Position numbers and translations under genes: made by a program
Source: Lachnospiraceae bacterium
GTDB lineage: Bacteria; Bacillota; Clostridia; Lachnospirales; Lachnospiraceae
Reading direction: 5' to 3'
DNA length: 64,000 nt
NCBI GenBank assembly: GCA_022791635.1
Contig: JAAVZL010000037.1
Coordinates: 16,242-80,241 of the forward strand
Shown here: positions 1-64,000 of the stretch, piece after piece
Numbering within the stretch: the stretch's first letter is position 1
Layout: each line of letters opens with the position of its first letter
Notes under the pieces: generated by a model
Seen by the model: the letters and a program-made list of their open reading frames with translations, nothing else
Database searches by the model: none
Told to the model about the DNA's origin: nothing

Positions 1-2
1 TG

Positions 3-1742
3 CTCCATGGCCTTAAGCAGAAGGACGGCTCCTTTGTGATTCGGGTTTACGGCGTGAATGACAATCCCAAGGATACCCTGGAGCAGGGGGGCTCTTTCCT
101 GGGAGGAAGCCTTCAGGACTTTTTGCGGACAGCAGGCTTAAGTCCCGGGGAGGTTTGGGGAGAGAACGAGCATTATCTGTGGAACGCGGCCCTTTACCCG
201 GTGTGTGAGACCATCGGGGAGGCGGTGAAGGCGGCCATGCTGATTCTGGAGCTGTCGGCGGGCAACAGAGAGCGGGCGGAGGAATATCGAAAAACCAGAA
301 GACGAAGCCTACAGGAAAGCTTTGAGGAGGCGGATACCCGGGAGATTGCGGCCTGGCAGGCTAAGCTTACCTCCCAGGTGCGGATCACCCGCTTCCTGCT
401 GGCCCTAAAGGAGCGGCGCAGTATCCCGGAGGCCAGGGCCGCTTTCGGCAGTCAGGGAATGACAGAAGCGCAGCTAGAGCGGCTTCTGACGATTGCGGAG
501 GAATCGGAGTTTGGGCTTCGCATGCGCCTTTACTACTATCTGTCCAAAATGACGAAGGGACATGTGAGCGAGGAGCTGGAGGATAAGTGCTTCCGGTATA
601 TCTGTGACAGCCTCTACGATGCAAGCATCGGCAGAGCGCCCTCGCGGGACAATTACCGAATCGAGAGGGAGGAGGTCCGGGTAGAGCTTCCGGTGCGGGT
701 GAACTTTGGCGGCGGCTGGTCCGACACGCCGCCCTACTGCAATGAGCACGGGGGGACGGTTCTGAATGGAGCTGTGAAGCTGAACGGAATTTTGCCGGTG
801 GTGGTGACGGTGAAAAGGATTTCCAAGCCCTGTATTGCCCTTGCCAGCACGGATTCCGGCGCCTATGAGGAGTTTACGGACATGGAGCGTCTCAGGAACT
901 GCCGGGATCCCTTTGACACCTATGCCCTTCACAAGGCGGCTCTTCTGGCCTGCGGCATTGTGCCTCTTATGGGAGAGCTTACTATGGAGGAGCTTCTTGG
1001 GAGGCTTGGAGGCGGCTTCTACCTGTCAACGGCGGTGATGGGAATCCCCAGAGGCTCCGGACTTGGCACCAGCAGCATTCTGGCAGGAGCCTGTGTGAAG
1101 GCCATCTTTGCCTATATCGGGAAAGAAGTGACGGAAAACGAGCTTTATACCCATGTGCTCTGTATGGAGCAGCTCATGAGCACGGGAGGCGGCTGGCAGG
1201 ATCAGGTAGGAGGACTTACAAACGGAATCAAGCTGGTCTCCACAAAGCCCGGGCTTCTGCAGGAGATTGCGGTGGAGCATCTCGTCATACCGGAAAAAGC
1301 CAGGGAAGAGCTTCAGGAGCGGTTTGCGCTCATTTACACGGGACAGCGCCGGCTGGCACGGAACCTTCTTCGGGAGGTGGTGGGAGGCTATATCGGCTCC
1401 AATCCCAATTCCATCGAGGTGCTCTATGAGATTCAGCGGGTGGCCGTGCTCATGAAATTTGAGCTGGAAAAGGGAAATGTGGACGGCTTTGCGGAGCTTC
1501 TGGAGCGTCACTGGGAGCTGTCAAAGAGGCTGGATGGCGGCAGCACCAACACCTGTATTGACCAGATCTTTTTGAGCTGTCAGGATCTGCTGGCGGCCCG
1601 GATGATTTGCGGCGCCGGCGGAGGAGGCTTTCTCCAGGCAGTCCTTAAGAAGGGACATACCAGGGAGGAGCTGCGGGAGCGCATCCGCAGCGTGTTCCAG
1701 GACAGCGGCGTGGATGTGTGGGACTGCGAGATTGTGTTCTGA
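3..1742 (+). CDS. fkp: Bifunctional L-fucokinase/GDP-fucose pyrophosphorylase (Fkp-like), 5'-partial; C-terminal GHMP kinase visible
   Basis: Frame open from position 3; PVRVNFGGGWSDTPPY, PRGSGLGTSS, STGGGWQDQVGG and CGAGGGGF are fucokinase-type GHMP motifs; the upstream RVYGVNDNPK...LWNAALYPV segment resembles the Fkp linker. The pyrophosphorylase domain would lie outside the window. Confidence 0.8.
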   Translation, partial: LHGLKQKDGSFVIRVYGVNDNPKDTLEQGGSFLGGSLQDFLRTAGLSPGEVWGENEHYLWNAALYPVCETIGEAVKAAMLILELSAGNRERAEEYRKTRRRSLQESFEEADTREIAAWQAKLTSQVRITRFLLALKERRSIPEARAAFGSQGMTEAQLERLLTIAEESEFGLRMRLYYYLSKMTKGHVSEELEDKCFRYICDSLYDASIGRAPSRDNYRIEREEVRVELPVRVNFGGGWSDTPPYCNEHGGTVLNGAVKLNGILPVVVTVKRISKPCIALASTDSGAYEEFTDMERLRNCRDPFDTYALHKAALLACGIVPLMGELTMEELLGRLGGGFYLSTAVMGIPRGSGLGTSSILAGACVKAIFAYIGKEVTENELYTHVLCMEQLMSTGGGWQDQVGGLTNGIKLVSTKPGLLQEIAVEHLVIPEKAREELQERFALIYTGQRRLARNLLREVVGGYIGSNPNSIEVLYEIQRVAVLMKFELEKGNVDGFAELLERHWELSKRLDGGSTNTCIDQIFLSCQDLLAARMICGAGGGGFLQAVLKKGHTREELRERIRSVFQDSGVDVWDCEIVF

Positions 1743-1776
1743 CAGGAGTACTGCGGAACCGGAATGGAGAATCATA

Positions 1777-2976
1777 TTGAAAGTGATGCAGATTAATACC
1801 GTGTGCGGCACCGGAAGCGTGGGCCGCATTACGGTGGATTTGATACAGGCTCTTAAGAAGGAAGGAAACGAAGGCCTGGCCGCCTTTGGCCGCAGAGAGG
1901 CCCCGGCGGGGATAAGCACCTACAAGTTCGGCACCAGCTTGGATATGGGCTTCCATGTGCTGCACACGTTTTTTCAGGGGGAGCACGGCTTTGCTTCCAA
2001 AAAGCAGACCGGGCGCCTGATTCGAAAAATCGAGGAGTACAATCCGGACATCATCCATCTTCACAATATTCACGGCTTTTATCTTAATGTGGAGCAGCTG
2101 TTTGCCTATCTTAAGAGGGCAGGGAGGCCGGTGGTCTGGACCCTTCACGACTGCTGGAGCTTTACGGGGCACTGCGCCCATTTTGACTATATCGGCTGTA
2201 TGAAATGGAGGACAGGCTGTGAGAGCTGCCCTCAGTATAAGAGCGTCTACCCCTATGCGCTCTTTCGGGACAATTCCGGAGAAAATTACCGGCGGAAGAA
2301 GGCGGCGTTTACGGGAGTGCCCAGGCTTACCATTGTAACGCCCTCCCGGTGGCTGGCTCAGTTTGTGAGGGAGTCCTATCTGAAGGAATATCCCGTAGAG
2401 GTGATTCCCAACGGAATTGCCCTTGATAAGTTCCGACCGGTGGACAAAGGGCTCCGAAAGCGTCTGGGCATGGAAAAAAAGTTTATTCTTTTAGGCGTTG
2501 CAGGTATGTGGGAGGAGCGAAAGGGCTATGCTTATTTTGAGGCCCTTGCGGATCGCCTGGATGATTCTTATCAGATCATTCTCATCGGCCTGTCCAAACA
2601 AAAGCTTCGCAGGCTCCATCCGAAGATTCACGGGGTGATGCGCACCAACAGCATGGAGGAGCTGGCGGAATACTATTCCATGGCGGATGTGTATGTGAAT
2701 CCCACCCTTGAGGATACCTTCCCCACCACCAATCTGGAGGCTCTGGCCTGCGGAACTCCCGTTATCACCTTTGCAACGGGGGGAAGCGTGGAGTCGGTGG
2801 ACGAGGGGACGGGAAAGATCGTGCCAAAGGGAGACACCGAGGCGCTGCTTTCGGCTGTTCTGGCCCTGCGGGAGGAGCCCTCAAAAAGGGAGGCCTGTCT
2901 TTCGCGGGCCACCGGCTACAATAAGGATGACAGGTTCCGGGAGTACCTAAGACTGTACCGGGAGCTTTTAGAGTGA
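1777..2976 (+). CDS. GT4 glycosyltransferase (WcaC-like)
   Basis: DIIHLHNIHG, VWTLHDCWSFTGHC, EDTFPTTNLEALACGTPV; TTG start after GGAG RBS (ORF track starts at 1714). Confidence 0.85.
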   Translation: MKVMQINTVCGTGSVGRITVDLIQALKKEGNEGLAAFGRREAPAGISTYKFGTSLDMGFHVLHTFFQGEHGFASKKQTGRLIRKIEEYNPDIIHLHNIHGFYLNVEQLFAYLKRAGRPVVWTLHDCWSFTGHCAHFDYIGCMKWRTGCESCPQYKSVYPYALFRDNSGENYRRKKAAFTGVPRLTIVTPSRWLAQFVRESYLKEYPVEVIPNGIALDKFRPVDKGLRKRLGMEKKFILLGVAGMWEERKGYAYFEALADRLDDSYQIILIGLSKQKLRRLHPKIHGVMRTNSMEELAEYYSMADVYVNPTLEDTFPTTNLEALACGTPVITFATGGSVESVDEGTGKIVPKGDTEALLSAVLALREEPSKREACLSRATGYNKDDRFREYLRLYRELLE

Positions 2977-3016
2977 CGGTTCCCTTTGGGGAACGGCTGC
3001 TTTTTGGAGGAGACAG

Positions 3017-3763
3017 ATGCATAAGCCAAAGGTATCCATTGTGACCACAACCTACAATGACAGGGAAAGCCTGAAAAAGACCATCCGTCAGGTTCGGCAG
3101 CAGGATTACGGGAATCTGGAATATATTATCGTGGACGGGGGCTCCACAGACGGGACTTTAAAGGTCATCGAGGAGGCAAAAGAGGAGTTTAAAGAGCGGC
3201 TTCTGTGGATATCGGAGCCGGATCAGGGAATTTACGACGCCCTCAATAAAGGGCTTCGCATGGCCTCCGGGGAAATCTTAGGCTGTTGCTTTGACCAGTT
3301 TGCAGGCTCTCATGTGATTTCCAGGATGGTGGAGGCAATTCTTCGGGAGGGCACCGACGGCGTCCACGGCGATCTCTGTTATATGGACGGAGAGCGTATC
3401 GTCCGCCGCTGGCATCAGGGCCAGGGCAAGATCCGCTATGGCTGGATGCCGGGACATCCCACCTTGTATCTGCGAAGGGAGGTCTATGAGCGGTTCGGAT
3501 ATTATAAGACGGACTACCGAATCTCCGCAGATTATGAGTTTATGATCCGGATTTTAAAGGACGGACAGGTGAAGCTTTCCTATCTTCCGGAGGTCCTTAT
3601 CTACATGGCCCACGGAGGAACCAGCACAGGAAGTCTTGGGGCCTACCTGGAGGGAATGAGGGAGGGCCACCGGGCCTTGAAGGAGAACGGGGTTCGGGCC
3701 GCCTGGTTTACGGATATGTGCCGGACCTTACGCGTGCTTGCACAATTTGTAAAAAAGGGTTAA
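3017..3763 (+). CDS. GT2 glycosyltransferase (WcaE-like)
   Basis: VSIVTTTYN, IVDGGSTDGT, SEPDQGIYDALNKG, HPTLY, YRISADYE. Confidence 0.88.
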   Translation: MHKPKVSIVTTTYNDRESLKKTIRQVRQQDYGNLEYIIVDGGSTDGTLKVIEEAKEEFKERLLWISEPDQGIYDALNKGLRMASGEILGCCFDQFAGSHVISRMVEAILREGTDGVHGDLCYMDGERIVRRWHQGQGKIRYGWMPGHPTLYLRREVYERFGYYKTDYRISADYEFMIRILKDGQVKLSYLPEVLIYMAHGGTSTGSLGAYLEGMREGHRALKENGVRAAWFTDMCRTLRVLAQFVKKG

Positions 3764-3801
3764 ACTAAAACAGACAAATCGGAGAAAGCAGGAGAATACG
3801 G

Positions 3802-4503
3802 ATGCGATGTCTGGTGATTATTCCGGCGTACAATGAGGAAGAGAATATTGTGCGTGTAATAGAGAATCTGAAGGAGCGCTACGGCGGCTATGACTATGTG
3901 ATTATCAATGACGGCTCCTCGGACAATACGGCAGGCCTGTGCCGGAAACAGGGCTATGAGCTTGTGGATCTCCCGGTGAACTTAGGTCTTGCGGGAGCCT
4001 TTCAGACTGGGCTTAAGTATGCCTATCGGAGGGGCTACGACTATGCCATCCAGTTTGATGCGGACGGACAGCATCGTCCGGAGTATATCGCTCCCATGCT
4101 TTCGAAGATTCAGGAGGGCTATGACATTGTCATCGGCTCCCGGTTTGTGACGAAGAAGAAGCCTCATTCCATGCGGATGCTGGGTAGCAATCTCATTTCC
4201 ATGGCTACCAGGCTGACCACAGGAAAGCGGGTGAAGGATCCCACTTCCGGCATGCGCATGTTCAACAAGAAAATGATTGCGGAGTTTGCGCTTAATCTCA
4301 ACTACGGCCCGGAGCCGGACACCATTTCCTACCTTTTAAAGCAGGGGGCGACCATTGCGGAGGTGCAGGTGGAGATGGACGAGCGGATTGCAGGGGAGAG
4401 CTATCTCAACCTTTCCCGGTCCGCCATGTATATGCTGCGGATGCTGTTGTCCATCCTGTTTATTCAGAACTTTCGCAAGCGCAGGGAGGTGAAGACAAGA
4501 TGA
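3802..4503 (+). CDS. GT2 DPM1-like polyprenol-phosphate glycosyltransferase
   Basis: IIPAYNEE, INDGSSD, QFDADGQH, IGSRF, DPTSGMR. Confidence 0.88.
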   Translation: MRCLVIIPAYNEEENIVRVIENLKERYGGYDYVIINDGSSDNTAGLCRKQGYELVDLPVNLGLAGAFQTGLKYAYRRGYDYAIQFDADGQHRPEYIAPMLSKIQEGYDIVIGSRFVTKKKPHSMRMLGSNLISMATRLTTGKRVKDPTSGMRMFNKKMIAEFALNLNYGPEPDTISYLLKQGATIAEVQVEMDERIAGESYLNLSRSAMYMLRMLLSILFIQNFRKRREVKTR

Positions 4504-4904
4504 CGCCAATCTTTCGAATTCTTCTCATTGTGGTGTCTCTGCTCACCACCTATTATATTTTAAAGCGTATCCGTCAGTCAAAGCTGCAGATCGAGTACGC
4601 CATTTTCTGGATTCTCTTTTCCGGAGTGCTGATTGTGTTCAGCCTCTTCCCCTGGCTGGTATCCATGTTTACCAGGATGATCGGCATGCAGCTTCCGGTA
4701 AACTTTATCTTTATGCTGTTTATTTTCGTGCTGATGGTGAAGCTGTTCCTCATGACCATCGAGCTGTCTACCCTGGAAAACAAGGTGAAGGATCTGACCC
4801 AGGAGCTTGCCTTGGAGGAAAAGGAGCGCAGGGACGAGCAGAAACGGCTTTTGGAGGAGACAGGCTCAAAGGAAGAGCCTAAGTCCCAGGGAAAACCTCA
4901 ATGA
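4500..4904 (+). CDS. DUF2304-family small membrane protein (partner of the upstream GT2)
   Basis: Three TM helices plus C-terminal coiled coil LENKVKDLTQELAL; ATGA overlap with the GT2. Confidence 0.8.
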   Translation: MTPIFRILLIVVSLLTTYYILKRIRQSKLQIEYAIFWILFSGVLIVFSLFPWLVSMFTRMIGMQLPVNFIFMLFIFVLMVKLFLMTIELSTLENKVKDLTQELALEEKERRDEQKRLLEETGSKEEPKSQGKPQ

Positions 4905-4962
4905 AATCGAAACTAATCCGCAGCCCGGGAAAAGGGCTGTGTGCTAAGATAAGGAGAACATC

Positions 4963-5826
4963 ATGAAAAAGATTATGATCACAGGCTGCAACGGCCAGCT
5001 TGGACGGGCAGTCAATCAGCAATATGCGGGGAGCACGGAGTACGAGCTGGTCAATACGGATGTGGGAGAGCTTGACATCACAAAGGTGGAGGATGTGCTG
5101 GCCTTTGCAAGAGAGGTGAAGCCCTGTGCCATTGTCAACTGTGCAGCCTATACCAACGTGGATAAATGTGAGACCGAGGTGGATCTGGCCTGGAAAATCA
5201 ATGCCATCGGCGCCAGAAATCTGGCCATTGCCGCCACGGATGTAAAGGCAAAGCTGATGCATATTTCCACGGACTATGTGTTCCCCGGAGACGTGTGCGA
5301 GAAGCCTCTCACCGAGTTTGACACGCCGGCCCCCAAAAGCATGTACGGAGCCACAAAGTTTGCAGGAGAGCAGTTTGTAAGGGATTTTGCAGACCGGTAC
5401 TTTATCATCCGCACCGCCTGGCTTTACGGGGACGGGCACAACTTTGCCAAGACCATGCTGAAGCTGGCCGAGACCAACGATACCATCGGCGTGGTGATGG
5501 ATCAGGTGGGAACGCCCACCAGCGCCCTGGAGCTTGCCAAGGCTGTGAAATACCTCCTTCCCACGGATAATTACGGTCTCTTTCACGGAACCTGCGAGGG
5601 GGACACCAACTGGGCGGAGTTTGCCAAGGTTGTTTTAAGACTGGCCGGGAAAAAGACGGAGATTGAGCCCATTACCAGTGAGGAATATAAGCGCCGGTTC
5701 CCGGCTTCCGCAGATCGGCCCGCCTATTCCATCCTGGAAAACTATATGTTCAAGCTGACCACGGACTTTGCCTTTGCCAGCTGGCAGGAGGCCATTGAGG
5801 TGTATATGCGGGAGCTTTTGGGATAA
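4963..5826 (+). CDS. rfbD: dTDP-4-dehydrorhamnose reductase
   Basis: ITGCNGQLG, NCAAYTNVD, HISTDYVF, YGATK, RTAWLYG, DQVGTPT, RPAYS. Confidence 0.93.
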   Translation: MKKIMITGCNGQLGRAVNQQYAGSTEYELVNTDVGELDITKVEDVLAFAREVKPCAIVNCAAYTNVDKCETEVDLAWKINAIGARNLAIAATDVKAKLMHISTDYVFPGDVCEKPLTEFDTPAPKSMYGATKFAGEQFVRDFADRYFIIRTAWLYGDGHNFAKTMLKLAETNDTIGVVMDQVGTPTSALELAKAVKYLLPTDNYGLFHGTCEGDTNWAEFAKVVLRLAGKKTEIEPITSEEYKRRFPASADRPAYSILENYMFKLTTDFAFASWQEAIEVYMRELLG

Positions 5827-5838
5827 GGAGAAAGCCTG

Positions 5839-6792
5839 ATGACAGGAAATGATATTTTATATCTGGTGATACCCTGCTACAACGAGGAGGCAGTGCTTCC
5901 GGAGACGGCAAAGCAGCTTCTTGCCAAAATGAATTCCATGCTGGAGAGGAAGCTGATTTCCCCGGCGAGCAAAATCATGTTTGTGAACGACGGATCCAGG
6001 GATCGGACCTGGGAGCTTATCGAGGAGCTCCATGCCCAGAACCCCATCTATTCCGGCGTGAAGCTCTCCCGGAACAAAGGACATCAGAACGCCCTTCTGG
6101 CAGGGCTTGTGACGGCCAAGGAGAAGGCAGACATGACCATTTCCCTGGATGCGGATCTCCAGGATGATATTAACGTGATCGATCAGATGGTGGAGAAGTA
6201 CTACCAGGGGAACGATGTGGTCTACGGCGTGCGCAGCGCCAGAAAGACGGATACCTTTTTTAAGAAATTTACGGCTCAGGGCTTTTATAAGCTTATGCAG
6301 GCCATGGGGGTGGACATTGTCTACAACCATGCGGATTACCGCCTGATGAGTAAGCGCGCAGTAGAGGGACTTCTGGAATTCAAGGAGGTAAATCTCTTCC
6401 TTAGGGGCATTGTGCCTCTCATCGGCTTTCCTTCGGACGTGGTAACCTATGAGCGCCACGAGCGCTTTGCCGGGGAGTCCAAATATCCCTTAAAGAAAAT
6501 GCTCTCCTTTGCCACAGACGGCATTACTTCCTTCAGCATCAAGCCTATCCGGCTCATTACCATGTGCGGCTTTTTGATCTTTGCAGTCAGCATTTTGATG
6601 CTGATTTATTCCCTGGTGGTGCACTTTACCGGCCGGACCGTCCATGGCTGGACCAGTATGATTGTGTCCATCTGGGCCATCGGCGGACTGCAGCTTCTGG
6701 CCATTGGCGTGGTGGGAGAGTATATCGGAAAGATTTATCTGGAGACCAAGGAGCGGCCCAAGTTTATCATCGAGAAGATACTGAATGAATAG
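5839..6792 (+). CDS. GtrB-like bactoprenol glycosyltransferase (GT2 + 2 C-terminal TM helices)
   Basis: VIPCYNEE, VNDGSRD, LSRNKGHQNAL, DADLQDD, DYRLMS, GEYIGKIYLETKERP. Confidence 0.9.
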   Translation: MTGNDILYLVIPCYNEEAVLPETAKQLLAKMNSMLERKLISPASKIMFVNDGSRDRTWELIEELHAQNPIYSGVKLSRNKGHQNALLAGLVTAKEKADMTISLDADLQDDINVIDQMVEKYYQGNDVVYGVRSARKTDTFFKKFTAQGFYKLMQAMGVDIVYNHADYRLMSKRAVEGLLEFKEVNLFLRGIVPLIGFPSDVVTYERHERFAGESKYPLKKMLSFATDGITSFSIKPIRLITMCGFLIFAVSILMLIYSLVVHFTGRTVHGWTSMIVSIWAIGGLQLLAIGVVGEYIGKIYLETKERPKFIIEKILNE

Positions 6793-6808
6793 ACCGCAAT
6801 ATTGTATT

Positions 6809-6956
6809 GTTAAGCCTCGTAAAATGACCGGCGCAGGGGAGGAGGGCCGCCCCGGATAGGAGTTATCCTAAGGGGTACCAAGCAAGGCTTGGTGGATTCC
6901 TTAGGATCTAGGTGGCGGTTCTTGCCCGGAGCCTTCTTAAGCGCTCAGGGCTTAAC
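6809..6956. repeat. Palindromic element family 1, long copy (GTTAAGCC...GGCTTAAC ends, internal hairpin)
   Basis: Terminal inverted repeats; internal stems ATCCTAAGG/CCTTAGGAT and ACCAAGC/GCTTGGT; related copies at 18766 and 53092. Confidence 0.8.
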
Positions 6957-6988
6957 TTCATAACAGTGCGGAATAAGAGGAGTATTTT

Positions 6989-8224
6989 ATGAAGAAGCTT
7001 TTGGATAAATATCAGTTAGATAAGGCAGATATCCTCTATCTGCTGGCTATGACTGCAATCGGCCTGGCCATCCGGGGGATTCTTAGGGTGGTAACCACCG
7101 TGGACTGGACCACCTACTGGGATCCCTGGATTGCGGATCTTAAGGAGATGGGTTTTGCCTATCTGGCCACGGATCGGTACGACTATGCCCCCTCCTTTGT
7201 GTATATCCTGTGGGTAATCAGCAAGCTGCCCATCAATCCTATGACGGCCTACAAGGCCGTTCACATTGTGCTGGACTTTGTGGCAGCCGGGGTTATGGGG
7301 AGAATCGTGTGCAAGGTTACGGGAAGTAAGTGTAAGGGGATCATCACCTACGGTCTCATGCTGATTATCCCAACTATCTGGGCGGACAGCGCCCTCTGGG
7401 CCCAGTGCGATATTATCTTTATGCTCTTTGTGCTTTTGTGCTTTTACGAGCTTTTTGAGGAGCGGCCCGGCCAGGCTATGTTCTTTTACGGGCTGGCCTT
7501 TGCCTTTAAGCTCCAGTCCCTGTTTATTTTCCCCTTCCTGGTGATTCTGTGGGTAAATAAACGAATCAGGATTCAGCATTTTCTGTGGATTCCCGGTCTG
7601 TATTTCCTGAGCATCATTCCTGCCTGGATAGCAGGGCGGCCTTTGATAGAGCTCATCAATATTTATATGGCTCAGGGGGCCCAGGATGTGTGGTCCCTGT
7701 CCATCAAGTGGGCCAATATCTATCAGATTATCGGAAATCAGTACTTTCTTCTGGAGTACGCCGAAGCGGGAACCTGGCTGATCCTGGGGATTCTCATGTG
7801 CGTGATGTTCGCCATGGCCCAGAAGCGCTACCGCATCACCAACGAGTTTATTGTACAGATGGCCCTGTTCTTTGCCATTCTTACGCCCTATTTCCTGCCT
7901 CACATGCATGAGCGGTACGGATGCCTGGCAGATATCCTGGCAGTTCTCTATGCCATGATGAACTGGAAGCGGTTTTACATTCCTCTGGTGCAGATTTTAA
8001 TGTCCTTTACCTGCTATATGGCCTATCTAAGCCACTTAGGAGATCAGGAGCCCACCATCTATTACGGAGTCTGGGCCCTGGCAGAGCTTGCCCTTTTGAT
8101 TGCCGTAGGACTGGATGTCTGGCGCTTTATGACAAATCCGGAGAATCAGCTTCCCCTGTCAGAGACCTCCTTGTTCGAAGCCTTTGCCGTGAGAACAGAA
8201 GATGCCAGAGAGGGGAGGCAATAG
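6989..8224 (+). CDS. GT-C superfamily membrane glycosyltransferase (Gpi18/GT87-like)
   Basis: Polytopic; DYAPSFVYIL, DSALWAQCD, AFKLQ, LPHMHERY motifs. Confidence 0.8.
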   Translation: MKKLLDKYQLDKADILYLLAMTAIGLAIRGILRVVTTVDWTTYWDPWIADLKEMGFAYLATDRYDYAPSFVYILWVISKLPINPMTAYKAVHIVLDFVAAGVMGRIVCKVTGSKCKGIITYGLMLIIPTIWADSALWAQCDIIFMLFVLLCFYELFEERPGQAMFFYGLAFAFKLQSLFIFPFLVILWVNKRIRIQHFLWIPGLYFLSIIPAWIAGRPLIELINIYMAQGAQDVWSLSIKWANIYQIIGNQYFLLEYAEAGTWLILGILMCVMFAMAQKRYRITNEFIVQMALFFAILTPYFLPHMHERYGCLADILAVLYAMMNWKRFYIPLVQILMSFTCYMAYLSHLGDQEPTIYYGVWALAELALLIAVGLDVWRFMTNPENQLPLSETSLFEAFAVRTEDAREGRQ

Positions 8225-8225
8225 T

Positions 8226-9113
8226 ATGGATGAATGGCTTAGAAATTTGATTGTAAAAAAATGGAAAATAAAGGCGCTGGAATTTTCGTTCCTGGATGCG
8301 CTTCTGGCAGTCTGCATCACGGGAACGGGCGTCATGCTCCGCCTGGCCGTGAACGATTATACACCCATGGACGGGCAAAAGCAGGCAGGCCTTCTGCTGG
8401 AGCTTTTTCTGATTATTGTCTGCGCAGTGATCGTCCATGATTATACCGGGAGCCGGAACAAAGCCTTCCTGACCTACGCCATTCTGGCTATCTATCCCAC
8501 ACTGGTAGCCAATGGCGCTCTGTGGGGGCAGAACAGTAGTCAGTATGCCTTTCCCCTTTTCCTGGGCCTGTGTATTCTGGAAAGGGGAGAGCGGCTGCGG
8601 GGAGCCGTGGCACTGGTCGTCGGGGCAATCCTGGCAGCTGTGCGGCTGAAATTAAGCGCCGCCACTCTGAATCTGGGCTGGCCGAATCTCTATGAAATCA
8701 TCGGAAAAAGCATGTTTGTGGAGCTCTACAATCAGGTGGCGTTGCTCTGCCTGCTTGGGATCCTCTTTACCATAGCCTATGTCTTTGTGAAGAAGCGAAT
8801 TGCGCTTACAAGAGATTTAATACTGCGCCTGTTCCTGTTTCTTGCCCTGCTGCTCCCCTATCTGGCGCCCTCCATGCCGGCCTCAGCAGGCTTCACGGCG
8901 GACATAGCGGCCCTTTTATACTGCATGCGCTGGCCCAGGAAGTTCTACGTGCCGATGCTGCATCTGATAGTCTCCTACAGCTCCTATGCCTACGTCATCA
9001 ACGGAGAAACCAAGCTCCCTATGGTGCTCTACGCTGTGATCCTACTGGCTCTCCTGGCGGATACAGGAATCGAAATTTACAAAGAAATCATAAAGATACA
9101 AAGGAGTGATTAG
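8226..9113 (+). CDS. Shortened, divergent paralog of the upstream GT-C protein
   Basis: YPTLVANGALWGQ, LGWPNLYEIIG, LLPYLAPSM and PRKFYVPML align by eye with 6989-8224; ATG after GGAGG. Confidence 0.7.
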   Translation: MDEWLRNLIVKKWKIKALEFSFLDALLAVCITGTGVMLRLAVNDYTPMDGQKQAGLLLELFLIIVCAVIVHDYTGSRNKAFLTYAILAIYPTLVANGALWGQNSSQYAFPLFLGLCILERGERLRGAVALVVGAILAAVRLKLSAATLNLGWPNLYEIIGKSMFVELYNQVALLCLLGILFTIAYVFVKKRIALTRDLILRLFLFLALLLPYLAPSMPASAGFTADIAALLYCMRWPRKFYVPMLHLIVSYSSYAYVINGETKLPMVLYAVILLALLADTGIEIYKEIIKIQRSD

Positions 9114-9114
9114 C

Positions 9115-10818
9115 ATGGAAACAAAGAACAAGGGCTCAGGTGGTATCCCCTGGCCGTGGAACCTGCTTCTAGCCATTGTGTTTGTGGCAGGAGCCGGATA
9201 CTTCATCGGGTACCTGTGGAGCTTTCTCATAGCCCTTGGCTTCTCCGCCTGGCAGAAAAAGCAAAATCCCGGTATGCCAAGAGGCGGCTACTGCCTGGAG
9301 AAGACGAGAAAGCGCCTATCCTCCCTGGGACTTGCAGCAATTGTACTGCTTCTCGGCTTCTGCTGCTGCGTGTACGTGTGGATGGAGCTAGAGGAGGGTA
9401 CGGCCGGCTGGGAAACCATGGATTACGTCAAGATGGCAATTGGCGGCATCGGCGGTCTGGTTTTTTTCCTGTGCGGCATTGTCACAGCCTTCACATCGGT
9501 GCGGGATGCCTTCTGGCCGGAGAGAAGCACCCTTGCCCGCTCCATCCGTTCTCAGCTTCCTTATCCGGATTCGACTCCGGGAGCGGCAGAGTTGTTTGCC
9601 ATGGTAGACAAGGACATAGCAGAGAACGGCCAGTGGTTTGAAAAGGTGGCCGTGGGAAAGGAATGGATCCTGGGAGAAGTGGCAAGCTACATACCGCGTA
9701 TCCGGATATTTTTCGGGAGAGACGAGATCCGGACCCGCAGAAGCGGCGATCGCGTAAACAGCTCCCGGATTGTGGAGCTCCACATTCTGGATGACAGGAA
9801 GCAGCATCTGATTATGACCATGCGCAACCCCGAGGAGCTGAAAGCCCTTCTTGACTGCATTTCTCTGCGGGCGCCGGATGCCCTCAGAAGGCCCTACGGC
9901 GAGTATGGCAAGTGGCAGGGCAAATCCGACATGGAGTGGGAGAATCTGCTTCGGGAATACCGGGTCAAGCAGGGCAACCGGGAAATGACAGCCTTCCGGC
10001 TTGGAAATCAGGATGCCGGTCTTTTGCAGAACATGACCCTGACGAAGCCCGACGGCAGCGTCACCTCAAGGGTAACGCCGGATTTGATTCACCAGTGTAT
10101 GACAGAGTGTCTGCAGGAGGGAGAGGGAACCTTTTCCCTGGCTCCCGGGCGTCCCATAGAGCAGCACGGGGTACGCTATGTGGAGCTGGAGTGCTTTGCC
10201 TACTTTTACGAGGAGCTTGAGGATCCCACATTGGAGGATTTACAGGAGCTTGGGGAGGTTGAGCTGTTTCTGAAAACCACAGCCCTGGGAGAGGCAGGAA
10301 AGAACCTCTATTCCGGTCATGTTCTTGAGACAGACATTCCCACGGCGGAAAACATTATGAAGGACTGGCTTCAGGGTGTAATTCCCAATATGACAGACTG
10401 GGAGGCCACGCCCATGTGGGAAAAGAAGGAGCAGGAGAAAAGGAGAGAGGTTCCGCCGCCTCATCTGGCCCTGTTGACTCCATCCGGGGTGTACCAGAGT
10501 CATGAACGGTTCACTCAGGAGGACGTGGAGGTTGCGGCAGAGGGACTGGTGGACGGAAGCTATCAGATGGTGGAGCTGGTGCTGCCAGGCGGCTATCTTT
10601 TGATGCGGATCGACGGAGGCAATAAGATGGACGGCCGCTGCACCGTGTCGGTTACCAGACCCGACGGCGAGAAGCTGCGCTTCTTCAAAAATCATTGCAC
10701 CCACAGGCAGGCGGCAGCCTGGCTTCTGGAGTTTGCACAGGGAAGGTTTGCGCCCAACTGGAAGGAGTGGAAGGACTTTACCAGACAGGCAGACCGGGAA
10801 ATGGCACATAAAAAATAA
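9115..10818 (+). CDS. Hypothetical membrane protein with a duplicated C-terminal domain
   Basis: N-terminal TM helices; AAGGAG RBS before ATG 9115; two similar C-terminal units. Confidence 0.75.
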   Translation: METKNKGSGGIPWPWNLLLAIVFVAGAGYFIGYLWSFLIALGFSAWQKKQNPGMPRGGYCLEKTRKRLSSLGLAAIVLLLGFCCCVYVWMELEEGTAGWETMDYVKMAIGGIGGLVFFLCGIVTAFTSVRDAFWPERSTLARSIRSQLPYPDSTPGAAELFAMVDKDIAENGQWFEKVAVGKEWILGEVASYIPRIRIFFGRDEIRTRRSGDRVNSSRIVELHILDDRKQHLIMTMRNPEELKALLDCISLRAPDALRRPYGEYGKWQGKSDMEWENLLREYRVKQGNREMTAFRLGNQDAGLLQNMTLTKPDGSVTSRVTPDLIHQCMTECLQEGEGTFSLAPGRPIEQHGVRYVELECFAYFYEELEDPTLEDLQELGEVELFLKTTALGEAGKNLYSGHVLETDIPTAENIMKDWLQGVIPNMTDWEATPMWEKKEQEKRREVPPPHLALLTPSGVYQSHERFTQEDVEVAAEGLVDGSYQMVELVLPGGYLLMRIDGGNKMDGRCTVSVTRPDGEKLRFFKNHCTHRQAAAWLLEFAQGRFAPNWKEWKDFTRQADREMAHKK

Positions 10819-10852
10819 AAATATTACAGAACTAAAATGGAGGATATTAAAA

Positions 10853-12103
10853 ATGGGAAGATGCTACAGTGATGAAGTGGAACAGGCGCTCAGGTATATC
10901 TATTACGATCTGCGTGCAGGAAAGGGAGCCGAGGGCTTTGCCCTTCTTGAGAAGGCCTCCGCAGCAGGAGACGGGGATGCCTCCTGTGTGCTGGCCCGCT
11001 GCTACTGCGGAACGCAGTATGTGTGGAGCGGACATGATTTTCCGGAGGATGACGACAAGGCAACGGAGCTCATTCACAAGTCGGTAGAGCAGGGCAGCGG
11101 AATCGGCGTTCTGGTGGCCCTGCGTACGGGAGAGCTGACGCCCTCCCTGGAGAAAAAGATGGGCTTTGGAAGTCTCCAGGAGGCCTTTGACAGCGTTCTT
11201 GCGAAGGCAGAGCTTGGAGACGCCTTCAGCCAGTACACGGCGGCAAACGCCTACTTCTGGTGGGATTTCCTGCGGATCCAGGGAAAGGGACGGGAATCCT
11301 TTTCCAGTGACAACGAATTTAAAGCCTATTTAAGGGAAAACATATCAAAATGTGAGGATTTGTTCCAGAAGGCCTTCCGGGGCGGCATGTATTTTGCGGC
11401 TAACAACCTGAACAAGTATTATTCCGAGGGGGATGAGGATCTGATTGCGCCCCGCCCGGAGCTTGCAAAGGATCTCTTTAAGACCGGAGCAGAGATGGGC
11501 TTCCCCATTCACCAGTGGATTTATGCGGATGATCTCTATGATGCCGAGCAATTTCAGGAGGCTCTCCACTGGTATAAGCTGGCGGCAGAGGGCGGTCAGC
11601 TGGAATGCTGGTTTCGAATCGGCTTCATATACGAGGAGGGTAAGGGCACGGCCAAGGATCCGGCCTATGCGGCCCAGTGTTACGAAAAGGGATTGAAGCA
11701 AAAGCAGAACAGCGGCAAACGAATCGGCTGCGCCAATCGCCTGGGAGCCCTGTATTATGACGGCAACGGGATAGAGAAGGACTATGCCAAGGCCTTCCAG
11801 CTTCTGAAATATGCCCATGATCAGGAGAATAACTGGGGCGTCTGCTATCTTGGAAAATTGTATTTCCGGGGCTGGGGAACCCAGCAGGATTACGTGAAGG
11901 CAAGAGAGCTTTTGGAGCAGGTGACCTGGAATAACAAGGAAGCCTTCTATATGCTGGGCGCCATCTACGGACAGGGCCTGGGCGTTCCGGAGGACATCAA
12001 GAAGGGCGTGGAGTATCTGCAGAAGGCCGGCGACAATGAGGAGGCCAAGAAGGAGCTTTTGAAGTACAAAAAGACCCTCTTTGGCAAATGGGTACGCCGG
12101 TAA
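10853..12103 (+). CDS. Sel1-like repeat (SLR/TPR) protein
   Basis: Repeats IGFIYEEGKGTAKD, LGALYYDGNGIEKDYAKA, LGKLYFRGWGTQQDYVKA, LGAIYGQGLGVPEDIKKG; GGAGG RBS. Confidence 0.88.
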   Translation: MGRCYSDEVEQALRYIYYDLRAGKGAEGFALLEKASAAGDGDASCVLARCYCGTQYVWSGHDFPEDDDKATELIHKSVEQGSGIGVLVALRTGELTPSLEKKMGFGSLQEAFDSVLAKAELGDAFSQYTAANAYFWWDFLRIQGKGRESFSSDNEFKAYLRENISKCEDLFQKAFRGGMYFAANNLNKYYSEGDEDLIAPRPELAKDLFKTGAEMGFPIHQWIYADDLYDAEQFQEALHWYKLAAEGGQLECWFRIGFIYEEGKGTAKDPAYAAQCYEKGLKQKQNSGKRIGCANRLGALYYDGNGIEKDYAKAFQLLKYAHDQENNWGVCYLGKLYFRGWGTQQDYVKARELLEQVTWNNKEAFYMLGAIYGQGLGVPEDIKKGVEYLQKAGDNEEAKKELLKYKKTLFGKWVRR

Positions 12104-12115
12104 AGAGGATTTTAT

Positions 12116-13540
12116 ATGGCATCAAATGTTATGCTGACCCTTTTGTTTCTGGGAGCGGTGCTTGTGGTCTACTACCTGGCGCCGCCCCGGGCAAGGTGGG
12201 GGCTGTTACTTGCCGCAAGCCTGATTTTTTATGCAAGCGCATCGGGCTTTATGCTGGCTCTGGCCGGCTTATCGGCCTGCTGGTCCTGGTTTGCGGGAGG
12301 CAGAATGGAAGAGACACAGACGGAAAGAGAAAAGAGAGGCTGGCTGCTCCTTGGCATCCTGCCTCTTCTTGGCGTTCTTTTTGTGTTTAAATATTTTAAT
12401 TTTTTCAGCGCCTCCCTGTCCTCTCTTCTGGATCTTTTGGGGCTTTCGGCAGATCCCCTTGTGCTGAAGCTTTTGCTGCCCCTGGGGATTTCCTATTATA
12501 CCTTTAAAATGATAAGCTATCAGGCAGATCTCTATCTGGGAAAGCGGACCAGTGAGCCCCATCTGGGATATTATCTCACCTACGTGCTGTTTTTTCCACA
12601 GATTCTCTCGGGACCCATTGAACGGTCGGAGGGCTTTTTGGATCAGCTTCATGAGGGACCCCGTTATGACAGCGGGCTCCTTGCGGAGGGAATCGAGAGG
12701 ATTGTTCTGGGGCTTTTTAAGAAAATGGTGATTGCCAACCGCTTAAGCGGATACGTGGACGCGGTGTTTGCCTCCCCCGGAGAGTATCCAGCCCTTGCGG
12801 CTTTCATGGCGGCATTTTTCTATTCCTTTCAGCTCTACTGTGACTTCTCCGGATATTCGGATCTTGCTATCGGCATGGGGAACCTCTTAGGGATCCGCAG
12901 TAGGCAGAACTTTCGCTGTCCCTATTTTTCGGGAAATATCCGGGAATTCTGGAGCCGCTGGCATATATCCCTGTCGAGCTGGCTTCGGGATTACGTATAC
13001 ATCCCCCTGGGAGGAAGCCGGGTGTCCCAAGGAAAGCGGAGGCGGAATGTGATGCTCACCTTTCTGGTAAGCGGGCTCTGGCATGGGGATAACTGGACCT
13101 TTGTGGCATGGGGCGGGATCCATGGAATCTGGAATCTGTGCAGTCGAAGAAAAGAGGGAGGAGAGGTTCGTCCCATCCGGCGGCTGTGGCAGACGCTTTT
13201 GACCTTCCTTGGGGTCACCCTTGGGTGGATATTCTTTCGGGCCGAGAGTCTGGGAGCGGCCCTCTCCTATCTGCGCCGGATGGTCCTTGGCTTTTCGCTG
13301 TCCATGGCGGATATTCAGAATTCCATTTTGCCCTTTACCGGGGATAATACCTGCGCAGCCTATTTTCTGACCGTGTGTCTGTGCCTGGTTCTGCTTTTTC
13401 TCTATGAGTGGGGGCAGGTGTACGGAAAGGGGAAGGACAGGGAGTTCTCTCTTTCCATACCCTGGATGATTGTCATGGGAATCGGCGTTGCCCTCTTTGG
13501 AGTATTCGGGGCTTCGGGATTTTTGTATGCGCAGTTTTAA
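12116..13540 (+). CDS. MBOAT O-acyltransferase (AlgI/PatA/DltB-like)
   Basis: PLGISYYTF, FFPQILSGPIER, YCDFSGYSD, FWSRWHISLSSWLRDYVYIPLGG, SGLWHG, C-terminal FLYAQF. Confidence 0.92.
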   Translation: MASNVMLTLLFLGAVLVVYYLAPPRARWGLLLAASLIFYASASGFMLALAGLSACWSWFAGGRMEETQTEREKRGWLLLGILPLLGVLFVFKYFNFFSASLSSLLDLLGLSADPLVLKLLLPLGISYYTFKMISYQADLYLGKRTSEPHLGYYLTYVLFFPQILSGPIERSEGFLDQLHEGPRYDSGLLAEGIERIVLGLFKKMVIANRLSGYVDAVFASPGEYPALAAFMAAFFYSFQLYCDFSGYSDLAIGMGNLLGIRSRQNFRCPYFSGNIREFWSRWHISLSSWLRDYVYIPLGGSRVSQGKRRRNVMLTFLVSGLWHGDNWTFVAWGGIHGIWNLCSRRKEGGEVRPIRRLWQTLLTFLGVTLGWIFFRAESLGAALSYLRRMVLGFSLSMADIQNSILPFTGDNTCAAYFLTVCLCLVLLFLYEWGQVYGKGKDREFSLSIPWMIVMGIGVALFGVFGASGFLYAQF

Positions 13541-13543
13541 GAG

Positions 13544-13652
13544 AAAAACAGCAATCTTCCCGAACAGTGCCAGAAGGATTTACAGACGCATTATTTAGCG
13601 GCTGGAAATTCTTCTCTATGTGGCGCTGGAGGGGAGATTGCGAAACTGGAAT
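13544..13652 (+). repeat. Structured element family 2, single copy
   Basis: AAACAGCAAT...ATTGCGAAACTGGAA with nested stems; homologs at 30.9-31.1 kb and 51.7-52.0 kb. Confidence 0.8.
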
Positions 13653-13678
13653 AAATACTGGAATAAGAGGTGTAGCGA

Positions 13679-14659
13679 TTGAGACGTGTAGGAAGAGCTT
13701 TGGCTGTAATCCTGCTGGCAGTGCTTTTGCTGACGGGAATCAAAAATGAATATGCCCGGCTTTTGCCCGTATCCTCCTATGGAATGCAGGCGGCCATCAA
13801 AAAGAAGTCCGTGGATCATCTGTTCATCGGCTCCTCCATGTTCCGCCAGGGCCTGTCCATAGATGTGCTGGAGGAGGAGCTTGCGGGAAATGTCTATATT
13901 CTCTCCTACAACGGCAATCAGCCGGCCTTTATGGCCATGGAGCTTCAATATATGTTGGAGGAGGGGTTGGAAGTAGGCACCCTCTATGTGGATCTCTATC
14001 CCTACACGGCGGCGGCCACGCCCTGGATCAGCGATACAAAGATTCTCCTGGATACGGATTTAGACTTTAAGAAAGAAGCCTGGAGGCTGATGAAGGCATA
14101 CAATGACACAAAGCCTCTGGACTTCTATGAGCTCTTTGTGACAGCCAACAACGAGCAGCTTCTGACCTATCCCATTCATAACCGTCTGGTATCCGCCCAG
14201 TTTCGCAACGGCGGAAATATCCTCACTCCCGGGGGTCAGACAAAGGAGCATCTTGATTCCCTGGGGATGCTGGGAGGGCGCGAAGGCCTTGAAGAGGCTC
14301 AGGTGGAGGGATATGAGAAGCTTTTAAGCCTTGCCAGAGACCATGGAATTCGGGTATTCTTTATAGAGACGCCCAAATATGAGCGCATGTATGGGGATGC
14401 GGATTATATGGAGCTCTATGAGGCGTGTACGGCAAAGATTCGGGAGCTTACAGGGGCATCCGGGGAGGATATGGATAGTGGTCTTAAATCCCAGGAAGCC
14501 TTTTTGGAAGTACAAAAGCAAGGGAATATGATTCTCGCAGAGGAGCTGGACTTTGATTTTCGGGATCCGGCCTGCTTTCAGGATTTGATTCATTTGTCCA
14601 CAGAGGGACGGACCCGGTACACCAGGCTTTTGTGTGAAAAATTACGGGAACTCGACTAA
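13679..14659 (+). CDS. SGNH-like extracellular acyltransferase partner of the MBOAT (AlgJ/DltD-like)
   Basis: N-terminal anchor; LFIGSS block I; FQDLIHLS (DxxH) near the C-terminus; position behind the MBOAT. Confidence 0.7.
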   Translation: MRRVGRALAVILLAVLLLTGIKNEYARLLPVSSYGMQAAIKKKSVDHLFIGSSMFRQGLSIDVLEEELAGNVYILSYNGNQPAFMAMELQYMLEEGLEVGTLYVDLYPYTAAATPWISDTKILLDTDLDFKKEAWRLMKAYNDTKPLDFYELFVTANNEQLLTYPIHNRLVSAQFRNGGNILTPGGQTKEHLDSLGMLGGREGLEEAQVEGYEKLLSLARDHGIRVFFIETPKYERMYGDADYMELYEACTAKIRELTGASGEDMDSGLKSQEAFLEVQKQGNMILAEELDFDFRDPACFQDLIHLSTEGRTRYTRLLCEKLRELD

Positions 14660-14731
14660 AAACGGCCGGCAAACAGGGCGTTAAAAGCCCTGGAACGTGT
14701 GAGAAGCCGGTAGGAAAAAGGAGGCGGAGAA

Positions 14732-15904
14732 ATGAGAAAGCTGGATTACATTGACGGATTAAAGGGCATGGGCGCCCTGATGGTATATCTGTGCCATTTT
14801 GTATTCGCCTTCTATTATGCCGCCTATACTCTTCTTGAGGAGCATGCGAATACAGCGTCAGGCATTGAGATCCGAATAGGGAGGACCCCCTTGAATTTCT
14901 TCTACAACGGAAACGGGGCGGTCTGTCTCTTTCTGGTGTTCAGCGGCTTTGTGCTCTGCCTCTCTTATTTTCGGACCCGGGATCGGGGAAGGCTGAAGGC
15001 CGGAGCCCTGAAACGGTATTTTCGGCTGATACCGGCGATTCTGGCTGTGAATCTGCTGATCTTTGTTTTTATGAGTCTGGGCTTATATCGAAATGCAGAG
15101 GCGGCGGTGTTTACCAAATCCATTCCCTGGCTTTCAGGCTTTAACCAGTTCGAGCCAAAGCTTTCCGGCGTGCTTTATGAGAGCCTCATCGGCTGCTTTC
15201 TGAGGGGGAGCAATGATTACAACGGGGTGCTCTGGACCATTCCCTATCTGTTCTGGGGCGCTCTTCTGGTGTATCTGGCCGCTTATCTGGTGGGAGAGAA
15301 CAAGCTTCGGTATATCACCTATGGGGTGATGCTTCTTGTGTCTCTGAAAACGGATATCTATTTTGCCGGAATCTTTCTGGGCTTTGTGCTCTGCGATTTT
15401 TTCAGCACCCAGGAGAGGCTCGTGAAGCTGTATCGGAGAACCCCGCTGGTCCCTCTGGCGGTTTTTCTGCTTGGATTTTATCTGACCTCCTACCCTTCTA
15501 TCGGAACGGAGCAGCCGGGAAGCGTTTATGGCTGTCTGCCGGCGGCCTATGCGGTGATTTACCATATGGCGGGAGCCTTCCTTATGACGGCGGGGGCGCT
15601 GGGCTGTGACTGGCTTCAATGGCTGTTCTCCCGAAGGCCCTTTTTGTATCTGGGGAGGATTTCCTATTCCCTCTACCTTCTGCACTTTCCGGTGATTGCC
15701 GTGTTCTCCTGCTGGTTTTTCCTTAAGCTTCACGGGATTCTGGGATACGGGCTGACAGTGGGGATTAATTTTATTTTGACAACTGCGATTGTGCTGGCTC
15801 TCTCGACCCTTAGCAGACGGTATCTGGAGCCTGCGGGGAGCTTTGTCGAGAAGCAGGTGGAAAAGAGGATTTTACGGAAAAAGAGCAAACATAGAGGTGT
15901 GTGA
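14732..15904 (+). CDS. Acyltransferase family 3
   Basis: IDGLKGMGALMVYLCH, AVCLFLVFSGF, VLWTI, LGRISYSLYLLH. Confidence 0.88.
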   Translation: MRKLDYIDGLKGMGALMVYLCHFVFAFYYAAYTLLEEHANTASGIEIRIGRTPLNFFYNGNGAVCLFLVFSGFVLCLSYFRTRDRGRLKAGALKRYFRLIPAILAVNLLIFVFMSLGLYRNAEAAVFTKSIPWLSGFNQFEPKLSGVLYESLIGCFLRGSNDYNGVLWTIPYLFWGALLVYLAAYLVGENKLRYITYGVMLLVSLKTDIYFAGIFLGFVLCDFFSTQERLVKLYRRTPLVPLAVFLLGFYLTSYPSIGTEQPGSVYGCLPAAYAVIYHMAGAFLMTAGALGCDWLQWLFSRRPFLYLGRISYSLYLLHFPVIAVFSCWFFLKLHGILGYGLTVGINFILTTAIVLALSTLSRRYLEPAGSFVEKQVEKRILRKKSKHRGV

Positions 15905-16836
15905 TGGAAAAGCAGAGAGTGCTGTGGATGGATATTGCCAAGGCGATTGGAATTCTGGTGGTGTTGATCGTTCATGGAGGAATCAGTCTGGGACTGGTTA
16001 CCTTTTTGGGAGGCATGTTCTATATGCCTGTCTTTTTTGTGCTGGCAGGCATGACCTTTACCTTTCGGCCTGAGGAGAGCTTTTGGGCCTTTGCGGGGAA
16101 AAAGGCCCGCCGGCTGCTGGTGCCTTATTTTGGCTACAATCTCTTTCTGTTTCTCTTCTTTTTTGGAAAGGACAGCCTGCTTGCGGGAAGCATTACCTTG
16201 GAATCCTTTTCCCCGCTTTTGGGGATTTTGTATTCCAGAAATTGTCTTTTTGACATAAATGTGACCCACAACGTGTATTTTATGCAGATTCTCAATGCGC
16301 CGACCTGGTTTCTCACAGGGCTGTTTGTTAGCCTGTTGATTTTCTGGATTTTGATGAAGGTAAGCGGGGGAAAGCTTCACAGACTCTTTCTCCTCAATGG
16401 CGGTGTTCTGCTTGCGGCCGTGCTGGTGCATTACTTTTGTCCCATTTTGCTGCCCTGGAGCCTGGATTGTGCCTTGTATGCCGTATCCTTCTTGGCGCTT
16501 GGAAAATGGATGGCAGAGCGACGCCTGGTGGAGAGAATGTCGAGAAAGCCTCTGGTGCTGCTTCTTTTGGCGGCGGCCTTTGTGGGGGTGTCTGTGCTGA
16601 ATGGCAGCGTCAATATGTCGGTGGCAGAGTATGGACGCTCTATGGTGCTCTATCTGGCGGTGGGAGGCCTGGGGTCCCTGCTCTGCATGGAGATTTCTTA
16701 TTTTCTGGAAAAACATACCAGAGCCCTGGCCCGGGGAGGCGCATGGCTTGGAAGGCATACGATGCCGGTGCTGTGTCTGCACTTATTTGTATATTCGGTA
16801 TTAGGCAGTCTGTGGAAGCTTTTGACAGGGCTTTAG
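15904..16836 (+). CDS. Acyltransferase family 3 (fucose 4-O-acetylase-like)
   Basis: WMDIAKAIGILVVLIVH, FYMPVFFVLAG, RRLLVPYF, TWFL, LGRHTMPVLCLH; TGATG coupling. Confidence 0.85.
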   Translation: MEKQRVLWMDIAKAIGILVVLIVHGGISLGLVTFLGGMFYMPVFFVLAGMTFTFRPEESFWAFAGKKARRLLVPYFGYNLFLFLFFFGKDSLLAGSITLESFSPLLGILYSRNCLFDINVTHNVYFMQILNAPTWFLTGLFVSLLIFWILMKVSGGKLHRLFLLNGGVLLAAVLVHYFCPILLPWSLDCALYAVSFLALGKWMAERRLVERMSRKPLVLLLLAAAFVGVSVLNGSVNMSVAEYGRSMVLYLAVGGLGSLLCMEISYFLEKHTRALARGGAWLGRHTMPVLCLHLFVYSVLGSLWKLLTGL

Positions 16837-16941
16837 GCTCTTGCGCTTATTTCGCTGGACAGGACTTTGTGATAAAGGTACAATGAAAAAAGAGAGGCTG
16901 TTTTATTTTTCGACAGTTTCGGGAAAGGCAGGGAAAATATA

Positions 16942-18012
16942 ATGTTGAATTTTGCAGTGGGACCGGTGCAGATGGCTCCGGAAATTTTACAGGTGGGAGC
17001 ACAGCCGGTGCCTTATTTTCGTACGGGAGAGTTTTCCGCTCTGATGAAGGAGAATGAGCGGCTTTTGGTGGAATTTGCCGGAGCAGGGGAGGGCTCCAGG
17101 GCCGTGTGTCTTACGGGATCCGGAACGGCGGGCATGGAGGCTATGGTGGTTAATTTCCTGGATGCTTCCGACAAGGTGCTTGTGATAGACGGAGGAGGCT
17201 TTGGACACCGGTTTGTGGAGCTGTGCAGGATTCATCGGATACGGACAGAGGTGCTCCAGCTTCACTACGGGGAGATTCTGACAGAGAAGCATCTTGAGGC
17301 TTATGAGGGGGCGGGTTGTACCGCTTTTCTGGTGAACCTTCACGAGACCTCCACGGGAGTGCTCTATGATGCTCGTCTCATCCATAGCTTTTGTGAGCGA
17401 AATGGGATGATGCTTCTGGTGGATTCTATCAGCTCTTTTTTGGCAGACCCCTTTTCTATGGAGGAGCTGGGAGTGGATGTGATGATGACCAGCTCCCAGA
17501 AGACGCTTGCCCTGCCTCCGGGACTGGCTGTTTTGGTGCTCTCTGCTCGGGCGGTCAGGAAGGCGGAGAGGACGGATTGCGGGTGTATGTATCTGGATTT
17601 GAAGCTGGCGCTTAAGGATGGAGAGCGGGGACAGACGCCCTTTACACCGGCGGTGGGGATTCTGCTCCAGCTTCATGAGCGGCTCAAGGAGCTTGAGAGA
17701 AAGGGAGTGGAGGCGGAGACGGCACATATCCGGATGATTGCGGAGGATTTCCGAAGAAGGATTGTGAAGCTGCCCTTTACCCTTGCCTCTACTTCTATGT
17801 CCAATGCGGCTACGCCGGTTCATCCTCTTCATGGGTCGGCGAAGCGGATCTTTGAGATTTTGAAGGATGAGTATGAGATTTGGGTGTGTCCCAACGGGGG
17901 AGATTTGGCGGATGAGATCTTCCGGGTGGGACATATGGGGAATCTGACCATTGAGGATAATACGGCGCTTCTTAAGGCGCTTGCGGATATGGAAAGGAGA
18001 GGGCTGTTATGA
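16942..18012 (+). CDS. Class V PLP aminotransferase (serine-pyruvate/AEP transaminase-like)
   Basis: NFAVGP, TGSGTAGME, HETSTG, VDSISS, SSQK(PLP Lys)TLALPPG, QTPFTP, FRVGHMG. Confidence 0.88.
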   Translation: MLNFAVGPVQMAPEILQVGAQPVPYFRTGEFSALMKENERLLVEFAGAGEGSRAVCLTGSGTAGMEAMVVNFLDASDKVLVIDGGGFGHRFVELCRIHRIRTEVLQLHYGEILTEKHLEAYEGAGCTAFLVNLHETSTGVLYDARLIHSFCERNGMMLLVDSISSFLADPFSMEELGVDVMMTSSQKTLALPPGLAVLVLSARAVRKAERTDCGCMYLDLKLALKDGERGQTPFTPAVGILLQLHERLKELERKGVEAETAHIRMIAEDFRRRIVKLPFTLASTSMSNAATPVHPLHGSAKRIFEILKDEYEIWVCPNGGDLADEIFRVGHMGNLTIEDNTALLKALADMERRGLL

Positions 18013-18716
18013 GAGCGCTTTTGCTGGCTGCGGGAAAGGGTACGAGGATTAGCAGGTATTTGTCGGGAAATCCCAAGTGTACGGTGGATATCGGGGGGGA
18101 GCGGCTTATTTGCTATACTCTGGATTTGCTGAAGCGGAAGGGGATTACGGAGACGGCTTTGGTGCTTGGGTATAAGGCGGATGTGATCCGGGAGACGGTG
18201 AAGGGGCATGAGGTGTCTTTTTATTATAATCCTTTTTATGATGTGACGAATAGTATTGCTTCGGCTTGGTTTGCTAGGGATTTTTTTAAGGATACGGATG
18301 ATTTGCTGATTATGAATGCGGATGTGTTTTTGGAGGAAGGGGTTCTGGATGATATGATGGGGACTGAGCTTTCTCCGGTGTTGTTTGCGGACGAGACCCG
18401 GAAGGAGGAGGCGGATTATAAGTTTTATTATGAGAACAATGTTCTTATGAAGTATGGGAAGGAGCTGACCGGGGAGGATATTACCGGGGAGTATATTGGG
18501 GCTGCGAAGCTTGATGCCGGGTTTATTCCGGAGTTTGTGGAGCAGATGGATGTGATGATTGGGAGGCAGGAGCATTCGGTCTGGTGGGAGAATGTGCTGT
18601 ATGCCATGACGGACAGGAGAAAGGTTTATGTGAGGAATATTGAGAACCGGTTTTGGGCGGAGGTGGATTATATTGAGGATTATGAGAGGATTTTGAAGTA
18701 TCGGGGGATGAGGTAG
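18009..18716 (+). CDS. Phosphocholine cytidylyltransferase-like nucleotidyltransferase (LicC family)
   Basis: LLAAGKGTRI, PKC, NSIAS, MNADV, GEYIG, WAEVDYIEDY. Confidence 0.82.
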   Translation: MRALLLAAGKGTRISRYLSGNPKCTVDIGGERLICYTLDLLKRKGITETALVLGYKADVIRETVKGHEVSFYYNPFYDVTNSIASAWFARDFFKDTDDLLIMNADVFLEEGVLDDMMGTELSPVLFADETRKEEADYKFYYENNVLMKYGKELTGEDITGEYIGAAKLDAGFIPEFVEQMDVMIGRQEHSVWWENVLYAMTDRRKVYVRNIENRFWAEVDYIEDYERILKYRGMR

Positions 18717-18765
18717 GTGCGGCTGTCCCGGATTTAGGGTGTTGGCTCCGGAAGGGACGTTTCTG

Positions 18766-18819
18766 GTTAAGCCTCGTAGAATGACCGGAGCCTTCACAAG
18801 CCATTCAGGGCTTAACTTC
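18766..18819. repeat. Palindromic element family 1, short copy between convergent genes
   Basis: GTTAAGCCTCGTAGAATGACCGGAGCCTTC...CAGGGCTTAACTTC; overlaps the stop codon of the minus-strand gene. Confidence 0.75.
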
Positions 18820-19969
18820 GCTGATGGTACTTTATGATGAGGTCGGCTACGGCTTGGGAGGCGTGGCCGGTGTCATAGAAGTTGAGCATTTTGTTGAAGG
18901 CTTTGCATTTTTCCTGGTAGAGGGATTCGTCAAAGACCTCTATCTGGGCGGTGAGCTCCTGGCTTGTGAGGGCCAGGGTGAAGGGGAGGTCTTTTAGGTC
19001 GAAGTAGTAGTCTTTGGTGCGCTTCATTTCTTCGTAGTCTTCGGCGTAGAGGAAGCCGGGTTTTCCTATCATGGGGAAGTCGAAGGCGCAGCCGGAGTAG
19101 TCGCTGATGATGATTTGGGAGGCGACCAGGAGCTCCTGCATGTTTTCGTAGGGGCTGGCGTTGAGGATTTCGCTTGTGTAGGTCAGGGGGTAATCCTGAT
19201 AGCTGACGTTTGGGTGCATGCGGACCAGGACGGCCCAGCTGCCTCCGAAGCGTTTTTTGAGGGAACGGAGGAGGGCTTCGTAGTCCAGGTTGTACATGTC
19301 GGTTTTGCGGCTGTCACGGTAGGTGGGGGCGTAGAGGGCCAGCTTTGTCTCCGGAGTGAGGGAGAAGTGGTCGTGGACTTTTTTTTGGTAGGGGGCGGGA
19401 TCCTCGAAGTAGATGTCGTTTTTGGGGATGCCCTTTTGGAGGATGGGACCGTCGTACCAGAAGGCTTCCCGGTAGGAGTCGTATTCCCACTGGCAGCAGG
19501 CCAGGAGGAGATCCATGTTTTTGGAGTCGATTTTGGCGTAGGCTACGTATTCGGGGGTTAAGGCGGACTCGCAGTCTTTTTCTACTTTTTTCAGGCCCAG
19601 GCCGCCGTGCCAGGTTTGGATGTAGTACTGGCCGGGGCGTTTTTTGAAGTAGTAGAGCTTGCGGGTGTCGTCTACCCAGGTTCCGGCGGTTGCCATGTGG
19701 TAGGCAAAGGCGATGGTGTTGGGGCGGACGGGGAGGATTCCCTTTGGCAGATCATAATCGGAGGCGGATACCCAGTAGAGCTTCCAGGAAAGGTCCCGTC
19801 TTAGGAATTCCTGGGCGATAAATTTGGGGTTGTCCCCGTAGCCGCCGCCGTTAAAGTTGCTGAAGACGATTTTTTCTCTGTCCAGGGGGAAGAGAACGAA
19901 GAGGTTCCAGCAGATCTTCATCATGATGCGGTGGAGGGAAAGATATATGGGAAGGATGAGTTTTTTCAT
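18812..19969 (-). CDS. CDP-glycerol:glycerophosphotransferase family protein (TagB/TagF-like)
   Basis: YGDNPK, QTWHG, GIPKND, LYAPTYRD, RMHP, ISDYSG. Confidence 0.9.
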   Translation of the reverse strand: MKKLILPIYLSLHRIMMKICWNLFVLFPLDREKIVFSNFNGGGYGDNPKFIAQEFLRRDLSWKLYWVSASDYDLPKGILPVRPNTIAFAYHMATAGTWVDDTRKLYYFKKRPGQYYIQTWHGGLGLKKVEKDCESALTPEYVAYAKIDSKNMDLLLACCQWEYDSYREAFWYDGPILQKGIPKNDIYFEDPAPYQKKVHDHFSLTPETKLALYAPTYRDSRKTDMYNLDYEALLRSLKKRFGGSWAVLVRMHPNVSYQDYPLTYTSEILNASPYENMQELLVASQIIISDYSGCAFDFPMIGKPGFLYAEDYEEMKRTKDYYFDLKDLPFTLALTSQELTAQIEVFDESLYQEKCKAFNKMLNFYDTGHASQAVADLIIKYHQRS

Positions 19970-20019
19970 TGAAAATGGATCTCCTTTGTGGGGGTATGAT
20001 GGAACGACGGCTAAGGCTG

Positions 20020-20349
20020 TTATAGCTTGTGCTTGGTACGTTTTGTTCCGGCTTCATGGTAAACTTTATTATCGGCTCTGGCGGAAATGATGATGATTTT
20101 CATTGCAGTATCCTGGTATTCCAGTTTATATACAACGCGAATGCCGTATTTCAAAAATTTTATTTTAAAGAGTCCTGTGAGATTTGTTCCGTCCTTGCTT
20201 CCAAGTGGAGTGCCGTAACCGCCTTCCTCCTTGGAAACAGGATTTTTCCGGACTTTCTTGATGCCCTTGATGACGGGCTGTCTTACGGAATTATCCAGAG
20301 CCTCTAAGTCGGCCTGTACCTCTGGCAGGTATTCAAGCTCCCATGTCAT
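20020..20349 (-). CDS. Type II TA toxin, RelE/ParE family
   Basis: 109 aa; WELEYLPEVQADL, GYGTPL, FKIK, IRVVY, IIISARAD. Confidence 0.85.
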   Translation of the reverse strand: MTWELEYLPEVQADLEALDNSVRQPVIKGIKKVRKNPVSKEEGGYGTPLGSKDGTNLTGLFKIKFLKYGIRVVYKLEYQDTAMKIIIISARADNKVYHEAGTKRTKHKL

Positions 20350-20669
20350 TGTATTTCAAGATCCTCCACTTTCTCCAGATCAGCATCTGTGATTTCAAAA
20401 TGCTTCATGACATCGGCCTCGGGAATGGCTGATTTTCCTTGGTTTGCATCCAGTCTTTTGGTTGCCTCCAGGAGAAGATAATAGTTTTCTTCAATTTCAG
20501 CCAGACGTTTATACTCATCCGGAGCAAGAATGATAGCGGATGGCTGGTTGTTTTTTAAAACAACAAGCTCTGGCTCGGAATGTAAGCGATCAAAAATTCT
20601 GGATGCCTGGCCGCGGTTAAACTGTGTTATGGATATGAGACGTGTTAAAAAATTTGCAGTCAATTCCAT
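20346..20669 (-). CDS. Type II TA antitoxin, Phd/YefM family
   Basis: ISITQFNRGQASRIF, VVLKNNQPSAIIL; 4-bp overlap with the toxin. Confidence 0.85.
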   Translation of the reverse strand: MELTANFLTRLISITQFNRGQASRIFDRLHSEPELVVLKNNQPSAIILAPDEYKRLAEIEENYYLLLEATKRLDANQGKSAIPEADVMKHFEITDADLEKVEDLEIQ

Positions 20670-21074
20670 GAATCAACCCTCCCTTCGTTTCTAACGCTAT
20701 TATATGCAGTTATGAGGGAAAAATCAATAGAGAATCAAAATAGATTGATAAATAGTAATGTAAATTTTAAAACTTTTTAATTGATATTGAAAGTGTTCAT
20801 TGCCAAACGAGGATATTGTTGAATGATTGCGGTTACTGGTTGCAGAGGGAACAGTAACTGATTGCAGGAAGAATTGTGAAGTCTTAAAAATATCCTTTGA
20901 TTTTTGTGGAAAATATGGTATATTCAAGATGTCACCGTTTGATGACATCGGGACAGGAAAGTTTCTGCATCAAATACGCCAAAGGTTTCTGGCGACCATT
21001 CCCAAGAGAAATAAAAATGTTTTTCATAGACATATTTTAGAGGAAGATGAGAAGGAATAAAGAGGAGGACAGGA

Positions 21075-22427
21075 ATGACAAGAGAGCAGTATGAATCTCT
21101 TCCGCTATCCGAGCTTAAGGAGATCGCGAAGGCAAGAGGTCTTAAAAGGACTTCAACCATGAAAAAGGGAGACCTGATCCAGCTGATGCTGGAGAAGGAC
21201 GAGGAGAACAGGCCTCAGAAAAGCGTGGAGAAGGCTCCTGAAAGGCCGGTGGAGAAGCCTGCGGAGCCCGCTAAGGCGGCCCCGGATATGTCTCAGCTTG
21301 ACAGCGGGCAGGTGGCCAACGGAATTCTGGAGGTTTTGGCGGATGGTTATGGATTTATCCGGAGCGCTAATTATCTGCCGGGGGAGAATGATATTTATAT
21401 CAATCCGGCTATGATCCGCCGTTACAATTTAAAGACCGGGGATATTCTCTGCGGTAATGTGAAGGTGCGGGCTCAAACTGAGAAGTTTGCGGCTTTGCTG
21501 TACTTGAAGACGGTGAATGGGTATCGGCCTGAGGAGGCGGCCAGGCGGCGGAGCTTTGAGGATTTGACGCCGATTTTCCCCAATTCCAGAATACATCTGG
21601 AGCGTCCGGGGGGGAGTATGGCGATGCGGATTATGGATCTGATTTCGCCGATTGGCAAAGGACAGAGGGGAATGATTGTGTCTCCGCCTAAAGCAGGTAA
21701 GACAACGCTTCTCAAGGATGTGGCAAAGTCTATTACCAAGAATCATCCGGAGATGCAGCTTTTGATTCTTCTGATCGACGAGCGGCCGGAGGAGGTTACG
21801 GATATCCGGGAGGCCATTGCAGGACCTAATGTGGAGGTGATTTACTCTACCTTTGACGAGCTTCCCGAGCATCATAAGCGGGTGTCGGAGATGGTGATTG
21901 AGCGGGCGAAGCGTCTGGTGGAGCACCGGAAGGATGTGGTGATTCTGCTGGACAGCATCACAAGGCTGGCGCGGGCCTATAATCTGACGGTTCCTCCCAG
22001 TGGGCGTACACTGTCAGGCGGTCTTGATCCGGCGGCGCTTCATATGCCTAAGCGGTTTTTTGGCGCGGCCAGGAATATGCGGGAGGGCGGAAGTCTGACG
22101 ATTCTTGCTACGGCTTTGGTGGAGACTGGGAGCAAGATGGACGATGTGATCTATGAGGAGTTTAAGGGAACCGGAAATATGGAGCTGGTGCTGAACCGGA
22201 AGCTCCAGGAGAAGCGGGTGTTCCCTGCGGTGGATATTCCAAAGTCCAGCACCAGGCGGGAGGATTTGCTTCTCACGGAGGACGAGCTGGAGGCTATCGA
22301 TACGGTGCGTAAGGGGCTTAATGGTCTGAAGGCGGACGAGGCGGTGGAGAATATTCTCAATTTATTTGCACGTACCAGGTATAATGGGGAGTTTGTGCAG
22401 ATGGCGAAGAAGACGAAATTTGTATAG
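21075..22427 (+). CDS. rho: Transcription termination factor Rho
   Basis: [50 protein letters not shown]. Confidence 0.98.
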
Positions 22428-22437
22428 GTGGAAGGTA

Positions 22438-22487
22438 AGAGTTCAGCCAGGATGCGGCGAAATCCGCCCTCTGGCTGAACTCTTTTT
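22438..22487 (+). terminator. Intrinsic terminator after rho
   Basis: AGAGTTCAGCCAG/CTGGCTGAACTCT stem followed by a T-run. Confidence 0.8.
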
Positions 22488-22540
22488 ATGCACAGGGGCG
22501 TGTAAGGAAATTAGCAGTTTTGCTGTACGTGCCCCGCGCG
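22483..22540 (+). repeat. Element family 4 (TTTTTATGCAC-GGGCG hairpin after terminators)
   Basis: Similar to 38771-38831 and 42599-42645. Confidence 0.65.
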
Positions 22541-22658
22541 GCGAGGAGGGGAAGATGGTTCCTGCCTACTCGATTTGAGAGAGTGAGTTTTTGAATTCAA
22601 CAGAACAAAATCACCGGAATAGTATAACTATAAATAGTATGCTTCCGGTGATTTTTTT

Positions 22659-23213
22659 ATGCTTTCTTTGGCTTTTGAGATTTTGATTTTGGTGACGGCT
22701 TTGTCTGTAGATGCGTTTGCTGCTGGATTTGTGTATGGCGTAAGCAGGATAAGGGTTCCGCTGAGCTCTGTGGCGGTTGTGACGGGGATTTCCAGTCTGC
22801 TGCTGGTGATTTCTCTTTTGGCAGGGACGGCCTTGAGCAGTTTGATTCCGGAGAGTATGACGCGGTATTTTAGTTTTTTGTTGCTATCTGTACTGGGTAT
22901 TGTAAAATTATTTGATCGCTCCGGTCATGAGGAGATTCAGGAGGCTAATAGGAATCGGGATGATTTGGTGTCTCCGGGGGAGGCTTTGACGCTGGGGGTT
23001 GCTCTCTCTATCGACAGCCTGGCGGCAGGAATCGGGGCGGGAATTTCGATGGCCGGGATTCCTGCTGCCTTTGGGGCTTCTTTTTTGGTGGGAGCGCTGG
23101 CTCTGCTTTTGGGGTTATGGCTTGGAGGACTCATATCGTCCCATTGTCGATCGAATCTTTGCTGGGTGAGCGGGGTACTCCTTATCCTCCTGGCTGTTAT
23201 GAAGCTTTTGTAG
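22659..23213 (+). CDS. MntP/YtaF family membrane protein (YtaF-like)
   Basis: Duplicated ALSVDAFA and ALSIDSLA motifs; multiple TM helices. Confidence 0.82.
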   Translation: MLSLAFEILILVTALSVDAFAAGFVYGVSRIRVPLSSVAVVTGISSLLLVISLLAGTALSSLIPESMTRYFSFLLLSVLGIVKLFDRSGHEEIQEANRNRDDLVSPGEALTLGVALSIDSLAAGIGAGISMAGIPAAFGASFLVGALALLLGLWLGGLISSHCRSNLCWVSGVLLILLAVMKLL

Positions 23214-25760
23214 GATACGGGCGGGATTTAGAAGCAATAGCTCGTGAGCCATGAGGGGCATGGCGGATAGGAGAATCAGGTGCAGCCATTCTCCCATTTC
23301 CAGGTGGCAGGTGCCGAAGGCCTGGATAAAATAGGGGAATTCTGTTACCAGGCCCTGAAGGCTGAAGCCAATTACAAAGGCGGCCAGCATCAGGCGGTTG
23401 TTTAGGTGATTCATTCGGAGCAGAGAGGTTTCTACATCCCGCATGCCTATGGCATGGAAGAGCTGGGAGATCCCGAGAACCGTAAAGGCGTAGGTCTGGG
23501 ATCTGGCCAGAAGCTCCGGGGAGGCCAGGAAGAGGCGCAGGTTTTCTAAGCTTACGGGAGCCCCTTTGGCCATCAGCAGGGAGATGGGGAGCTGTAAAAA
23601 GGCCGCCATGCTGATAAAGGCTATGAGGAAGCCGTATAGCAGGGTGCAGCTTAAGCCTCCGCCTGCAAAGAGGCTTTCGTTTCGTGAGCGGGGAGGCCGG
23701 TTCATAAAGTGGCGGGGATCTCCGGGATCCACGCCTAAGGCCAGGGCGGGGAGGGAGTCCGTAATCAGGTTAATCCACAGAATATGGCTGGGCTTTAAGG
23801 GAGAGCCAAGACCCAGCAAAATGGCGGTGAGCATGGTAATGATTTCTCCGAAGTTGGAGGAGAGCAGGAAGAGCACCGCCTTCTTGATGTTCTCGTAAAT
23901 GCCTCTTCCCTCTGCGATGGCCTTGGCTATGGTGGCAAAATTGTCATCTACCAAAATGAGATCTGCCGCATTTTTCGCCACATCCGTTCCGGTGATTCCC
24001 ATGGCAACGCCCACGTCGGCGGCCTTCAGGGAGGGAGCGTCGTTGACGCCGTCACCGGTCATGGCCACGATTTTTTCCGAAGCCTTTAGGGCCTTTACAA
24101 TGCGGACCTTGTGCTCTGGGGAGACCATGGCGAAGACGGTGAGCTTCTGAACGGCCCGGGAAAATTCGGCGTCGGACAGCTCGTCGATCTGAGATCCCGT
24201 CATGCAGTCCTCGGGCTTTTCTGCAATTCCGAGCTCATGTGCAATGGCAAAGGCGGTGTCCTTTCGATCACCGGTGATCATCACTGTCTTGACTCCGGCC
24301 CGGCGAAAATCCCGGACAGCCTTGGCGGCCTCGGGACGGATGGGATCCATCATGCCTGCGATTCCCACAAAGGTGAGGCCCTTTTCCGTTATCCGGTCGG
24401 CTCCGGTCTTCATGGCGAGAGCCAGAAGCCGTAGGGCACGTTCGGAGAGGGAGTTCATGGCGGCGGTGATCTCTCGGCGTCTTCTGCCGTCCAGAGGCAC
24501 AATCTGTCCGTGAAGGAGCAGGGTGTCGCAGCGCTTCAGGACTTCATCCGGGGAGCCCTTGGTGTAGGAAAGGGTGGAGCTGCCGTTTCGGTGGAGGGTG
24601 GTCATCATTTTCCGCTCCGAATCAAAGGCCAGCTCCTGAATGCGGGGGAGCTTCTGTTCCAGAAGGGGGCGCTCCAGATAAAAGCGGCGGGCCAGGTCAA
24701 GAAGGGCCAGCTCTGTGGGATCTCCCAGACGGTTGTCCGAGGTGAGGACAGCGTCGTTGCACAGTGCGAAGCCCTCCAGAAAGTGACGGTTCTTATCCGG
24801 GGGGAGGGCGGCGGCATCCAGGATTTTGCCGTCCGTATAGCAGGCAGTGACGGTCATTTTATTCTGGGTGAGAGTGCCTGTCTTATCAGAGCAGACCACA
24901 CTGACGCAGCCTAAGGTCTCTACGCTTGGCAGACGTTTCACAATGGTATTGACCTTGACCATACGGGAGACGCTTAGGGCCAGCACCATGGTCACGATGG
25001 CGGGAAGTCCTTCGGGAACGGCGGCTACCGCAAGGGAGATGGCGGTAATCAGCATTTCTATGATATCTCTTTTTTGCAGAACGGCAATGAAAAAGAGCAG
25101 GGCGCACAGGAAAAGGGACAGGATGCTTAGGACCTTTCCCAGATCGGCCAAACGCCTCTGAAGGGGGGTGGTTTCTGTGGGCGCCTCATTTATCAGCCGT
25201 GCAATGCGGCCGATCTCCGTGTCCATGCCGATGGCGGTGACGATTCCTTCGCCCCGGCCGTAGGTGACATTGGTGGACATGTAGGCCAGGTTGTTTTTTA
25301 CCAGATCTTTTTCCACTGGGAGAGATTCTCCTGTCAGGGCGGCCTCCTCGATTTTCAGGCTGTTTACGGACACAAGCTTCAGATCCGCAGGAACCTGACG
25401 GCCGGCGTCCAGGCAGACGGTATCCCCGGGAAGGAGATCCCGGGCGGGAATTTCCTTTAAGACTCCGTTTTGCCGCACCAGAGCGGTGGGGCTGGTCATC
25501 TGCTTTAAGGCTTCCAGGGCCTTCTGGGCCTTTCCCTCCTGGATAACCCCTACAATGGAGTTTACCAGAATTACGGCCAGGATGATGGCCGTGTCGCTGA
25601 CCTCACCCAGCAGCATGGAAATGGCGGCAGCGATAAAAAGAATAAAGATCAGCGGATCATTGAGCTGTTCCAAAAAGGATTCTGCCAGGGTTTTGTGATG
25701 AGCGTCCTCCAGGACATTTTGTCCCCGGACCTTGCCCGGAGAGGCTGTGGGCTGTTTCAT
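23115..25760 (-). CDS. Cation-transporting P-type ATPase (type IIA, Ca2+-like)
   Basis: LTGES, VPEGL, CSDKTGTLT, KGSPD, TGD, TGDGVNDAPSLK, WINLITD. Confidence 0.93.
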   Translation of the reverse strand: MKQPTASPGKVRGQNVLEDAHHKTLAESFLEQLNDPLIFILFIAAAISMLLGEVSDTAIILAVILVNSIVGVIQEGKAQKALEALKQMTSPTALVRQNGVLKEIPARDLLPGDTVCLDAGRQVPADLKLVSVNSLKIEEAALTGESLPVEKDLVKNNLAYMSTNVTYGRGEGIVTAIGMDTEIGRIARLINEAPTETTPLQRRLADLGKVLSILSLFLCALLFFIAVLQKRDIIEMLITAISLAVAAVPEGLPAIVTMVLALSVSRMVKVNTIVKRLPSVETLGCVSVVCSDKTGTLTQNKMTVTACYTDGKILDAAALPPDKNRHFLEGFALCNDAVLTSDNRLGDPTELALLDLARRFYLERPLLEQKLPRIQELAFDSERKMMTTLHRNGSSTLSYTKGSPDEVLKRCDTLLLHGQIVPLDGRRRREITAAMNSLSERALRLLALAMKTGADRITEKGLTFVGIAGMMDPIRPEAAKAVRDFRRAGVKTVMITGDRKDTAFAIAHELGIAEKPEDCMTGSQIDELSDAEFSRAVQKLTVFAMVSPEHKVRIVKALKASEKIVAMTGDGVNDAPSLKAADVGVAMGITGTDVAKNAADLILVDDNFATIAKAIAEGRGIYENIKKAVLFLLSSNFGEIITMLTAILLGLGSPLKPSHILWINLITDSLPALALGVDPGDPRHFMNRPPRSRNESLFAGGGLSCTLLYGFLIAFISMAAFLQLPISLLMAKGAPVSLENLRLFLASPELLARSQTYAFTVLGISQLFHAIGMRDVETSLLRMNHLNNRLMLAAFVIGFSLQGLVTEFPYFIQAFGTCHLEMGEWLHLILLSAMPLMAHELLLLNPARILQKLHNSQEDKEYPAHPAKIRSTMGRYESSKP

Positions 25761-25841
25761 ATGCAATCCGTCCCTTCTTAATACTTGTACAAATATGAAT
25801 GATCACCTGCAACCATTTCGCTGACGGAATGGTTACATCAA

Positions 25842-25870
25842 AGCATATGAAAAAGAGGACAAAGTTATGC
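25842..25870 (-). promoter_or_regulatory. Possible sporulation sigma-E/K-type promoter for the P-type ATPase
   Basis: Minus strand GCATAA-N15-CATATGCT resembles the SigE consensus. Confidence 0.4.
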
Positions 25871-25903
25871 TACGGGGCTGTGCTATTTTGCGACAGCCCC
25901 GTA
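25871..25903. other. GC-rich hairpin between divergent promoters
   Basis: TACGGGGCTGT/ACAGCCCCGTA. Confidence 0.6.
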
Positions 25904-25969
25904 AACAATCTACAATCCACAAGAAACCACAGAAATCGTGGAAATGAATAAAAAAATAAAATTATAGTA

Positions 25970-25998
25970 TTGACATATAGTCAAATTAGTGAGATAAT
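25970..25998 (+). promoter_or_regulatory. Sigma-A promoter of the polyol/sugar operon
   Basis: TTGACA-17bp-GATAAT with TG extension. Confidence 0.75.
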
Positions 25999-26005
25999 AA
26001 AACAC

Positions 26006-26030
26006 ACTTAATAAGTTAGATTTAAAAATA
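26006..26030. promoter_or_regulatory. Putative ROK/XylR-type operator
   Basis: ACTTAATAAG-N5-TTTAAAAATA, 25 bp, just downstream of the -10; resembles clostridial XylR sites; ROK repressor gene at 33570. Confidence 0.55.
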
Positions 26031-26069
26031 TATTTAAAAAATCATTAAAAAAGAAAGCGGGAGGATACC

Positions 26070-27116
26070 ATGGAGGGGAAAATGAAAACAGCCGTGATGC
26101 TCGGCATTGGCAAAATGGGCTTTGAGGAGAGACCGATTCCGGCGCCTAAGGAGGACGAGGTTCTGGTGAAGCTGGAATATGTGGGAATCTGCGGCTCGGA
26201 TCTTCATTACTATGAGAACGGAAGAATCGGAAATTATATCGTGGAGCCGCCCTTTGTGCTGGGTCACGAGTCCGGCGGCACTGTAGTTGAGGTAGGAAAG
26301 AATGTGACCCATCTGAAGGTGGGCGACCGGGTAGCTCTGGAGCCGGGCAAGACCTGCGGACACTGTGAATTCTGCCGGACAGGGCGCTATAACCTTTGCC
26401 CGGATGTGGTATTTTTCGCCACGCCTCCTGTGGACGGCGTATTCCAGGAATATGTAGCCCACGAGGCAGGCCTTTGCTTTAAGCTTCCGGAGAATGTAAG
26501 CACCCTGGAGGGAGCCCTGATTGAGCCCCTGGCCGTAGGCTTCCACGCAGCACAGCAGGGCGGCGCCCATCTGGGACAGACGGCTGTGGTGACAGGATCC
26601 GGCTGTATCGGCCTGGTATCGCTGCTGGCCCTTAAGGCTCTTGGCGTATCCACCGTTTATGTGGTGGATATTATGCAGAAGCGTCTCGATAAGGCCATGG
26701 AGCTGGGAGCAACGGGAGTCATCAACGGAAGGGATGTCAATGCCGTAGAGAAGGTTATGGAGCTTACCGGCGGGAGAGGCTGCGATCTGGTGATCGAGAC
26801 CTCCGGAACGGAAATCTGTGCCCGCCAGGGAATCGAAATGCTGGTAAAGGGCGGAACCCTGGTACAGGTTGGCTACAGCGCTTCCGGAGATATGAATCTT
26901 CCTGTGGGAGGATTGCTCCTCGATAAGGAGATCACCATTAAGTCCGTATTCCGCTACCGCCATATTTATCCGCTGGCCATTCAGGCAGTTGCGGACGGCA
27001 AGGTGAACCTGAAGGGAATCGTAACCGATACCTTTGAGCTGGATGATATTCAGAATGCAATGGACAGCAGCGTACATAATAAAGCGGACATTGTGAAGGC
27101 TGTCGTGAAGATTTGA
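26070..27116 (+). CDS. Zn-dependent polyol dehydrogenase (sorbitol/xylitol/L-iditol 2-dehydrogenase family)
   Basis: GICGSDLH, GHE, CGHCEFC..C, FFATPPVDG, IEPLAVG, FRY. Confidence 0.9.
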   Translation: MEGKMKTAVMLGIGKMGFEERPIPAPKEDEVLVKLEYVGICGSDLHYYENGRIGNYIVEPPFVLGHESGGTVVEVGKNVTHLKVGDRVALEPGKTCGHCEFCRTGRYNLCPDVVFFATPPVDGVFQEYVAHEAGLCFKLPENVSTLEGALIEPLAVGFHAAQQGGAHLGQTAVVTGSGCIGLVSLLALKALGVSTVYVVDIMQKRLDKAMELGATGVINGRDVNAVEKVMELTGGRGCDLVIETSGTEICARQGIEMLVKGGTLVQVGYSASGDMNLPVGGLLLDKEITIKSVFRYRHIYPLAIQAVADGKVNLKGIVTDTFELDDIQNAMDSSVHNKADIVKAVVKI

Positions 27117-27191
27117 GACTGAGGTAAAAAGCCTGTAAGATGTTTGGGTGTTTGAACGCCTGCAGGCTTTGGCCCAAGGGAGGTGCAGTAT

Positions 27192-28688
27192 ATGGAAAAG
27201 GACCAGGTTGTACTCGAGCTGCAACATATTTCCAAATCCTTTCCCGGTGTAAAGGCATTGGACGATGTGAACTTTCAGTTGAAAAAGGGAACCGTTCATG
27301 TTCTGTGCGGGGAAAACGGAGCCGGAAAGTCCACACTGATGAAGATTATAGACGGGGTCTATCAGGCGGACGAGGGAGAGCTGTTCATCAACGGACAGAA
27401 AACCGTGATCAAGGATCCGCTTCATGCCAAGGAAAACGGGATTGCCATGATTTTTCAGGAGCTGTCCTATGTGCCGGATATGACCCTGGAGGAGAATCTC
27501 TGTCTGGGCAACTGGCCCAAAAAGGGAGCGCGGATTGACTGGAAGTCCATCCGGAAGCGGACGATGGAGCTTCTGGAGCAGGAGGGCTTGCATTATGAGC
27601 CCGATGTGAAGCTTCGCAGTCTCAGTGTTTCGGATATTCAGATGATAGAGATTTTAAAGGCCGTCTCCTATGATGCGAAAATCATCATTATGGATGAGCC
27701 CACCTCTGCCATTACGAATAAGGAGGTAGAGATCCTCTTTAAAAAGATCGCAGAGCTGAAGAGCCGGGGCGCAAGCATTATCTACATATCCCACAAGATG
27801 GATGAGATCTTCCGGATTGCCGATGAGATTACTATTTTCCGGGACGGAAAGTCTATCATCACCAAGGATGCCAGGGACCTGACAGTGGATCAGGTGGTGG
27901 AGCACATGGTGGGACGGAAGATTGACAATCAGTATCCCAAGGAAGAGATTCCCATCGGGGAAGAGATTCTGCGGGTGGAAGGGCTCACCCAGCCGGGCGT
28001 TTTTGAGAACGTGAACTTCTATGTGAATTCCGGGGAGATTATCGGCTTTGCAGGACTGATGGGAGCCGGGCGTACGGAAATTATGCGCGCCATCTTTGGC
28101 CTGGATCCCTACGAATCCGGCACCATCCGGATAGAGGGGAAGGAAGTGCAGAATAAGAATGTCCGGCAGAGCATCAAAAACGGCCTGGCAATGCTCACGG
28201 AGGACCGGCGCCGGACAGGAATCGTCCCCATTCTCAGTGTAAAATTCAATACCACCCTGGCCACCTTAGACAAGGTGATCTATCGGGGAAAGCTTCATGC
28301 AGGAGAGGAAAACAGCATTGTGAAGGATGCCTGCGAGAGTATGAATGTGAAAACGCCGAATTTGGAAGCGGCAATCGGAAACTTAAGCGGCGGAAATCAG
28401 CAGAAGGTGGTTCTGGCAAAATGGCTGATTTGCGATCCCAAGGTGCTGATTGCAGATGAACCCACCCGCGGAATTGATGTGGGAGCAAAGCGTGAGATCT
28501 ATGAGCTTATGAGCAAATTTGCGGCAAAGGGAAAGGGGATCATCATGATTTCCTCGGAGCTTCCGGAGCTGATTGGAATTTGTGACCGGATTTACGTGGT
28601 AAGCGAGGGACGGATTGCGGGAATGCTGTCTCGATCTGAGTTTTCACAGGAATCCATTATGCAGTTTGCCGTTTCAAACGTTCAATAA
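27192..28688 (+). CDS. Monosaccharide ABC transporter ATP-binding protein (RbsA/MglA type)
   Basis: GENGAGKST, MDEPT, LSGGNQQKV, DEPTRGIDVGAK. Confidence 0.95.
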   Translation: MEKDQVVLELQHISKSFPGVKALDDVNFQLKKGTVHVLCGENGAGKSTLMKIIDGVYQADEGELFINGQKTVIKDPLHAKENGIAMIFQELSYVPDMTLEENLCLGNWPKKGARIDWKSIRKRTMELLEQEGLHYEPDVKLRSLSVSDIQMIEILKAVSYDAKIIIMDEPTSAITNKEVEILFKKIAELKSRGASIIYISHKMDEIFRIADEITIFRDGKSIITKDARDLTVDQVVEHMVGRKIDNQYPKEEIPIGEEILRVEGLTQPGVFENVNFYVNSGEIIGFAGLMGAGRTEIMRAIFGLDPYESGTIRIEGKEVQNKNVRQSIKNGLAMLTEDRRRTGIVPILSVKFNTTLATLDKVIYRGKLHAGEENSIVKDACESMNVKTPNLEAAIGNLSGGNQQKVVLAKWLICDPKVLIADEPTRGIDVGAKREIYELMSKFAAKGKGIIMISSELPELIGICDRIYVVSEGRIAGMLSRSEFSQESIMQFAVSNVQ

Positions 28689-28707
28689 AGAAGGGGTGGA
28701 ATTTAAT

Positions 28708-29673
28708 ATGAACTCAGGAAAAAAGATAGATGTGAAAAAGCTTGTTTCCAAGTACAGTATTATCATCGTCCTGCTGGCGATTATGCTTGTCTGTACCATT
28801 GCGAACAGTAACTTTTTGACAGCGAATAACTTAATCAATGTATGCCGCCAGCAGTCGGTGATTATCATCATTGCATTCGGAGAAATGGCGCTTATTATCT
28901 GCGGCCAGCTGGACTTGTCCTGCGGCTCGGTGATTGCCCTGGCAGGCTGTCTCTCCGTTTCTACCTACAAATCCACCCAGAGTATGCTTCTGGCCTTTGC
29001 GGTGGCCATTGCAGTCTCTCTGCTGGTGAACTTCCTGAACGGAGTGATGGTGACGAAATTTAAGACTCCTGCCTTCATTGCCACCCTGGCCACCCAGACC
29101 ATGGCCCGGGGCGCGGCGCTCTATATCACCAACGGACAGAATATTTACGAGATCGGCGGCTACACAACGGTTGGGCAGGGATCCTTAGGCCCCATCCCCA
29201 TTCCGGTTATCTTCATGGCAGTGATCTTTATCATCATGGCGTATATGATGCGGAATACGCGCTGGGGGCGTTCCACCTTTGCAGTAGGCGGCAACGCGGA
29301 GGCGGCCAATGCATCCGGCATCCATACCCAGCTGGTCATTATGAAGGCTTATCTGCTCAACGGTGTTCTCATCGGGATTGCGGCGGTGCTCTTTATGTCC
29401 CGCGTTAACGGCGGACTTCCGGCAGGCGCGTCGGGATATGAGATGGACGGCCTTACGGCAACCATTGTGGGCGGTACAAGCTTTACCGGAGGAATCGGTA
29501 CCCCCTGGGGAACGGTTGTGGGCGCCTTCGTAGTCGGATTTTTGGGAAATATCATGAACCTGATGTCCATCGATTCCTATATCCAGCAGATTGTGCGCGG
29601 CGCCATCATTGCATTTGCGGTTATCTGGGATATCTATTCCAAATCCCGCCAGACCTACAAGAAGGGAAAGTAA
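28708..29673 (+). CDS. Monosaccharide ABC permease (RbsC type)
   Basis: GQLDLSCG, PAFIATLA, AVGGNAEAANASGI, TIVGGTSFTGGIG. Confidence 0.93.
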   Translation: MNSGKKIDVKKLVSKYSIIIVLLAIMLVCTIANSNFLTANNLINVCRQQSVIIIIAFGEMALIICGQLDLSCGSVIALAGCLSVSTYKSTQSMLLAFAVAIAVSLLVNFLNGVMVTKFKTPAFIATLATQTMARGAALYITNGQNIYEIGGYTTVGQGSLGPIPIPVIFMAVIFIIMAYMMRNTRWGRSTFAVGGNAEAANASGIHTQLVIMKAYLLNGVLIGIAAVLFMSRVNGGLPAGASGYEMDGLTATIVGGTSFTGGIGTPWGTVVGAFVVGFLGNIMNLMSIDSYIQQIVRGAIIAFAVIWDIYSKSRQTYKKGK

Positions 29674-29740
29674 TAAAAAGTTAATTCACCCTGCATGGCA
29701 GGGTCAATTATAAAAAATAAAACAAAACGGGAGGTACAAA

Positions 29741-30850
29741 ATGAAGAAAAAAGTATTAGCATTGTTGTGCGCAGTAACGGTATTCGGCGGTTTGCTTGCA
29801 GGCTGCGGCGGCTCCAAGGAGGCGGAGGCTCCGGCTGCTCCCACAGAGCAGGGCTCTTCTGACGAGACAGAAGCTCCGGCAGAGTCCGGCGGGGAAGAGA
29901 AGACAGGCGGATTCAAGGTGGCATATATTGCACGTAATCAGTCTGACCCCTTTGCGGCAGAGCTGGTAAATCAGTTCGTGACACAGGCTGCGGACTATGC
30001 AGATACCTTTACCCTGGACACCTTTGATGCCCAGACAGACAACGAGAAAGAGAACTCCATCATTGAGGACTGTATCACCAAGAACTACGACGTAATTATC
30101 ATTCAGCCCAATGACGGCGAGCTTCAGAAGCCCTACTGCCAGAAGATTCTGGACGCAGGAATCTTCTGCATCACAACCAATGCCGCCATTCGTGAGCTGG
30201 AGGGCGGTTCCTGGGTGGACGGCGATCCCTACGCACAGGGCGAGGCCATTGCAAAGCTTGCAGCGGAGAATGTTCCGGAGAACGGCGTGGTAGGTATTCT
30301 GAACTGTATGCCGGGTAACTTCCATACCACATCCCGCTACGAGGCTATCAAAGCAGAGTTCATCGACAAGAGAACTGATGTGAAGATTATCGGTGACTTT
30401 ATGGAGGAAGAGGCAACCGAGGCAGCCGCTATGGCAACCATGGAAGACTGGGCAACCTCCTACGGACGGATTGACTGTATGCTGACAACTGCCGACCTGT
30501 TAGGAAACGGCGCATACGAGGCAGTAAAGGATGATCCCACCTATGACGGCATGCAGGTATATTCCGTAGACTGTCTGGCAAAGACGGTACTGGAGATCAA
30601 GGACGGCGTGTATACCGCGGCCGTATACCAGAATCCCCCTGCCCTGGCAGCGGCAAATCTGGAGGCAGCCTACAAGCTTCTGACAGGAGAAGAGACTGTG
30701 ATTACCACCTCTGTTGATTCCTTACTGTGTACTGCAGAAAATGTAGATCAGTTCATCCAGATGTACATTGAGCAGGGCCAGATTACACCGGAAGAGGCAG
30801 CTGAGCACGGCTACGAAGAGGGAAGCGCCACATCAATTCTCGCGCAGTAA
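29741..30850 (+). CDS. Sugar ABC substrate-binding lipoprotein (RbsB-like)
   Basis: Lipobox LAGC, low-complexity linker, periplasmic-binding-protein fold motifs (DPF, IIQP, VYQNP). Confidence 0.88.
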   Translation: MKKKVLALLCAVTVFGGLLAGCGGSKEAEAPAAPTEQGSSDETEAPAESGGEEKTGGFKVAYIARNQSDPFAAELVNQFVTQAADYADTFTLDTFDAQTDNEKENSIIEDCITKNYDVIIIQPNDGELQKPYCQKILDAGIFCITTNAAIRELEGGSWVDGDPYAQGEAIAKLAAENVPENGVVGILNCMPGNFHTTSRYEAIKAEFIDKRTDVKIIGDFMEEEATEAAAMATMEDWATSYGRIDCMLTTADLLGNGAYEAVKDDPTYDGMQVYSVDCLAKTVLEIKDGVYTAAVYQNPPALAAANLEAAYKLLTGEETVITTSVDSLLCTAENVDQFIQMYIEQGQITPEEAAEHGYEEGSATSILAQ

Positions 30851-30940
30851 AAACAGCCAGGTATTAAACTTTTACATAGGGTAAAGAGGGAAATGGCGCA
30901 TGGAAAACACAGAGAGGTTTTTACGTGCGCCATTTCCCGT

Positions 30941-31106
30941 GAAACTGGAAACAGCAGTATTCTCGATAAAGATGCATTGAAGCGAGATATTGCGGAACTG
31001 GAAACAGCAATATCTCCGAAACGCATAGAACGATTTACGGACACATGCTTTTGTGTCCGGAAATTGTTCTCGATAAAGATGCGTTGAAGCGAGATATTGC
31101 GGAACT
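30941..31106 (+). repeat. Structured element family 2, one truncated and one full tandem unit
   Basis: 40-bp direct repeat at 30960-30999 and 31067-31106; stems GCAATATCTC/GAGATATTGC and GGACACA/TGTGTCC. Confidence 0.82.
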
Positions 31107-31125
31107 ATAATAAGAGAGGTATAAT

Positions 31126-31890
31126 ATGTATTTAGAGGAGATCTTTGGATTAAAGGGAAAGGTAGCAATTGTAACCGGAGGAAGAAGAGGAATCGGTCAG
31201 GTGGTTGCCTGCGGTCTGGCGAAGGCAGGAGCGGAGGTTGTGATCTTAAGCAGAACCCTGTCGCCGGAAACCGTGAAAATGATCACGGACGAGGGTGGAA
31301 AGGCCTACGACGTTGCAGCGGACGTAACAGACGAGAAGGCGGTAGACGAGGCAATCGCAGAGGTGATGCGCCGGTCCGGCCACATTGACGTGCTGTTTAA
31401 CAATGCGGGAATCTGCATTCACGAAGACACGCTGAAGGCTACGATCGATGAGTGGCGTCAGGTCATTGACACCAATCTCACAGGAGAGTACATTGTTGCC
31501 AGGGCTGTGGGAAGAGTCATGATTGAGAATCACATTAAGGGAAGCATTATCAACATGGGCTCCATGTCGGGCACCATTGTAAACATTCCCCAGTGGCAGG
31601 CCTCCTACAATGCCTCCAAGGCAGGCGTCATCCACATGACCAAGTCTTTGGCGATTGAATGGGCGGAATACGGAATCCGTGTAAACAGCTTAAGCCCCGG
31701 TTACATCGGCACCCCCATGTCGGCAGATACGCCCCAGGAGCTCAAAGACGCCTGGATGCCCCTCATTCCCCAGCACCGCATGGGCGATCCCGAGGAGCTC
31801 ATACCGGCCATCCTTTACCTGGCTTGCGATGCGGCGGGCTATACTACAGGTTCAGACGTAATCGTGGACGGAGGATACGTAGCCTTTTAA
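31126..31890 (+). CDS. SDR oxidoreductase (polyol/ketose reductase-like)
   Basis: TGGRRGIG, NNAG, SMSG.IVNIPQWQASYNASK, SPGY. Confidence 0.9.
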   Translation: MYLEEIFGLKGKVAIVTGGRRGIGQVVACGLAKAGAEVVILSRTLSPETVKMITDEGGKAYDVAADVTDEKAVDEAIAEVMRRSGHIDVLFNNAGICIHEDTLKATIDEWRQVIDTNLTGEYIVARAVGRVMIENHIKGSIINMGSMSGTIVNIPQWQASYNASKAGVIHMTKSLAIEWAEYGIRVNSLSPGYIGTPMSADTPQELKDAWMPLIPQHRMGDPEELIPAILYLACDAAGYTTGSDVIVDGGYVAF

Positions 31891-31912
31891 CCTAGCGGGA
31901 GAGGAGAGACAG

Positions 31913-32731
31913 ATGAGTCTAGTTACACTAAAGGAAGTGCTTACGGATGCCAGGGCAAAAAAATATGCAGTAGGTAACTTCGACGTATTTAACCTGGAAA
32001 TGCTGCGGGGCGTCATGGAGGCGGCGGAGGAAAGCCGGTCGCCGGTAATTCTGGCTTATGCGGAGTCCTTTGAGCCCTTTGCGGATATCCGCCACTATGC
32101 GAAGCTTCTTCGCTCCTATGGGGAGGCGGCCTCGGTGCCGGTGGTGCTTCACAGCGATCATTCCGTAACCCTGGAGGAGATAAAAAGAGTCCTGGACTGC
32201 GGCTTTACCTCGGTGATGATTGACGCCTCCGACAAATCCTTTGAGGAAAACGCGGAGCTGACCGGAAAGGTTGTGGACCTGGCCAGGCCCTATGGGGCGT
32301 CGGTGGAGTCGGAGATTGGTCATGTGTCGGGGCTTGACACGCTGTTCGAGGATGATCACAATGTATTTACCGATCCACAGCAGGCTGAAAGATTCGCCAG
32401 GGAGACAGGCATTGATGCACTTGCCGTTTCCATTGGAAACGTACACGGCGTGTACCGAAAGGAGCCGGATATTCAGTTTGAGCTTCTGGAGGAGTTGAAC
32501 CGTACAGTTCCGGTTCCCCTTGTACTCCACGGAGCCTCCGGCATCTCAGACGAGGATACGAGGAAAATGGTAAGAGGCGGAATTACGAAGGTGAATTACT
32601 ATACGGATCTGTGTCTGGCTGCGGCTGAATGCATGAAGAGGCAGGAGGGAAGACATTATCTTGAGATCTCTGAGGAAATTGTCAGGGCGGTAAAAGAGGC
32701 TGCCCTGTCGAAAATGGAGCTTTTGAAATAG
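31913..32731 (+). CDS. Class II ketose-bisphosphate aldolase
   Basis: LHSDH, SVMIDAS, ESEIGHV, IGNVHG, LVLHGASG, KVNYYT. Confidence 0.92.
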   Translation: MSLVTLKEVLTDARAKKYAVGNFDVFNLEMLRGVMEAAEESRSPVILAYAESFEPFADIRHYAKLLRSYGEAASVPVVLHSDHSVTLEEIKRVLDCGFTSVMIDASDKSFEENAELTGKVVDLARPYGASVESEIGHVSGLDTLFEDDHNVFTDPQQAERFARETGIDALAVSIGNVHGVYRKEPDIQFELLEELNRTVPVPLVLHGASGISDEDTRKMVRGGITKVNYYTDLCLAAAECMKRQEGRHYLEISEEIVRAVKEAALSKMELLK

Positions 32732-32784
32732 CTGCCGTTCTCCTTGGAGCCGGCTGCTGGAAGAAGTCAGTTAGAGGGTGAACC

Positions 32785-33333
32785 ATGATTTATCAAAGTG
32801 AACAGATGGAAAAAGAGGCAATTTTACAGACAGCGGCCCGTATGTGCGCGGCGGCCCGGACAGCCCCGAAAACCCGGGGAGTCGACGATATCTATACTCT
32901 GGTGTTTACGGAGGAAGACAAGGATGCCCTTGAGGGCAAGATGCGGGAGTTTGCGGAGCGGGAGGGCAATGAGGCCATAAGAGAATGGTATCAGAGAGAC
33001 GCGGACAATGTACATGCCGCCGGCGCAGTACTGCTTGTGGGTGCAAAGAAGGCTTACCGCGGCGTACAAAAATGCGGGTTCTGCGGCTTTGAGAACTGCG
33101 GCGCCTGTAAGGCGGCCGGGGCGAACTGTGCATACGTTTATGTGGATCTGGGAATTGCACTTTCCAGCGCTGCGGCCACGGCCGGGGACGAGAGAGTGGA
33201 CAGCCGGATTATGTTTTCCGTGGGAAAGGCGGCTATGGAGCTTGCCTTTGTGTCAAAGGACATTGTGTGGCAGGGGATTCCCCTGAGCGTTGGCGGGAAA
33301 AATATTTTCTTTGATCGGAAAAAGAAAGGATAA
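32785..33333 (+). CDS. DUF2148 ferredoxin-domain protein
   Basis: AARTAPK, RDADNV, CGFCGFENC, DLGIALSSA, DSRIMFSVG, KNIFFDR. Confidence 0.8.
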   Translation: MIYQSEQMEKEAILQTAARMCAAARTAPKTRGVDDIYTLVFTEEDKDALEGKMREFAEREGNEAIREWYQRDADNVHAAGAVLLVGAKKAYRGVQKCGFCGFENCGACKAAGANCAYVYVDLGIALSSAAATAGDERVDSRIMFSVGKAAMELAFVSKDIVWQGIPLSVGGKNIFFDRKKKG

Positions 33334-33407
33334 GGCATCTTTTGACTGTACCCTTGTACAATGAGGGTATGAATTGAAAAGCGATTCACCGGGATAGGTT
33401 GTTTGGA

Positions 33408-33485
33408 AATAAGCCAGCAGTCGTTTCCGTATTCGTGTCCAGAGGGTTTACGTGCACAGATATGGAAAGAGACTGCTGGCTTATT
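33408..33485. repeat. Palindromic element family 3, internally deleted copy
   Basis: AATAAGCCAGCAGTC/GACTGCTGGCTTATT arms around TTTCC...GATATGGAAA. Confidence 0.7.
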
Positions 33486-33509
33486 GCCTGGCGACCCAAG
33501 CTTTGTTAT

Positions 33510-33538
33510 TTGCAAATTTCCAGACATTCTGCTATATT
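33510..33538 (+). promoter_or_regulatory. Sigma-A promoter of the ROK regulator
   Basis: TTGCAA-17bp-TATATT with TG extension. Confidence 0.55.
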
Positions 33539-33569
33539 AAGATTAAAATGATAGAAAGCTCTGAGGGGA

Positions 33570-34703
33570 TTGACAAGCGTGCTGAGTAAAGCTACGAACA
33601 TAGAAATAAAAAAAATAAACAGAAATAATATTTACCGCATTGTACTTGCAAAGGAGAACATATCAAAGCAGGAAATTGCATATCAGCTTCACATCAGCAT
33701 ACCTACGGTTTCCCAAAATTTAAATGAACTGATCGAATATGGGCTGGTGAGGGAGAACGGGACCTTTCAGTCCACAGGCGGAAGAAAAGCAAAGGTGATT
33801 TCCAGCAATCCGATGGCCCGCGTGGCGCTGGGACTTGATATTACGCCTAATCACGTGAATCTCATTATGGTGGATCTGGCCTCCCATGTGCTGCGCTCCC
33901 AGCGTTACCGCCTCCCCTTTCAGCGGGGCCAGGGCTACTATGCAACCCTGGAGAAGCTGATTGGCGATATGGTGAAGAGCACCCGGGTTTCGGAGGAGAA
34001 TATCCTGGGTGTGGGCGTATCCCTTCCGGCCATTATCGGTGCGGACAGCAGAAGCGTCCATTACGCCCCCCTGTTCGACGGCTTGACAGGTCTCTATGAA
34101 GAGCTGGCAGACTACATCAAATATCCCTATCACTTTATGAATGATGCCAATGCAGGCGGCTTTGCGGAGCTCTATGACAATCCCTCCAGCCGCAATGTGC
34201 TCTACCTGTCCCTGAGCAATTCGGTGGGTGGCGCCGTGTTTGTGAACGGTAAGCTCTACTATGGAGAGGACATGCGTAGCGGTGAATTTGGACATATGAC
34301 GCTGGTTCCGGACGGCCGCCGCTGCTATTGCGGGAATTACGGCTGCGTGGATGCCTATTGCTCGGCCCTGCTTCTGTCCAATGCGGCGGAAGGAAATCTG
34401 GCTCTTTTCTTTGAACGGCTTAAGGCCGGCGATTCCAAATGCAGGACAGCCTGGGAGGAATACCTGCATTATCTGGTGATTGTCATCAATAACCTGAATG
34501 TAAGCTTTGACTGTGAGGTCCTTTTGGGCGGCTATGTGGGCCGCTACCTGAAACCCTACCTGGAGAAAATCCGGGAGCTTACCGTGAAGCGCTGCAACTT
34601 CCACATGAAGCATTCCAGCATTCAGGTGAGCCGCCTGAACGAAGAGTCCTCGGCTATGGGGGCGGCGCTTTATTATATTAATGAGTTTATTTCTCAGATT
34701 TGA
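33570..34703 (+). CDS. ROK family transcriptional repressor (XylR-like)
   Basis: N-terminal HTH, STGGRK, NDANAG, SGEFGHM, CYCGNYGC; start may instead be GTG at 33579. Confidence 0.9.
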   Translation: MTSVLSKATNIEIKKINRNNIYRIVLAKENISKQEIAYQLHISIPTVSQNLNELIEYGLVRENGTFQSTGGRKAKVISSNPMARVALGLDITPNHVNLIMVDLASHVLRSQRYRLPFQRGQGYYATLEKLIGDMVKSTRVSEENILGVGVSLPAIIGADSRSVHYAPLFDGLTGLYEELADYIKYPYHFMNDANAGGFAELYDNPSSRNVLYLSLSNSVGGAVFVNGKLYYGEDMRSGEFGHMTLVPDGRRCYCGNYGCVDAYCSALLLSNAAEGNLALFFERLKAGDSKCRTAWEEYLHYLVIVINNLNVSFDCEVLLGGYVGRYLKPYLEKIRELTVKRCNFHMKHSSIQVSRLNEESSAMGAALYYINEFISQI

Positions 34704-34776
34704 TTCCACAGAGGCTCACTTTATAGCTGTTATTGTATTTTAAGGAATATAGGAGCAAAGGAGACGCTTACCGCTT

Positions 34777-36633
34777 ATGTTTGATATAGAAGAAGAGCTG
34801 AAAAAGCTGCCGGCCAAGCCTGGCGTTTATTTAATGCACGATGAGAAGGACGCCATCATCTATGTGGGAAAGGCCGTATCCCTGAAGAACCGGGTGCGGC
34901 AGTATTTTCAGTCCAGCCGGAATAAGGGGGTCAAGATTGAGCAGATGGTGACTCACATTGCCCGTTTTGAGTATATCATCACGGATTCCGAGCTGGAGGC
35001 TCTGGTGCTGGAGTGCAATCTGATTAAGGAGCACAGGCCCAAGTACAATACCATGCTGATGGATGACAAGACCTACCCCTATATCAAGGTGACTGTGAAT
35101 GAAGAGTACCCCCGGGTGCTCTTTTCCCGTCAGCTTAGAAAGGACAAGGGGAAATATTACGGTCCTTACACCAGCGCCGGGGCGGTGAAGGATACCATCG
35201 ATCTCATTCATAAGCTGTACCGGATCCGCACCTGTAACCGGAATCTGCCCAGGGATATCGGAAAGGAACGGCCCTGTCTGAATTATCATATCAAGCAGTG
35301 CAACGCTCCCTGCCAGGGATATATTTCCAGGGAGGATTACGGGAAAAATGTGGCAAAGGCCCTGGAATTTTTGAACGGCAATTACGGGCCGCTGATCCGG
35401 GAGCTGGAGGAGAAGATGAAGGCGGCTGCCGACGCCATGGAGTTTGAGGCGGCTATCGAGCAGCGGGAGCTGTTAAACAGCGTCAAGCAGATTGCCCAGA
35501 AGCAGAAAATCACCCACAGCGATATGGAGGATAAGGATATCATTGCCCTGGCAAGCGAGGGGGAAGACGCAGTGGTTCAGGTGTTCTTTATCCGGGACGG
35601 AAAGCTCATTGGGCGGGATCATTTTTACCTGCGGATTGCGGAGGGTGAGCAGACAAAGGAGATCTTAAGCAGTTTTGTTAAGCAATTTTATGCAGGAACG
35701 CCCTACATTCCCCGAGAGCTGATGATAGAGGAGGCCATTGAGGACAAGGAGGTCATTGAGCAGTGGCTTTCTGCCAGAAAGGGTCATCGGGTGTATCTTC
35801 GGATTCCCAAGATCGGAACAAAGGAAAAGCTGGTAGAGCTGGCTAAGAAAAATGCGGCCCTGGTTTTGAGCCAGGATAAGGAGAAGATTAAGAGAGAAGA
35901 GGGCCGCACTATCGGCGCCATGAAGGAGATTGCTTCCCTTCTGGGGCTTTCCGGTATCAGCCGGGTGGAGGCCTTTGATATTTCCAATACCAACGGCTTT
36001 GAGTCCGTGGGCTCTATGGTGGTATACGAAAAGGGAAAGCCAAAGCGCAGCGACTACCGGAAGTTTAAGATCCGCTCGGTGAAGGGCCCCGATGACTATG
36101 CCAGTATGCGGGAGGTGCTGACCCGGCGCTTTCTTCACGGAATGGAAGAGGAGGCACAGCTTAAGGAAAAGGAACTTTCCAGCCGGTTTGGAAGCTTTAC
36201 CAAATTTCCGGACCTTTTGATGATGGACGGCGGCAGAGGCCAGGTAAATATTGCCCTGGAGGTTCTAAAGGAGCTTCGGCTTCAGATACCGGTGTGCGGC
36301 ATGGTAAAGGATGACAACCACCACACTCGGGGACTTTACTTTCACAATGTGGAGATTCCCATTGACAGGAATTCCGAGGGCTTTCGCCTGATTACGCGGA
36401 TCCAGGACGAAGCCCACCGCTTTGCCATTGAGTACCACCGCTCCTTGAGAAGCAAGGAGCAGGTCCATTCCGTCCTGGACGATATCGAGGGGATCGGCCC
36501 CTCCAGACGAAAGGCATTGATGAAGCATTTCCAGTCCCTGGAGGCTATCCGCAAGGCGGACGTAGATACCCTGGCCGGGGTCCCTTCCATGAACCGGCGG
36601 GCGGCGGAGCAGGTGTATGGGTTTTTTCATTGA
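34777..36633 (+). CDS. uvrC: Excinuclease ABC subunit C
   Basis: GIY-YIG (PGVY...YVGKA..L..RV.QYF), [22 protein letters not shown], HhH. Confidence 0.98.
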
Positions 36634-36717
36634 GCTAGTTGCAACCGCCCCATATCCTGTGCTAAAATAAAAACAATGAAGGGCAGATACGGCGATGGAA
36701 TAAGAAAGGGAAAGAAT

Positions 36718-37653
36718 ATGGCAGTTGTACAGAGCATTGATTTGACGAAAATGGTAGAAAAACTGAATCTGAAGAATGAAACCCCGGACATTGATATGGC
36801 AGGAATGAAGCTGGTTACGCCGGAGGTAAACCGGCCGGCCCTGCAGCTTACGGGATATTTTGATCATTTTGCTTCAGAGCGGGTGCAGATTGTCGGATAT
36901 GTGGAATATACCTATCTTCAGAGTAAGAGTAAGGAAGAAAAGGCCCCCATCTATGAGCGGTTCTTTTCCAGCAATATTCCCTGTGTGGTTTATACGTCCC
37001 AGACTGTGCCGGAGGAGGAAGCGCTTAAGCTGGCTCACAAGTACCATGTGCCTGTTTTAAGCACTCCGGCTGCCACCTCCAATTTTATGGCAGAGGTCAT
37101 TCGCTGGATGAATGTGGAGCTGGCGCCTCGGATTTCCATTCACGGTGTGCTGGTGGATGTGTACGGCGAGGGCGTGCTGATCATGGGTGAGAGCGGGATC
37201 GGAAAGAGCGAGACGGCTCTGGAGCTGATTAAGCGGGGACACCGTCTGGTGACGGACGACGTGGTGGAGATCCATAAGGTCAGCGACGACACGCTGATTG
37301 GCCGCTCTCCGGAGATTACCAAGCACTTTATTGAGCTGCGTGGCATCGGCATTGTGGATGTAAAGACCCTGTTCGGTGTGGAGAGCGTAAAGGAGACCCA
37401 GTCCATTGACATGGTGATCAAGCTGGAGGATTGGGATAAGGACAAGCAGTATGACCGCATGGGCCTCCAGGAGGAGTACACGGAATTTTTGGGAAATAAG
37501 GTGGTCTGCCATTCTCTTCCCATCCGTCCTGGTCGGAATCTGGCGATTATTGTAGAGTCTGCGGCAGTAAATCACAGGCAGAAGAAGATGGGCTATAATG
37601 CGGCTCAGGAGCTGTACCGCAGAGTGCAGGCCAATATTGCCAAGAGAGATTAA
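36718..37653 (+). CDS. hprK: HPr(Ser) kinase/phosphatase
   Basis: HGVLVDVYGEGVLIMGESGIGKSETALEL, LVTDD, IELRGIGI, PIRPGRN. Confidence 0.97.
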   Translation: MAVVQSIDLTKMVEKLNLKNETPDIDMAGMKLVTPEVNRPALQLTGYFDHFASERVQIVGYVEYTYLQSKSKEEKAPIYERFFSSNIPCVVYTSQTVPEEEALKLAHKYHVPVLSTPAATSNFMAEVIRWMNVELAPRISIHGVLVDVYGEGVLIMGESGIGKSETALELIKRGHRLVTDDVVEIHKVSDDTLIGRSPEITKHFIELRGIGIVDVKTLFGVESVKETQSIDMVIKLEDWDKDKQYDRMGLQEEYTEFLGNKVVCHSLPIRPGRNLAIIVESAAVNHRQKKMGYNAAQELYRRVQANIAKRD

Positions 37654-37674
37654 AAGAAAAGGGGGTATGAGAAG

Positions 37675-38610
37675 ATGAAAAAATATTGCTTTGGGGCAGA
37701 TATCGGAGGAACCACAGTCAAGCTGGGCTTATTTGATGCGGAAGGAAATCTGCTGGACAAATGGGAGATCAAAACCCATACGGAAAATGAGGGAGAGGCG
37801 ATTCTTCCTGATACAGCGGCAGCGATTTTGGCTAAGATGGAAGAGAAAAAGCTCGATCCGGAGGAAGTGGCAGGAATCGGTGTAGGAGTTCCGGGTCCCG
37901 TATCCATTGACGGGATTGTGCCTCACACGGCAAATCTGGGCTGGGGCTACAAGGAGGTAACAAGAGAGCTCTCCGAACGCACCGGGCTCCCCTGTAAGGC
38001 GGGAAATGACGCCAACGTGGCAGCCTTGGGAGAAATGTGGATGGGAGGAGCAAAGGGACACAAGGATGTTCTGCTTTTGACCCTGGGAACCGGCGTGGGC
38101 GGCGGTATTATTGTGGACGGAAAGATTCTCACAGGGGCTCACGGAGCCGGTGGTGAGATCGGCCACATCCATGTGGAGGATGAGATGGAAGAGCACTGCG
38201 GCTGTGGAAATCAGGGATGCCTGGAGCAGTTTGCCTCTGCAACGGGAATTGCGCGTCTTGCCCGGGAGGCCTTGGCCAAGAGTGAGAAGCCCTCGCTTCT
38301 GCGTAAGGGAGAGGCGAGTGCAAAGGCTGTCTTCGATGCCCTCAAGGAGGGTGATGAGTTGGCTAAGGAGATCGTGGAACGCTTTGGAAAATATCTGGGC
38401 ACGGGAATCGCCGTTATGGCAAGTATCCTCGATCCGGAGGTTGTCGTAATCGGAGGCGGCGTCTCCAAGGCCGGGGAAATTCTGCTGGACTATATCCGCA
38501 AATATTTTCGACCCTATGCCTACAAGGCATCCAAGGATACGGAATTTGTTCTGGCACAGCTGGGAAATGATGCGGGGATTTATGGCTGTGCAAAGCTGAT
38601 ATTGGGATAA
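37675..38610 (+). CDS. glcK: ROK family glucokinase
   Basis: GADIGGT, NDANVAALGE, TLGTGVGGG, GEIGH, CGCGNQGCLE. Confidence 0.92.
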   Translation: MKKYCFGADIGGTTVKLGLFDAEGNLLDKWEIKTHTENEGEAILPDTAAAILAKMEEKKLDPEEVAGIGVGVPGPVSIDGIVPHTANLGWGYKEVTRELSERTGLPCKAGNDANVAALGEMWMGGAKGHKDVLLLTLGTGVGGGIIVDGKILTGAHGAGGEIGHIHVEDEMEEHCGCGNQGCLEQFASATGIARLAREALAKSEKPSLLRKGEASAKAVFDALKEGDELAKEIVERFGKYLGTGIAVMASILDPEVVVIGGGVSKAGEILLDYIRKYFRPYAYKASKDTEFVLAQLGNDAGIYGCAKLILG

Positions 38611-38671
38611 GCCTTGTGAAAATAGCCAATCATTTTCCAAAAAGTGACAAATTTTTCAGCATGCAAAGCCA

Positions 38672-38700
38672 TTGACTTTTTGGGAGGCTTGTACTAGAAT
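38672..38700 (+). promoter_or_regulatory. Sigma-A promoter
   Basis: TTGACT-17bp-TAGAAT. Confidence 0.75.
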
Positions 38701-38736
38701 AAGAACAACAAAAGATAATACATAAGATACAAATGA

Positions 38737-38775
38737 TAACAAAGGCGTTACCGATTCCCGTGGTAACGCCTTTTT
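38737..38775 (+). promoter_or_regulatory. Leader terminator with an overlapping ANTAR-like hairpin
   Basis: TAAC-AAAGGC-GTTA hexaloop overlapping the terminator AAAGGCGTTACC/GGTAACGCCTTT+T. Confidence 0.55.
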
Positions 38776-38831
38776 ATGCACACGGGCGCCCAAAGGAAGA
38801 TGTCAGCTAAAGCTGACGGGCGCCCCGCGCG
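38771..38831 (+). repeat. Element family 4
   Basis: TTTTTATGCACACGGGCGCCC...GTCAGCTAAAGCTGACGGGCGCCC. Confidence 0.7.
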
Positions 38832-38877
38832 TTTATCTTTTGTTTAGGGCCATACGCCCTATCTCTCCCTTTTATAT

Positions 38878-38981
38878 GGGGCAGCCGAAAATAGGATAGC
38901 AGACTTTTCGGATATTCCGTGTACGAGAACCATTCGGACACAGGATATGGAAATGTTTGGCGGCTTATTTTGCGGCTGCCC
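38878..38981. repeat. Palindromic element family 3, internally deleted copy
   Basis: GGGCAGCCG-AAAATAGG/CTTATTTT-GCGGCTGCCC arms; core GTACGAGAACC...ACACAGGATATGGAAAT. Confidence 0.75.
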
Positions 38982-39048
38982 TGTTCTTGTATTTTAACTT
39001 CAGAATTGCTATAATAGCCATATCTCAATCACACAGAGGATAATAGAA

Positions 39049-40479
39049 ATGAGAAAAATAGCGAAAGAGAAATGGCCGGAGCTGCTGTTTGTGGCTTTTG
39101 TTCTGGGCCTGTGGCTGTTCTGGGCCTTTATTTTGCCTTTTAATGAGGGACCGGATGAAAATATGCGCTCCCGGATCATTGAATATATCATAGGATACGG
39201 AGGACTTCCCACAGGCTATCAGCAGGAGATTATGGATTACTCCTGGGGGTTTACTTATGGTTTTCGTCCCATTCTTCCGCAGATTGTGGAGGCTTTTTTT
39301 ATTCGGATAGGAATGTTCTTTACCGGGGATGCCTTTTCTCTGCTGTTTATCGGCAGGCTTGCCAGTGTTCTTTGCGGCCTGGTCTTTATTGGCTATGTGC
39401 AGGCCATTGGCAGGAAGCTGTTTCAGGCAAGGGAGATTCAGTGGCTCTTTGTCCTGATGGTGGTGTGTCTTCCTCAGGCGGCTTTTCTGTTTACCTATCT
39501 GAACTGTGATTCTATGGCACTGATGGCTACGGCCATGATTACGTATTATCTCTTAAAGGGAAGGGAAGACTCCTTCTCTACGGGCACCTGTATCCGGCTG
39601 GCAGTGAGCCTTTCTATCTGTGTGCTGTCCTATTATAATGCCTACGGATTTTTGATTACCAGTGTACTGGTTTTCGGAGGCTCTTTTCTGGAGCGAAGCC
39701 GCAAGGGCGAGGACTGCTGGAAGGAATTCTGGAAAAAGGGCTTTTTGATCCTGGGCATTGTGCTGGTTCTGGCCGGCTGGTGGTTTGTGCGGAACTATTT
39801 CCTGTATGAGGGAGATATTCTGGGATTGCGGACGCAGAACGAATATGCAGAGCAGTACGCTATGGACGAGTTAAAGCCCTCCAACCGCCGGACTTATCGG
39901 AACCGGGGCCTTTCTATGGGAGATATGCTGTTTCGCTCTGACTGGGCTCCTTCTGTATTGAAAAGCTTTATCGGCGTGCTGGGGCCTCTGTGGTATGTGC
40001 TGCGTTGGTGGATGTACCTGGGTTATGGCCTGCTGTTTGCGGCGGGAGGCTTGGGGGCTTTTATAGGGCTTGTTTTGAGGCTTTTGGCATGGCGAAAGCA
40101 AAAGGGGCGGCGTACCCTGGATATGGCCGGTCTGTCCCTGCATTTGGGATTTTTGGTGGCGGTTCTGGTTCCCAATTTTTTGAATTTTTGGTATTCCTAT
40201 GCCACGGATTATCAGCCTCAGGGACGTTACAGCATGCCTATGCTGATTCCCTTTATGTACTATGTGGTCTGGGGGCTGGCCTTTTGGGTTAAGAGGCTTG
40301 GAAGGCTTGGAGGCGCTCTTTGGAGGCGTCTGCTTTTGTGGGCAGTCCGGCTGGTCTGTTTGTGGATTGCCGGCGTGTTTCTCTTCTGTGTGGTGCGGAT
40401 TATGTGGCCGGCTTACCGGGATGTGGAGGATAAATCTGTGGTAAAGATTTATACCATGGAGGAGCTTTTTGGCGAATAA
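39049..40479 (+). CDS. GT-C superfamily membrane glycosyltransferase (DUF2142/ArnT/PMT-like), paralog 1
   Basis: PFNEGPDE after TM1, YLNCD, SYYNAYG, WWFVRN, QPQGRY. Confidence 0.8.
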   Translation: MRKIAKEKWPELLFVAFVLGLWLFWAFILPFNEGPDENMRSRIIEYIIGYGGLPTGYQQEIMDYSWGFTYGFRPILPQIVEAFFIRIGMFFTGDAFSLLFIGRLASVLCGLVFIGYVQAIGRKLFQAREIQWLFVLMVVCLPQAAFLFTYLNCDSMALMATAMITYYLLKGREDSFSTGTCIRLAVSLSICVLSYYNAYGFLITSVLVFGGSFLERSRKGEDCWKEFWKKGFLILGIVLVLAGWWFVRNYFLYEGDILGLRTQNEYAEQYAMDELKPSNRRTYRNRGLSMGDMLFRSDWAPSVLKSFIGVLGPLWYVLRWWMYLGYGLLFAAGGLGAFIGLVLRLLAWRKQKGRRTLDMAGLSLHLGFLVAVLVPNFLNFWYSYATDYQPQGRYSMPMLIPFMYYVVWGLAFWVKRLGRLGGALWRRLLLWAVRLVCLWIAGVFLFCVVRIMWPAYRDVEDKSVVKIYTMEELFGE

Positions 40480-40560
40480 AGGGAGAGAAAGGCGAAGAGG
40501 CAAGCTTGTCTGAGGGCGGCAGAGCCCCCTATAATTTCATTAAATGGATGTGATAGGAGG

Positions 40561-41982
40561 ATGCGTATGGGACGGCTTATAAGAAAAAGCTGGCCGGAAG
40601 GGCTTTTATTTTTGTTTGTACTTGGAACCTGGCTGTTCTGGGCCTTTTTGCTTCCTCTCAATGAGGGGCCGGATGAAAATATGCGGCTTCAGATTGTGCA
40701 GTTTATTCTGGAATACCGGAAGCTTCCCACGGGCTGGCAGAAGGAGATTATGGATTATACCTGGGGCTTTACCTATGGGTTTCGTCCCATTTTGCCGCAG
40801 CTTTTGGAGGCGCTGTTTGTGTGGGGCGCGATGATGTTCACGAAGGATGCTTTTTCCCTGCTGTTTGCGGCAAGACTGGCAAGTATTTTTTGCGGCATTG
40901 TCTTTTTTTGGTATGTGTGGAAGCTTGGAGGCGTTTTCTTTGAGAAAAGGATTCATCGGCAGCTGTTTTTGATGCTGAATGTCTGTCTGCCTCAGTCTGT
41001 TTTTCTGTTTACCTATCTGAACTGTGATTCTATGGCGTTGATGGCTTCGGCTATGATTTTATATTATCTGTTAAGAGGAGAGAGGGATTCTTACTCGGTT
41101 CGGACTTGTATGTGTCTGGGAGGGAGTCTCTCTCTTTGTGTGCTGTCTTATTACAATGCGTATGGCTTTCTGGTTACCGGTGTACTGATTTTTGGCGGAT
41201 TTTTTCTGGACCGGATCAGAAAGGGAGAGAAGCGGCAGGGGGAGTTCTGGTGGAAGGGATTTTTGATTCTTGGCTTGGTGCTGGCTCTGACGGGCTGGTG
41301 GTTTGTGCGCAATTATAGGTTGTATGATGGGGATTTTTTGGGGTTAAAGACGCAAGAAGCCTGTGCACAGCGGTATGCGATGGATATCTTTAAGCCCTCG
41401 GGGAGGCGAAATGGCATGAATATGGGGATGTCTTTGGGGGACATGCTGTTTCGTACGGACTGGGTGATTCTGGTGTTTAAGGGATTTGTAGGGGTATTGG
41501 CGCCGCTTACCGAGGCCCGCAGGGACTGGATTTTTGTGGGGTATGGGCTTTTGTTTTTGGTTGGAGGCTTGGGGATTTTGTGGGAATGTGTTGGGGGGCT
41601 GCGGGGGAGGAGATGTTTGGATGTATTTGGGATTGGGGTTCATTTGGGGCTTGTGGTGGCGGTGGTATTGCCCAATGCTTTGAATGTTTGGTATTCGTAT
41701 TCTAATGATTATCAGCCTCAGGGGCGGTATAGTATGCCTATGCTGGTGCCTTTTATGTATTATGTGGTGCGGGGAGTGGGATTTTTTGGAACACGTGTGC
41801 AAGAGAGGTGGGGGGAGAGAGGGAAGAATTTTGGAAAGATTGCAGGGAGGCTTGTGTGCTGGTGGATGGTATTGGTGCTGGGGTTTTGCTCTCTTGGGAT
41901 TATGTGGCCGGCTTATCAGGATGTGGAGAATAAGGCGGAGGTGAGGGTTTATGGTTTGGAGGAGTTGTTTGGGGGGAGGTGA
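40561..41982 (+). CDS. GT-C superfamily membrane glycosyltransferase, paralog 2 (tandem duplicate)
   Basis: Same motifs as 39049-40479 and colinear with it. Confidence 0.8.
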   Translation: MRMGRLIRKSWPEGLLFLFVLGTWLFWAFLLPLNEGPDENMRLQIVQFILEYRKLPTGWQKEIMDYTWGFTYGFRPILPQLLEALFVWGAMMFTKDAFSLLFAARLASIFCGIVFFWYVWKLGGVFFEKRIHRQLFLMLNVCLPQSVFLFTYLNCDSMALMASAMILYYLLRGERDSYSVRTCMCLGGSLSLCVLSYYNAYGFLVTGVLIFGGFFLDRIRKGEKRQGEFWWKGFLILGLVLALTGWWFVRNYRLYDGDFLGLKTQEACAQRYAMDIFKPSGRRNGMNMGMSLGDMLFRTDWVILVFKGFVGVLAPLTEARRDWIFVGYGLLFLVGGLGILWECVGGLRGRRCLDVFGIGVHLGLVVAVVLPNALNVWYSYSNDYQPQGRYSMPMLVPFMYYVVRGVGFFGTRVQERWGERGKNFGKIAGRLVCWWMVLVLGFCSLGIMWPAYQDVENKAEVRVYGLEELFGGR

Positions 41983-41990
41983 GTGATGGA

Positions 41991-42137
41991 GGACGGACAT
42001 TTACTTTTGAAGGATTTTGTTGAAACGGAAGGTGTTTTTAGGAAATGTTCGTCCATATCAGACAGCCTGTAAGCGAACAGCCGGACACATGATATTGGAA
42101 AAGTCTGCTGTCTTCTTTTGCGGCACCCACTGCCCTG
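41991..42137 (-). repeat. Palindromic element family 3, degraded copy oriented opposite to 44515
   Basis: GGACGGACATT...AATGTTCGTCC..CAGACAGC..GCGAACAGCCGGACAC..GATATTGGAAA matches the reverse complement of the 44515 copy. Confidence 0.72.
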
Positions 42138-42515
42138 GTGGCTTAGGATATATGGAAGAAAGAATAGTCCCATAAATGGGAGGATGCCAGGCAGCTGGTC
42201 TGCCTGGCATTTATTATGAAAAAGTTTATTCAAAAAATAGTAATTGCTTACTAGGGACTGTCTTGTTGTTTTTTGTCTTGCTTTATCTTATGGTCTTATT
42301 ATATGGAATAGAAATGAATGGATTATGTTAATCAATTTAACGATTTTTAAAAGATGTGTGAATAAAATGTGAACGTGGTAACGGTTGGTTTCGTTTGGGT
42401 ATGAAATAGGGATTCTGTGTGTTTGTGTTGGTGTTAGGAGATGAAACTCCTAAATTTTGTGAAAGTTTTAAGAAATATTGTATATGGTTCGAAAATTTTT
42501 TAGAACTTCCCACCA

Positions 42516-42603
42516 TTGACATTTTAAATGAGGAGGGTATAATAAGGGGCATATCAAAGGAGATTTTGGTGAGCATTGGCTGCTTACAAAAATCTCCTTT
42601 TTT
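42516..42603 (+). promoter_or_regulatory. Promoter plus ANTAR-like hairpin/terminator leader of the amt gene
   Basis: TTGACA-16bp-TATAAT; ATC-AAAGGA-GAT hexaloop overlapping the terminator AAAGGAGATTTT/AAAATCTCCTTT+T. Confidence 0.6.
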
Positions 42604-42645
42604 ATGTATATGGGCGCCCAGAGGAAGCTGACGGGCGCCCGGCGC
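42599..42645 (+). repeat. Element family 4
   Basis: TTTTTATGTATATGGGCGCCCAGAGGAAGCTGACGGGCGCCC. Confidence 0.65.
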
Positions 42646-42728
42646 CGGGCAGAGAAGATGCTTTTTTGCCCCGGTTAAGAGGGTGGCCACCCGTATTGCT
42701 TTGAGTAAACATACGAGGAGGAAATGTT

Positions 42729-44477
42729 ATGACAGAAGAAATCATGAACACGGTAAGCAGCCAGATCTTCGCAGTCTGGTTTCTCATAGGAGCAGCTTTG
42801 GTTTTTTGGATGCAGGCAGGCTTTGCCATGGTAGAGACAGGTTTTACCCGGGCAAAGAATGCAGGAAATATTTTGATGAAAAATCTGATGGATTTCTGTA
42901 TCGGGACCGTCGTGTTTATCCTGATCGGCTTTGGCCTGCTGTTGGGCGAGGATTTGATGGGCTTTATCGGAAAGCCCGGCTTTGATATCTTCACAGCTTA
43001 TGAGTCCTTTGACTGGTCCAATTTCGTATTCAACCTGGTATTTTGCGCCACCACGGCAACAATCGTTTCCGGCGCCATGGCAGAGCGCACCAAATTTTTA
43101 TCCTACTGTGTCTATTCGGCGGTGATTTCCGCCGTAATCTATCCCATAGAGGCCCACTGGATCTGGGGCGGCGGCTGGCTGGCCCAGATGGGCTTCCACG
43201 ACTTCGCAGGCTCCTGCGCCATCCACATGGTAGGAGGCATCTCCGCCCTCATCGGCGCCAAGCTTCTCGGACCGCGAATCGGCAAATTTACCAGAGACAA
43301 GAGCGGTAAAGTCACCAAAGTCAATGCCTTTCCGGGCCACAATCTGCCCATCGGCTGTCTGGGCGTATTCATCCTCTGGCTAGGCTGGTACGGCTTCAAC
43401 GGAGCCGCGGCCACAAGCGTAGAGCAGTTAGGCTCCATCTTCGTAACCACCACAATCGCCCCGGCCATAGCCACCGTCGTATGCATGATATTCACCTGGA
43501 TCAAATACGGAAAGCCCGACGTATCCATGTGCCTCAACGCATCCCTGGCAGGCCTGGTAGCAATCACCGCCCCCTGCGACGTCACTGACGTCACCGGAGC
43601 CCTGATCATCGGCGCCGTAGCTGGCCTGCTGGTAGTCTTCGGCGTCTGGTTTCTGGACTATAAGCTTCACATCGACGATCCCGTAGGAGCCGTAGCCGTA
43701 CATTGCCTAAACGGCATCTGGGGAACCCTGGCCACCGGCCTCTTCGCCACCACCACCGCCCCTGGCAACGACAGCCTCACAGGCCTCTTTTACGGCGGCG
43801 GCTTTGACCTCCTGGGCAAACAGCTCATTGGCTTCGCAGCCGTAGCCGCCTGGACGACCATCACCATCACCATTGCATTTTTAATCATCAAAGCCACCAT
43901 CGGCCTCCGGGTATCCGAGGAAGAAGAAATCGTAGGCCTGGATTCCTGCGAGCACGGTCTCCCTTCCGCCTACGCCGGCTTCAGCATCATGGACATCGCC
44001 AACACCATGACCATGGAAATAAACGAAAACACCAACCTGGGCGTAGAAGACTACGAAGCAGCCTCCAACACCCAGCGGGAAGCCGCCGTGAAGGTCGTAA
44101 CCCCTCCCGTCTCTTCCGACTCCGGCATCTACAAGGTATCCATCATCGCCAAGCTGTCCCGCTATGACAAGCTGAAGAAAGCCATGAACGATATCGGCGT
44201 AACTGGTATGACAGTCACCCAAGTTATGGGCTGCGGCGTCCAAAAAGGAGCAGGTGAGCGCTACCGCGGCGTAGAAATGGACGCCACCCTCCTCCCAAAG
44301 GTAAAGGTAGAAGTCATTGTAGGCAACATCCCGGTAAATAAAGTCATAGAGACCGCCAAAAAAGTCCTCTACACCGGCCACATCGGCGACGGCAAAATCT
44401 TCGTCTACAACGTAGACCGCGTCGTAAAAGTCCGCACCGGCGAGGAAGACCTGGCAGCCCTCCAGGACGTAGAATAA
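42729..44477 (+). CDS. amtB: Ammonium transporter fused to a C-terminal P-II (GlnK/GlnB) domain
   Basis: MQAGF, SGAMAER, HWIWGGGW, DFAGS..IH, WYGFN, IDDPVGAVAVH; then GMTV..VMGCGVQKG..YRG..LLPKVKVE..TGHIGDGKIF..RTGE. Confidence 0.93.
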   Translation: MTEEIMNTVSSQIFAVWFLIGAALVFWMQAGFAMVETGFTRAKNAGNILMKNLMDFCIGTVVFILIGFGLLLGEDLMGFIGKPGFDIFTAYESFDWSNFVFNLVFCATTATIVSGAMAERTKFLSYCVYSAVISAVIYPIEAHWIWGGGWLAQMGFHDFAGSCAIHMVGGISALIGAKLLGPRIGKFTRDKSGKVTKVNAFPGHNLPIGCLGVFILWLGWYGFNGAAATSVEQLGSIFVTTTIAPAIATVVCMIFTWIKYGKPDVSMCLNASLAGLVAITAPCDVTDVTGALIIGAVAGLLVVFGVWFLDYKLHIDDPVGAVAVHCLNGIWGTLATGLFATTTAPGNDSLTGLFYGGGFDLLGKQLIGFAAVAAWTTITITIAFLIIKATIGLRVSEEEEIVGLDSCEHGLPSAYAGFSIMDIANTMTMEINENTNLGVEDYEAASNTQREAAVKVVTPPVSSDSGIYKVSIIAKLSRYDKLKKAMNDIGVTGMTVTQVMGCGVQKGAGERYRGVEMDATLLPKVKVEVIVGNIPVNKVIETAKKVLYTGHIGDGKIFVYNVDRVVKVRTGEEDLAALQDVE

Positions 44478-44514
44478 ACTTTTAGGTAGAAAAGCACTTA
44501 ACAATACAAAACCA

Positions 44515-44710
44515 GGGAGCAAGACAGGCTGAGGGATTTCCGATATCCGGTGTCCGGCTGTTCGCGAACGCGCTGTCTGCCCCGGACGGACATTACCAAG
44601 AAACCAAAAACCAGAAACATCTTCTAAGGTAATGTCCGTCCGGGGCAGACAGCGTGTACGCGAACCGTCCGAACACAGGATATGGAAATCCCTCAGCCTG
44701 TCTTGCTCCC
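44515..44710 (+). repeat. Palindromic element family 3, full-length 196-bp copy
   Basis: Two perfect 27-bp arm pairs (44515-44541/44684-44710 and 44571-44597/44628-44654) flanking an imperfect conserved core. Confidence 0.9.
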
Positions 44711-44825
44711 GTCCGTTCCGCCCCATACATACTTTACACACATTTTACAAATACTGCGACTATATTTTACAAAAACCTGCTACCCTCATAGTACCCAAAA
44801 CAAACGAAAAAAGGGAGGCACACAC

Positions 44826-46472
44826 ATGGCTCACATCGAAATGCTATTCCGCTTCATCGGCGGCCTTGGAATGTTCCTGTACGGAATGAATGTTATGGCA
44901 GACGGACTGCAAAAATCCGCAGGAGGATCCATGCGCCATCTACTAGGCATCCTGACCCAAAACCGCATCCTGGGAATCCTCCTCGGCGCCATCGTCACCG
45001 CAGTCATTCAAAGCAGCTCTGCCACCACCGTTATGGTAGTAGGCTTCGTAAACGCCGGTCTCATGAACCTGACCCAAGCAGTCGGCATCATCATGGGAGC
45101 CAACATCGGAACCACCATCACCGCCTGGATTGTATCCATGAGCGAATGGGGAAGCATCCTGAAGCCCGAATTCTTCGCCCCCCTGCTCATCGGAATCGGC
45201 GCCTTCCTGATCCTCTTTTCCAAAAAAGAAAAACCCAGAGAACTAAGCGAGATCCTCATGGGCTTCGGCCTTCTCTTCATCGGCTTAAACTTCATGTCCG
45301 GCGCCATCACCCCCTACCGTGACGCCCCCATCTTCTCCGAAGCATTCCGCATCCTTGGCAGCAACCCTGTCCTGGGCATCCTCACCGGGCTTGTGGTAAC
45401 GGCTGTCATCCAAAGCTCCTCTGCCTCCGTAGGAATCCTCCAGACCCTGGCGGCCAACGGCGTAGTAACCTGGAACTCCGCCATTTATATCACCCTGGGT
45501 CAGAACATCGGAACCTGCATAACAGCGCTGCTGTCAAGCCTTGGAGCACAGCGCACAGCCAAGCGTGCAGCCGTTATCCATCTCCTCTTTAACGTAACGG
45601 GCGCCCTGCTCTTCGGAGGAGTCATGTTCGGAATCTTTTCCCTGAATCAGACCCTGGCAGCCGCCCCCATAAACAGCGTACAGATCTCCGTCTTTCACAC
45701 GGTTTTTAATATAACCAACACCATCCTTCTGTACCCTTTTGCCGGCTGGCTGGTCAAAATGTCCGGAATGCTCATAAAGGGAGAAGAGGAAGCCCAGGAA
45801 GAAGAAAGCTTCCCCTTGCCGCATCTGGACGAGCGTATTTTAGAGACTCCTTCCTTTGCAGTGGAGCATGCGGCAAAGGAGGTCGTGCGAATGGGAGAGC
45901 TGTCCTGCCGCCATGCGAATATGGTCTTTGAGGCCGTCCGCACAGGAAATCAAAAACGAGTTGACAAAGCTTATCAATTAGAAGAAACTATGAATAAATA
46001 CGAGAGACAGATGACGGAATACCTGGCCAAAATCGGCAAAGCCTCCCTGACCGATCAGCAGAGACAAGTGGTGGGCAATCTGCTCTACACCGTGGGAGAC
46101 ATTGAGCGAATGAGCGATCACTGTGATAACATTGCAGAAATGGCGGAACAGATGATTAAGGAAAGACTGACCTTTTCTATGGAAGCCATGCATGATCTGG
46201 AAGAAATCGAGAGCCTGACGCTGGACGCGATGAAAGCATCCGTTCTGGCCAGGCAGACAGAGAAAATGGCCTATGTTCAGCAGACCATACAGCTGGAGGA
46301 CGAGGTAGACGATCTGGAAGAGGATTTGCGGGAAAAGCATATAGAACGCCTGACCCGAAATCAGTGTTCCGCAGCAAGAGGCGTAATTTATCTGGATATC
46401 TTGAACAACATAGAACGAATCTCCGACCATGCCAACAACATTGCAGGCTATGTGGCGGATGAAATACAATAA
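44826..46472 (+). CDS. Na/Pi cotransporter family protein with PhoU-like C-terminus
   Basis: GGLGMFLYGM, QSSS x2, GANIGTT, GQNIGT, ERISDH; ATG after GGAGG. Confidence 0.93.
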   Translation: MAHIEMLFRFIGGLGMFLYGMNVMADGLQKSAGGSMRHLLGILTQNRILGILLGAIVTAVIQSSSATTVMVVGFVNAGLMNLTQAVGIIMGANIGTTITAWIVSMSEWGSILKPEFFAPLLIGIGAFLILFSKKEKPRELSEILMGFGLLFIGLNFMSGAITPYRDAPIFSEAFRILGSNPVLGILTGLVVTAVIQSSSASVGILQTLAANGVVTWNSAIYITLGQNIGTCITALLSSLGAQRTAKRAAVIHLLFNVTGALLFGGVMFGIFSLNQTLAAAPINSVQISVFHTVFNITNTILLYPFAGWLVKMSGMLIKGEEEAQEEESFPLPHLDERILETPSFAVEHAAKEVVRMGELSCRHANMVFEAVRTGNQKRVDKAYQLEETMNKYERQMTEYLAKIGKASLTDQQRQVVGNLLYTVGDIERMSDHCDNIAEMAEQMIKERLTFSMEAMHDLEEIESLTLDAMKASVLARQTEKMAYVQQTIQLEDEVDDLEEDLREKHIERLTRNQCSAARGVIYLDILNNIERISDHANNIAGYVADEIQ

Positions 46473-46481
46473 AGGAGAAGT

Positions 46482-47795
46482 ATGAATTTAAAGAAAAAAT
46501 TTCTGATAGGGTATGCAATAGCAGCAGTGGCGGCTCTTTTGGCTTTTGAATATGCCTTCTGGAGCAATGGATTTACTTACCTGGAAAAGCAGAGTGCGGC
46601 CGGATATCTGACGCAGACAGAAATGCTTCGTGATATTTTGCTGGCAGAGTCCAGGTCGGAGGGGATAGCTTTGGAGGAGAAGCTTGAGGCCTTTGCAGAG
46701 GAATACGGCGAAGCATATCAGATTCGGATTACTATCATTGATGATGAGGGCAGAGTACTCGGAGAATCCGACGGACCGGGACCGGACATGAGCAACCATT
46801 TGGATCGGGAAGAAGTGCAGAGGGCGCTGAAGGGAGAAAGCAACAGCATCATCCGGCGCTCCGCCACCTTTGGGCTGGATTACTGCTACTGCGCCGTTCC
46901 TTTAAGGGAGGGAAATTTCCGGGGAGTGATCCGCACGGCCATTCCCATGGAGGAGCTGCGGAATATGGACGATGAGTTCCTGCGCTCCACGTTGCTGGCG
47001 ACTGCAATCCTTTTGCTGCTGGTGCTGTCACTTGTCATGTATTTTCGGAAATATGTGTCTGCCATGAGAGCGGTTGAGAATCAGCGCCGGGAATTTGTCT
47101 CCAATGTGACCCACGAGCTGAGAACCCCGCTGACCTCCATCCGGGGCTTTGTGGAAACCCTGAAAAACGGGGCAATGGAGGATCCGGACCGCGCAGAGAG
47201 ATTTCTGGACATTATCGACATTGAGACAGAGCGTCTGGGAAATCTCATTGATGATATCCTGCTTCTTTCCGAGATCGAGAGCAAAAAGGATATTCCACAA
47301 AAGCCCTGTGATGTAAATGAAGTGATTTGGGAGGTAACGGAGCTGCTGGCGCCAAAGGTAAAGCCACACGTGCGTTTACTTTTTACGCCGGATCCCGGAG
47401 TGCGGCCCTTTACCTGCAATCGGGATCGGATAAAGCAGCTTCTCATCAATCTGGTGGACAACGGGCTCAAGGCCACGGAATTCGGTGCGGTGACCATTTC
47501 CTGTAAAAGCACGGCCAGCCATCTGATTCTGGAGATTGCCGATACGGGAATCGGTATGGAGGCAGAGCAGACAGAGCGCATCTTTGAGCGGTTTTACCGG
47601 GTGGATAAGGGGAGATCCCGCTCCCAGGGCGGTACGGGATTAGGTCTGTCCATTGTGAAGCATATTGTGGAGCTCTACAAGGGCGCCATTCAGGTGGAGA
47701 GCAAGCCGGGGGAAGGGACTACATTCCGGGTGGAGCTGCCCTATTTTGAAAAGCATTCGGATAAGAGGTATGGCAATAGAAAAAGGAGTGAATGA
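46482..47795 (+). CDS. PhoR-like sensor histidine kinase
   Basis: NHLDREEV extracellular motif, HELRTPL, NLVDNG, DTGIG, FERFYRVDKGRSR, GTGLGL. Confidence 0.88.
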   Translation: MNLKKKFLIGYAIAAVAALLAFEYAFWSNGFTYLEKQSAAGYLTQTEMLRDILLAESRSEGIALEEKLEAFAEEYGEAYQIRITIIDDEGRVLGESDGPGPDMSNHLDREEVQRALKGESNSIIRRSATFGLDYCYCAVPLREGNFRGVIRTAIPMEELRNMDDEFLRSTLLATAILLLLVLSLVMYFRKYVSAMRAVENQRREFVSNVTHELRTPLTSIRGFVETLKNGAMEDPDRAERFLDIIDIETERLGNLIDDILLLSEIESKKDIPQKPCDVNEVIWEVTELLAPKVKPHVRLLFTPDPGVRPFTCNRDRIKQLLINLVDNGLKATEFGAVTISCKSTASHLILEIADTGIGMEAEQTERIFERFYRVDKGRSRSQGGTGLGLSIVKHIVELYKGAIQVESKPGEGTTFRVELPYFEKHSDKRYGNRKRSE

Positions 47796-47802
47796 GAATT
47801 AC

Positions 47803-48507
47803 ATGGAAAAGAAGGTAATACTTGCCATTGACGATGAGCCCCATATTCAGGAGCTTTTGGAATACAATCTGACAAAGGCCGGCTTCCTGGTTCTTCGTGC
47901 GGATACGGGAGAAAGGGGCTTGGAGCTTCTTGGAAGCGCTCAGGTGGATCTGGTGCTTTTGGACTGCATGCTTCCGGGGATGGACGGAATGGAGGTGCTT
48001 CGAAGGATACGCGATGAGGAAAAGCTCTGTAGGCTGCCTGTGATGATGCTGACGGCAAAGGGAGAAGAGATTGACAAGGTTCTCGGTCTGGAGCTGGGAG
48101 CGGACGATTATCTGAGCAAGCCTTTCGGTATCCGGGAGCTGGAGGCCAGGATCAAGGCGCTCTTGCGTAGAAGCGGGTCAAATTCGGAGAGGATACGGTC
48201 AAAGGAGCATTTTCAGGCAGGAGATCTGGTTATAAACCACGAAGCCCGGGAGGTAACCCTTCAGGGGCTTTTGGTGACCCTTTCGCGAAAGGAGTATGAG
48301 CTGCTTCACCTTCTCATCACTCACCCCAACCGTGTATTTACCAGGGAACAGCTTCTGGAGCAGATCTGGGGCTATGCCTATTTGGGCGAGACCCGAACGG
48401 TTGACGTACATATCCGCAGCCTTAGAAAAAAGCTGGAGGAAAATCCGGAGAAGCCCCGATATATTCAGACAGTGCGGGGGATTGGGTACAAGTTTACAAA
48501 GCAATGA
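47803..48507 (+). CDS. PhoP/PhoB-like OmpR family response regulator
   Basis: IDDE, LLDCMLP, LGADDYLSKPF, RTVDVHI, TVRGIGY. Confidence 0.9.
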   Translation: MEKKVILAIDDEPHIQELLEYNLTKAGFLVLRADTGERGLELLGSAQVDLVLLDCMLPGMDGMEVLRRIRDEEKLCRLPVMMLTAKGEEIDKVLGLELGADDYLSKPFGIRELEARIKALLRRSGSNSERIRSKEHFQAGDLVINHEAREVTLQGLLVTLSRKEYELLHLLITHPNRVFTREQLLEQIWGYAYLGETRTVDVHIRSLRKKLEENPEKPRYIQTVRGIGYKFTKQ

Positions 48508-48540
48508 AGGAAGAAAGCTTTGAAGAATAGGCAAGGAGAG

Positions 48541-48580
48541 CAGCCGGACACTGGATGTCGGAAAAGTCTGCTGTCCTTTT
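48541..48580 (-). repeat. Element family 3 fragment
   Basis: CAGCCGGACACTGGATGTCGGAAAAGTCTGCTGTC, similar to 42078-42112. Confidence 0.6.
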
Positions 48581-48732
48581 TTGTTTTAATTCCGACATAA
48601 ATTCTTAAAATTGTTTTAAGAATCAGAAAAATAGAGAAAACTATGAAGAAATTAGAGTAGAATAATCGTTTAGAAGGATAGAAGCAGTAAAAAGGAAGAG
48701 GAAAATAAGACAGACAACAGAGGAGGAGAGAC

Positions 48733-49326
48733 ATGACCGAGAGGAGGCAGAAAATCATTCATTACATTACCTGGTGCTCCATGGGGGCGCTTCTGGCGTT
48801 TACCATCTATGGAATGAAATCAGGAATCCTCACAGACCGGAGTCAGATGGAAGCCCTGGTGTCCAAAAGCGGAATCTACGGTCCGCTGCTCTTTGTGCTG
48901 ATTCAGATTGTTCAGGTGGTGATTCCCATCATTCCAGGAGGCGTAACCTGTGCGGTAGGGGTGGTGCTGTTTGGAGCCTGGGAGGGACTTCTCTATAATT
49001 ATATCGGAATTGTCATCGGTTCTTTTATCAACTTCTATCTGGCAAGACGCTATGGGAAATGCTTTGTACAGGCTCTTGTAAAGGAAGAGACCTACGAGAA
49101 ATACGCCGGCTGGCTGGAAAGAGGGAAGAAATTCGACAAATTTTTTGCCCTGGCCATTTTCTTTCCCTGTGCGCCGGATGACTTCCTGTGTATGCTGGCA
49201 GGGCTCACCCGTATGTCCTTTAAGAAGTTCAGTACGATTATATTGCTGGGAAAGCCTGCATCCATTGCCATATATAGTCTGGCGCTGGTTTACGCAGGCA
49301 CCTGGCTGGGAGGAGTGTTAGTATGA
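48733..49326 (+). CDS. TVP38/TMEM64 (DedA/VTT) family membrane protein
   Basis: IQIVQVVIPIIPGG, FYLARRYG, PCAPDDFLCMLAGLT. Confidence 0.88.
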   Translation: MTERRQKIIHYITWCSMGALLAFTIYGMKSGILTDRSQMEALVSKSGIYGPLLFVLIQIVQVVIPIIPGGVTCAVGVVLFGAWEGLLYNYIGIVIGSFINFYLARRYGKCFVQALVKEETYEKYAGWLERGKKFDKFFALAIFFPCAPDDFLCMLAGLTRMSFKKFSTIILLGKPASIAIYSLALVYAGTWLGGVLV

Positions 49327-50522
49327 AAATATTGATTACAACAGATTTGTTTCGTTCTACCATCAACGGCGTGGTGACCTCGGTCCTCAATCTGGAGGAG
49401 GAGCTTGAAAAGCAGGGGCACGAGGTGCGGATCCTCACGGTATCCGACACGGGAAAGGCTTATCAGGAAGGAAATGTGTGGTATTTGAGGTCCGTTCCCT
49501 CCGGCATCTATCCGGGTGTGCGCATTCCGGTGCCGGGAGACGGCACTTATCGGCGGGAGCTGACGGAATGGATGCCCGATGTGGTTCACAGCCAGTGCGA
49601 ATTCTGTACCTTCAGCTATGGAAAACGGATTGCGGAGGATACGGGAGCCGTGCTGATACATACCTGCCACACCCTGTATGAGCAGTATACAAAATATATT
49701 CCCATGGGAAAATATCTGGGAACCCCGGCAGTGGCAGCCTGCATGCGTATGCGGCTGCGGTCCGTGGATTCCATCATAGCGCCTACCAAAAAGGTAGAGC
49801 GGACCTTTTTAAGCTATGGGGTGAAAAAGAAAACAGCCATTATCCCTACAGGAATTCGACTGGATGAATTTTCCAGTTCCGTTTCTCAGGAAGTATTAGC
49901 AGACCTTCGCAGGGAATGCGGGATTGGTTCGGGGGTTCGGGTTGTTCTGAGCCTGGGACGTCTGGGCTTTGAAAAGCAGGTGGACGAGCTTCTTTACGGA
50001 TGGAAGGAGGCCGGCATACCTCCCGAGGAGGCCATACTTCTCATTGTGGGCGGCGGCCCCGCCGAGGAGAGCCTGCGCTGTCTTTCTGAGGAGCTTGGAC
50101 TCTCTGGGCAGGTATGCTTCTATGGAATGGTGGATCCGAAAATGGTTCCGGCCTTCTACCAGCTGGCAGATCTCTTTGTGTGCGCATCCACCAGCGAGAC
50201 CCAGGGTCTAACCTACGTGGAGGCTCTGGCAAGCGGCCTGCCTCTGGTGTGCAGGAGAGATCCCTGCCTGAACGGAGTGCTGGAGCATGGGAAAAACGGC
50301 TATTCCTTCCGGAGCCGGGAGGAGTTTGGCGGCTATGTGAGGGAGCTTCTTCACAGCCGGGAAAAGCGGCAGAGCATGGGCGCCCGCAGTCGGGAGCTGG
50401 CAAGGGCATTCGGAACAGAAGCCTTTGGGCGGGCGGTAAGCAGCCTGTATAACAGCAGCGTTCAGGACAGGGTTCACACAGGCTTAAGGACGCATCTATT
50501 CGGGGCCCGGAAATTTATTTAG
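49323..50522 (+). CDS. GT4, 1,2-diacylglycerol 3-alpha-glucosyltransferase-like
   Basis: ITTD..INGVVTSV, HSQCEF, HT.HTLYE, IPTGI, STSETQGLTYVEA. Confidence 0.82.
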   Translation: MKILITTDLFRSTINGVVTSVLNLEEELEKQGHEVRILTVSDTGKAYQEGNVWYLRSVPSGIYPGVRIPVPGDGTYRRELTEWMPDVVHSQCEFCTFSYGKRIAEDTGAVLIHTCHTLYEQYTKYIPMGKYLGTPAVAACMRMRLRSVDSIIAPTKKVERTFLSYGVKKKTAIIPTGIRLDEFSSSVSQEVLADLRRECGIGSGVRVVLSLGRLGFEKQVDELLYGWKEAGIPPEEAILLIVGGGPAEESLRCLSEELGLSGQVCFYGMVDPKMVPAFYQLADLFVCASTSETQGLTYVEALASGLPLVCRRDPCLNGVLEHGKNGYSFRSREEFGGYVRELLHSREKRQSMGARSRELARAFGTEAFGRAVSSLYNSSVQDRVHTGLRTHLFGARKFI

Positions 50523-50597
50523 CGGTTTGCAGAATATTGCGCTAGATGCTGCGAGGCTGGAAGGATGCTACAGAACCGGAATGGAGGGTAAGATGAC

Positions 50598-51599
50598 ATG
50601 AAGGTGCTTTTGTATTCAAAGAATCAGAAATTACTATCCCGGAGCGGAATTGGCCGGGCCATGCAGATGCAGAGGGATTCCCTGGAGGAAAACGGGGTGG
50701 AGGTTACCACTGATCCGAAGGAGGACTATGACGTTGTGCATCTGAACAGTATTTTTCCCAGCGATTACCGGATGGCGAGAAAGGCCAAACGGGAGGGGAA
50801 GAAGGTGATTTATCACGCCCATTCCACCCGGGAGGATTTTGAGGATTCCTTTGTAGGCTCCAATCTTCTGGCGCCTCTGTTTCAGCGCTGGCTTGTGAGA
50901 TGCTATGAGCTGGGAGACCTGATTTTAACCCCTACGCCCTATTCCCGCTCTCTGCTGATGCGATACGGAATCCGCAAGCCCATTGCCGTGATTTCCAATG
51001 GCGTGGACACCTTCCGCTTTCAGAAAAATATGGCCGTGCGCAGCCGGTTCCGCAGAGAGTACGGCTTTACGGAGACGGATCGGGTGATCCTGTCGGTGGG
51101 GCTTTATTTTGAGCGGAAGGGAATCCTGGATTTTGTGGAGCTGGCTAGGAGGATGCCGGAGTATCAGTTTATCTGGTTTGGCTATACGCCGGATATTCAG
51201 ATTCCCGGCAGGGTGCGCAAAGCCGTGCGCACACGGCTGCCTAACCTGACCTTTGCAGGCTATGTGTCGCCGGAGCAGCTTCGGGAGGCTTACAGCGGCA
51301 GTGATTTGTTTTTCTTTCCCTCCTATGAGGAGACGGAAGGGATTGTGGTTCTGGAGGCCCTTTCCTGCGAGATCCCCGTGCTGCTTCGGGATATTCCCGT
51401 TTACCAGGACTGGCTGAAAAACAGGACGGATGTCTACAAGGGAAGCGGCCAGGCGGAATTTGAGCGTCTCATTGGTCAGATTTTGGAGGGGGAGCTTCCG
51501 GATCTTACGGTCAGCGGAAGGCAGAGGGCCGTGGAGCGGGATATCTTCCACCAGGCCGGGAAGCTGTATCATTTATACCGGAAAGCGGCGGCTCAGTAA
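50598..51599 (+). CDS. GT4, CpoA/diglycosyl-DAG synthase-like
   Basis: SGIGRA, HAHSTREDF, ISNGVD, FPSYEETEGIVVLEAL. Confidence 0.82.
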   Translation: MKVLLYSKNQKLLSRSGIGRAMQMQRDSLEENGVEVTTDPKEDYDVVHLNSIFPSDYRMARKAKREGKKVIYHAHSTREDFEDSFVGSNLLAPLFQRWLVRCYELGDLILTPTPYSRSLLMRYGIRKPIAVISNGVDTFRFQKNMAVRSRFRREYGFTETDRVILSVGLYFERKGILDFVELARRMPEYQFIWFGYTPDIQIPGRVRKAVRTRLPNLTFAGYVSPEQLREAYSGSDLFFFPSYEETEGIVVLEALSCEIPVLLRDIPVYQDWLKNRTDVYKGSGQAEFERLIGQILEGELPDLTVSGRQRAVERDIFHQAGKLYHLYRKAAAQ

Positions 51600-51661
51600 G
51601 AAAAAAGGAAAAAACAGGAAACAATCGGAAAAATTTAAGTGGAAACATGATTTTTCTTCAT

Positions 51662-51728
51662 AAAAAATTAAGGTATTACTGCTATGCTTAGGAGAAAGAG
51701 CAGGAGTAGTAATGCCTTAATTTTTTTT
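51662..51728. other. Long AT-rich inverted repeat (terminator-like or promoter-embedding hairpin)
   Basis: AAAAAATTAAGGTATTACT/AGTAATGCCTTAATTTTTT. Confidence 0.6.
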
Positions 51729-51736
51729 GCGGAGCT

Positions 51737-51960
51737 AAAAACAGCAATATCCCCGAGAAGCATAGAAGAATAAACGGACGAATGCTTTTACGGCCGTTTA
51801 TTCTTCTTGGCAAAGATGCGTCGAGCGGGATATTGCGGAACTGGAATCAAAAACAGCAATGCCCCGACAGCGCCCAGAAGGATTTACAGGCACATGTTTT
51901 TGTGACTGGAAATTCTTCTCTATACTTTGCGTGCTGGAAGGGGTATTGCGGAACTGGAAT
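51737..51960 (+). repeat. Structured element family 2, two tandem ~110-bp units
   Basis: Units 51737-51846 and 51849-51960, each AAACAGCAAT...TATTGCGGAACTGGAAT; second unit runs into the RBS AAGAGGTG. Confidence 0.85.
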
Positions 51961-51974
51961 AAGAGGTGAGATCC

Positions 51975-53096
51975 ATGAAGAAGCTGTTTTTGTGCGAAAT
52001 ATGGTTTCTGCTGTTCGCTCTGTCTGCCTGCGGCCGGGAGAAGAAAGCAGAGGAGCCTGCCGCAACGTTCCGGGAGGAGCTGCTTTTCGGAGAGGAGACG
52101 GAGAATACGGGCTCTTTTGGAATTCCGATCCGTATTTATCACAGCGATGGGAGTGGAGAGTACCTCTGTGTGAGTATGGCCCGGACGGAAGAGATTACGC
52201 CGGAGATCCTCTTTTTGAATTTGTCTTTCTACCAGATGGTGCCGGATACCATGGATGTCAGAAGCTTTGGGCAGAAAAAGCGGGAGGATAAAGGCTTGCT
52301 TTTGACGCTGGATTTGCCGAAAGAGTTTGAAAACTATATTTCCAAACTAGATGAGCAAAAAGAAGCCCTTGTTTTGGGAAGTGTGGTAAATACATTTTTG
52401 GATGCTTATGCGGGACAGGCGATTCTGCTCACAGTGGAAGGGGAAGCGCTGACAACAGAGCATAACGCCTACTCGGAGGCTCTTGAGCGGTATCCTTATC
52501 AGGAGGCTTCCTATCAGGTAGTGGCAAAGGAGCTGTCAGAGGGCGGAATCGAGATTTCCTATCCTCAGATTACAGGGCTTTCGGATGAGAGCATTGAGCA
52601 AAATTGGAATGAGATAATCAGCGGGCACGCGAGAAAGGCTTTTGAGGACGCGGAGGAAGGGAGCAGTCTTACGGTCAGTTATACGATAAAGACCATGAAT
52701 GATCAGCTTCTCTCTATTTTGATTGAAGGGGATTATCTGGCGCCGGGCGGGGCTTACCCTAGCGGTTTTCGGTATACTTATAATATTGATATGAGATCCG
52801 GTGAGAGTGTGCGGCTGGTGCATTACCGGGATGTGGATCAGCTGGCCAGGGAGCTGCTTGAAGGGGACGGCTATACGGTGGAAGGAGAGCTGGGAGAGGA
52901 GTTTCAGGAGCGGCTGGCGATTCTTTACGGGGATGCCGGGCAGCTGGCAGATGTTTTGCGGGGATTTGATTATGGGGAGAATCGGGAGACGCCAAGCGGG
53001 TTTTCCTATCAGGAGAACGGGAGGACGCATTTGTGTATTGAGGTGCCGCATGCTTTGGGGGATTGGGTGGATGTTATGTTGGATGGGATGTCATGA
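51975..53096 (+). CDS. Lipoprotein with a GerMN domain and a DUF4163/DUF3298 (PdaC/RsiV-like) domain
   Basis: Lipobox LSAC; LTLDL...SVVNTF...LTVEGE; ISYPQITG...LLSI...AYP...YNIDM. Confidence 0.65.
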   Translation: MKKLFLCEIWFLLFALSACGREKKAEEPAATFREELLFGEETENTGSFGIPIRIYHSDGSGEYLCVSMARTEEITPEILFLNLSFYQMVPDTMDVRSFGQKKREDKGLLLTLDLPKEFENYISKLDEQKEALVLGSVVNTFLDAYAGQAILLTVEGEALTTEHNAYSEALERYPYQEASYQVVAKELSEGGIEISYPQITGLSDESIEQNWNEIISGHARKAFEDAEEGSSLTVSYTIKTMNDQLLSILIEGDYLAPGGAYPSGFRYTYNIDMRSGESVRLVHYRDVDQLARELLEGDGYTVEGELGEEFQERLAILYGDAGQLADVLRGFDYGENRETPSGFSYQENGRTHLCIEVPHALGDWVDVMLDGMS

Positions 53097-53138
53097 AGTT
53101 GAGTCTGTAAAGATTACCGGCGCAGGCTTAACTTCATG
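53092..53138. repeat. Palindromic element family 1, minimal copy (possible terminator)
   Basis: CATGAAGTTGAGTCTG/CAGGCTTAACTTCATG with loop TAAAGATTACCGGCG. Confidence 0.7.
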
Positions 53139-53268
53139 GCATTGGGGAAAAGATGTATATAATTGAGTGAATATTTTGTAAAATTTGAATAATTTGTGAA
53201 AAATAAAATGATTATACAATTAATGATAGAAAAACATGAAAAAAAATAAAATTTTTTTGAAAAAAGTG

Positions 53269-53297
53269 TTGACAAATGGGAATTGTGGAGTTATAAT
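53269..53297 (+). promoter_or_regulatory. Perfect sigma-A promoter with AT-rich upstream element
   Basis: TTGACA-17bp-TATAAT preceded by A/T tracts. Confidence 0.88.
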
Positions 53298-53303
53298 GAT
53301 TTC

Positions 53304-53872
53304 AACATAAGAAATACAAAACACCACATAATCTAAGCGATATATAAAATATATATTTCATATAGATGTGAGGTGAAAAATTAAGAAAGAGAGGTACGGA
53401 CCAACAAAAACTTAACGAATTGCCTCATAATTTAAGAAAAGGAGGTACGGACCGAAGTACAATTAGGTTAGACCTTCTACTATAAAAGAAGAGACGGGTG
53501 TAGTGCACATCTGAATCGGAAGAGTATAGTAAGAAGAAGGTCAGGGACAAAAAAGTTCGACGAGGATCGGTAAAGAAGAAGCCGGGAAAGAAGTAAAAAG
53601 AAGAAGAGAACAAACCGGAAAAGAAAATCTTATGATTACAGAGGGGAAATGCCGAGAACAGAAGAAGTCGAACGGAAGAAGTCAATAAGACTTCAAAAAA
53701 TTACCAAACTGAAGAAAAAAATTTCGAAGGCGGAGGTTTTTGGAAGAAAAATTCAGAATGGTAGCGTAACTTGAAAACCAGGTAAAGAAAAGAGGTAAAA
53801 GTCCAATGGACAGCATAGTTTAACAGAGGGTATCAGATGACGAAAAGTACTGATACCCTCTAATTCTGTTTT
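53304..53872 (+). ncRNA. Candidate large structured purine-rich ncRNA (unassigned)
   Basis: Consensus promoter, no credible ORF, several nested helices, repeated 22-nt motif, closing hairpin at 53825-53861. Confidence 0.6.
53825..53872 (+). terminator. Hairpin ending the candidate ncRNA
   Basis: AGAGGGTATCAG/CTGATACCCTCT then AATTCTGTTTT; a weaker hairpin plus T8 follows to ~53922. Confidence 0.6.
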
Positions 53873-54031
53873 AGCAGGGGGCAATTCATAAGCGGTGAGG
53901 CTTTTGAGTTGGTCTTTTTTTATGTAAACAAAAGTCTTCCATAGCTTTTGGGATGACTTCCCGCCGGATTTATGTTACACTAGGAATCAAAAGGCTGTGG
54001 AACTATTTTTGATAGAAACGGAAAGAGGTTT

Positions 54032-54739
54032 GTGTTGGCGCATTTTGTTGAACTGAAGCAGGTGAAAAAGATCTATCAGATGGGGGAGGTTTCCATTCCG
54101 GCTGTGGACGGGATTGACTTTGAGATAGAAAAAGGGGAGTTTGTAGTGATTGTGGGCCCCAGTGGGGCGGGCAAAACTACGGTCCTTAATATTCTGGGGG
54201 GAATGGATACCTGTACCTCCGGGGAGGTCTGGGTGGACGGAAGGGATATCAGCAGCTTTAAGGGAAAAGCCCTGACGGCTTACCGCCGGGATGATATCGG
54301 CTTTGTATTTCAGTTTTACAATCTGGTGCAGAATCTTACGGCCCTGGAAAATGTGGAGCTGGCCTTGCAGATTTGTAAGGATCCTCTGGACGCGGAGCAG
54401 GTGTTGAAGGAGGTTGGCCTGGAGGGGAGAAAGGGGAATTTCCCGGCGCAGCTTTCCGGCGGGGAGCAGCAGAGGGTGGCCATTGCCAGGGCCTTGGCCA
54501 AGAATCCCAAGCTTTTGCTCTGTGACGAGCCTACGGGGGCATTGGACTACAATACGGGCAAGGCGATTCTCAAGCTTTTGCAGGATACCTGCCGGGAAAA
54601 GGGCATGACGGTGATTGTCATTACCCATAACCAGGCCATTGCGCCCATGGCAGATCGGGTGATTAAAATCAAGAACGGCCTGGTAAGCCGCATGGAGCTG
54701 ATTGAGGAGCCGGTTTCTGTGGAGACGATTGAATGGTAA
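54032..54739 (+). CDS. ABC transporter ATP-binding protein (LolD/SalX type)
   Basis: [41 protein letters not shown]. Confidence 0.95.
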
Positions 54740-57700
54740 GACGGGCCTTAAAAAAAGAATTTTATATGGAAGTTCGGAAAACTCTGAACCGTTTTCTGTC
54801 GATCTTGCTCATCAATGCCCTGGGAGTGGCTTTTTTTGCCGGGGTTCGGGCTTCTAAGCCGGATATGCGGCTGTCTGCCGACGCCTTTTTTGACGAGAGC
54901 AGGCTTATGGACCTTCGGGTTATGGGAACCTTGGGAATGACGAAGGAGGATGTGAGGGCCATTGAGGCAGTGGAGGGCGTGGAGGCGGTTATGCCTGTGT
55001 ACTCGGTGGACATGTTCGGACAGCTTCTGGACCGGCAGCTGAATCTCCAGGTCATGTCCAAGCCCGAGGAAATGAACCGGATTCACGTGAGGGAGGGACG
55101 TCTTCCGGAGAAAAAAGAGGAGTGCCTGGTGGATTACAAGCTGTTCACCTCCGGTCTTTGTGCCCTGGGAGATGAGATCACCCTTGCCTCCGGTACGGAG
55201 GAGGAGACCGAAGATCTGGTGAACCAGGAGACCTTTACCGTTGTGGGGGCAGGAACGACTTCCTATTATATGTCTCTTGACCGGGGGACTACCGGTATCG
55301 GCAGCGGAAGCCTGGACGGCTTTCTGGTGGTACTGCCGGAGGTGTTTGAGCAGGATTATTATACCCAGATCTGCGTGACAGCCCGGGGAGCCTATGAGCT
55401 GACCTGCTATACGGAGGAATACGATGCCCTGGTGGATGAGCTGGCGGAGCGGATTGAGGGCATAGAAAAGGAGCGGTGTGAGATCCGCTATGCTCAGATA
55501 CAGGAGGAGGGCCAGGAAAAGATAGCCGAGGCAGAGCAGGAAGTGGCCGACGGCGAGCAGAAGCTTAAGGATGCAGGGGAGGAGCTTGAGGATGCAAGGG
55601 GAAAGCTTAAGGATGCAGAGGAAAAGCTTGAGGACGGAAGAAGAGAGCTGGCCGACGGAGAGGCGGAATTTGCCGATAAGGAGCGGGAATTTCTGGATGC
55701 AAAGCAGGAGGTGGCCGACGGCTGGTCAGAGCTTCATAAGGCCCAGGAGAAGCTGGTAAAGGCTACCTTTGAGATTCAAAAGGGATATGAGAGCTATGAG
55801 AGAAATAAGGCGGAGCTGGACGCAGGCTACGCCCAGCTTGCTCCGGCGAAGGAGCAGCTTGCCCAGGTAGAGGAGGGCCTTGCAGCGGCCCAAGGAGGCC
55901 TTGCCCAGGTAGAGGAGGGCCTTTCCCAGATTGCGGCCGTGAGACAAAGGTGTGAAGAGCTTTCCCAGAGAGAGCCGGAAAGCCTTACGGCAGAGGAAGC
56001 GGAGGAGCTGGCCGTTCTTCTGGAGCAGGAAGCCAGCGGGCAATGGAACGGTGCAGAGGCAGAGCTTAAAGAGCAGCAGGCAGAACTTACGGCGACCAAG
56101 ACCCAGCTATCCGCCGTACAGGCTCAGCTTGCCCCCGTTGTGGCGGAAAATACGGCCAAGCTGGATGCAGGGGCCGAGGCTCTGGCGGAGGGAAAGCGGC
56201 AGCTTGACGCAGGCAGTGATGAGGTAGATGCGGGAAACAGCGAGGCCTACCATGCGGAGCAGGAGCTTCTTGAGGCAGAAGAGGAGCTGGCCGACGGAGA
56301 GAAGAAGCTGGCCGACGCAAGGGCAGAGCTAGCAGACGCCCGCAAGACTCTCAAGGACGCCGAGGAGGAGCTTGCCGATGCCAAAGAGGAGTTTGCCGAC
56401 GGAGAGGCAGAGTACGAAAAGGCCCTGGCAGAAAATGAGGAGACCCTGGCCGACGCCAAGGTGAAGATTGCCGATGCAAAAGAGGAGCTTGCCGATCTAA
56501 AGCAGCCCGAGTGGTATGTGCTGGATCGTCAGTACATTCAGACCTACGTGGAATATGGAAACGATGCGGATCGCATCGGAGCCATCGGAGAGGTATTTCC
56601 GGTGATCTTCTTTTTGGTGGCCGCCCTGGTGAGTCTCACCACCATGACCCGTATGGTAGAGGAGCAGAGAACCCAGATAGGAACCTTAAAGGCGCTGGGC
56701 TATGGAAAAGGAGCCATCGCTTCCAAATATATACTGTACGCCCTGCTATCCAGCCTCCTGGGAAGCCTTTTTGGCCTTGTGGCCGGACAGAAGCTTCTTC
56801 CGTCCGTGATCATCAGCGCCTACAAGATTCTCTATAACAATCTGCCCGACATTCTGACGCCCCTGAATCCGGAATATTCCCTGACCGCAGCAGCCGTAGC
56901 AGTATCTCTTACGACCCTGGCGGCTCTGGCCGCCTGCTACAAGGAGCTCAATGCAGTTCCCGCCAACCTCATGCGCCCGGCGGCGCCCAAATCCGGAAAA
57001 CGTGTTTTCCTGGAAAACGTAAGCTTTCTCTGGAAGCGGCTGACCTTCAGCCAGAAGGCGGCCATCCGCAACCTGGTTCGCTATAAAAAGCGCTTTCTGA
57101 TGACTGTATTCGGGATCGGCGGCTGTATGGCCCTGCTCTTGGTGGGCTTCGGGCTTAAAGATTCCATTCTTCATATCGGAAAGGGACAGTTTGGAAATGT
57201 ATTTGTCTACGACGGGACCATCGGAATCGACAAGGATGCAGAGGAAAAGGAGCGCAGAGAGCTTGCCGATAAGATAGAGAGCGATGCGCGGATCCCCCAC
57301 CATATGCGTGCCCTGGAAATTGCCGTAGACGCAGAGGCAGGCGGCGCCCCCCGAAGCGCCTACCTCATCGTACCGGAGAACAGGGAGGAGCTGAAAACCT
57401 ACATTCACCTTAAGGACCGGGAGACAGGAGAAGCCTATTCCCTGGATGACCAGGGAATCATTCTGACAGAAAAGCTGGCCACACTTCTCGGAGTCACCGA
57501 GGGAGATACCATAACCCTGAAGGAAGACGATACCAAGGCAATAGAGGCAAAGGTAGCCCATGTGACCGAGCAATACTTTATGCATTATATATATATGAGC
57601 AAAGACCTCTACGAGAGCCTCTACGGAGAGACCCCAGACTGGAACCAATGGTTTATGAAGAACAGCCGGCAAGATGAGGACTTCGAGGAGGAGCTTCGGA

Positions 57701-58164
57701 CCGAATACATCCAATACGACGCCGTATCAGACGTAGACTTTATCAGCGGCACGGCAGAGCGGGTGGCCGACATGCTCAAAAGCATGGATTTGATCATCTA
57801 CGTGCTGGTGATCGCCGCAGGGCTGTTGGCCTTCGTAGTCCTCTACAATCTCAACAATATCAATATCAACGAGCGCAGACGGGAGCTTGCCACCCTAAAG
57901 GTCCTCGGCTTTTTCGACCAAGAGGTCTCCGCTTATGTAAACCGAGAAAACATCCTCCTTACAATAATCGGAACCGGAGTTGGGGTAGGTCTGGGGCTCC
58001 TGCTCCACCAGTTTGTAATTCAAACAGCAGAAATCGACATGCTGATGTTCGGAAGAGCCATTGCGCCCGCCAGCTACCTTTACAGTGTACTTTTAACCTT
58101 CGCATTCTCCGCACTGGTAAACGGAGCAATGTTTTTTAAGCTGCAGAGTATTGATATGGTATAA
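54733..58164 (+). CDS. FtsX-like ABC permease with a long coiled-coil extracellular domain; stop appears 7 codons early
   Basis: FPVIFFLVAALV..TTMTRMVEEQRTQIGTLKALG, ERRRELATLKVLGF; the frame continues IDMV-TAA-SLKSVE-TAA to 58185. Confidence 0.9.
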   Translation: MVRRALKKEFYMEVRKTLNRFLSILLINALGVAFFAGVRASKPDMRLSADAFFDESRLMDLRVMGTLGMTKEDVRAIEAVEGVEAVMPVYSVDMFGQLLDRQLNLQVMSKPEEMNRIHVREGRLPEKKEECLVDYKLFTSGLCALGDEITLASGTEEETEDLVNQETFTVVGAGTTSYYMSLDRGTTGIGSGSLDGFLVVLPEVFEQDYYTQICVTARGAYELTCYTEEYDALVDELAERIEGIEKERCEIRYAQIQEEGQEKIAEAEQEVADGEQKLKDAGEELEDARGKLKDAEEKLEDGRRELADGEAEFADKEREFLDAKQEVADGWSELHKAQEKLVKATFEIQKGYESYERNKAELDAGYAQLAPAKEQLAQVEEGLAAAQGGLAQVEEGLSQIAAVRQRCEELSQREPESLTAEEAEELAVLLEQEASGQWNGAEAELKEQQAELTATKTQLSAVQAQLAPVVAENTAKLDAGAEALAEGKRQLDAGSDEVDAGNSEAYHAEQELLEAEEELADGEKKLADARAELADARKTLKDAEEELADAKEEFADGEAEYEKALAENEETLADAKVKIADAKEELADLKQPEWYVLDRQYIQTYVEYGNDADRIGAIGEVFPVIFFLVAALVSLTTMTRMVEEQRTQIGTLKALGYGKGAIASKYILYALLSSLLGSLFGLVAGQKLLPSVIISAYKILYNNLPDILTPLNPEYSLTAAAVAVSLTTLAALAACYKELNAVPANLMRPAAPKSGKRVFLENVSFLWKRLTFSQKAAIRNLVRYKKRFLMTVFGIGGCMALLLVGFGLKDSILHIGKGQFGNVFVYDGTIGIDKDAEEKERRELADKIESDARIPHHMRALEIAVDAEAGGAPRSAYLIVPENREELKTYIHLKDRETGEAYSLDDQGIILTEKLATLLGVTEGDTITLKEDDTKAIEAKVAHVTEQYFMHYIYMSKDLYESLYGETPDWNQWFMKNSRQDEDFEEELRTEYIQYDAVSDVDFISGTAERVADMLKSMDLIIYVLVIAAGLLAFVVLYNLNNININERRRELATLKVLGFFDQEVSAYVNRENILLTIIGTGVGVGLGLLLHQFVIQTAEIDMLMFGRAIAPASYLYSVLLTFAFSALVNGAMFFKLQSIDMV

Positions 58165-58191
58165 TCCCTAAAAAGCGTGGAATAAAAAGTA

Positions 58192-58285
58192 GGAGCTTCC
58201 GAAAAATAAGGCAGCAGACAGCATGTACGCGAACCGTCCGAACACGGATATGGAAAAGTCTGATGGCTTATTTTTCGGAAGCTCC
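58192..58285 (+). repeat. Palindromic element family 3, same orientation as 44515
   Basis: GGAGCTTCCGAAAAATAAG/CTTATTTTTCGGAAGCTCC arms; core CAGACAGCATGTACGCGAACCGTCCGAACACGGATATGGAAA. Confidence 0.85.
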
Positions 58286-58299
58286 GGAAGGAGCCACTA

Positions 58300-61200
58300 A
58301 TGGCATTACAGTTCATCCTAGGAAATTCCGGAGTCGGAAAATCCCACACCCTCTATCAAACGATTATCCGCAAATCCAAAGAAAACCCGGAGCAAAAAAT
58401 TCTGGTGCTAGTACCAGAACAGTTTACCATGCAGACCCAAAAGGATCTGGTAACCATGCACCCCGACGGAGGAATCCTGAACATAGACGTCCTGAGCTTT
58501 CAGCGCCTAGCCTATCGAGTGTTCGAGGAGACAGGAACCCAGGTGGGAAAAGTCCTGGAGGAGACCGGAAAGAACCTCGTACTCCGGAAAATCGCCCAAG
58601 AGCATAAAGAAGAGCTAAAAATCCTCGGAGGAAATCTGAAAAAGACCGGCTACATCAACGAGATCAAATCTCTCATCTCAGAGCTTACCCAATATGCAGT
58701 CACAGAGGAAGAGCTAGAGCAGTACACAGAAGGCTGTGAAGGAAGACCCCATCTCTACTGGAAACTTCGGGATCTGCAGATACTGTACCGAGCCTTCCAT
58801 GCCTATCTGGCCGATCAGTATATTACCGCAGAGGAGCTCCTGGAGGTTCTGTGCGAGATCGTAGAGCGATCCGAGACGCTTCGAAACAGCGAGATTGTCC
58901 TAGACGGCTTCACCGGCTTTACGCCCATTCAGAATAAGCTTCTTCGGCAGCTTCTGCAGTATGCAAAAAACATTACGGTAACAGTCACCATAGACAGCCA
59001 AGAGGACCCTTACCGGGTTCAGGGAGAGCATCAGCTCTTTTACATGAGCAAAAAAACCATCGCCACCCTGGCAGGCCTTGCCAAAGAAGCGGGAGCCGAG
59101 CTTCTTGAGCCCGTCATGGTAAAGCCCTCGGAAAAATCCCGGTTTGGCCGGGAGGGAGCCCTCTTTGCCCTGGAGCAAAACCTGTTTCGCCTGCGCCGCA
59201 GAGCCTTTCATGGGCAGCAGGCAGAGGTAAGCCTTCACCTTCTTCGAAATCCCGAGGAGGAGGTAGCCTGGACCGCCTTTCAGATCCGCCGCCTCATCGG
59301 AGAGCAGGGCTACCACTATCGGGACTTTGCGGTGATCACCGGCAATATGGAGGCCTACGGCCACTGCTTAGAACGGATTTTTCCCGATTACGGGATTCCC
59401 TGCTTCCTGGACTATAAGCGCAGCATCCTTGGAAATCCCTTTGTGGAATTTTTGCGGGCTCTGCTGGAGATGACGGAGCAGGATTTTGCCTACGAGACCG
59501 TGTTTCGGTTCTTAAGGAGCGGCCTGTCCGGCATGAAGCGGGAGGAGACGGATCTCTTAGAGAATTACGTGCTGGCTCTGGGCATCCGGGGACGGAAAAA
59601 ATGGGGAGACCGCTTTATCCGCACCTACGGAAGCCTCACCGAGGAGGAGCTTTCGAGCATAGACCGGCTGCGGGAACAGTTTGCAGAGACGGTTCTGCCC
59701 TTTGCAGAGGTCATGGGAAAGAAAGCCGTGGATGTGCGTACAAGGACCACGGCCCTCTACCGTCTGATTGAAAGCCTTAAGATCCAGGGAAGGCTTACGG
59801 CCTTTGAGGAGCGGTTTCAGAGAGAGGGAAATCAGGTATTGGCAAAGGAATACCACCAGATTTACCCCATTGTGATGGATCTTCTGGACAAGCTGGTGGA
59901 TCTTCTCGGAGATCAGAAGCTGACCGTAAGAGAATACCGGGAGGTCCTGGAGGCCGGCTTTGCGGAGGCCCGGGTGGGTGTGATTCCCCCCGGCGTGGAC
60001 CAGGTGGTGGCCGGAGATATGGAGCGCACCCGTCTAAAAGACGTGAAGGTGCTGTTCTTCCTGGGCGTAAATGAGGGCAGCGTGCCGAAAAATACCGGAC
60101 GCACAGGCCTTCTCTCCGATATGGAGCGGGAGCAGCTAAAGGCCCGGGGCATGGAGCTTGCGCCCACTGCCAGAGAGCAAAGCTATATCCAGAGATTTTA
60201 TTTGTATCTCAATCTGACAAAGCCTTCGAAAAAGCTCTGTGTGTGCTGCAGCCTTCTGGACGGCAGCGGCAAGGCTTTGCGTCCCTCCTACCTTATGAAC
60301 GTGCTGAAGGGGCTGTTTCCGGGGCTGGAGCTTCAAAAAGAGGAGGCCTGGGCCAAGGAGTCTGCTGCTACACCAAAAGAGGGCCTCCGTCTTCTGATTG
60401 AGGGCTTACGGGCCTACCGGGCAGGGGAGGAGAACGAAAAATTCTATGAGCTGTACCGCTGGTATGCAGGCCAAAAGCAGTATGAGGAGAAGCTCGGCCA
60501 GCTGTTGGAGGCGGCATTTTCCCGCCATGAGGACAGCCGGCTTGGCCGGGCCGTGGCTCACGCCCTGTACGGGACAGTGCTGGAGAACAGCGTTACCAGA
60601 CTGGAGCGGTATGCGGCCTGCGCCTACGCCCATTTTCTCATGTACGGGCTTAAGCTTTCCGAGAGAGAGCGGTATGAGTTTGCGCCGGTGGATATGGGAA
60701 ATATATTTCACAAGACGCTGGAGCTCTTTTCCAGGCGCCTGGAGGGCAGCCGCTACACCTGGACGGACATTCCCGAGGAGGTTCAGGGAGCCTGGGTGGA
60801 GGAATGCATAGACGCGGTGACGGCAGATTACGGGAACACCATCCTAAAGAGCTCGGCCCGGAACGCCTATGCCATAGAGCGGATGAAGCGGATGATGAAG
60901 CGCACGGTCTGGGCTCTGGGGCGGCAGATAGAAAAGGGACTGTTTGTGCCGGAAAATTATGAGATTTCCTTTTCCGGCGTATCGGATCTGGATGCGGTGA
61001 ATATCGCCCTTTCCCAGGAGGAGCAGCTTCGCCTCCAGGGACGGATTGACCGGATGGATCTCTGTAAAGAGGAAAAAAATGTCTATGTGAAGGTCATTGA
61101 CTATAAGTCGGGAAATACCTCCTTCCAGCTGTTGTCTCTGTATCACGGCTTACAGCTTCAGCTGGTGGTTTATCTGAATGCGGCCATGGAGCTTGCGGCC

Positions 61201-61719
61201 AGGGAGTATCCGGATAAGGAGGTTCATCCGGCGGGCATTTTTTACTATCAGATTCAGGATCCCATGCTGGAGCTCGGGGCAGAGGGAGAGGAAGGAGATC
61301 TCAACGCCCGAGTCATGGAAAAGCTAAAGCTCAGCGGGCTGGTAAATCAGGATCCGCAAGTTATCGCAAGGCTCGATCGGGATATGCCCGGAAAATCCTC
61401 CGTGCTTCCCCTCGCCTACAACAAGGACGGCAGCCTTCGCGCAGGCTCCAGCGTGGCCCGGGAGCAACAGCTTCGGGAGCTGTCGGCCTTTGTGAACCGG
61501 AAGATTCAAAGGCTCGGGTCCGAGATTCTGGAGGGGCGCATGGACGTGAATCCCTATGAGCTTAAGGGGAGGACAGCCTGTGATTTCTGCGCCTACCGGG
61601 GAGTCTGTGGTCTGGATTTCAAGGACGAGGGGTATGAGCTTCGGAGATTGAAGGCCTTCGAGGATGCGGAAATCTGGGAACGGATAGCAGAAGAGGCAGG
61701 AGACGGGAAACAGGAATAA
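58300..61719 (+). CDS. addB: Helicase-exonuclease AddAB subunit B
   Basis: GNSGVGKS, VPEQ, DGFTGFT, SVTRLE..AAC, GRIDR.D, IDYKSG, LQL..Y, C-terminal CDFC..C. Confidence 0.96.
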   Translation: MALQFILGNSGVGKSHTLYQTIIRKSKENPEQKILVLVPEQFTMQTQKDLVTMHPDGGILNIDVLSFQRLAYRVFEETGTQVGKVLEETGKNLVLRKIAQEHKEELKILGGNLKKTGYINEIKSLISELTQYAVTEEELEQYTEGCEGRPHLYWKLRDLQILYRAFHAYLADQYITAEELLEVLCEIVERSETLRNSEIVLDGFTGFTPIQNKLLRQLLQYAKNITVTVTIDSQEDPYRVQGEHQLFYMSKKTIATLAGLAKEAGAELLEPVMVKPSEKSRFGREGALFALEQNLFRLRRRAFHGQQAEVSLHLLRNPEEEVAWTAFQIRRLIGEQGYHYRDFAVITGNMEAYGHCLERIFPDYGIPCFLDYKRSILGNPFVEFLRALLEMTEQDFAYETVFRFLRSGLSGMKREETDLLENYVLALGIRGRKKWGDRFIRTYGSLTEEELSSIDRLREQFAETVLPFAEVMGKKAVDVRTRTTALYRLIESLKIQGRLTAFEERFQREGNQVLAKEYHQIYPIVMDLLDKLVDLLGDQKLTVREYREVLEAGFAEARVGVIPPGVDQVVAGDMERTRLKDVKVLFFLGVNEGSVPKNTGRTGLLSDMEREQLKARGMELAPTAREQSYIQRFYLYLNLTKPSKKLCVCCSLLDGSGKALRPSYLMNVLKGLFPGLELQKEEAWAKESAATPKEGLRLLIEGLRAYRAGEENEKFYELYRWYAGQKQYEEKLGQLLEAAFSRHEDSRLGRAVAHALYGTVLENSVTRLERYAACAYAHFLMYGLKLSERERYEFAPVDMGNIFHKTLELFSRRLEGSRYTWTDIPEEVQGAWVEECIDAVTADYGNTILKSSARNAYAIERMKRMMKRTVWALGRQIEKGLFVPENYEISFSGVSDLDAVNIALSQEEQLRLQGRIDRMDLCKEEKNVYVKVIDYKSGNTSFQLLSLYHGLQLQLVVYLNAAMELAAREYPDKEVHPAGIFYYQIQDPMLELGAEGEEGDLNARVMEKLKLSGLVNQDPQVIARLDRDMPGKSSVLPLAYNKDGSLRAGSSVAREQQLRELSAFVNRKIQRLGSEILEGRMDVNPYELKGRTACDFCAYRGVCGLDFKDEGYELRRLKAFEDAEIWERIAEEAGDGKQE

Positions 61720-61742
61720 AGGGGCCAGATGGAGAAGAAACA

Positions 61743-64000
61743 ATGGGTGTAAAGTGGACGAAAGAGCAGCAAAGAGTCATTGATGTGAGAAATAAGGATG
61801 TGCTGGTGTCGGCGGCGGCCGGCTCGGGAAAGACCGCCGTACTGGTGGAGCGAATTCTCTCCCTGGTCCTGGGAGAGGGTGAGGGAGATACGCCCATAGA
61901 TGTGGATCGGCTTCTGGTGGTAACCTTTACCAATGCCGCCGCCGCAGAGATGCGGGAGCGTGTGGGTCTGGCCCTTGCAGACCGCCTGGAGGCAGAGCCG
62001 GAAAACGTGCACCTTGAGAAGCAGCAGACCCTGATTCACAATGCTCAGATTACCACCATCCACAGCTTTTGCCAGTACGTGATTCGCAATTATTTTCATC
62101 AGCTGGATTTGGACCCCTCCTTCCGCATCGGGGACGAGGGAGAGTTAAAGCTTTTAAAAAAGGAGGTCCTGGAGGAGCTTTTGGAGGCTCGCTACGGGGA
62201 CAACAGCCCGAAGTTTCGGAGCTTTGTGGAGACCTATGCGGTGGGAAAAAGCGATGCCGTCATCGAGGATCTGATTCTCAAGCTCTATGAATATTCCATC
62301 AGCTATCCCTATCCTGGGGAGTGGCTTGAGAAGTGCATGGACACTTATCAGGCCGGGGAGCCGGAGGATTTGAATCGCAGCAGATGGATGGCGTTTCTGC
62401 TGGATTTCACAGGAAGGCTTCTTAAAGGCCTTCAGGAGGAGCTGAAAGGAGGCCTGGCGCTTTGCCGGGAGGCGGACGGCCCCTATATGTACCAGGAGGC
62501 CTTGCTTCGGGATCTTAAGCAGGTGGAGTCTCTCTTAAGCTGCCAGAGCTATGAGGAATATCAGAGGGCTCTTGAAAGCCTTGGCTTTGCTCGGCTTTCC
62601 GCAAAGCGGGACGCTCAAGTGGACGAGGGGAAGAAAGCTCGGATAAAGGAGCTTCGGGAGCGGATGAAAAAGAGTCTGAAGGATCTCAAGGAGACGTATT
62701 TTGCCTGCCCTCTTGAGACAGTTTTGGAGCTTATCCAAAGGGCGGCCTCTCCTACGGAGATCCTCCTCTCTCTTGTGAAGGAATTCGCGGATCGCTATGA
62801 GGAGAAAAAGCGCAGTAAAAATCTGGCGGATTTCTCCGATCTGGAGCATCTGGCTCTTAAGATTCTGGTGAAGGATGTGAAGGAGGAGGGAGAGCGCTTT
62901 GCAGTCACGGTCACGGAGGCGGCGAGAGAGCTCTCGGAGCGCTATGAGCAGATTATGATTGATGAATATCAGGACAGTAACCTGATTCAGGAGATTATCT
63001 TAAGCAGTGTCAGCCGTAGAGATGCAGGCAGTCCCAATGTATTTATGGTGGGGGATGTAAAGCAGAGCATCTACCGGTTCCGTCTGGCCCGGCCGGAGCT
63101 TTTTATGGAGAAATACCATACCTATCCCCAGACAGAGGAGGGGGAAGCCGTCCGGATTGATCTCCACAAGAATTTCCGAAGCCGGCGGGAGGTCCTTACA
63201 GGGGTCAATGAGATCTTTTCCCGCCTGATGACCCCCGGAGTGGGCGGGATTCGTTATGACGAGGCGGCGGCTCTCTACCTGGGCTCTTCGATGCCGGAGC
63301 CCCCGGAAGTCCTGAACGGGCCGGAGCTTCTGCTTCTTGAGGGGGATGCCCTGGAGCTTTCCGATGACGAGAAGGATTTGACCGCGAGGGAGTTGGAGGC
63401 CTATGAGGCGGCAAAGCGTATTCAAAGGCTTTTGGCTCATCAGCAGGTGTGGGATAAAAAGCTGGAGCGCTTTCGCCCGGCTGTCTATGGAGATATTGTA
63501 ATCCTCCTTCGGAGTCTGACCGGCTGGGGGGACGTGTACGCCCGGGTGCTGACGGAGGCGGGGATTCCGGCCCATACGGAATCACGGACCGGATACTTTA
63601 CCACCATTGAGATTGAGACGGTTTTGAATCTTTTGCGGGTGGTGGACAATCCCAGGCAGGATATCCCTTTGGGGGCCGTATTAAAGTCTATGATTGGCGG
63701 CTTTACGGACGCAGAGCTTGCCATGGTGAAAAGCCGGTATCCCGATCGGCCCTTTTATGAGGCGTGTATGAGCTTTGGCCAGGAGGAGTGGGGATGGGAA
63801 GAGAGCCTGGGGGGAGAAGAGGCCGGAAGGGCTCTAAAGGAGAAGCTGCAGACATTTTACAAGAAGCTTCACTGCTATCGCAGCCGGGCGGAGTATCTGC
63901 CTATCCACGAGTTTTTATGGTTTGTACTGGAGGATACGGGCTATGGCGATTACCTGGCCGCCCAGCCGGGAGGAGAGCAGCGCAAGGCCAATGTACGGAT
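61743..64000 (+). CDS. addA: Helicase-exonuclease AddAB subunit A, 3'-partial (absent from the ORF track because no stop lies in the window)
   Basis: Translated by hand: MGVKWTKEQQ...VSAAAGSGKT, VTFTNAAAAEMRER, TTIHSFC, IDEYQDSN, VGDVKQSIYRFRLARP, NFRS. Confidence 0.95.
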   Translation, partial: MGVKWTKEQQRVIDVRNKDVLVSAAAGSGKTAVLVERILSLVLGEGEGDTPIDVDRLLVVTFTNAAAAEMRERVGLALADRLEAEPENVHLEKQQTLIHNAQITTIHSFCQYVIRNYFHQLDLDPSFRIGDEGELKLLKKEVLEELLEARYGDNSPKFRSFVETYAVGKSDAVIEDLILKLYEYSISYPYPGEWLEKCMDTYQAGEPEDLNRSRWMAFLLDFTGRLLKGLQEELKGGLALCREADGPYMYQEALLRDLKQVESLLSCQSYEEYQRALESLGFARLSAKRDAQVDEGKKARIKELRERMKKSLKDLKETYFACPLETVLELIQRAASPTEILLSLVKEFADRYEEKKRSKNLADFSDLEHLALKILVKDVKEEGERFAVTVTEAARELSERYEQIMIDEYQDSNLIQEIILSSVSRRDAGSPNVFMVGDVKQSIYRFRLARPELFMEKYHTYPQTEEGEAVRIDLHKNFRSRREVLTGVNEIFSRLMTPGVGGIRYDEAAALYLGSSMPEPPEVLNGPELLLLEGDALELSDDEKDLTARELEAYEAAKRIQRLLAHQQVWDKKLERFRPAVYGDIVILLRSLTGWGDVYARVLTEAGIPAHTESRTGYFTTIEIETVLNLLRVVDNPRQDIPLGAVLKSMIGGFTDAELAMVKSRYPDRPFYEACMSFGQEEWGWEESLGGEEAGRALKEKLQTFYKKLHCYRSRAEYLPIHEFLWFVLEDTGYGDYLAAQPGGEQRKANVR

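Follow-up and report, generated by a model that had tools for sequence, protein, structure and literature searches.

Among the described systems closest to the locus analysed here are the GRINS, duplicated regions of more than 500 bp with more than 80% identity that lie mostly inside PKS genes and have been linked to gene conversion (PMC8256042). Their hallmark is GC and TA skews whose mean absolute values exceed 0.15 and which are correlated and strongest at third codon positions; their cause was left open in 2021 (PMC8256042). In yeast, fragile inverted repeats raise mutation in genes up to several kb away on both sides via long single-stranded intermediates, in a break- and resection-driven process that needs Pol zeta (Saini et al. 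2013, PMC3681665).

Here we analysed a stretch of 64,000 nt from a Lachnospiraceae bacterium (called the window in the following), in which palindromic elements of one family (family-3) lie next to genes with strong strand-specific compositional halos. The genome assembly is a draft of 60 contigs and 84% complete. The original prediction, made from the sequence alone, was that a localized, directional process acts on the DNA at these elements, with a polarity set by their orientation and possibly driven by an HUH/RAYT-type nuclease.

Elements and halos within the window

The elements, halos and genes of the window are the following (coordinates counted from its first nucleotide).

33400–33485, no orientation call: short degenerate element copy without halo (residual 0.00)
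38878–38985, plus strand: short copy without CA...GTCC flanks (flanks read) and without halo (residual +0.04)
39049–41982, plus strand: tandem paralogues of a DUF2142 gene (GT-C-like membrane protein; Pfam PF09913), with direct repeats D2, D3, D6 and D10
40000–41990, no strand: halo G/T-rich on the plus strand, covering the second DUF2142 paralogue and, in the first, its 3′ part; stronger towards 41991
41991–42138, minus strand (top strand on minus): inverted, truncated copy consisting of left arm and loop; repeat I1; blast orientation −1 (56-bit difference)
42729–44477, plus strand: amtB-PII fusion gene, intact and conserved, codons rewritten (Pfam PF00909 and PF00543)
42970–45760, no strand: halo C/A-rich on the plus strand, from amtB-PII, most of which it covers, across the element and through the membrane part of Na/Pi-PhoU
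44512–44720, plus strand (top strand on plus): full element copy; inverted repeats I2 and I5
44682–46472, plus strand: Na/Pi cotransporter-PhoU gene (Pfam PF02690 and PF01895), inside which the halo fades near 45760 (from codon blocks)
48530–48585, no strand: half-element 3′ of a response-regulator gene, without halo (residual 0.00)
58192–58285, plus strand: shorter copy oriented like the 44515 copy; repeat I6; orientation +1 (68-bit difference)

The full copy consists of a CCA 5′ flank (44512–44514), a ~95-bp imperfect hairpin (44515–44710) and the 3′ flank GTCCGTTCCG (44711–44720), and its blast strand score difference is 176 bits. Read on the minus strand, the truncated copy starts with CCAGGG (42133–42138) and finishes with GTCCGTCC (41991–41998). 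Inverted repeats and blast orientation agree with the predicted arrangement, in which the copies at 44515 and 58192 point the same way and the one at 41991 is inverted.

The window contains halos of opposite sign only 2.4 kb apart. In 300-nt windows, the GC skew of the plus strand is +0.59 to +0.63 at 41400–41999 and −0.29 at 45150–45449, against a contig mean of +0.16; an AT skew of −0.2 to −0.4 accompanies GC skews of up to 0.63. The hand counts on which the prediction was built are exact (31 G and 2 C at 41581–41640, 27 C and 13 G at 43741–43800). Its G/T-rich zone does intensify towards 41991: third-position G/T climbs through the second DUF2142 paralogue, whose last three 40-codon blocks have G3/C3 counts of 20/2, 19/1 and 22/1 (61 G3 and 4 C3 in the last 120 codons). 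Over this halo the GC skew is 0.25–0.63, and the left-side residual of the 41991 copy is +0.45. The two paralogues, 72–79% identical in DNA and at unequal distances from the 41991 copy, have a gene synonymous skew K of 0.56 (second) and 0.35 (first).

The C/A-rich zone spans the 44515 element and fades within the Na/Pi gene as described, whereas its start, placed in the 3′ half of amtB, lies in the first third of that gene. The C-rich third-position block sets in ~240 nt into amtB and breaks off ~710 nt short of the stop codon of Na/Pi-PhoU. Because this block (~42970 to ~45760) starts and ends inside genes, it is not gene-bounded. Per 40 codons it has 16–29 C and 2–10 G at third positions, and at the 4-fold sites of amtB the frequencies of C and G are 0.59 and 0.12, versus genome means of 0.29 and 0.34. 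The residual synonymous skew within 1 kb of the 44515 copy is −0.72 (left −0.76, right −0.68). The 58192 copy has a weaker C/A halo on both sides, with a residual of −0.34 within 1 kb (left −0.38, right −0.31), while residuals close to zero at the copies at 33408, 38878 and 48541 fit the earlier impression that these lack a halo of their own.

Halo sign and element orientation across the genome

Family-3 has 248 loci in the genome, only 17 of them centred inside called genes. The copies lie mostly between convergent or co-directional genes, often at gene 3′ ends, and 25% of the genome is within 2 kb of a copy. We saw no close element copies indicating recent spread.

The strand score difference averages 55 bits for full copies. 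We considered whether local base composition could make a palindrome look oriented and rejected this, as 159 full copies share conserved asymmetric positions, transversions included. Where a copy lies between co-directional genes (n = 131), the bottom strand is the sense strand in 92 cases versus 39.

Of the 165 full copies, 127 have the predicted halo sign (binomial p = 2e-12) and 23% lack it; the amplitudes to the left and right are correlated (r = 0.84). Amplitudes above 0.3 occur at 48% of elements versus 11% of 1124 element-free gaps. Looking from the side of the halos, 68 of the 124 strong bilateral ones have a family-3 locus in the gap and 30 more lie at most 2.5 kb from a locus; among all gaps, 219 of 1798 (12%) hold one.

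Beside the elements, the synonymous balance of G+T versus C+A shifts by 0.3–0.55 and reaches background by ~2–3 kb on both sides. Synonymous skew next to the element is 0.55 apart between the two orientations, a difference that vanishes by ~2.3 kb on both sides. The halos are ~4 kb wide, peak at the element edges and decay roughly monotonically, with unequal extents on the two sides. The raw GC-skew profile, for which gene calls are not needed, gives the same picture.

Behaviour with strand, distance and site class

The halo acts on the DNA strand, regardless of gene direction or large-scale replication-type skew. Genes on either coding strand shift alike on the element's top strand, and there are five convergent gene pairs with opposite coding-frame skew, all of them Pfam-verified real genes. 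Halos are present with the top strand on either the G-rich or the C-rich strand at the 50-kb scale; on the G-rich strand they are weaker (−0.13 versus −0.30), to which a crude baseline may contribute.

The halo depends on distance, not on gene borders. At an equal distance of 1.2–1.6 kb, the residual is −0.133 for adjacent and −0.157 for second genes, and in genes of at least 1.5 kb the mean is −0.283 in the proximal 500 bp and −0.064 in the distal 500 bp (p = 5e-8). The skew affects unrelated genes present in single copy, among them amtB, Na/Pi, LysR, YfhO and DeoR.

On the top strand, 4-fold sites gain C (0.32 to 0.48) and A (0.17 to 0.21) and lose G (0.33 to 0.20) and T (0.18 to 0.12), leaving GC4 unchanged. 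Silent sites are shifted most strongly; intergenic sites and codon positions 1 and 2 shift as well. The earlier statement holds that the effect is mainly synonymous, crosses gene borders and is poorly explained by gene-level codon preference or whole-gene horizontal transfer. The pressure also leaks into amino-acid composition, with codons for Gly, Val, Cys and Trp enriched on the G/T side and those for Pro, Thr, His and Gln on the C/A side. The main axis of codon variation separates C/A-ending from G/T-ending codons (4-fold GC skew versus C-use at two-fold NNY codons, r = −0.80).

The top-strand shift is dominated by transitions and includes an excess of G>C and A>C, which is not simple deamination. 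Protein identity to orthologues in the element-free congener G005 is 82% and 78% near elements versus 79% for distant genes. Proteins encoded near elements are therefore no less conserved than others, which gives no indication of hypermutation; what is biased seems to be the direction of change and not its rate.

The hairpin flanks as determinant of the halo

The original prediction tied the halos to the family-3 elements. This has to be revised: the best predictor of a halo is not the family-3 core but the terminal architecture, a long hairpin bounded by CA and GTCC(G)(T/C)C. Copies with both the CA and the GTCC flank have a mean of −0.517 and the predicted sign in 26/26 cases, by a rule that was derived from the same genome and then seen again in the distant congener G010 and on unrelated hairpins of the genome analysed here. 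Copies with neither flank have weak or no halos (mean −0.12). Among hairpins outside family-3 that carry CA and GTCC flanks, 15/16 are negative, as predicted. The Gs of the flank motif are kept in otherwise G-depleted flanks.

GTCCGTC alone was rejected as the cause, as it has no effect inside genes or inside family-2 units and works only beside a hairpin. With 489 occurrences versus ~410 expected it is not over-represented, which makes a Chi-type signal unlikely. We also asked whether polarity could come from one strand forming the more stable hairpin. This is unsupported at the 44515 copy, whose DNA strands fold with −97.4 and −96.2 kcal/mol (z ~−20); as both fold equally well, hairpin stability alone gives no polarity.

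Comparison with congeners

G005 has a genome of 1.19 Mb. Its gene-level skew has a standard deviation of 0.088 (range −0.29 to 0.37) versus 0.211 in the element-bearing genome. The orthologues of element-adjacent genes are syntenic and unskewed in G005 (0.16 and 0.12 versus 0.45 and −0.20 in the element-bearing genome). Skew of the amtB gene is confined to the clade that has the element; at the empty site of this locus in G005 stands an ordinary terminator, without skew, which the element has replaced. At the 44515 copy itself, no U tract follows the hairpin on the sense strand, and on the antisense strand there is only a weakly T-rich tail.

Orthologues of amtB-PII are 74–94% identical in protein and only 44–68% at third positions; silent sites are saturated against all available relatives, and what is measured is net composition change, not a mutation spectrum. 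A metagenome scan yielded no relatives above 86% protein identity.

The distant congener G010 repeats the halo, with residuals of −0.60 to −0.69 and 21/21 loci negative, and is one of the independent assemblies (G006, G024 and G010) in which the pattern appears. The predicted localized, directional process at the DNA level has survived all the tests set for its refutation: skew peaks are enriched at elements across the genome, their sign tracks element orientation, orthologues in an element-free genome are unskewed, and assemblies made independently for other species show it again.

Searches for an enzyme, an RNA family or a precedent

The proposed HUH/RAYT-type nuclease found no support. No match to PF01797 (Y1 HUH, RAYT) was obtained in the 84%-complete genome, and among 29 congeners none of the HUH families Y1 (PF01797), Y2 (PF04986) and Rep_trans (PF02486) co-varies with the element. 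Y1 is absent from the element-rich G009 and present in the element-free G002, G007, G023 and G043. An IS200/IS605-derived (PATE-like) origin likewise found no support: 13 Y1 transposase loci of congeners show no blast similarity to the element and contain GTCCGTC only twice, ~2 kb from the transposase gene. There are 51 intervals of genes between two elements, too many to single out candidates for a RAYT-like factor.

Rfam covariance models gave no match at gathering score in the 64-kb window, sub-threshold hits being chance matches to miRNA hairpins. In the literature searched, we found no description of an element-anchored, strand-specific compositional halo and no report of a compositional halo around REPs.

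Proposed mechanism and alternative explanations

We consider it likely that an ancient, vertically persisting, oriented intergenic hairpin element anchors a recurrent strand-specific DNA transaction that skews its flanks. The element is a long imperfect hairpin whose top strand is bounded 5′ by CA and 3′ by GTCC(G)(T/C)C, and the transaction would enrich the top strand in C and A, and the bottom strand in G and T, over ~2–3 kb to either side. A nick or gap may repeatedly interrupt the top strand at the element; the bottom strand, left single-stranded, could then be damaged by C>T, A>G and C>G changes, which gap filling would fix. Alternatively, the bottom strand might become the template trusted by mismatch repair. 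Either route would lead to the keto/amino asymmetry of mitochondrial type that the halos show.

The second route can be taken further, to a sub-variant of this explanation with little single-strand damage, which we regard as a minor possibility. MutS/MutL would take the discontinuous top strand as new within ~2 kb, so that bottom-strand copying errors, mostly G·T-type mispairs, are fixed and top-strand errors erased. The bilateral range of ~1–3 kb and the roughly monotonic decay resemble nick-directed excision tracts, which are established mismatch-repair biochemistry; the unreduced protein identity near elements suggests bias over hypermutation, and transitions dominate the shift. However, the top-strand G>C and A>C excess is atypical of unrepaired replication errors. 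A bilateral, kb-scale decay around a short oriented signal is also predicted if hairpin and flank serve as a signal for uptake or transfer of single-stranded DNA, the damaged strand being repeatedly imported or re-annealed. The oriented element is often found at gene 3′ ends, where neisserial uptake sequences often sit as well. Yet GTCCGTC is not enriched and needs the adjacent hairpin, and the unequal extents on the two sides are left unexplained, which makes this exchange unlikely.

It is very improbable that the skew came first and the element then inserted or survived in the matching orientation. The G005 orthologues of reverse- and forward-flanked genes do differ slightly (0.162 versus 0.119, p = 0.03), and element orientation is biased relative to gene direction (the 92 versus 39 above), but this pre-existing difference of 0.04 compares with 0.65 in the element-bearing genome. 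Moreover, G005 has no halos at all, its empty amtB site with the ordinary terminator is unskewed, and halos peak at element edges and depend on the flank motif. We attach equally little probability to selection for strand composition near the element, for instance for or against R-loops or secondary structures. Sites that can vary freely show the strongest halo, and R-loops are favoured by G-rich non-template strands; but at more than 100 loci, whichever way they are oriented to transcription, up to ~85% of the silent sites in a 4-kb zone would have to be under selection. Amino-acid positions shift with them, and this resembles a pressure resisted by proteins rather than a benefit. Causes at the level of the gene, whether codon adaptation to expression or transfer of whole genes from a donor with other codon usage, were not supported on testing and are hardly credible. 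The amtB and Na/Pi genes use C-ending codons, which mark high expression in many bacteria, and the main codon axis is that of C/A-ending against G/T-ending codons. Against this, convergent neighbours hold opposite codon preferences because the bias follows the DNA strand; it changes within genes and carries into the next gene at an equal level, it includes non-coding flanks and codon positions 1 and 2, and the syntenic G005 orthologues lack it. The draft state of the genome might suggest an assembly or consensus artefact near palindromes, but open reading frames, conserved proteins, mostly synonymous changes and the recurrence in the three independent assemblies make its probability negligible.

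Returning to the strand-specific transaction anchored by the hairpin, the polar hairpin with CA...GTCCGTC termini may well be a natural, site-anchored, strand-specific mutational driver that is read by an undescribed DNA-processing activity, continuously recodes ~2–3 kb on each side and sets much of the variation in codon usage. The same driver may also be what lies behind intense skews of the GRINS type. If so, heterogeneity in codon usage and skew in these genomes would stem mainly from a repeat family, and not from replication, transcription or expression level. The variance of gene-level synonymous skew is 0.045 in the element-bearing genome versus 0.008 in the element-free congener. Intense local skews would gain a concrete, testable anchor, a hairpin and a 7-nt flank with defined polarity, and methods that use codon bias or skew to detect expression, horizontal transfer or replication would misfire near elements. 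A natural generator of strand- and site-specific bias would also be of interest for targeted mutagenesis tools.

Comparison with known systems

Replication-associated skew keeps its sign over large domains and switches only at origin or terminus, whereas the halos extend over ~4 kb and occur in both orientations. Translational selection or whole-gene horizontal transfer would tie the bias to the coding strand and bound it by genes, which is not what the halos show.

Integron attC sites are hairpins of variable sequence, recognised by their structure and short conserved flanks, with one strand selected. The halo elements resemble them in the variable hairpin, the short conserved flanks and the functional selection of one strand, and differ in having no cassettes and no matching core sites; we know of no compositional halo around attC. 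Like the fragile repeats of yeast, the halo elements are hairpin-forming repeats that affect genes kb away on both sides. Resection in yeast exposes opposite strands on the two sides, and therefore a mirror-image signature is expected there. In the halos, by contrast, a single strand is affected both to the left and to the right of the element, an asymmetric flank goes with the polarity and the overall rate is not visibly raised.

Vertebrate mtDNA, whose strand asymmetry gradient goes with the time spent single-stranded, shares with the halos G/T-rich versus C/A-rich strands at 4-fold sites, graded from a defined site, and a strong depletion of G on the C/A strand (PMC3269012 and general knowledge). 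Unlike mtDNA, the halos lie on a bacterial chromosome, as hundreds of local bilateral gradients of ~2–3 kb that are anchored by repeats and independent of replication-type skew.

Like family-3, REPs and REPINs are imperfect palindromes that occur in large numbers between genes and carry a short conserved motif in the flank; they persist for long at orthologous sites, are often found at gene 3′ ends and have no close copies pointing to recent spread (for REPINs, PMC3116915 and general knowledge). Family-3 elements are much longer, with stems of ~95 bp, and flanked by CA...GTCCGTC instead of the GTAG of REPs; a cognate RAYT (Y1 HUH, PF01797), typically flanked by repeats, was not found in the 84%-complete genome.

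The compositional signature of the halos matches that of GRINS. Both have intense, positively correlated GC and TA skews, functional genes recoded with the same codon enrichments, and both polarities on one strand within ~1 kb (PMC8256042). The halos lie within the GRINS skew range, with GC skew to 0.63 at AT skew of −0.2 to −0.4 and emphasis on third positions. They differ in that their flanks are unique, ordinary genes, the only duplicates being the 72–79% identical DUF2142 paralogues. GRINS have no reported anchor, whereas the halos form a distance gradient around an oriented intergenic hairpin whose polarity sets their sign (PMC8256042).

Composition of the two strands in the window

The window (G000:C2:16242-80241) belongs to a draft genome, G000, of 3.37 Mb in 60 contigs (84% complete) from a gut Lachnospiraceae, with the closest named AmtB relatives in Suilimivivens sp., Lachnospiraceae bacterium 10-1 and Acetatifactor MAGs. 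The stretch flagged in the original prediction contains ordinary genes of the + strand.

Genes of the flagged stretch
ROK kinase gene, + strand
39049-40479, + strand, DUF2142 membrane-protein gene, tandem paralogue 1
40561-41982, + strand, DUF2142 membrane-protein gene, tandem paralogue 2
42729-44477, + strand, amtB-PII fusion gene
44682-46472, + strand, Na/Pi-PhoU transporter gene
Histidine kinase gene and response regulator gene, + strand

The tandem paralogues share 72-79% DNA identity, and the P-II (GlnK-like) domain is joined in frame to the C-terminus of amtB, a fusion kept genus-wide. The hand counts of strand composition in the original prediction were exact on recount. The contig mean of + strand GC skew is +0.16; the value climbs to +0.63 immediately before the family-3 element (a long imperfect hairpin repeat) at 41991 and drops to -0.29 around 45300. 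Counts by codon position in the window genes place the skew mainly at third positions, in line with the earlier view that it lies mainly at synonymous ones: the final three 40-codon blocks of DUF2142 paralogue 2 have G3/C3 of 20/2, 19/1 and 22/1, and C3 predominates from ~42970 to ~45760, beginning within amtB and stopping within the Na/Pi gene. At gene level, the skewed genes rank within the 1st-5th or 95th-99th percentiles genome-wide. As had been noted, the short copies at 33408, 38878 and 48541 have no halo; they also lack the CA...GTCC flanks. The truncated 41991 copy has a halo; in it, CCAGGG and GTCCGTCC are still present on the - strand.

The family-3 elements and their orientation

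Using the window copies as blastn queries, we identified 248 family loci in G000, and 159 full copies could be aligned to an imperfect palindrome of ~170-220 nt. Because the asymmetric positions are conserved among these full copies, transversions included, orientation is a real and discrete property of the element; strand scores differ by 55 bits on average. The copies are intergenic, mostly between convergent or co-directional gene pairs, with an orientation relative to gene direction biased 92 vs 39; for 25% of the genome, a copy is no more than 2 kb away. No near-identical pairs exist (for the 44515 copy, the top match other than itself has 84.5% identity), and the family is therefore old. 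It is present in 14 of 24 sampled congeners, absent from all 16 other genera of the order sampled, and without a match in Rfam. The element is abundant in G000, G003, G006, G009, G010, G019, G020 and G024; it gives no hit in G001, G002, G005, G011, G012, G013, G015, G021, G022 and G023, and a single weak one in each of G007 and G017.

Skew around elements genome-wide

Genes were called with a simple in-house ORF and codon-likelihood caller (2847 genes, 87% of the genome). We defined K as the excess of G+T over C+A at synonymous sites, and residual skew was computed against a baseline of one single constant. An amplitude above 0.3 was found at 48% of elements vs 11% of 1124 element-free gaps, so that skew is enriched at elements genome-wide, and the link between halo sign and element orientation, originally drawn from three copies, holds for 127 of 165 full copies (p = 2e-12). 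Beside the element, K of co-directional flanking genes differs by 0.55 between the two orientations, one class rising to 0.48 and the other falling to about -0.1 around a background of 0.18, and on either side the classes have reconverged by ~2.3 kb. The profile is the same for raw GC and TA skews, for which no gene calls are needed, and left and right amplitudes are correlated (r = 0.84).

The top strand of the element (the one bearing the CA and GTCC flanks) gains C/A whichever strand encodes the flanking genes. Convergent genes on either side of one element thus have opposite codon biases; for five such pairs, Pfam confirms ordinary genes on the called strands. At 4-fold sites of the top strand, the gains are in C (0.32 to 0.48) and A (0.17 to 0.21) and the losses in G (0.33 to 0.20) and T (0.18 to 0.12), with GC4 constant. 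Halos are present on either large-scale strand, weaker where the top strand is the G-rich one, and the most extreme-skew genes of the genome are overwhelmingly element neighbours with the predicted sign.

Codon adaptation and whole-gene transfer would both act on genes as units. At 1.2-1.6 kb from the element, residual skew is -0.133 in the adjacent gene vs -0.157 in the second gene (p = 0.57), and within adjacent genes of at least 1.5 kb the mean residual is -0.283 in the proximal 500 bp vs -0.064 in the distal 500 bp (p = 5e-8). The skew depends on distance and is not bounded by genes, which rules out codon adaptation and whole-gene transfer; the original prediction had already judged gene-level codon preference and whole-gene transfer poor explanations.

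Relatives with and without the element

The closest congener without family-3, G005, shows no match to the element in the 1.19 Mb of its sequence compared. Its gene-level K has an sd of 0.088 (-0.29 to 0.37) vs 0.211 (-0.75 to 0.81) in G000. Among 371 reciprocal-best orthologues, G000 genes beside a reverse or forward element have K of 0.45 and -0.20, respectively, and their G005 orthologues 0.16 and 0.12. At the amtB locus, K is -0.50, -0.43, -0.16 and -0.23 in four species of the element-bearing clade, with a gradient toward the element, and from -0.13 to +0.14 in fourteen element-free orthologues; the empty site in G005 is an ordinary terminator. Orthologues without elements hence lack the skew, and the skew does not predate the element. 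Separate from the halos, silent-site GC (4-fold, 197 orthologues) is shifted genome-wide, ~0.46 in G005 vs 0.65-0.68 in G000.

The pattern recurs in a distant congener, G010 (AmtB 74% identical), in which twenty loci were chosen by blast score alone: the residual beside the element is -0.60 to -0.69, negative in 21/21, and the halo fades by ~3 kb. The flanks seen in G000 occur in G010 too.

Three orthologous full copies at the amtB locus (window 44515-44541/44684-44710; L002:3338-3538 and L004:1208-1418 in congeners) have outer stems entirely unlike each other. Every outer stem is nevertheless perfectly complementary, CCA...GTCCGTC is retained in 3/3, and inner mismatches are conserved. Such divergent yet paired stems suggest either that one arm is corrected from the other, through template switching or hairpin repair, or that selection on structure is strong. 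In a further congener, G009, two small genes (L005:380-1400), by reading a putative nucleotidyltransferase/HEPN-type pair, are inserted 3' of amtB and separate it from a truncated remnant of the element in inverted orientation (GACGGAC, then one arm); amtB there nonetheless has a moderate C/A skew of -0.23.

Flanks and hairpins associated with halos

Strong halos distant from family-3 loci contain other hairpins, including family-3 mini-forms and an unrelated family, with CA directly 5' and GTCCGTC directly 3' on the C/A-rich strand. The mean residual is -0.517 (sd 0.12) for family-3 copies carrying both flanks, with the predicted sign in 26/26, and -0.12 for those with neither flank, in the same genome, G000, from which the rule was derived. 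A family-blind search for CA, a stem of at least 9 bp and GTCCG yielded 16 further sites, 15 of them negative (mean about -0.4). The motif without CA, mostly chance matches within genes, has no halo in G000, nor has GTCCGTC within genes or family-2 units, ~110-nt hairpins ending at ribosome-binding sites with CGTCCGT in a loop-like position (amplitude about 0). Essentially no CA-hairpin-GTCC sites occur in G005.

Hairpins other than family-3 copies
Family-2 units, no halo: window 13544-13652, 30941-31106, 51737-51960, and many further G000 sites
~85-nt hairpins, C/A halos of -0.45 to -0.62: G000 C4:73394-73480, C54:31197-31281, C12:3689-3775, C58:77288-77375
GTTAAGCC/GGCTTAAC hairpins, strong bilateral halos: window 18716-18811 (G000:C2:34957-35052), G000 C3:25.3-27.1 kb, C54:31122-31317

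The ~85-nt family is unrelated to family-3, carries GGCGTGTTAGCC in its loop region and is flanked by CA...GTCCGTC. A different family, with arms starting GTTAAGCC and ending GGCTTAAC, forms the centre of halos of amplitude 0.5-0.7. GTCCGTC is missing 3' of the hairpin at the window copy and in three C3 gaps; the C54 gap additionally contains a hairpin from the other family with GTCCGTC beside it. Halo formation may therefore extend beyond a single flank motif. Strong halos with no GTCC motif 3' also accompany another type of 5' flank, AAACGTAAA(T/C) immediately before GGGG stems (e.g. C49:50830, C36).

In G000 and in G010, halos of flank-bearing copies extend farther 5' than 3'. Strong-halo flanks are almost devoid of G outside CAGGG and GTCC; the persistence of these Gs in G-depleted surroundings argues that the motif bases are under constraint.

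Character of the process

The strand bias is element-centred, polarity-dependent, bilateral and graded with distance, in line with the localized directional process at the DNA level originally proposed. Between G000 and G005 orthologues, the top strand shows an excess of T>C, G>C and A>C, together with a relative increase in G>A; silent sites are saturated, so that these figures reflect the net change in composition and should not be read as a mutation spectrum. In a metagenome scan no close strain turned up, protein identities reaching at most 86%. Codon positions 1+2 shift likewise (+0.025 in reverse-flanked, -0.041 in forward-flanked genes; p = 2e-6). Proteins encoded near elements have no lower identity to their G005 counterparts, and the effect is thus a bias in direction and not evident hypermutation.

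The top strand would be recurrently interrupted at the element, leaving the bottom strand exposed or making it the trusted repair template. Break-and-resection should leave mirror-image sides, an antisymmetric pattern would be expected at a local origin or terminus, and rolling-circle or conjugative displacement should act on one side only; the bilateral pattern on the same strand argues against each of them. No enzyme was found. As to the HUH/RAYT-like nuclease suggested earlier, the distribution of the Y1, Y2 and Rep_trans HUH families among 29 congeners does not follow that of the element, and IS200 copies bear no relation to it. For the 44515 copy, folding is equally good on the two strands.

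Comparison with known systems

Full-text searching of the literature did not find an element-anchored halo. GRINS (PMC8256042) have a compositional signature in common with these halos, but they are defined as repeats with no reported anchor, unlike the halos described here. In yeast, mutation is increased at distances of up to 8 kb from fragile inverted repeats, via breaks and Pol zeta (PMC3681665). The genomic ecology of REP/REPIN sequences resembles that of these elements, but REP/REPIN need a RAYT gene.

What the first reader, a model, noticed from the sequence alone, without database searches (positions are those of the whole stretch)
53269..53922. Candidate undescribed ~560-nt structured, purine-rich ncRNA behind a perfect sigma-A promoter
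Seen: a ~930-bp gap between genes contains TTGACA-17-TATAAT with an AT-rich upstream tract, then a strongly A/G-rich sequence with no usable + strand start, closed by a 12-bp hairpin (53825-53861). The scarce pyrimidines fall largely into complementary helices: CACCACAT..ATCTA/TAGATGTGAGGTG (53322-53375); GACCTTCT-ACTATA/TATAGT..AGAAGGTC (53471-53542); GTTCGAC/GTCGAAC (53555-53673) enclosing TCGGTA/TGCCGA; GAAGTC/GACTTC (53678-53694); TTACCA..CTGAA/TTCAG..TGGTAG (53701-53764). A 22-nt motif, TTAAGAAA(G/A)(A/G)GAGGTACGGACC, occurs twice (53381-53402, 53432-53453); it carries an SD-like GAGGT with no start codon and a GGT-ACGG-ACC mini-hairpin. ANGGA motifs recur (ACGGA, AAGGA, AGGGA, ATGGA). 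I could not match it to tmRNA, RNase P, SRP or 6S by eye. Inference: an abundant stand-alone RNA, possibly a CsrB-like protein sponge (not established in Clostridia as far as I know), an Hfq/KhpAB or ribosome decoy, or a new large ornate RNA class.
Basis: partly seen in the sequence, partly recalled or inferred. Interest (0 to 1): 0.85.

Follow-up and report, generated by a model that had tools for sequence, protein, structure and literature searches.

The report
Lachnospiraceae RNA with ribosome-site modules
The flagged gap holds a real, separately transcribed RNA gene from a widespread but undescribed family of gut Lachnospiraceae, built from ribosome-binding-site look-alikes and ending in a translatable five-codon reading frame that stops at the foot of its terminator.

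Summary
A 12/12 sigma-A promoter (53269-53297), a purine-rich body (68% A+G), covarying helices and a terminator hairpin (53825-53861) are all present, and the unit is conserved in 27 of 28 genomes of the genus. No Rfam 15 family matches.

The RNA has a usable start: GAGGU, nine bases, then AUG GAC AGC AUA GUU UAA (53806-53823, MDSIV).

Among 106 distinct relatives from many Lachnospiraceae genera:
- the start codon switches between AUG, UUG and GUG, never CUG;
- the stop switches between UAA, UAG and UGA;
- the frame has five sense codons in 85%;
- the terminator stem always begins within six bases before to one base after the stop.

The large helices are genus-specific additions. Flanking genes are unrelated across genera and often convergent, so this is a stand-alone gene, not a dedicated leader.

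ANGGA motifs are neither enriched nor conserved, which argues against a CsrB-like sponge. My best reading is an RNA that acts through the ribosome. Its function is unproven.

The parts
53269..53297 (+). Sigma-A promoter, TTGACA-17 nt-TATAAT, with an A/T-rich upstream tract. The transcript probably starts near 53304.
   Evidence: 12/12 match. Both hexamers are kept with a variable spacer in the genus and in other genera.
53304..53321 (+). Conserved 5' end of the transcript (AACAUAAGAAAUA...; in other genera ..CAUCAAAAGAAA..).
   Evidence: Alignments.
53322..53375 (+). Helix 1 (CACC.ACAU.AUCU / AGAU.GUGA.GGUG) enclosing an A/U hairpin.
   Evidence: MFE fold. Pair counts in 23 genus sequences, inner hairpin 22/22 with a U-A to A-U swap.
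53381..53415 (+). Start-less ribosome-site module 1: UUAAGAAAGAGAGGUACGGACCA, then ACA AAA ACU UAA. SD 53391-53395, stop triplet 53413-53415.
   Evidence: Repeat confirmed. Family-wide module catalogue.
53420..53426 (+). Pyrimidine linker UUGCCUC (UUACCYC in relatives), complementary to GAGGUA. It is a possible anti-SD for module 1, module 2 or the 3' SD.
   Evidence: Conserved in RNAs with two modules. Predicted to pair with an SD. Covariation is inconclusive.
53432..53466 (+). Start-less ribosome-site module 2: UUAAGAAAAGGAGGUACGGACCG, then AAG UAC AAU UAG. SD 53441-53446, stop triplet 53464-53466.
53471..53542 (+). Helix 2 (GACCUUCUACUAUA / UAUAGU..AGAAGGUC) with an inner hairpin 53495-53513.
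   Evidence: Compensatory changes in relatives.
53555..53673 (+). Three-way domain: GUUCGAC/GUCGAAC closing UCGGU/GCCGA (53567-53655) and CCGG/CCGG (53582-53618), with purine-rich (AAG)n loops.
   Evidence: RNAalifold finds all pairs kept in 23/23 sequences, with several compensatory changes.
53678..53694 (+). Hairpin GAAGUC-AAUAA-GACUUC.
   Evidence: U-A changes to C-G in two species.
53701..53764 (+). Helix 5 (UUACCA..CUGAA / UUCAG..UGGUAG) with an inner stem. It is a lineage-specific insertion.
   Evidence: Present in only about 7 of 23 genus sequences.
53792..53823 (+). Terminal module. SD GAGGU (53792-53796); a small stem GUCC/GGAC (53801-53811) around the start; mini-ORF AUG GAC AGC AUA GUU UAA (53806-53823, MDSIV). 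An invariant 20-mer spans 53800-53819.
53825..53872 (+). Intrinsic terminator: 12-bp stem 53825-53861 followed by AAUUCUGUUUU. The stem begins 2 nt after the stop codon.
53876..53924 (+). Second terminator-like hairpin followed by a run of seven U. It may be a back-up 3' end for transcripts that pass the first terminator.
   Evidence: -17.6 kcal/mol, z -4.4. Kept in the closest species.

Best explanation
Window 53269-53924 is a stand-alone gene for an RNA of about 570-620 nt. It belongs to an undescribed family found across Lachnospiraceae.

Conserved core of the family (shown):
1. A consensus sigma-A promoter.
2. One to eight extended Shine-Dalgarno modules that lack a start codon. The consensus is YUAAGAAAG-GAGGUAC-RGWCC-A, then CCR (ACA or AAG in the window), two further triplets and UAA.
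3. A last module of the same build that does carry AUG, UUG or GUG. It opens a frame of five sense codons (M-D/E-x-I/V-V), and the stop lies at the foot of the intrinsic terminator.

The purine-rich, covarying helices between the modules are additions of this genus.

Inferred mechanism: the RNA works through the ribosome. 30S subunits dock on the start-less modules without initiating, either as decoy or standby sites or as STAB-SD-like protection against 5' decay. The last module is translated. A ribosome reaching its stop codon must cover and melt the 5' arm of the terminator or 3' hairpin. This couples 3'-end formation or lifetime of the RNA, and the dwell time of the ribosome, to the state of translation.

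Stand-alone transcription, family membership and coding-type variation of the mini-ORF are shown. Ribosome docking, translation and any cellular effect are inferred.
For: Real, conserved gene:
- Single copy in its own genome.
- Found in 27 of 28 genus genomes at 66-92% identity.
- Promoter hexamers are kept while the spacer varies.
- Helices and terminator covary.

Family:
- A covariance model of the 3' module matches 39 of 151 sampled genera of the family.
- The exact start-less module occurs in at least 120 species records; those with a taxon-level name are mostly Lachnospiraceae.
- 70 of 77 such loci have the 3' module downstream on the same strand.
- RNA length ranges from 193 to 780 nt.

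Mini-ORF, 106 distinct copies (sequences):
- Start ATG 63, TTG 34, GTG 9, CTG 0.
- Five sense codons in 90.
- Stop TAG 55, TAA 33, TGA 18.
- Synonymous GAC/GAT, AGC/AGT and GTN variants occur.
- The terminator stem begins -6 to +1 from the last stop base, even when the frame has 6-9 codons.
- Third codon positions are the most variable.

Start-less modules:
- They are the most conserved element, with a stop triplet at +9 in most copies.
- CCA at -3..-1 is rare before ordinary genes of this genome, 6 of 1067.
- The module is complementary to the genus's 16S 3' end..GGAUCACCUCCUUUCUA.

Not a dedicated leader:
- Upstream and downstream genes are unrelated across genera.
- About 40% of downstream genes are convergent.

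Precedents from the literature:
- Strong SDs with bound ribosomes block RNase J1 in B. subtilis (PMC5737220 abstract).
- A ribosome stalled at the stop of the six-codon msrDL obstructs a terminator (PMC10314930).
- Extended SD pairing occurs in a Firmicute (PMC13009471).
Against: - There are no expression, ribosome-profiling or binding data.
- In thermodynamic ensembles the SD cores are predicted to be more paired than the RNA average: unpaired probability 0.35 for start-less modules and 0.44 for the terminal SD, against 0.50 overall. A conserved ACCYC linker could sequester an SD.
- The 20-mer around the mini-ORF is invariant at synonymous sites within the genus. This points to an RNA-level constraint besides, or instead of, coding.
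- The conservation of RGWCC-A-CCR-RAR-ACN-UAA in the start-less modules goes beyond what SD pairing explains. A dedicated protein or RNA partner is therefore not excluded.
- The module statistics are partly biased, because many loci were fetched with a pattern containing that motif.
Confidence: 0.45

Rival explanations
1. Ribosome-mediated transcription attenuator. The mini-ORF plus terminator is a leader that lets RNA polymerase read into downstream genes when a ribosome stalls on it. In the window those genes are the MacB-type ABC transporter at 54032-58164. A stall could come from a ribosome-targeting drug, as with msrDL, vmlR or lmo0919.
For: - The geometry is that of known attenuators: a strong SD, a tiny frame, and a stop at the terminator foot (PMC10314930).
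- Within the genus an ABC ATPase and FtsX/MacB permease often follow on the same strand.
Against: - Across genera the downstream genes have no common theme: GH3, DUF1538, amino-acid kinase, solute-binding proteins, histidine kinase, AddB, OPT transporter. About 40% are convergent, for example ProRS, RNase E/G, an MCP and a radical SAM enzyme.
- In the window a second terminator with U7 lies between the RNA and the transporter.
- The unit has its own consensus promoter 500 nt upstream and conserved content unrelated to a leader.
- No alternative antiterminator was identified.
Confidence: 0.12
2. The peptide is the product. fMet-Asp-Ser-Ile-Val (and the M-D/E-x-I/V-V relatives) is made in quantity. 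It acts either as a signal or metabolite, or in cis on the ribosome that makes it. The cis case would resemble the pentapeptide minigenes that confer macrolide tolerance (recalled from memory: Tenson, Mankin and colleagues; consensus M-hydrophobic-L/I-hydrophobic-V).
For: - Length is strictly kept at five codons in 85% of copies.
- The second residue is acidic in 105 of 106 (partly imposed by the parsing pattern), the penultimate is I or V in 73, and the last is V in 61.
- Start and stop codons interchange.
- The promoter and SD are very strong.
Against: - Residue 3 and, in many genera, residues 4-5 vary freely.
- No export, processing or modification gene is linked.
- This reading explains neither the start-less modules nor the fixed position of the stop at the terminator.
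- The acidic second residue does not fit the recalled macrolide-peptide consensus.
Confidence: 0.13
3. Protein sponge or scaffold. The repeated GGAGGUAC-RGWCC-ACC module, 1-8 copies and 7 in tandem in Anaerobutyricum hallii, titrates a dedicated RNA-binding protein. Candidates are CsrA, Hfq, KhpA/B or an unknown factor, rather than the ribosome.
For: - Copy number is variable and some RNAs carry tandem arrays.
- Conservation extends well beyond the SD core.
- csrA is present.
- (AAG)n tracts in this genus resemble Hfq-type purine repeats (memory).
Against: - For CsrA specifically, ANGGA is not enriched, only one GGA is conserved, and the second GGA of the module is lost in many copies (AGU or AGA).
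- No candidate protein is linked in the neighbourhood.
- This reading does not explain the translated terminal frame.
Confidence: 0.12
4. Base-pairing small RNA. Conserved single-stranded segments, such as the invariant 20-mer, act as seeds on mRNA targets. The SD-like tracts would mimic targets of C-rich sRNAs.
For: - Stand-alone promoter and terminator architecture.
- The 20-mer is invariant in the genus.
Against: - No extended antisense match elsewhere in the genome.
- The 20-mer varies in a codon-like way outside the genus.
Confidence: 0.06

Closest known systems
msrDL-type ribosome-mediated transcription attenuators (also vmlR, lmo0919, ermK and mefAL leaders)
   Same: A stringent SD, a frame of a few codons (msrDL: MYLIFM), and an intrinsic terminator that a ribosome held at the stop codon obstructs (PMC10314930). 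The terminal module 53792-53872 has this geometry.
   Different: Here the unit is a separate gene with its own consensus promoter 0.2-0.8 kb upstream. The downstream genes are unrelated and often convergent. No resistance gene is attached. No inducer or antiterminator is known.
STAB-SD and strong-SD 5' stabilisers of Firmicute mRNAs (cry3A; hbs, aprE leaders)
   Same: A Shine-Dalgarno sequence complementary to the 16S 3' end, placed near the 5' end and not used to start a protein. Bound 30S or ribosomes block RNase J1 (PMC5737220 abstract and PMC4113751 title; details of cry3A from memory).
   Different: The modules are repeated 1-8 times. They carry about 20 further conserved bases (RGWCC-A-CCR-RAR-ACN-UAA). 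They sit on an RNA with no protein gene to stabilise.
Minigenes and start-stop sites (phage lambda bar AUG-AUA-UAA; synthetic 3-8 codon minigenes)
   Same: Very short frames behind strong SDs. Known effects are on the translation apparatus, through peptidyl-tRNA drop-off and tRNA sequestration, rather than through a protein product (PMC2490762 and PMC10192219 abstracts).
   Different: This is a conserved chromosomal gene family with a fixed five-codon length, a conserved acidic second residue and an obligatory terminator at the stop. No toxicity or link to Pth has been shown.
Large orphan structured RNAs of Bacillota (OLE, ROOL, GOLLD, raiA motif)
   Same: In this genus it is a promoter-to-terminator RNA of about 570 nt with several covarying helices and no protein-sized frame.
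   Different: There is no match to their Rfam models. The conserved core is short and linear, made of SD modules and a mini-ORF. The helices are lineage-specific. Some family members are under 220 nt.
CsrB/RsmZ-type sponges
   Same: Repeated purine-rich motifs on an abundant-looking stand-alone RNA.
   Different: GGA motifs are at the chance level and not conserved. The repeated unit is an SD plus spacer, not a GGA hairpin loop.

Membership tests
Rfam families OLE, ROOL, GOLLD, raiA, CsrB, 6S, tmRNA, any other | Match to the family covariance model at or near its gathering score | tested here: not met
   No hit in the window at gathering thresholds. Only two chance-level hits at E up to 10 over 53100-54050. 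No hit on 16 diverse homologous loci except one tRNA. ARAGORN finds nothing. 6S RNA is on another contig.
CsrB/RsmZ-type CsrA sponge | Many GGA/ANGGA motifs, above chance and conserved, typically in hairpin loops | tested here: not met
   ANGGA 6 against 7.1 +/- 2.2 and GGA 13 against 15.7 +/- 2.3 in shuffles. One GGA is kept in at least 90% of 23 genus sequences.
Ribosome-mediated transcription attenuator (leader peptide type) | Short frame with an SD whose translating or stalled ribosome overlaps an intrinsic terminator | tested here: met
   SD 53792-53796, frame 53806-53823, stem from 53825. The family-wide gap from stop to stem is -6 to +1.
Ribosome-mediated transcription attenuator (leader peptide type) | A co-oriented downstream gene or operon of consistent function under its control | tested here: not met
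   Neighbours are unrelated across genera and about 40% are convergent. A second terminator lies before the ABC genes in the window.
Ribosome-mediated transcription attenuator (leader peptide type) | Inducer-dependent stalling and read-through | not testable with these tools
   Needs Term-seq, northern blots or toeprinting.
STAB-SD-type 5' stabiliser | SD complementary to the 16S 3' end, near the 5' end, without a start codon at initiation distance | tested here: met
   Modules at 53381-53415 and 53432-53466 have ACA and AAG at the start position. The 16S tail of the genus is ..GGAUCACCUCCUUUCUA.
STAB-SD-type 5' stabiliser | 30S binding that lengthens the RNA half-life | not testable with these tools
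   Predicted accessibility is equivocal: unpaired probability 0.35, while the local fold is weak, z -0.76.
Dual-function sRNA / minigene RNA | A translated short frame on a stand-alone RNA | tested here: inconclusive
   Comparative signals of translation are strong: the start is NUG with N = A, U or G only, all three stops are used, length is kept and synonymous changes occur. There are no ribosome-profiling or peptide data.

The most novel reading that the evidence does not exclude
The family is a housekeeping-type regulator of the translation machinery, comparable to what 6S RNA is for RNA polymerase. It would be an abundant RNA that imitates translation initiation regions. Its invariant GGAGGUAC-RGWCC-ACC modules would hold 30S subunits, or a still unknown initiation-associated factor. 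The terminal five-codon minigene running into the 3' hairpin would set the dwell time of ribosomes and the turnover of the RNA according to translational capacity.
Probability: 0.2. Interest if true: 0.9.

Novelty: new variant of a known kind. Interest (0 to 1): 0.68.

Why it matters
Lachnospiraceae are among the most abundant and physiologically important gut bacteria, yet almost nothing is known about their RNA regulators. This family has four notable properties:
- It is present in dozens of genera, including cultivable ones: Laedolimicola, Anaerosacchariphilus, Anaerobutyricum hallii DSM 3353, Bariatricus and Mediterraneibacter.
- It is driven by a consensus promoter.
- It is missing from Rfam.
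- It is organised entirely around ribosome-binding modules and a five-codon gene fused to a terminator.

If it titrates or senses ribosomes, it would be a new layer of translation control. If the terminal module is a drug- or stress-sensing switch, it would be a widespread free-standing relative of resistance-gene attenuators. Either way it gives clear, testable constructs. It also shows that gene callers and RNA libraries both miss such units.

Tried and rejected
- Rfam at gathering and permissive thresholds, on the window and on 16 homologous loci: nothing relevant.
- tRNA or tmRNA: none.
- 6S RNA: located elsewhere in the genome.
- Protein-coding on either strand: all six frames are interrupted. 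The 86-codon minus-strand frame 53425-53685 is a by-product of the pyrimidine-rich complement.
- Antisense targets of the conserved segments in the own genome: only chance-level short matches.
- Mimicry of another gene's ribosome site: the module occurs nowhere else as a non-coding element in the genome.
- Similarity or complementarity of the modules to 16S/23S beyond the anti-SD tail: only short chance words. RNAduplex suggests a bipartite pairing with the 16S tail, but part of it would need helix 45 to open, and I ran no control, so I make no claim.
- Conserved synteny or a functional theme among neighbours: none.
- Back-up terminators as a family rule: found in 27 of 109 loci against 11 of 102 controls, so enriched but not general.
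- SD accessibility from folding ensembles: equivocal.
- A self-sequestering SD/anti-SD hairpin (GAGGUA with UUACCYC): predicted, but an A-C mismatch appears in many relatives, so it is unresolved.
- Literature searches for a described Lachnospiraceae RNA of this kind: none found.
- Look-ups of this scan's own notes by place and by sequence: no look-alike windows.
- I did not run the count of structure pairs on the 671-column alignment, because that would have meant typing a very long structure string. Pair counts come from fold_alignment and my script.
Full report
**1. The observation**

The 930-bp gap between the upstream frame (51966-53096, no Pfam family) and an ABC ATPase (54032-54739) holds a perfect TTGACA-17-TATAAT at 53269-53297. 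A body that is 68% purine follows, against 54% for the window. It ends in a 12-bp hairpin at 53825-53861. The stretch 53784-53875 folds at -25.9 kcal/mol, z -4.3. All six frames are interrupted.

The 22-nt repeat is at 53381-53402 and 53432-53453.

- ANGGA motifs are at the chance level, 6 against 7.1 +/- 2.2, and only one GGA is conserved.
- There is a usable start. GAGGU (53792-53796) is followed nine bases later by AUG GAC AGC AUA GUU UAA (53806-53823).

**2. It is a real gene, conserved in the genus**

The stretch is single-copy in its genome. BLAST finds it in 27 of 28 genomes of the same genus at 66-92% identity. Public records name these genomes Laedolimicola, Merdisoma, Anaerosacchariphilus or 'Merdimonas'.

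The two promoter hexamers are kept while the 17-nt spacer changes freely. In a 23-sequence alignment (A3), RNAalifold and my pair counts show these helices maintained with one-sided and compensatory changes:
- the three-way domain 53555-53673;
- the hairpin 53678-53694;
- helix 53471-53542;
- the A/U hairpin inside helix 1;
- the terminator.

Helix 53701-53764 is an insertion of the closest relatives only.

**3. It belongs to a much wider family, and the family core is not the helices**

An invariant 20-mer (53800-53819) lies just 5' of the terminator. I built a covariance model of the SD, 20-mer and terminator (A1/R1). It matches 39 of 151 sampled genera of the family at E up to 0.01, about 25 of them strongly.

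Upstream of those matches, at 130-580 nt, lies the same consensus promoter.

Those carrying a taxon-level name are mostly Lachnospiraceae: Roseburia, Hungatella, Anaerobutyricum hallii DSM 3353, Mediterraneibacter, Bariatricus, Eisenbergiella and others. In 70 of 77 newly fetched loci the 3' module follows on the same strand.

Family members measure 193-780 nt. The shortest consist only of the 5' end, one or two modules, a short linker and the terminal module. The ornate purine-rich helices of the window are therefore genus-level elaborations. None of 16 diverse homologues matches any Rfam 15 family.

**4. The terminal module is a minigene**

Across 106 distinct copies (sequences):
- The start codon is ATG (63), TTG (34) or GTG (9), never CTG.
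- There are five sense codons in 90, and 6-9 in the rest.
- The stop is TAG (55), TAA (33) or TGA (18).
- Peptides read MDSIV, MDEIV, MDSTV, MDTIV, MDNVH, MEEIV, MDSIVL and so on.
- Synonymous GAC/GAT, AGC/AGT and GTT/GTA/GTC/GTG changes occur.
- Third codon positions vary most.

Whatever the length of the frame, the first paired base of the terminator stem lies 6 bases before to 1 base after the last base of the stop codon. A ribosome decoding the last codons must therefore occupy the 5' arm of the terminator.

There are caveats:
- My parsing pattern fixed G-R at the second codon.
- The model favours relatives of the seed.
- Within the genus the 20-mer is invariant even at synonymous sites, so an RNA-level constraint coexists. 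A small stem GUCC/GGAC around the AUG changes to AUCC/GGAU in other genera.

**5. The start-less modules**

The window's two copies carry ACA and AAG where the terminal module has AUG. Most genera have CCA or CCG there, and a few have UUG, GUG or AUG opening frames of 2-6 codons. A stop triplet sits exactly nine bases further in most copies. One search gives 146 of 171, but that count is inflated because many loci were fetched with a pattern containing the motif.

Copy number is 1-8, and A. hallii has seven in tandem. The AGAAAGGAGGU part is complementary to the genus's 16S 3' end..GGAUCACCUCCUUUCUA. The CCA just before the start position is unusual for this genome's genes, 6 of 1067. The module occurs nowhere else in the genome as a non-coding element.

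Accessibility is unsettled. The segment 53375-53470 folds no better than shuffles (z -0.76). In full-length ensembles, however, the SD cores are predicted to be paired more often than average. A conserved UUACCYC linker (53420-53426) could pair with an SD, with inconclusive covariation.

**6. Not a dedicated leader**

Nearest upstream and downstream frames from about 40 loci fall into many unrelated clusters. By Pfam:
- Downstream genes on the same strand include GH3, an ABC ATPase, DUF1538, an amino-acid kinase, solute-binding proteins, a histidine kinase, aldose epimerase, an OPT transporter and AddB.
- About 40% are convergent, including a radical SAM enzyme, CNNM, an aminotransferase, ProRS, an MCP and RNase E/G.

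In the window a second terminator-like hairpin with U7 (53876-53924, z -4.4) separates the RNA from the MacB-type transporter (FtsX and MacB_PCD domains).

**7. Mechanism**

*Shown:*
- a stand-alone transcription unit;
- a family-wide core of SD modules;
- coding-type evolution of a five-codon frame locked to a terminator.

*Inferred, about 45%:* the RNA acts through the ribosome. The start-less modules dock 30S subunits without initiation. They could act as decoy or standby sites, or as STAB-SD-like shields against 5' decay. In B. subtilis, strong SDs with bound ribosomes block RNase J1 (PMC5737220).

The terminal minigene is translated, and its ribosome collides with the 3' hairpin. This couples termination or RNA lifetime to translation. 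The msrDL ribosome, stalled at its stop, obstructs a terminator in the same way (PMC10314930).

*Rivals:*
- a true attenuator of downstream genes (12%);
- the pentapeptide as the product (13%);
- a sponge for a protein that recognises the module (12%; CsrA specifically is disfavoured);
- a base-pairing sRNA (6%).

**8. Comparison and novelty**

The parts resemble known kinds: leader-peptide attenuators, STAB-SD stabilisers and minigenes. I found no family like it in Rfam 15 or in the literature I could search. Its distinguishing combination is a free-standing, consensus-promoted RNA made of start-less super-SD modules plus a fixed five-codon gene fused to its terminator, conserved across a bacterial family.

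Notes from other agents of this scan describe what appear to be the same or related RNAs in other genomes and reach similar conclusions. I read them after forming my view, and they are not independent evidence. The sequence look-ups did not link them to this window.

I rate it a new variant of known kinds, with a 20% chance that it is something categorically new: a regulator that mimics initiation sites to act on the ribosome.

Noticed in passing
window 53876-53924: A second terminator-like hairpin (-17.6 kcal/mol, z -4.4) followed by seven U lies about 15 nt after the first terminator. It is also present in the closest species. Across the family a second terminator within 125 nt occurs in 27 of 109 loci, against 11 of 102 control stretches.
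   Followed up: partly
window 53950-53985: A weak promoter-like site (ATGACT, 17 nt, TACACT with TG upstream) lies before the ABC ATPase gene. It suggests the transporter operon has its own promoter. I saw it by eye; it falls below the scan's threshold.
   Followed up: no
L112 (Anaerobutyricum hallii DSM 3353, NZ_ACEP01000108.1) 1150-1600: Seven start-less SD modules in tandem at a period of about 55 nt, upstream of a seven-codon terminal frame (MDIIENH). This is an array form of the family.
   Followed up: partly
L029/L049 (G005:C6, CAJTAT010000006.1): One genome of the genus carries a second, shorter copy of about 320 nt. It has one module, helix 2 and helix 5 but lacks the three-way domain. 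It sits downstream of a gene whose C-terminus looks like an OmpR-type response regulator (by eye only).
   Followed up: no
L040, L045, L057 (CAVKIR010000173.1, CAVHYN010000081.1, CAVFGF010000050.1): Contigs carrying this Lachnospiraceae RNA are labelled Prevotella sp., Bulleidia sp. and Alistipes onderdonkii in their public records, although the genome tool places them in the window's genus. The record names are probably wrong or the bins are mixed.
   Followed up: no
L046 (JBBQZU010000002.1, Flavobacteriales MAG) 3773-3792: This is the only exact 20-mer match outside the group. It lies inside a long coding frame with no SD, stop or terminator, so it is a chance match.
   Followed up: yes
L035, L063 upstream flank: In some other genera the RNA follows a small TSCPD-domain-like gene and a divergent gene of about 860 codons (recognised by eye, not run through Pfam). 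This local synteny is not shared with the window.
   Followed up: no
window 51966-53096: The 376-codon frame upstream of the RNA has no Pfam family at E up to 1e-5, but it is conserved next to the RNA in several species of the genus.
   Followed up: no
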